Part shown: one piece after another, positions 1 through 64,000 of the stretch
Position numbering within the stretch: position 1 is the first letter of the stretch
How the letters are laid out: every line of letters begins with the position of its first letter
Source of the DNA: Saccostrea echinata
Lineage: Eukaryota
Assembly: GCF_033153115.1 (NCBI RefSeq)
Contig: NW_026889801.1
Span: 4,278,001 to 4,342,000, forward strand
Direction: 5' to 3'
Length of the DNA: 64,000 bases
Notes under the pieces: generated by a model
Told to the model about the DNA's origin: nothing
Database searches by the model: none
What the model saw: the letters and a program-made list of their open reading frames with translations, nothing else
Made by a program: the position numbers and the translations under genes

Positions 1-141
1 TGGAGTGTACGCATTTAACAAAACAGGAAATCTAAATATATTTTTTTTTTCACTTAAAACCACACTTTCAGTTAAAGCACAATTTATAGGCAAAGTTTTT
101 ACTTTTGATTTCAGTTTTTTAATGTCTTTATTAAAAGTTCA

Positions 142-489
142 ATCGTCATGGTAACTCAGTGGGTAAAGTGCTCACTCGGTGATCGGAAGGTTTTGGGTTC
201 AGGATCCGGCAGCGACAGACCTAAGTCGATTAAAAAATAGGTAGGAACAGTTCCTTCGCCAATCTGTAGGCACTTTAAAGTGAAAATTGTGAATGTTTCG
301 AATGAGACCTTAAACACCAATGCCCCTTATCACGGTAGGCGTTGACACGATAAATTACAGATCCCTCAATGCGGGATGTCAAAAATGCCTAGTAAAGGTC
401 TAAATTTGAAGCCCTGCACCGGTATATAGTGATATCTCTATATGAGTGAAAAATGTGGAATGGGAATTCAAACAATAATTAATCAATCT
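142..489 (+). mobile_element. tRNA-derived SINE (bivalve type, Meta-SINE-like central domain), degraded
   Basis: A-box-like TGGTAACTCAGTGG, B-box-like GGTTCAGGATCC, body GTAGGCGTTGACACGATAAA..GATCCCTC, and tail CTATATGAGTGAAAAA..CAATC. Collinear with the reverse complement of 55548-55892. Confidence 0.8.
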
Positions 490-602
490 TCATAAATGTT
501 TATATTGTTTGACACAATAGAAGACGATGTAGGTATCATAAATATGGGAGCTTTATTTTTGTAGTAAATGGTGGCATTATAAATAAATAGCTTTAATCCT
601 TT

Positions 603-2076
603 TGTCACGATTTTGACATAGAGAATGATGTATATATAGCATTTGTGTTTAATTATTATAAATACAGTTATAGAAATTGTTTGATCAATTATAAAGTGAT
701 GTTATTGAGTAATGATGTCATATGATTTCTACATGTGATATAGAAGCTTAGTGTTCTTTGCATTTTTGCTATAACAAGTGCAAAACTGGTTGTATTTACA
801 TGGAATTTGTATGCATGTGTGTACATAGTTTTGATACTTTCTCTCATGATTTGTAGATCGCTGTACATATCTGTATAGTAATAAGCTGTATTTGTTGTAA
901 ATATCGTTTCAAAATCTGTAACTTTATTTATAGATACCGCCATCATGGTGTATACTTTGCATTATATTCCATCCCGATTTTAATTGTAATTCCTCTGCAC
1001 TGAGTATTTTATCGAAATTTGATGTTTATTGGAAATTGTTACATTGTATGAAATTCTTATATTCTTGTTTGTTATATTTATGTACATTATTTATTGTTAT
1101 TGTTAAACATATGTTGACTATGGTTATTGCCGGTGACTGCCGATGATACCGGAGATCTGCCGATCATCCCTAGGGAAGCGCGTGGATTTCCGGGGGGACT
1201 CTCAGGAGGTATATATAGGGGAGATAAGCAGTACCGGTGGACTCGGGGTTTAGCATCTAAGGTGATTCTCTGATTTTTCCAGTAGGAATTTAGAAACTTT
1301 TAAAGTAATTTATTTTTTTTTTAATTGGTGATTACGGGTTAATCTCGTATCACTAATAATTATAAGTAATTATCCTAGGACGTTTATATCGGGTTAATCT
1401 CGATATCTACGATTAAATAATTTTGCTACGGTTTGACTGAAAGTTATTCTTGAAGTCTTTCCGTGTAAATAATTGATTATCGTTGATAGTTCATCGAAAT
1501 TTAATCAATTTAAAGTGATAATTTATTTACGGTAGGAATATTCACGCAGGAATTAATACTAGGATTTAATACAGAGATTACAGAGCTAATTATTTTGCTT
1601 TAGATAATTTGGTAGATTGTATAGATTCGTAAATAAGAAATACTTTGGTGATTCTAAGGTATTTCTAGATTTTAATACTCACTAATCGGGTCATTTTCGT
1701 TTAGTGCCCCCCCCCCTTTATCGTATTAACGTAATACGAAGGTTGTGTTATTTATTATACTATCTCACTGTGTGTTTGGGTGATTCCCGACTACCAGTGA
1801 ATTAATTGTAATTGAATATTAATTAATATACTTAATATACATCTTGTTACTTTTATTTATTGAATAAATCTGTGTAAACTTTAATTAAGGCTTATCTTTA
1901 AATTCCTCCGTAATTTTAATTTACGAGTCCAAACACAGGTAATTCTTGTGTTAATCTAGGAGTTCTATATTTACGGGTTATTCTCGCAAATTATCAGAGT
2001 GCTTCATGGGTTATTCCCGTGTAGGCATTTAACAAGTACTTGTGCGTGAGGTGACAAGCAACTCAGGTCCGTTACA
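603..2076 (+). mobile_element. Solo LTR of an LTR retrotransposon (Gypsy-like), 1474 bp
   Basis: Termini TGTCACG...CGTTACA (7-bp inverted repeat, 1 mismatch). 4-bp TSD CTTT at 599-602 and 2077-2080. TATA-like TATATATAG at ~1210, AATAAA at ~1863, no ORF. Confidence 0.85.
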
Positions 2077-3376
2077 CTTTCAATTTTTGTATTCCCATTA
2101 ATCATTGGAAAATTAAGATTAATTTAAAATGCATTTTAAATCAGGAAAAAAAGTTTTACAAACTTAACAAGTCTTTTTTGTTATCGGGTTCGACCGATCA
2201 CAGTTGCTTCAGTACGAGGTACCCGGCAAGTTTAGTCATTTCCGAATACATGACGCAACGGACAACTTTTTTTTTATAAAGCACTGAAAGCTTCATGTAA
2301 TTTTATCGTGTTAAGTTAAGGAACTTTTTAATGCATTTACGTTTAGATGCATACATTTACACAGTGACATGGTGAATAAACCGTTTCCTCTTTGTGCGTA
2401 AGAATGTCCTTCACTTTTAAAACGGAAGTACACCATTTCTCTGTAAAGATTATTTGTTCATATGGGTTTCGAGATAGTCTTACTCATACATTAGTTTATT
2501 CGTTTAATAGGAAACTGGTTGCTCTTCATATTCTTTGCATTTTGCAGGCCACAATTTTGACATCTAAGCATAACATTTTCAGAAGATACTTGTTTTAATT
2601 TATACCTCTCTTGATGGCCATTTTAGATGCACCACCCATCTACATAATTTCATGATTAGATAATACCATAATTTATTATCACTGTATAAATGCCTAATAA
2701 ACCCTACTTCAATTGATGTCAAATTGTTAATCTACACAATAATATAAGCATATCATGTAGAACACGTGTGTGGAAATATCGTTAAATTATATAAAACATG
2801 AAATCATGGAGGAAATAAATTCAGGTTAAAAATTATTCTACAATATATTCAAAATTTGTAAACACCATTCACTTTTATAGAAATGTGTCAAAAAAGCGAG
2901 ATGAGACGAGAAAGCCATTAAAGAGTGGCAAATTTTTTCATCATTGTCGCAAGGACAATTGATAAAAAAATATGGTATAATTAATTTTAACAAAAATAAA
3001 GACGAATTAAATGCTTCCATCTTTTCGTTTTCTGTATTTGATTGAACAAGAGAAACTTGGTAATACAAGCAGAATGGCCAACATGTTTCAAGAATCGATT
3101 GTTCCTTTCAAAGAATTACTGAATCAAGGTTAAAAAACATGTCTTCAATTCCTTTTGCCCTTGATCTTTTCATTGATCTGAATGAGGACTGAATGCAAAT
3201 ACAATGTAAATAAAACGTCAAGGAAAACTAGTATATCATAAAAGCTTTTATAATAATTTTGTGTCCATTTGCACAAAAAAGTGATGAAAACAAAATGAAC
3301 AAGGTCTTCGTTTCGATTTTTCTGACATCACCTTTGTCTTAATAGGTTAAAAGAGAATATTAGAATTTTTCTCTAG

Positions 3377-3503
3377 AGTGTACGCCTCGTTTCACAGTAA
3401 AAGGATGTCAACAGAAGTGCAAAAATCCCAATTATGGTGTAAAATGTCAGTCAGAATGTAATTGCTTGGAAGAAAAATGTGATTACGGTACTTGGTTGTG
3501 AAG
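3377..3503 (+). pseudogene. EGF-like (MEGF10/SCARF/CED-1 type) pseudo-exon
   Basis: AG/GT-bounded exon reading ECTPRFTVKGCQQKCKNPNYGVKCQSECNCLEEKCDY. A +1 insertion near the end breaks the frame. Paralog of 58360-58485. Confidence 0.75.
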
Positions 3504-3511
3504 GTCAGGTA

Positions 3512-3733
3512 AAGGAAATGGGGTGTTGTAAATGAAGAACTATCAAATAAGAAAAATGGGGTGTCGTAAATGAAAGACTATCAAAGAAGGGAAATGGGGT
3601 GTTGTTAATGGAGGACTATCGAATAAGGGAAATGGGATGTTGTAAATGAAGGACTATAGAATAAGAAAAATGTGATATTGTAAATGAAGGACTATTGTAT
3701 AAGAAAAATAGGGTGTTGTAAATGAAGGACTAA
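3512..3733 (+). repeat. 37-bp minisatellite, ~6 copies
   Basis: Unit AAGRAAATGGGGTGTTGTAAATGAAGGACTATCRAAT repeated in tandem. Confidence 0.9.
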
Positions 3734-4474
3734 ATTTTTTTCCCGGATTGTAAAGCGTAAACTGACCTAAACCAGGTTATACTCGAAAAATTTGACCAAG
3801 AATTAGAGTCATTCCTAAAGTAAATCTAAAGTAAAATTATGTTATATAATTAAAAATAATTTGTGTTAAAATGTGTCCGTAGTACGACACGTGTTACTTT
3901 TCCCGTCAGGGAGGGCAAAACTTAATTTTTGATATTGGGGATATGCCAGGTTGCCGGCTGCCCCACTGTTATATTGACCACTGTTGATAATATCTGCCAA
4001 CTCAATTAAACCAATCAATAAACAATCAAGATATTTGTTTTGAAATATTGAATATATTTAGGACTTTGATAACAATTTTAAATATGAACGAAGAGATTTA
4101 TTTTTTAAAAAAGATATGACTACAGATATTATCAAAAGCATTGTTTGTCAATTACTAAACTTTGACTCGCTCTGCGATCCCATTTTCGCAGTTTAAAATG
4201 TTGGATGTTTAAAATATATATAGTGATATATTTAAACTTTTAGATTTAAACCTTTGAATTTATTGTTAAAACATGTCTACCAAATCTGGATATAATGTGA
4301 CGTTAAATAAAAATGTCATGACAGAAATCCTCTAACAGCCCTTATATACCGTATAGTTGGTTTTCATGTTACCTTGCTTATTTTACGTTTCAATTTCAGA
4401 AAGAAAAAAACGCATTTTTCTTCCATTTGCATAAGGGAAAAGTATTTTCTTTCTGGTTTGTCAAATTTATTATT

Positions 4475-4955
4475 AGTCCCCTACCGGTGAAACTGGAGGG
4501 GACTATAGGTTTCCTCTGAGTCTGTCCGTCTGTCTGTCTGTCTGTCTATCCGTCTGTCCCTCTGTCCCTCTGTCTGTCTGTCAGCCTGTCCCACTTGGTT
4601 TTCCGCACTTTTTTCCTAAACGCTTGCAGATATCGTGCTGATTTTTGGTATGTGAGTGTATCTTGGTGAGTTACAGATCAAGTTTGCATTTCGTTCCGCT
4701 TTAATGATTTTTGAAGGAATTACGGCCTTTTCAATTTTTAAGGGTTTTCCACAATTTTCTTCTAAATGCTTTCAGATATTGAGCTGATTTTTGGTGTGTG
4801 ACTTTACCTTGATTAGTTATAGATCAAGTTTGCATTTCGTCCCGCTTCATTGATTTTTGACGGAATTATGGCATTTTCAATTCTTAACGGGAACCAGATT
4901 ACACATGCCGGTAGGGGACTAGTATTGCTAATGCAATACTCTCAGAATGCTTGTT
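4475..4955 (+). mobile_element. Non-autonomous Helentron-associated element (HINE), present in copy 1 only
   Basis: Subterminal IR AGTCCCCTACCGG / CCGGTAGGGGACT, (TCTG/TCCG)n microsatellite, and 3' hairpin AGTATTGC-TAAT-GCAATACT. Inserted in TT; the empty site TTTATTATTGAAT is at ~21390. Confidence 0.88.
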
Positions 4956-5433
4956 GAATATATTAAACTCCAATCTTTTATCAGATGTTACAATTGAGAA
5001 CATTTGGTCCATTGCAAAGTTTCTCGGCATGATCTCTATCATTTTTTGATAGCCAGTAACACTTCTAATTTTGTGTTTGAAAATTTTTTTTATTATCTTA
5101 TTTTGTCTGATCTAGAAATTCAATGTTTATTGAAAGACATTTGGTGCTAAATTCTTTAATCTATAAAGGATTTAAATCCTCTAAACAGCAAGTTTTCATC
5201 ACTACCACAGGACAAAGCAATACTGTATCACTCATGAGTTTTGCATAGAGGAAAATTATAGAAACTAAATATCGTCTGTTTCGTTTCTAAGTTGAACTGG
5301 AATTTCAATCTAATGTTCATATGCAACATAAATTTCTTTAAAGAACAAACATTTGTCAGATTTGTAATGTCATAAGAGAGATTTATATTTTAATGCCTTA
5401 GAACTCTTTTATCTTTTCTCTTCTGCGGAAGTC

Positions 5434-5441
5434 TATATAAA
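5434..5441 (+). promoter_or_regulatory. TATA box of C1qDC copy 1
   Basis: TATATAAA ~100 bp upstream of ATG 5535, conserved at 21871. Confidence 0.55.
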
Positions 5442-5534
5442 TCGAATTCGAAATATGAAGTTACAGGAAAAATAGGACGGGTTCACCAAACTGCTCTTAA
5501 GATATTTTGTATGTAACTAAGTAAATCTTTCACA

Positions 5535-6940
5535 ATGCATATTCCAATTCCGTTTAGCATTACCACTTTATTGTTTTTGATTAATACTGGAGAAGGTTTC
5601 GCATTGCTAATGCATGGAAATTCTAACGAAACAATCCTTTCGTCTGGTTTGCATACTTCCGATCCAGCAGAAATCAAGCAAATGTTTCTGAACCTAACAG
5701 CAGAGTTGGAAAATCTCAAGAGACAAATAGATGTACTTGGTGATGAAAAAAAGTTGCTTCAAAACAGAGTATTCTTCTTGGAAGTGGAATTGAATAAACT
5801 AAATTCGTCTAAGACCCCTTCCAGTAATGAATTAATGGCGTATCTAAGAAGCACGAAGCACATAATTCAAACTTTGGCGGCAAATGAAGAATACGACAAA
5901 AATCTAACTCTCCGACTTAATGAAGCGGAGAATAATTTGGCGATATGTGTTAAGCAAAACAAAAACTTAACTCAGCAACTTAACGAAGTAGTGAATAACA
6001 TGGCTGCAAATGAAGTGTATGACAAAAACGTAAGTCAATGGCTCGGTGTTGCAATGGACAACTTAAATGACTTAAAGATTCAAATGCGATATACAAGCTT
6101 ATCACTACTAGACGTTCATTCTAAGACGGAAGAACTAAATACAACGGTAACCAGAAATTATGACGATCGAATAAAGGATCTCCATGGGCGAATAACAAGT
6201 ATGTATTCAGGCATTGCCGATTCTTAAATATTAAGTATCTAGTACATTTTATTACGATTTAATGTCAATGTCATAGATAGCTCCTCATGCATTTAAGGAT
6301 ATTTCTCAGTTTTGTGTGAGTTATTGGTATGTAAATCACACAGACTTGTCACGTAGGCATATTTCATGAAGCTCGCTAGCTCTTCATGAAAAATATGCCT
6401 ACGTGCAAGTCTCTGTGATTTACACACAACAATAATTTACACAANNNNNNNNNNNNNNNNNNNNNNNNNNNNNNNNNNNNNNNNNNNNNNNNNNNNNNNN
6501 NNNNNNNNNNNNNNNNNNNNNNNNNNNNNNNNNNNNNNNNNNNNNNNNNNNNNNNNNNNNNNNNNNNNNNNNNNNNNAAAATGCACTCAGTGTTTGAATT
6601 TTCCGATGCCCTATATCGTTATATTTTCACTAACGTCTCTGTAGCCCCATTGTGACGTACTTAAGTGTGAATTTATCCTTGCATATTTCTGCGCGTGAGT
6701 ATACATGCAAATGGCATTCAAATCAATTTTTAGTTGGTTAAGGACAAAAACACTGTAAATGTTAATATAAAAAAAAATGTGCTGTTTTTTTTTTTTTTTT
6801 TTCGAAATTGTTTGTTGTTGTTGAAGCTATTTCAATTTCAGCTCAATCAATTTAAACCATAGGCTTAAAGTGCTGATTTGATTTTTAATAACAATAACAT
6901 ATGTGAAGTACTTCAAGTAATATTTATTTCACGATTAGTT

Positions 6941-6986
<46 letters not shown>

Positions 6987-7437
6987 CATTTCAGTGATTT
7001 ACGCCATATAGAAAGTTGTTTCATAAACTCAAATAAACCTTGCAGATTTAACCAAAAAGGTAGCCTTTACGGTCGGCATGAGGTCAGCCAGCAGCTCCTG
7101 GAACAGCGGTACATTGGTGTTCGATAGGATTGTTTACAACATAGGTGGAGGGTACGACTCAGGCACTGGTGTCTTCACAGCTCCTGTCAATGGACACTTT
7201 GTTTTTTTCGTGAATGTACAAGCTTATAGTTCCAATGCAGTATACACACATCTAGTACTAAATGGCTCGAATAAAGTCACAACTATGGCAGAAAATGGTT
7301 CTTACATGCCAGGACCAAATTTGGCGGTATTAGGACTTCAAAAAGGAGATCGAGTATGGGTCAAATATTACGCCGGGACTGGTTATTACAGCGACAGTAC
7401 AGCTCCTGCTACCACGTTCTCTGGATTCCTTATTTAA
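5535..7437 (+). CDS. Secreted coiled-coil C1q-domain-containing protein (C1qDC), copy 1; exons 5535-6198 + 7046-7437, 351 aa
   Basis: Hydrophobic N-terminal signal (MHIPIPFSITTLLFLINTGEG) and a heptad coiled coil. Phase-1 donor ACAA|GTATGT joins in frame to acceptor TTGCAG|AT. gC1q motifs VAFT, LVFDRIVYNIGGGYD..TGVFTAPVNGHFVFFV, LQKGDRVWV, TTFSGFLI. AATAAA at 7596. Confidence 0.92.
6290..6770. mobile_element. Crypton-like non-autonomous palindromic element in the C1qDC intron (contains an N gap)
   Basis: Long palindrome TGTAAATCACACAGACTTGTCACGTAGGCATATTT..AAATATGCCTACGTGCAAGTCTCTGTGATTTACA. Ungapped relative at 34179-34577. Confidence 0.6.
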
Positions 7438-7956
7438 GCTAAATTTTATAATGGACATAAAAAAATGTTTGGTTAAAATCTATTTCAAAACTATAATAAT
7501 GATTAATAACTTTTCATGCAATTTAGTCTATTGTAGAACTCAATATATGATAGCTTTTGGTTCTCTTTGGATGGTGAAGTGAATGATGTTTTGTGAATAA
7601 ATGACTTGAAATGAAGGTAAAGAAGTACACAGACTAGATCTTGTTATATGAAATATTATATTCCTTTTTTAAAAGAAATACTAAAAGAATAGACAGTGGC
7701 AAACTATAATGCGATTGAGGATAGTTTGCCAAGAGCAACATTAGAGAGGTTAAGCGTTTGACCGCGTGCGTCTACGTGTACGTGTAAACCTAGAAGTGTT
7801 TTTACAAGTACGCGTAACTAACATCGTGTTCTGTTTAACAAACAGCACGTGTACGGGTACGTGTAAAACATTTTGTAATAAAATATTCCATTGGATAAAA
7901 AAAATCGAAATAAACAAATCAAAATAAGTTTTCCTTCTATGTGATTGTAAATTAAA

Positions 7957-8560
7957 ATGGCGCAAAATATGATGTTACTTGCATCTTTGGAGGATGATGA
8001 TGACCTTTTACTGTTGGCGAGTGTGGGCGATAAAAAAAATTCCTCAGTTTATCGGCAGTTAAAGTTTGATGAAATAAGCAATGAACAGTTCCTTAATTTG
8101 TTTACAATAAAAAAAGGGGAGATATGAATGGTTTGTGTGAAGCGTTAGATTTACCAAGAAAGATTGTGTGCCAAAACAGGACTGTATGTTCTGGAATAGA
8201 AGGTTTGTGTATTCTTATTCGCCGATTAGCGTACCCAAGTAGATTACAAGACCTTTCGCATATATTTGGGAGATCAACTGCTGAATTATCATACATTTTT
8301 AACACTGTCCTTAATTTCATTGATACAAGCCACGGACACAGACTAGAGAGTTTAAATCAGCCTTGGTTGTCGCACGCAAAGTTGGATGAAATGGCCACAG
8401 CCATAAGTAACTGCGAAGTCCCGCTGTTAAATTGCTGGGGTTTTATAGACGGAACGGTGAGGCCAATATGCAGACCCTAATCACATCAGCAGTTGGTGTT
8501 TGATGACCATAAGAGAGTCCATGGTCTTAAGTTTCAGTGTATTACGACACCTGATGATGG
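7957..8560 (+). pseudogene. Harbinger-type DDE transposase pseudogene (N-terminal part)
   Basis: Motifs LIRRLAYPSRLQDL..FGRS, CWGFIDGTVRPICRP and HKRVHGLKFQ. Frameshift at ~8115, stop at 8478, C-terminal part missing. Confidence 0.88.
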
Positions 8561-8569
8561 TAAAAATAT

Positions 8570-8775
8570 TTTCAAAAATACCCCGTACACCGCGATATAC
8601 ATAGAGAATAATATATACCCTTTAATTTCCGTATCACATCCTGTATCAGCTCGAGACGCAGCCAGTGGGCCGAAGGGCCGAGGGCTGACATTGGTCGAGG
8701 GCATGTTTTATTATGTTTATTACATACATGTAATAAAACACAGCACACATGAACTTGAGAAAAATACAAATAAAT
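8570..8775. mobile_element. Degraded Crypton-like fragment directly after the truncated transposase
   Basis: Core ATCAGCTCGAG..GGGCCGAAGGGCCGAGGGCTGA and short palindrome TTATTACATACATGTAATAA. Confidence 0.35.
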
Positions 8776-9256
8776 AATCATGTGTGCCCCCCCCCCAACT
8801 GAATAATTTTGCCGATATATAGAATACTATAAAAAAAACATGGCTAATATATGCTTGTGCCCCTTCAATTAAAAGGTCTGATGATTTTTTGCTTATCAAG
8901 GAATTTTTGGTAGTTGAAAGTGCCCCCCCCCCCCAAAAAAAAAATAAACTGAAAATGTATGGCTGTGTCCCCCGAACTAAAATTACTTCCTACGGGGTCA
9001 TGCACTGACAAATGACATGTAGCCTATTATATCAAAACAGTAATTTAAAATTAAGAGAATATGAACAATTTTTTTTTAAAAAATAGATGTATTATCGTAT
9101 GTACTGTTTTTTAAGGTTTAATCTACAAGGAGATATAAATCTGTATCAGCCCTGCAATTCTGCAATTATGACATCAGGTAAATCGCATAAGCAAGAACCC
9201 TGTTTTTATTACTAAGTATGTTGTAAATGTATGCAGTGTAATACATGTGCATACCT

Positions 9257-9823
9257 TTCTTTGGTGTCAGACACTCTAAGGCTCTCTTTCTTATTTCTTA
9301 CCCAATGTTCTCGGATTTTTCTTTCTTTTCTTTTTCTTCTTTCTTTCCCCTTTCTTCCTCTTCTTTCAACCCCAGTACTTCATCAAGTAAAGTGGTTTTT
9401 TCTGTTATTTCTTCACCAACACCAGATCTTAAAAATAGTACTTAATAATGAGTTTTCAAACTGTCTGAATTTATTATAAAATCAGATTTTTGGTCCACCC
9501 GCAATGTTGTGTAACTAAAAACATAAACAAAGAGAGGATTCAGCTAAAATATAATTATGTGTAGTATTTATTCAGAAAGAGAAATAGAGAGATGTGTACT
9601 TTTTGAGATTCTCTCGGTTTTCTCTCTTATGCTGTTCAATGAGTAGATGTGTCCGCTCTCTCACTCTCCTAGCATCTAGAAAAAAATCAGGTGATGACAG
9701 GGTTGCAGCGATTTCTGCCCATTTGCTCTTGTTTTTCAAGGGATTACTGGCGACAATTTCCCTCAAAAGCCCGATGTCATCCTCACTTTTAAACCGAATT
9801 TGTTTTTTCCTCTCGATATTCAT
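9257..9823 (-). pseudogene. Myb/SANT-like accessory ORF of the Harbinger-group element (spliced, frameshifted)
   Basis: IRFKSEDDIGLLREIVASNP..KWAEIAATL..ARRVRERTHLLIEQHKRE, spliced (AA|GTACAC..AAG|A) to SGVGEEITEKTTLLDEV and a charged tail. Confidence 0.75.
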
Positions 9824-11458
9824 TTCCCCCCTAATTTTAAAAGAAGATTGAAAGAAATACAAGTATTAAAATAAATATAGAAATTGTATTAGTGATTGAG
9901 GATTTGGGTTCTACAGAGGGGGTGGGGGCATATTGTGTAAATAAATATTCTGGACCATCACCCCCATCTTCCGGAAATAAAGTTTGGAATTTAAGCCGTC
10001 AACTCAACCGGTGCTAACCCAGAGTTTAATAGACCTTTTTGTACAGGGTTCTGTACCCTTTCAATGGGGAATTTTTAATCGAAAAAGTGGCAAACCTTGG
10101 AAATACTGATGTCTGAAATCAAGTTAAAATGTTGATTAAAGAATATCTTTTAAGGCTTATGCCTTAATCAATATTCAAATCTTCATTTCTATTTTCTAAT
10201 CATCAAAATCTCAAAATTCATGTCTTATTTAATTAAACAAAAAGCACTAATTAATGCAATGTGCATGTTATTTGGGAAATTTTAAAATTGGGAAAGGGCC
10301 CTTTTACAGGATCTGAATGCAAGGGTTATTAAACCCTACCCCCCCCCCAAAAAAAAAAAGAATGTTGGAGGGCAATTCCTTTTTTTTTCGCTTGTCAATT
10401 TCACATGGATTAAAATAAATAATATACTTCTGAGCATTTGGGAAAACATGAAAATAAATAAAAATAGATAATGTGTCTCACCCCCCCCCCCCCCGTCCCT
10501 TAAATATGCGTGAATCGACATAATTCAACAAGACGGGTACCAACAATAAAAAAACAATAATAATTAGTTCTTTGAGTAATGAATGTATAAACATATATCA
10601 TATTGATTCTTCAACACACGTTGGAATTTTTCTCAGGTCATTCGAAATGACGTCATTTCAACATGTCACTTTACAATCCATTTTTATCTAATATTTCTAT
10701 GACTTTGATCAAAAAAGGTACACAGATGTACGTAATAAATTCTCAACATCACAACAAACACCACATGAAAAAAAAAATCCATTATTTGAGTTTAAGAAGC
10801 TACAAGTTCTTACCTCCGTGTACTTGTGAATTCACGCGTTGTGCACAACTTGTAGAATTACGCGGTATGCAAAACTGATGACGTAAATCGCAGTAAATTA
10901 GGGGATTTCCCTAGCTACACGTACACGTAGACGTAGACGGTCATTTGCTTAACCACTCTATTGTCTCTGATTTATTGGTTACTATGTTTCTTAATTTTTT
11001 TTTATCAGTTTTCAATGTTTTTATTTTTTATAGTAGGCATTTTGGAAGAGCTGTCTCCTATTTTTTTACTGGTCAGAATACCAATTATAACAAGAGGCCC
11101 AAGGGCTTAACTTGAGTATAATACAACACTGTGAAGGATCCATAGAAGTCTTAATAAAATAAACTCTGACTTGTTTGCTAACAATTGTTTCGTTCGATTG
11201 TCATCATTTTTACTTTTGTTTTCATCGGTTAACACTGCTTTTATAAGATCCTCAACAATGAAGCGCTTATCTCTCTTTCCATGACGTTACTAACTCTGTT
11301 AAGGATCCATAGCTATCTTTTAAAAAATAGATTTTTGTGTGATGATGTTTTTCATTATTGAATTAATTAAACTAAAGAATGGTTTCTTTAAACTTGGTTA
11401 TCACAATTTTATTGGAAGTTTATGACTAAGTAACAATCATTGTTTATTAACATTATTG

Positions 11459-11700
11459 CAGGTGCAACGTTGAATATTGACCCGTGTTGAAAATTGACCC
11501 GGGGTTCATTTTTCAACGATGGATACTGAACCTGATGTGCTTTTTCTCCGTTAAAATTTAGACCAAAAGTCGTGGAATGGAATACATACCCGGTGTCATT
11601 TTTCAACATCTTTGTAATTTATTTTTTCGGCACTTATGACCTAAACGCGTTGAAAATTAACCCTATTGAATATTGACCCCCGACTACAGCGTTTTGTCCT
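11459..11700. mobile_element. MITE end with GTTGAAWWTTGACCC repeats
   Basis: Repeated and inverted motif CGTTGAAAATTGACCC. Duplicate at 27825; opposite-orientation end at 35674-35779. Confidence 0.55.
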
Positions 11701-12537
11701 CTGTTCGATCTGGAAGTTGTTATACATGATTTATATGTATGTGTAACTACTAATATATTTATTAATTTCATAATTTGAATTTCTTCTAACATAATAATTA
11801 GATCGGGCTGAAATCATCCCTAAAATACAGGTGTTGTTCAATACACCTCATATCTTTTTTCATTGTTGTCTTTGACATAAGTTATTAAAAGATGAACTAC
11901 GTATTGTACTAAAATGACCATCTAGAGGGCCCTTTTATCGCCCCCTCTCCTTCAGGTGTCTATTATGATATACAATTCATTATTAATTGCCGCCTAGGAT
12001 AAAAATGCATGAATTTATTTTTTTTTTTCAAATTTGGGACAGTCACAAGATGAAACACTTCCTTTAAACTTGGCTCAATGTTGGCTTATAGGTCCTTAAT
12101 GATGGCTTAATGGTTGCCTTTAAGTCACCATCAAGCACCATAAAACTAGCTTTAAGTATAACACCACCATTTAGTTACCATTAAGCTATTTCAAAGTCCT
12201 TAATGGGTACTTAAAGGTAGCTTAATTATGGCATAATGGTGGCTTATAGGTCCTTAATGGTATAGACAATCTTTAAGTCACCATTAAGCGAATTGCAAAC
12301 TTATAGGTGCTTAATGTACATACTCCATTAAGCTACCATTAAACCACCTTTAAGCCACCATTAAGTCACCATCACGCAGTCGATAAAACTGCTTTTATGG
12401 GTAAAATATTATTTTTATAAAGATTTATCATCACAAATTATAAATGTCGAGTTTACACTTTTGTTAATTTGGCAAAAATAATGTAAAAGAAAGAAAAGTT
12501 TAAAACAAAAAAAATCAAATATTAAATTTTAAAAAAC

Positions 12538-12609
12538 GGTTCCGTCAGGATTCGATCCCAGGATCTTTGGTTTATGGGGCGAACGCGTTAACCTTTAGGC
12601 TATAGGAGC
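12538..12609 (-). pseudogene. tRNA-like cassette (initiator-Met-like) inside the CACA element
   Basis: Minus strand TAGCCTAAAGG (A box)..CCCATAA..GGATCGAATCC (B box); stems imperfect. Confidence 0.55.
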
Positions 12610-14050
12610 TGCTGAGATATGATGGAAATATAAAACCTTTATTTTTAACAAAATTTGTGGACTCGAACGTGTATTTTTAATGTTTATATATATTATATTT
12701 ATATCTTTATAATCAATAATATAAGTAATATATTTATATATATATATATAAAAAACTTTTATATTACGTTCAAATGTCCTACCGTGAGTTCGGTGTAAAA
12801 TAACATTTTGATTTATGCTATGATTTCCTCGCTCTGTTATTGGAGTTTTTATTAGCATGACAAGATTGAAATTCAACAGATATAACCCAATTTGTTATTA
12901 AAAAGGAATATATCCTCAAAAGAGAACGATGGAAAAACATATTATAATTCTTTTTAAATACATGTATGCTGCGGATAATAATTGACAATCTTTGCGTAAC
13001 ACTTACGTTTATAAAATATTTTTTTCATCTTCAGTTTGAATTCTTTTTATTTCACAATGGGTATCAAAATTATTGTCTTTTCGTCTAGAATCATAATCTT
13101 TAATTTGTTAATGCTTGCGTTTAATTTTAAGTTTTGTAAAAATAATTCATCATTAAAATCTGTCATTGTACGTTGTGTATAGTAACATGTTAGCTGACCA
13201 GGGACTGGTGGGGACACCTAAATAAGGTATATTGTCTAATTAAGTCGATATATTGTACGCTGTATATTTTTCCCCGCTTCCCAATGTGTATGTCTGGTCG
13301 GTTGTCATGTTTAATCTGATCGACTGTTCTTCTGAAAATCGATTTTGAAATAACAATCATTGAAGATCGACTATATTTTGATAAATTCTTACTTCTGCAT
13401 TATTTTAAAAGGGAAAAAAAAATAATGGCATTTAACCATGGATTATTTCAAATTATTCATGATAGAATTCAATGATCGGCAATATAAACCATACCTATAT
13501 ATTTGTTTTCATATCTTAAACATTTCTCTACCCAAAGAAAAATTAAGAGACAGAGATAATATAACTTTTTTTTTACAAAAGAAAATGACTCTATATTACA
13601 ATATTTCCTATGAATTCGGCAGCGGAACGTGGCTCTCCAAACACGAAAGAAAAATACAACGTGATTTTTTATTTAAAAAAAATCAATATATATTATGTGC
13701 TCAAACTGAATTTTGGTAGCTAAAATTTTAAGGCATTTGCTGAATCTGTTTTCAGTGTCGAGTTTATACGCATTGACAAAAATGTTAGAAATAGCGAAAC
13801 AAAATTTTGAATTTAATTGAATAAGATTTTGCGTAAATGATATTGAGACAACTTAAACCTTAACAAGTTAGTGTATAGACTTAATAAAGGATGCATTCAG
13901 GTGGTTTAATTAAGTTTGGACATTAAGCCACCATTAAGCTGCAGCTTAAAGGTGGCTTTATGGTAGCTTAATGAAGTTTGGACATTAAGCACCTAGAAGC
14001 TGCAGCTTAATGGTGGCTTAAAGGAATTAAGTTCTATAAGCCATCATTAA

Positions 14051-14975
14051 GGAGGGATTCTTCTCATAAGAACACTTATTTCTTATATTTAAAAATCAAT
14101 GAAATTTTCACAGAATCAAGAACACAATATCACTAAGTGATGGTATCAGTTAGATTAAATTTGACCGTTTTATATTAGAGGCAAGGTCAGGTCAAGGTCA
14201 GTACCTTTTCCGTGGACATTAAGAATAAAAAATTACTGCATCATGCGATAAATACTTCTATTTCAATAAATTAAATGTTTTTCTTTTTGCATAAAGAGAT
14301 ATTACCATATAGGATCTATAAGATGATATTACCAAATTGACATTAATAATTTAACGTAGGTCGCGGGGTTAGTGACCTTTTAAAATTGCTCGAAAACATA
14401 TTACGAAAATTTGTTATTTGAATCTCCTATTTCTGTTGTACATTCCCTGAAAATTTTATAAAATTCGTCTGCATCGTTTTTGCGTTATTAAATCCCAAAC
14501 ATGCAATCGTTGTCATACCATTTTCGACGCTATTCTATTGAATTCTATAGGAAAAACGTCATTTTGACTCGTTTTTAGGCAAGATTTCGTCTAAAAAAAT
14601 CTCAGTAATTTTTAAATGGTGCAGACGAAATTGTTCCCCTTTTGGTCATTTCACACAGAGATGATTTCCTATAAATCTATGTAAAATAATTAATATGTCT
14701 TCGAGTTAGTTTTCTCGTAATTTAAATGCAATTATTGCTTTTACTTCGCAAAATTTAACATTTTAAGAATGACGCTATAAACTATCGCGACGTCACGTTT
14801 CCCGTCGAGAATGCGGTCTGGTATAAAATGCAGAAAACAAAATATAATAGATAAGAAATAAATTTATGTTTATATACATTTACTGTAAAATTAGCACAGA
14901 TGTATGAGTTAGGTAACAGTGTATCTTGTCTGAAACACTTTACCGGTTTTAATTAATTGTTTATAAGCTGTAACT

Positions 14976-15019
<44 letters not shown>

Positions 15020-16285
15020 CTTGGCTTGCAAGTACATCCTGGCGTAATTCAAAGACCTTTTTTCTTACAAGATTGGGGGAGTGAATATTAATCAGAGAAT
15101 TAGGAGCTAGTTCCTATATGAATGGATTTTTTGTATTTAATATGGATGGATTATATTTCGTATTCTTTAAAAAAGCTATACAAAACCCTTCTTTGTATAC
15201 GGAATTTTTACATTGGTAATACTTGAGTACACACGCAGCATACGACTGCTCCTTTAACAGGACATGTTTAACGCTGTCGTATTACCACATGTCGTCAGCG
15301 TTTTTTCCAAATTAATCCCATTCCGTTGGTATATTAAAAAATACCAAGAACTACTCTGTCTGAATATTTCACAATTTTTCACCGAACTTTGTACATTTTT
15401 TGAACGTCCGATTTTTCATTCTCGACGCCGTTGGATATTGTCAAAGTATTTGCAAAACATGGTGTCAAAATATTCTAAAGAATTTTTGGCCTTTGATGAG
15501 CTTTCTTTTAAGATACTAAGATAGACAGGAACAAAGAATGCAAGTTTTAGTTGGGGGGGGGGGGGGGACAACCCAACAGATATAAACAAGCTTAGGCCCG
15601 TAGAAACGGTTTCAATTTTTTTCTTTTTATTGGGGGGTTGGGGGGTTGGGGGGTTGGAGCCAGCTCAAAAAACACCCCAAACAAACAAACCTAATTAGCT
15701 GTCCGAATCCTGGATGTGCCAGTGCTCGACCTTACAGGAACAAAAAGTGCCCCCATCCCCCCCCCCCCCCGCTGCGTTTTACGGGCCTGAAGCAGGCGTT
15801 CTTGAGGGGGCAGGCACAACCGCAAATTAGTTCTGTTTTCTAATTAATATTTTCATGAACTGGCAAAATTATTGAGGGGGTCAACAACTGTAAATTAGCT
15901 TGATTTCTAAAGTAATTCATATACATTGAAAAAATTATGGGGACACGCCCATCCTCCGATTCCTACCGCACTAATATCCCTTTCTTCTTTAGCACGAATT
16001 CCTCACAAGTCTGGCAGCGATCTTTTAATTAAATCAGGCGAAATAACACACAAGTGCCGCTAGCTCCGAGACGTTGTAATTTTGGACCTTTCATTTCTTC
16101 GACGCAATACTTTTACTTTGTTCAATTCCAAAGTTATTAGTTATTTTTTATTTGCTTCAGTATATACTTTAAATGCCTTTGCAAATTCCGGGGGGGAGGG
16201 GGGTCTGCCCCCAATACCCCCCTCCCCCCACTAGATCCGCGCATGAACAGTATTGTAAGGCGTTACTTATTGAAGGTCTGTTATC

Positions 16286-16325
<40 letters not shown>

Positions 16326-17411
16326 TTATGCTTCATAGCACCTGAGCAGTTTTTCAATTGTAATATAAATATACAAGTATTTTAAAAATTTCCTTTTAAA
16401 AAATTAAGTTTAAGCTTTTGATGTAACAGCTGTAATTGCTGTTGATTATATCATGACAGTTTATCAGCGTAACAAACTTTATTTTTTTATTAAAATACGT
16501 CAAAGGGAAAAAAAATCATTCAGTTAACACTTGTTTAGTTGTTCCATATCTTTTCGTGACACTGTTGTTGTCTCAATGTGATGATAAATAAACGCTTTCT
16601 AACGCTTTCGATTTTCCAACATTTAAATGTAAAAAAGTTTTTCTATTTGTGATAACTTCAATTTGTTTGTATTGAAGAATTAAAAAAATCTTACTCATTG
16701 TGACGTCATAATCAATTTTGCACAAGAAAGTCATTCAAATCATATAAATTGCGTACCCAGTTTTAACGACGTCAGCAAACCCGCAACCTACGTTAACTAA
16801 AATGGATATTGGCTAATCTGAATTTTCTCTATTTTTCTTAAAATTTTAAGATATTTTAGTTGTTTTTATATGCTTCCTATATTTATTTTTTTCTTATTTT
16901 CACGTATGGTAAAGTTGTCACATAAAGATACAAAATGATATAAAAACAAAAATTTTGACGGTTTACTACGAGAGAAAAAACACTTTTTACAGATTTTTGG
17001 CTCAATTCTGAACTTAGATTGGAAGCTTTTAAAAAGTTAATATAATTGTAGTTTGTTTTGAAAATCATATTTATTTGATATATTTTAAAACTTTAGTCCC
17101 TTATTATTAATTTAACTTACATTTAAAACTTTTCTCCAATCTTTGATTGTGTAAAAATTATAACTGAATTCATTGTTCTATAAATATTTTGAGAGGCAAA
17201 AAGAAGATAGTTTCATACGCCGCCATTCCACCAAAAATATAGTCCCTGCTAGATTTCAAACTTAGTTTACCATTTCTATTTAAAGTTGTACAATTGTGAT
17301 GAGGAAAGAAAAAAATGATCTTTTAAATCCCTTACATCTAAATACATAAGACATACAAGCAAATATACTTTGAATATTTCATCTAGTCAGAAACCAGACA
17401 AGAATCCCTCC
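14051..17411. mobile_element. Kolobok-like non-autonomous DNA transposon, copy 1 only (3361 bp)
   Basis: TTAA TSD and TIR GGAGGGATTCTT / AAGAATCCCTCC (purine start, unlike piggyBac CC). Empty site CCATCATTAAGCTACC at ~30465. Confidence 0.85.
14978..15016 (+). repeat. (GA)n microsatellite
   Basis: Direct observation. Confidence 0.95.
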
Positions 17412-17518
17412 TTAAGCTACCATATGCATTAAACCACCATTAAGCGATTGCTTAAAGATGGTCTTTCGTCCTGTGTCTGGTAGAATTTTTTTCCTGTATT
17501 GATTATACAATTGTATGT

Positions 17519-17647
17519 ATACTATCATGTTGTAAATTTTGAATTTACCGGATGGCAGTACATACAAAATTTTCAACATGATGTAGTTGTCATGTAAATT
17601 TTGTATTTACTGCCACCCGGTAAATTCAAAATTTACATGACAATATA
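17519..17647. repeat. ~130-bp palindromic MITE/foldback (duplicate at ~30571-30702)
   Basis: Arms CATGTTGTAAATTTTGAATTTACCGGATGGCAGTA.. / ..TACTGCCACCCGGTAAATTCAAAATTTACATG. Confidence 0.75.
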
Positions 17648-17738
17648 CATGTATATCGACATTAGAACAGCAAACTTGTTTGAAAAAATAACCAGTTTTA
17701 TAATATATTTACCTGTATGTATTTGATACCTAAATTTT

Positions 17739-18210
17739 AATATACCTTCATCACCTGCATACGGGGTATATATCTCTCAGTTGATTCGATACGTAAGAGC
17801 ATGCTCTACGTATGTACAATTTCTAAAACGAGGTAAATTATTGACAAATAAGTTGATGAAACAAGAATATCAGCTGTCTCGTTTAAAGTCATAATTTCGT
17901 AAGTTCTATGGTCGATACAATGACCTTGTCAGCAAATACAATTTATCATTGAGTCAAACACTGACCGACGTTTTTCATACTAATTGTTAGGCCATTATTT
18001 ACACACTGAATTGTCGACAGATTTTTCCGTTATTTCCCGATCATGACAAGGAGCACACGGCTGGTGTGACCGGTCGGCAGGGGATGCTCACTCCTCCATG
18101 GCACCTTATCCCACCTCTGATGTTTGGAGGTCCGTGTCTGCTCTGCTCCTATTTTGTATTGTTTAATGGACTTTTGAGCTTAAATACTGTTCGTTATCTC
18201 CATATATTTA
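17739..18210 (+). mobile_element. Penelope-like element 3' fragment (RT C-terminus plus 3' UTR)
   Basis: NIPSSPAYGVYISQLIRYVRACS..LKS*FRKFYGRY, then the conserved UTR GGTGTGACCGGTCGGCAGGGGATGCTCACTCCTCC. Confidence 0.85.
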
Positions 18211-18249
18211 ATTTGTATAACAGCAGAATTCATATCCATGCACAACTTG

Positions 18250-20585
18250 GATTACCTACACATTTCAAGAACATCTAATTAGCGATCTGCTAGAAGAACT
18301 TGTATTTGATTTTTATTTTCGGATATTCAACTTATACTCAAAGGTTTACTCTATAAGGCTGAAATTCCTCGAAATCACGCTTCAATCTTTAAATAGTCTT
18401 TATGTTTCAGTAAAGGAAAAAGAATTGGATTATTCTATCTATACTGGATTCTTAAACTTCAGGAAAATCCTAAAAAAAAAAAAAAAGATACATACAGGTT
18501 GCAGCAAATGCTCTACCAATCCCCTGTTTTTAACTTCTCACTAAAATATTTACTCCTTAGAAGGAGAAAATTAAGACGCACTATGCTTCAATCTATTCAT
18601 AAAATTGTGTAAATTATATAGATGATGGATTTTAAAATCTCTTACAAACTTACATTTTAGAAACATTTAAAATCACTTTTTTCAAAGTCAATAACAACAA
18701 AATGCATGATTTTACAACACTTCATATTCCTCACGATGAATTAAAGATTAGGTGTTTTGATAACTTAGAACACCTTCTTCAAGAAAAATGGAACTTGGAA
18801 CTTTCCTGTCTCGTGACCAGTCATTAAACAATTAATTGTTTTAAAAAATCAGTCTGCTTCTACAAACAAGTACTCTGAGCTAGATATTAGAAATATGCCT
18901 CTTTCACAAGATCTATATAATCTTTGGAGACCAAGCCTTCCAACAGGCTGTTAGAATTTTGATAGGACATAATATCTTCTTTATTACCAGACATGTATGT
19001 TTTTATAATCCTAAGAAGCAAACTATTCGATTACTACTACATGACAACAAGAAAAATTATGTTGTGGGCTTTCACAGGGATATATTAACGACGTTTTATC
19101 AATATTTACAAGAATTACTTTCATTCATATGTTGACTCGATATATCCAAGTGAACTCGAAATAAATATATCTGTTTCAATATCCGTTTTATATTGGGTGT
19201 TTTACACAGACGATGATGCCCACTTAACGACGACGGGCCTAATTCATTTCTGCAATAGATTTTTATTCAAATTCTAATATGAGGTAAAGTGACTTTTATT
19301 GAGTTAACATCAATAAAAAAAAATCATATGGTCATCGATGTAGATTTTTTAAAGGAGAGCGTTTCAAAAGTTGGCGATGGAAATCGATAATTACTATAGG
19401 AAGTACTGTAAGTCAACTATTATTCGCGACATCTTGTGTTCGCGATTCTTCAGTAAAGAATCTATCCTGCGACTACTAATATTCGCAACCTAGGCAACAT
19501 TCTACAATAAATACGTAGGTAAAGAAAGTGATTCGCGACGAGAAATGTTTGCGAGTTAAAGAAGGTCGCGAAACTCGTGGATATTTCTCGCTCGCGAATA
19601 AAAGTTGGTTTACAGTAATCGAAAATTGCCAGTGTAGGGTAGAAGAGTGATCATTGAAAAAAAATCTGCAATAGAATTTTTATTCATATTAAAGGACAAT
19701 GCTAACAAGACAATTTACCAGCAAATTATACCAAAAAATAAATGGGTCATCGGCTTCGATTTTTTCAGGGGGCCTGTCAAACTCAGGTGTAGGGCACATT
19801 TTGAGGGAAATTTTCAATAAAAATACCTTGGCCAACTAAATCATTTATTTATAAAATTAACAAATGAATATAAATCGAAATATTTAAAATATTTTTAAAT
19901 GGAGAGGAATCGTTTGAATATCTTTAAAAGAATTAAAAAGGTATATATTTTTATCTTTTGCAATACATAATTAAGTCAATTTGATTCAAGGCATATGAGC
20001 AGTTTTCTGTGCAGTGGCGCGAAATTTCGAATTAGGTCCGTTGTCCTTAACGACTAATCTGCATGACAAACGAGATGACAACTTTTCCATGAAAATTGAA
20101 GACAACGAACTGTGATCATATTGAAGGGTAAATTAAACAATACAAATTGTGAGCAAACTTTTACAACATCAGAGGTGGGATCAGATGCCATGGAGGAGTA
20201 AGCTTTCCCTGTCATGAGGTCACACCCGACATGTGTCCTTTGTCATGAAGGTGTAAATGATGGAGAAATACGCAGTCAATTCAGTATGAAAAAATGGTCC
20301 GTAAATTTGAATGAAAGACGTTTATTTGGTTATATTATTGCTTACATTTTTTCATACCTATTGTTAGGCCATTGTTTAGTACTAAAATGCTCCGTCTACC
20401 TGATCAATACATAGAGCTCATGGTGGGTGTGACCGATCAACAGGGAATGCTTACTGCTCTTAGGCATCTGACTCAATCTCTGGAGTTTCAAGGGGTCCGT
20501 GTTTTGTGTCTTGTTCACAAATTTGTATTGTTTTTAAGAATTTTGAGGCCATTCACTGTTCGTTATTTCTACCTTTTTAATTTTG
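18250..20585 (+). mobile_element. Heavily degraded Penelope-like RT body with nested MITEs and an inverted 3' piece
   Basis: Remnants HDFTTLH..IPHDELK, QAFQQAV, RYINDVLSI..YVDSIYPSELEI and LHDKRDD. Minus-strand UTR piece at ~20095-20240 and plus-strand UTR piece at ~20340-20585. Confidence 0.7.
19406..19615. mobile_element. MITE with TA TSD (Tc1/mariner-like ends); duplicate at 32446-32655
   Basis: TA|CTGTAAGTCAACTATTATTCGCGA .. TCGCGAATAAAAGTTGGTTTACAG|TA. Confidence 0.8.
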
Positions 20586-21971
20586 GTTGAAAATATCGTG
20601 TACCGGTATATGTTGTAAAGAAAATTCACTCGGTGATTTAATCCGTGCCTCAACTTATAAACTATCGTGGAAAAGGCTACTTCTTTTTTCAATTATTTCA
20701 TTTCATAGAGAAAGATTGCCGAATTTCAGATCTATAGTATTTTAATTAGGCCATATGCCCTTGTCATTTCCGATTTCGTTTTATATGTTTTAGCAGTCGT
20801 CAACCCAGCGTGTTACTTTTCCCGTCAGGGAGGGCAAAACTTAATTTTTGATATTGGGGATATGCCAGGTTGCCGGCTGCCCCACTGTTATATTGACCAC
20901 TGTTGATAATATCTGCCAACTCAATTAAACCATTATAAACAATCAAGATATTTGTTTTGAAATATTGAATATATTTAGGTCTTTGATAACAATTTTAAAT
21001 ATGAACGAAGAGATTTATTTTTAAAAAAAAGATATGACTACAGATATTATCAAAAGCATTGTTTGTCAATTACTAAACTTTGACCCGCTCTGCGATCCCA
21101 TTTTCGCAGTTTAAAATTTTGGATGTTTAAAATATATATAGTGATATATTTAAACTTTTAGATTCAAACCTTTGAATTTATTGTTAAAACATGTCTACCA
21201 AATCTGGATATAATGTGACGTTAAATAAAAATGTTATGACAGAAATCCTCTAACAGCCCTTATATACCGTATAGTTGGTTTTCATGTTACCTTGCTTATT
21301 TTACGTTTCAATTTCAGAAAGAAAAAAACGCATTTTTCTTCCATTTGCATAAGGGAAAAGTATTTTCTTTCTGGTTTGTCAAATTTATTATTGAATATAT
21401 TAAACTCCAATCTTTTATCAGATGTTACAATTGAGAACATTTGGTCCATTGCAAAGTTTCTCGGCATGATCTCTATCATTTTTTGATAGCCAGTAACACT
21501 TCTAATTTTGTGTTTGAAAATTTTTTTTATTATCTTATTTTGTCTGATCTAGAAATTCAATGTTTATTGAAAGACATTTGGTGCTAAATTCTTTAATCTA
21601 TAAAGGATTTAAATCCTCTAAACAGCAAGTTTTCATCACTACCACAGGACAAAGCAATACTGTATCACTCATGAGTTTTGCATAGAGGAAAATTATAGAA
21701 ACTAAATATCGTCTGTTTCGTTTCTAAGTTGAACTGGAATTTCAATCTAATGTTCATATGCAACATAAATTTCTTTAAAGAACAAACATTTGTCAGATTT
21801 GTAATGTCATAAGAGAGATATATATTTTAATGCCTTAGAACTCTTTTATCTTTTCTCTTCTGGGGAAGTCTATATAAATCGAATTCGAAATATGAAGTTA
21901 CAGGAAAAATAGGACGGGTTCACCAAACTGCTCTTAAGATATTTTGTATGTAACTAAGTAAATCTTTCACA

Positions 21972-62256: not shown

Positions 62257-63287
62257 CGCAGCACAGTTAAGGCTGCAGTAAGGAGGCGGGGCCTAATTTT
62301 TACGGGAAATGCTTACTATGACATCACACAAATGTATATGTTCTTCAAATTACCAGAAAATAAAATGATTTGCTATTTTAAACTGTTGGATAGCTTTAAA
62401 CTACACTAATACTTACTATTGCATGTATTTTTGTCGTTGGTTTAATCCCACAGAGCAATATATAAACAATTCACTGATCGCAATGCACTTGTCAATGTGA
62501 CGTCATATCGCAAAATTTGACGCAGTTTGTATGCAGAGAGAGGCGGATCAAGTTATATTTTATACAATGAAAAATGTATTTTGTAAGTAAATAAAATATA
62601 TTTGCAGATATATGAGAGGCCATTAACTTGAATGCGATGTATATTTTATGATTTTAATCATATACTTCCCGTACATTTCCTATACAAGCGATACTGCCGT
62701 ATATTTGTATGCAGATTCATTGAAGGGTAACAGAAGGGTCGTAATAAATCGATATATTGCAAGGGCATACCCTCAATGAATTATGACAAGCTTTTACACA
62801 TAAACCCAAGAGGTATGAAGATATTTGAAAAGTGCTGCGAACCTGATGAAATCTTGCAAATGAATCAATTATATCTATATTTAATGTACTTGACCAGCAA
62901 ATTATTCAGCATACGGTCTAACAAACGTAATTTTAGCAGTCATATAGTAGAATATATATAGGTTCGCAGCACTTTTCACAAACTACAAAGAGTGTTGAAA
63001 ATAATTATAAATTAAACTTAGATTTTCAACGTGGTTATGCCCTTGCAATATTGGAATTTATAGATGACCTCAATACTGCAGGTATATTTGCTAAAATCAC
63101 GTGACTGCCACATTACGTCACGAGTCTATGTAAGAAATCTAATCGTCCCCAACATGTAGTTTTCAACCACATTACATTTGTCTGATAATAGTTAAGTCCT
63201 AAAAAGAATTGCCCATCCTTGAAAAGAATGTATTTTCTATATAAAAAAATCGCCGATATTTCCATTTGTCACCTTAACTGTACTGCG
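62257..63287. mobile_element. CGCAG-ended non-autonomous DNA element with a 2-bp TSD, second, diverged member
   Basis: TIR CGCAGCACAGTTAAGG / CCTTAACTGTACTGCG, TSD TT. Empty site GTACTTGTATAGAAG at ~55900. Confidence 0.85.
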
Positions 63288-64000
63288 TTATAGAAGATAT
63301 CTGTATAAGCTTGATCCAATGCCTGTAGTACATCAGCCACATGTAGTAACTATTAGCATCTATTTGTGTATACCAAAATAGATGCCTTTATTTTACGAGA
63401 AAAGTATATGTGCAGGGTCCTATATACTAGTATATAGGTCCCTTGTACGTTGGCTTTTAAGAGTCGGGCTTGGATGACACAGCAAGTGTTGTCTTTATAA
63501 AGGGTCGGGTTTGTTCTTCACATTCCTTTCTGCCGAACTTTTCAAAGGTAAAGACGCATATCAAAAGCTTGCAAAGAATACATCTAATTTTTGCTTTGTA
63601 ATTTTAAAAAATCGTATAATTTTCCATTTATGAATTATTTTTCAACCATTTTAAAGCTTTTATTACTGTTGATGTTTATTAAATAAGGCGGATGATGTTG
63701 GATTCAAATTTTTACGAAGCAGACGACGCACATGCGGTTATGCAAAAAAAATAATTAATTTACCTTTGTATTGTTATTGAATGATCAAATATTGGTTATC
63801 AACATTAATTATTGTCTTTTTGTTTCATACCGCGTCGAAATCGGAAAATGCAAACCCAGAATAGGGGAACAACAATATGGAAACTCGGTCGGACCTTTTT
63901 GTGGACACAGTGAGGATGGGCCCCAATATAAGTCAAAGAAAAGAATCGCAAATAGTCTGTGAACCAGTTGGAAAACCAGACATTGAATATATGTGTCATC

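What the first reader, a model, noticed from the sequence alone, without database searches (positions are those of the whole stretch)
1255..2028. Array of at least 8 stem-loops with a shared pentaloop but different stems in the transcribed half of a solo LTR
Seen, all downstream of the TATA (~1210): TTGGTGATTACGGG[TTAAT]CTCGTATCACTAA (1325-1356), ATATCGGG[TTAAT]CTCGATAT (1386-1406), GACTGAAAG[TTATT]CTTGAAGTC (1435-1457), AGAAATACTTTGG[TGATT]CTAAGGTATTTCT (1636-1666), CACTAATCGGG[TCATT]TTCGTTTAGTG (1680-1706), TCACTG..TGGG[TGATT]CCCGA..CAGTGA (1765-1800), AACACAGG[TAATT]CTTGTGTT (1932-1952), ATTTACGGG[TTATT]CTCGCAAAT (1969-1991) and GTGCTTCATGGG[TTATT]CCCGTGTAGGCAT (1999-2028). Every loop is TNAWT, closed by G-C (G-T in one case). 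The outer stems are unrelated in sequence yet each pairs with itself. The frequent G-T pairs work only on the plus strand, the same strand as the TATA and AATAAA. Inference: a multivalent RNA structural signal in R/U5, such as Gag/packaging, export or translational-control sites in the style of an MS2/PP7 array. I know of no description of such an array for a mollusc LTR family.
Basis: partly seen in the sequence, partly recalled or inferred. Interest (0 to 1): 0.75.

Follow-up and report, generated by a model that had tools for sequence, protein, structure and literature searches.

The report
Nine same-capped hairpins in oyster LTR
The end-repeat of a jumping gene in an oyster genome has nine short stretches predicted to fold into RNA hairpins with the same tip, inside an 840-base region almost free of start codons; they likely serve as repeated landing sites for one protein, possibly the element's own capsid protein, switching its RNA from being translated to being packaged.

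Summary
Window 603-2076 is a 1474-bp TG..CA element with a 4-bp duplication; other copies, about 95% alike, end at the same two bases with different flanks, so a solo LTR is the best reading. Nine G-UNAWU-Y hairpins lie on the + strand downstream of the TATA box. A loop-blind caller finds 8 sharing one loop, against at most 2 in 500 shuffles and 131 background tiles, and none in U3. G.U outnumbers A.C 11 to 1. New here: this strand has 1 ATG against 12 expected, the most depleted of 64 triplets, as in a scanned 5' leader. The shared unit is a cap of about 13 nt with a G.U at the second pair, not the loop alone. Best mechanism (0.45): the element's Gag loads on the array, stalls scanning and commits the RNA to packaging. 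Export or host-protein binding are rivals. No internal region, ligand, transcript or family-wide covariation could be examined. It works like the repeated structural motifs of RNA viruses; nine paper searches showed no such array in an animal LTR.

The parts
603..2076 (+). Solo LTR, 1474 bp, TGTCAC...GTTACA termini
   Evidence: Termini; contig of run X1 aligns from exactly 603 to 2076 with other flanks on both sides, run X3 gives a third left flank at 603; single copy in the window
599..602 (.). Left target-site duplication CTTT
2077..2080 (.). Right target-site duplication CTTT
603..1239 (+). Inferred U3: T-rich, 18 ATG, no motif hairpins
1128..1203 (+). Promoter-proximal block: four T(G/A)CCG repeats at 9-11 bp spacing and a kappaB-like site at 1194 (label recalled)
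1210..1217 (+). TATATATA box with G-rich flanks; start of transcription inferred near 1240
   Evidence: start site inferred from spacing only
1146..2005 (+). 860-nt stretch without ATG
1325..1356 (+). Hairpin 1, loop UUAAU
1386..1406 (+). Hairpin 2, loop UUAAU
1435..1457 (+). Hairpin 3, loop UUAUU, tandem G.A in the stem, extendable outward
1636..1666 (+). Hairpin 4, loop UGAUU
1680..1706 (+). Hairpin 5, loop UCAUU, G.U closing pair
   Evidence: missed
1765..1800 (+). Hairpin 6, loop UGAUU
1863..1868 (+). Only AATAAA on the + strand of the LTR; R/U5 border inferred near 1885-1895
   Evidence: border inferred
1932..1952 (+). Hairpin 7, loop UAAUU (inferred U5)
1969..1991 (+). Hairpin 8, loop UUAUU, one A.C mismatch (inferred U5)
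   Evidence: missed
1999..2028 (+). Hairpin 9, loop UUAUU (inferred U5)
2006..2032 (+). Only ATG of the inferred leader, inside the 5' arm of hairpin 9, opening an 8-codon frame

Best explanation
Nine stretches in the downstream half of this oyster solo LTR are predicted to fold into RNA hairpins with a shared cap, and they likely act as repeated binding sites for the element's own Gag protein, which would stall ribosome scanning along the leader and commit the RNA to packaging. Shown: the hairpin-forming sequences, their shared cap (G-C closing pair in 8 of 9, G.U second pair in 6 of 9, loop UNAWU in 9 of 9), their strand bias, the lack of ATG on that strand, and the mobile unit's boundaries. 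Inferred: that the full element is a Gypsy-type retrotransposon transcribed from about 1240; that its leader is read by cap-dependent scanning to a gag start beyond U5; that each hairpin (-3 to -16 kcal/mol) is weak enough for a scanning ribosome to open while unbound; that one protein reads the cap; that this protein is Gag; that six sites also recur at the RNA's 3' end because they lie in R. In this solo copy the array is probably a passenger.
For: Same-loop group of 8 against at most 2 in 500 shuffles and 131 tiles. Across the nine hairpins 88.9% of 72 cells pair, with 18 two-sided changes, 0 of 500 shuffles as high, and every slid register lower (partly circular, since hairpins were chosen because they fold). 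Own arms pair best in 6 of 9, mean -10.7 against -4.0 kcal/mol for swapped arms. G.T 11 against A.C 1 in strand-neutral stems, p 0.006. Summed energy RNA + -87.9, RNA - -46.4, DNA + -35.3, DNA - -28.6. ATG 1 against 11.9 expected, 0 of 2000 shuffles as low, lowest of 64 triplets, all 131 background tiles have 7 or more, U3 has 18. In other copies 0 of 8 displayed substitutions in 1240-1413 fall in hairpins, P 0.055, and none of the 7 displayed indel rows in 1240-2076 lies inside one. Precedent: Ty1 packaging determinants lie in the first 380-580 nt and Gag multimerisation may switch the RNA from translation to packaging (PMC4974528); repeated same-loop motifs are described as the hallmark of RNA-virus packaging signals (PMC8206606).
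Against: No ligand, gag gene, internal region or transcript was seen. Six of nine hairpins lie in the inferred R, so they would also be on short or read-through transcripts, which is poor for selecting full-length genomes; the R region of Ty1 is dispensable for retrosome localisation. The loops carry no fixed G, whereas zinc-knuckle nucleocapsids usually read exposed G (recalled). 6 of 15 loop-motif matches in the region do not fold. The conservation test across copies is weak: P 0.055, 33 of 73 substitution rows and 7 of 19 indel rows were not displayed, and indels favour the homopolymer runs between hairpins anyway. ATG depletion shows a translated leader, not that the hairpins act on translation.
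Confidence: 0.45

Rival explanations
1. Export or localisation element: the array binds an element-encoded Rev/Rec-like protein or a host export or transport factor, and works from the 3' copy of R as well as the 5' copy.
For: Six hairpins lie in the inferred R. LTR-resident export elements exist: the 433-nt RcRE in HML-2 U3 and an LTR-derived constitutive transport element (PMC11379458 passages). All structural evidence fits equally.
Against: Three hairpins lie after the only AATAAA and so would occur only at the 5' end. The export elements read about are single large folds, not separate same-loop hairpins. No accessory gene can be seen.
Confidence: 0.2
2. Host translation or stability switch: a host RNA-binding protein reads the cap, as with iron-responsive element arrays (recalled), and limits Gag synthesis to a tissue or stage such as the germ line.
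For: The array sits in an ATG-free, apparently scanned leader, and the only ATG is inside hairpin 9.
Against: No Rfam family reaches its threshold (2 weak hits, E 0.37 and 3.2). The motif forms only 8 hairpins in the other 123.8 kb of both strands. I recall no host protein with this specificity.
Confidence: 0.12
3. Control of transcription or 3' end formation: the hairpins act like TAR, or suppress the AATAAA at 1863 in the 5' LTR, which lies about 620 nt after the inferred start.
For: A long R leaves the 5' LTR poly(A) signal exposed; hairpin 7 holds a GU-rich tract downstream of it.
Against: No predicted stable pairing covers AATAAA in the centroid structure; nine copies spread over 700 nt are not needed for one signal.
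Confidence: 0.08
4. No selected RNA role: relics of old internal duplication of one palindromic unit, or repeated DNA binding sites, with hairpins as a by-product.
For: The inner 4+4 bases are 65% alike between hairpins; conservation across copies is not significant (P 0.055). Palindrome-rich LTR regions in maize Sireviruses are fast-evolving cis-regulatory DNA (PMC4728375 abstract).
Against: Outer stems are at background identity yet pair in cis; spacings are irregular, 33-205 nt, and Tandem Repeats Finder sees no array; G.T against A.C asymmetry is not expected from neutral decay of DNA palindromes; DNA folding is weak and nearly strand-neutral.
Confidence: 0.1

Closest known systems
Repetitive structural motifs (RSMs) of coronavirus RNAs, e.g. 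2-4 gUUYCGUc hairpins in 5' UTR SL5 (PMC8206606; abstract and section 4.3 read)
   Same: Several hairpins with one conserved loop and closing pair in a 5' leader, near a uORF and ahead of the main start; proposed multivalent capsid-protein sites, also linked to translation.
   Different: Nine separate hairpins over 700 nt rather than 2-4 arms of one junction; other loop; host is an LTR retroelement; function untested in both for the 5' UTR case.
5' packaging region of Ty1/Ty3 (PMC4974528; abstract and sections 3, 5, 7 read)
   Same: Structured 5' end of an LTR-retrotransposon RNA; one RNA pool serves translation and packaging, with Gag proposed to switch between them.
   Different: Ty1 signals are a pseudoknot and palindromes mostly inside GAG, with no same-loop array in the sections read; Ty1 R is dispensable for retrosome localisation, here R is inferred to be about 650 nt.
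LTR-resident export elements: HERV-K RcRE and the MER11-derived transport element (PMC11379458; passages read)
   Same: Structured, protein-binding RNA element encoded inside an LTR.
   Different: RcRE is in U3 and acts from the 3' end; single fold bound by an accessory protein; no evidence for such a protein here.
Palindrome region of maize Sirevirus LTRs (PMC4728375; abstract read)
   Same: Multiple hairpin-forming units inside an LTR.
   Different: There in the cis-regulatory part, a hotspot of sequence change and siRNAs; here downstream of the TATA box, strand-biased, with a fixed loop and stems of 7-14 pairs, too short for microRNA-like processing (recalled limit).
Cellular same-loop arrays: transferrin-receptor IREs, MAT2A hairpins, CsrB; MS2 operator (all recalled, no call)
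   Same: Same loop on different stems, read by one protein; MS2 couples translation shut-off to packaging.
   Different: No sequence match (Rfam).

Membership tests
Solo LTR of an LTR retrotransposon | TG...CA termini with short inverted repeats | tested here: met
   TGTCACG against the reverse complement of the 3' end TGTAACG, 6 of 7; compare general pattern in PMC3601003 passages
Solo LTR of an LTR retrotransposon | 4-6 bp target-site duplication | tested here: met
   CTTT on both sides. The two flanks on the X1 contig do not match each other: chimeric contig or recombinant copy, unresolved
Solo LTR of an LTR retrotransposon | Other insertions with the same boundaries | tested here: met
   2 of 4 runs show other flanks at 603, 1 of 4 at 2076; the other runs do not reach the ends
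Solo LTR of an LTR retrotransposon | TATA box then AATAAA on one strand | tested here: met
   1210 and 1863; motif matches only
Solo LTR of an LTR retrotransposon | Copy joined to PBS, PPT and an internal region | tested here: inconclusive
   None of the 3 loose ends at the termini reads as PBS or PPT in the needed place; no genome is held
Ty3/Gypsy (Metaviridae) and its mollusc clades | pol order PR-RT-RH-IN and RT phylogeny | not testable with these tools
   No internal region; Gypsy is suggested only by the 4-bp duplication (recalled rule) and T-rich U3 as in Sushi and rGmr1 LTRs
Helenus/Ajax TRIMs of bivalves | Element under about 1.3 kb with two short LTRs holding a tRNA- or 5S-like sequence | tested here: not met
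   No terminal direct repeat, no tRNA, no Rfam hit; Helenus LTRs are at most 323 bp
Retrozymes / hammerhead-bearing retroelements | Hammerhead ribozyme in the repeat | tested here: not met
   No hammerhead match to E 5
Repeated-motif packaging signals of RNA viruses | Several hairpins with a conserved loop on the packaged strand | tested here: met
Repeated-motif packaging signals of RNA viruses | Confined to the genome-length RNA | tested here: inconclusive
   6 of 9 in the inferred R, 3 of 9 in the inferred U5; borders not mapped
Repeated-motif packaging signals of RNA viruses | Specific binding of capsid protein, needed for packaging | not testable with these tools
   No cognate protein, no assay

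The most novel reading that the evidence does not exclude
Animal LTR retrotransposons use an operator array: a long, ATG-purged leader studded with same-capped hairpins that counts Gag molecules, shuts off its own translation once enough are bound and nucleates the capsid, as MS2 does with one operator. Because six sites lie before the poly(A) signal, solo LTRs like this one could emit a 650-nt non-coding RNA that soaks up Gag, so the host's solo LTRs would restrain the family. Similar same-loop arrays noted by this scan in unrelated retrotransposons would make it a general, overlooked design.
Probability: 0.2. Interest if true: 0.8.

Novelty: new variant of a known kind. Interest (0 to 1): 0.58.

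Why it matters
How LTR retrotransposons pick out their own RNA and switch it from translation to packaging is unresolved even for Ty1 and Ty3 (PMC4974528, section 7). A nine-fold repeated, sharply defined 13-nt cap gives a discrete site to test, with built-in controls (U3, the - strand, six non-folding motif matches).

Tried and rejected
Own genome: none held, so no copy census and no internal region. Pattern scans for relatives: viral contigs, 13 loci for a two-hairpin degenerate pattern, none with a blastn match to the LTR; 149 loci for a loose three-hairpin pattern from a scan that stopped at 14 of 64 parts, no blastn match below E 0.15, the top motif counts having spacings in multiples of three as in coding repeats; 0 for two exact patterns; prokaryote genomes 0; metagenomes 1 locus, a 9-nt microsatellite; phages no match. 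Rfam: 2 chance-level hits. Sequencing runs: no RNA holder listed; X4, guessed to be RNA, matches 1509-1709 without a difference, which shows neither strand nor expression. Minus-strand orientation (array in U3) rejected on ATG depletion, G.U bias and folding energy. Internal ribosome entry thought less likely because such leaders usually tolerate upstream AUGs (recalled). A-to-I editing as the source of the G.U pairs considered: it would also imply folding of the + RNA, but does not explain a G.U at the same second pair in 6 of 9, and copy differences show no A>G excess. MicroRNA precursors, tRNA-derived TRIM and retrozyme rejected. The errantivirus table of PMC13524379 lists no Saccostrea element. 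Earlier notes on this genome or sequence: none.

Full report
Setting. The window is about 33% G+C and holds C1q-domain genes. The closest named relatives of the 236-aa frame at 5517 are Saccostrea proteins (59-68% identity), then Magallana and Crassostrea, so the host is an oyster. No whole genome is held.

The element. Bases 603-2076 begin TGTCAC and end GTTACA, with CTTT on both sides, and occur once in the window. Contigs of four public runs were laid on 520-2200. One contig of run X1 aligns from exactly 603 to exactly 2076 and goes on into other sequence on both sides; run X3 shows a third left flank at 603; X2 and X4 do not reach the ends. The X1 copy has 19 differences in 603-861 and 52 in 867-2076, a 90-letter segment in place of 862-866 and 17 extra letters after 1262. 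So 603-2076 is a mobile unit with several insertions. None of the three terminal loose ends reads as a primer site or polypurine tract where one is needed, and X1's two flanks are not a duplication, so the link to an internal region is not shown. A TATATATA box at 1210 and the only + strand AATAAA at 1863 fit the general LTR plan in PMC3601003 (passages). Gypsy is my guess from the 4-bp duplication (recalled rule). It is not a Helenus TRIM or a retrozyme.

The hairpins. Of 15 G-TNAWT-Y matches on the + strand of 1240-2076, 9 close a loop with probability 0.67-1.0 and 6 do not. A strict caller scores 8 of 9, none on the - strand or in U3, a mean of 0.047 in 300 shuffles and 8 in the other 123.8 kb. 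Because the motif was chosen after seeing it, I also called hairpins without regard to loop and asked for the largest same-loop group: 8 of 11 here, at most 2 in 500 shuffles and 131 background tiles, 1 in U3, 3 on the - strand. Folding z-scores are -5.8 (+), -3.2 (-) and -1.7 (U3) on 20 shuffles each.

What is shared. The loop is U-N-A-W-U in 9 of 9; the closing pair G-C in 8; the second pair G.U in 6; the third G-C in 6; the fourth C-G or U.G in 7. The inner 4+4 bases are 65% alike between hairpins, the next 10+10 are 28% alike, which is background. So the repeated unit is a cap of about 13 nt on interchangeable stems. Across the nine, 88.9% of 72 cells pair with 18 two-sided changes, above all 500 shuffles and all slid registers, though two weaker measures were reached by about 50 of 500 shuffles and the test is partly circular. 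Own arms pair best in 6 of 9. Spacing is irregular, 33-205 nt, with no tandem array.

RNA, + strand. In stems defined without favouring either strand, G.T outnumbers A.C 11 to 1 (p 0.006). Summed energies are -87.9 (RNA +), -46.4 (RNA -), -35.3 (DNA +) and -28.6 (DNA -); hairpin 8 is the exception. Independent of folding, the + strand of 1240-2076 has 1 ATG against 11.9 expected; 0 of 2000 dinucleotide shuffles were as low, it is the most depleted of 64 triplets, all 131 background tiles have 7 or more, and U3 has 18. The - strand has 6 against 10.2 (P 0.05). This is what a long leader read by scanning ribosomes should look like, and it supports the orientation. The one ATG, at 2006, sits in the 5' arm of hairpin 9 and opens an 8-codon frame.

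Across copies. The tool displayed 40 of 73 substitution rows, up to 1413, and 12 of 19 indel rows. None of the 8 displayed substitutions in 1240-1413 falls in hairpins 1 or 2, which cover 30% of that stretch (P 0.055), and none of the 7 displayed indel rows in 1240-2076 lies inside a hairpin. This is suggestive only. No compensatory change between copies could be seen or excluded. Scans of viral, metagenome, prokaryote and phage collections gave no relative.

Mechanism. A fixed loop on stems that differ but keep pairing points to one protein reading the cap many times (inferred; I put a selected RNA role at about 0.85). Each hairpin is weak enough to be scanned through while free (-3 to -16 kcal/mol; threshold recalled). 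Sites strung along a scanned leader are a natural switch: occupied, they block the ribosome. In Ty1 and Ty3 one RNA pool serves both translation and packaging, packaging signals map to the 5' end, Gag multimerisation may cause the shift, and the Gag sites are not precisely defined (PMC4974528, sections 3, 5, 7). Repeated same-loop motifs are called the hallmark of packaging signals in RNA viruses, and those in coronavirus 5' UTRs are also tied to translation (PMC8206606, abstract and section 4.3). I therefore favour Gag loading and a translation-to-packaging switch (0.45). Against it: six sites are in the inferred R and would not mark full-length genomes, Ty1 R is dispensable for retrosome localisation, the loops lack a fixed G, and no gag gene is in hand. 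Rivals are an export or transport element (0.2; LTR-resident precedents in PMC11379458 passages), a host translation switch (0.12), no selected RNA role (0.1) and control of transcription or 3' end formation (0.08).

Novelty. Nine full-text searches showed no report of a same-loop hairpin array in an animal LTR; the library lacks most subscription journals and Repbase, and bioRxiv supplements are closed. The mollusc LTR survey PMC6238403 (passages) gave nothing on LTR structure and-500 bp usual, so this LTR is long. The errantivirus table of PMC13524379 (passages and supplement search) has no Saccostrea element. PMC10886601 was read in parts 1-2 of 6 and passages, PMC4728375 in abstract. Earlier AI notes of this scan describe same-loop arrays with other loops in several unrelated retrotransposons (8 of 10 shown); I did not check them, and they are a lead to generality, not support. 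Verdict: a real, strongly non-random RNA-level feature; a new variant of a known kind of signal, with ligand and function untested.

Noticed in passing
window 1146-2005: 860 nt without ATG on the + strand in an AT-rich region; GTG is the most enriched triplet in 1240-2076 (18 against 7 expected).
   Followed up: yes
window 1128-1203: Four T(G/A)CCG repeats at 9-11 bp spacing and kappaB-like sites just upstream of the TATA box; could tie the LTR to immune or stress signalling (labels recalled).
   Followed up: partly
window 1907-1928 and 1717-1740: Two further hairpins with other loops; the first has a 7-nt UUUUAAU loop, like a cytoplasmic polyadenylation element (recalled), about 45 nt after AATAAA.
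   Followed up: no
window 861-867 and 1262: Copies in runs X1-X3 carry a 90-letter segment in U3, and X1 and X3 17 more letters near the inferred start, that this copy lacks.
   Followed up: partly
flank behind 2076 on the X1 contig: A purine-rich run followed by TG lies just behind the LTR end, like a polypurine tract on the wrong side; this contig's flanks form no target duplication. Unexplained.
   Followed up: no
window about 140-260: tRNA-like A and B box pattern, probably a SINE head (by eye; ARAGORN finds no tRNA).
   Followed up: no
window about 4100-14000 and 20500-30400: Near-identical duplication at about 16.4 kb spacing holding a coiled-coil plus C1q gene and a transposase-like fragment (8097-8480; no Pfam hit, label recalled).
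   Followed up: partly
window about 52000-62000: Several decayed copies of a repeat with RT-like frames resembling DIRS/Ngaro elements (recalled; no Pfam hit for two frames tested).
   Followed up: no
window 3370-3732: Cysteine-rich EGF-like exon remnant (by eye) followed by a 38-bp minisatellite.
   Followed up: no
L003, L005, L012 near 3001-3046: Three viral contigs share a pair of identical hairpins with a UCAAU loop; no other likeness to the LTR.
   Followed up: no
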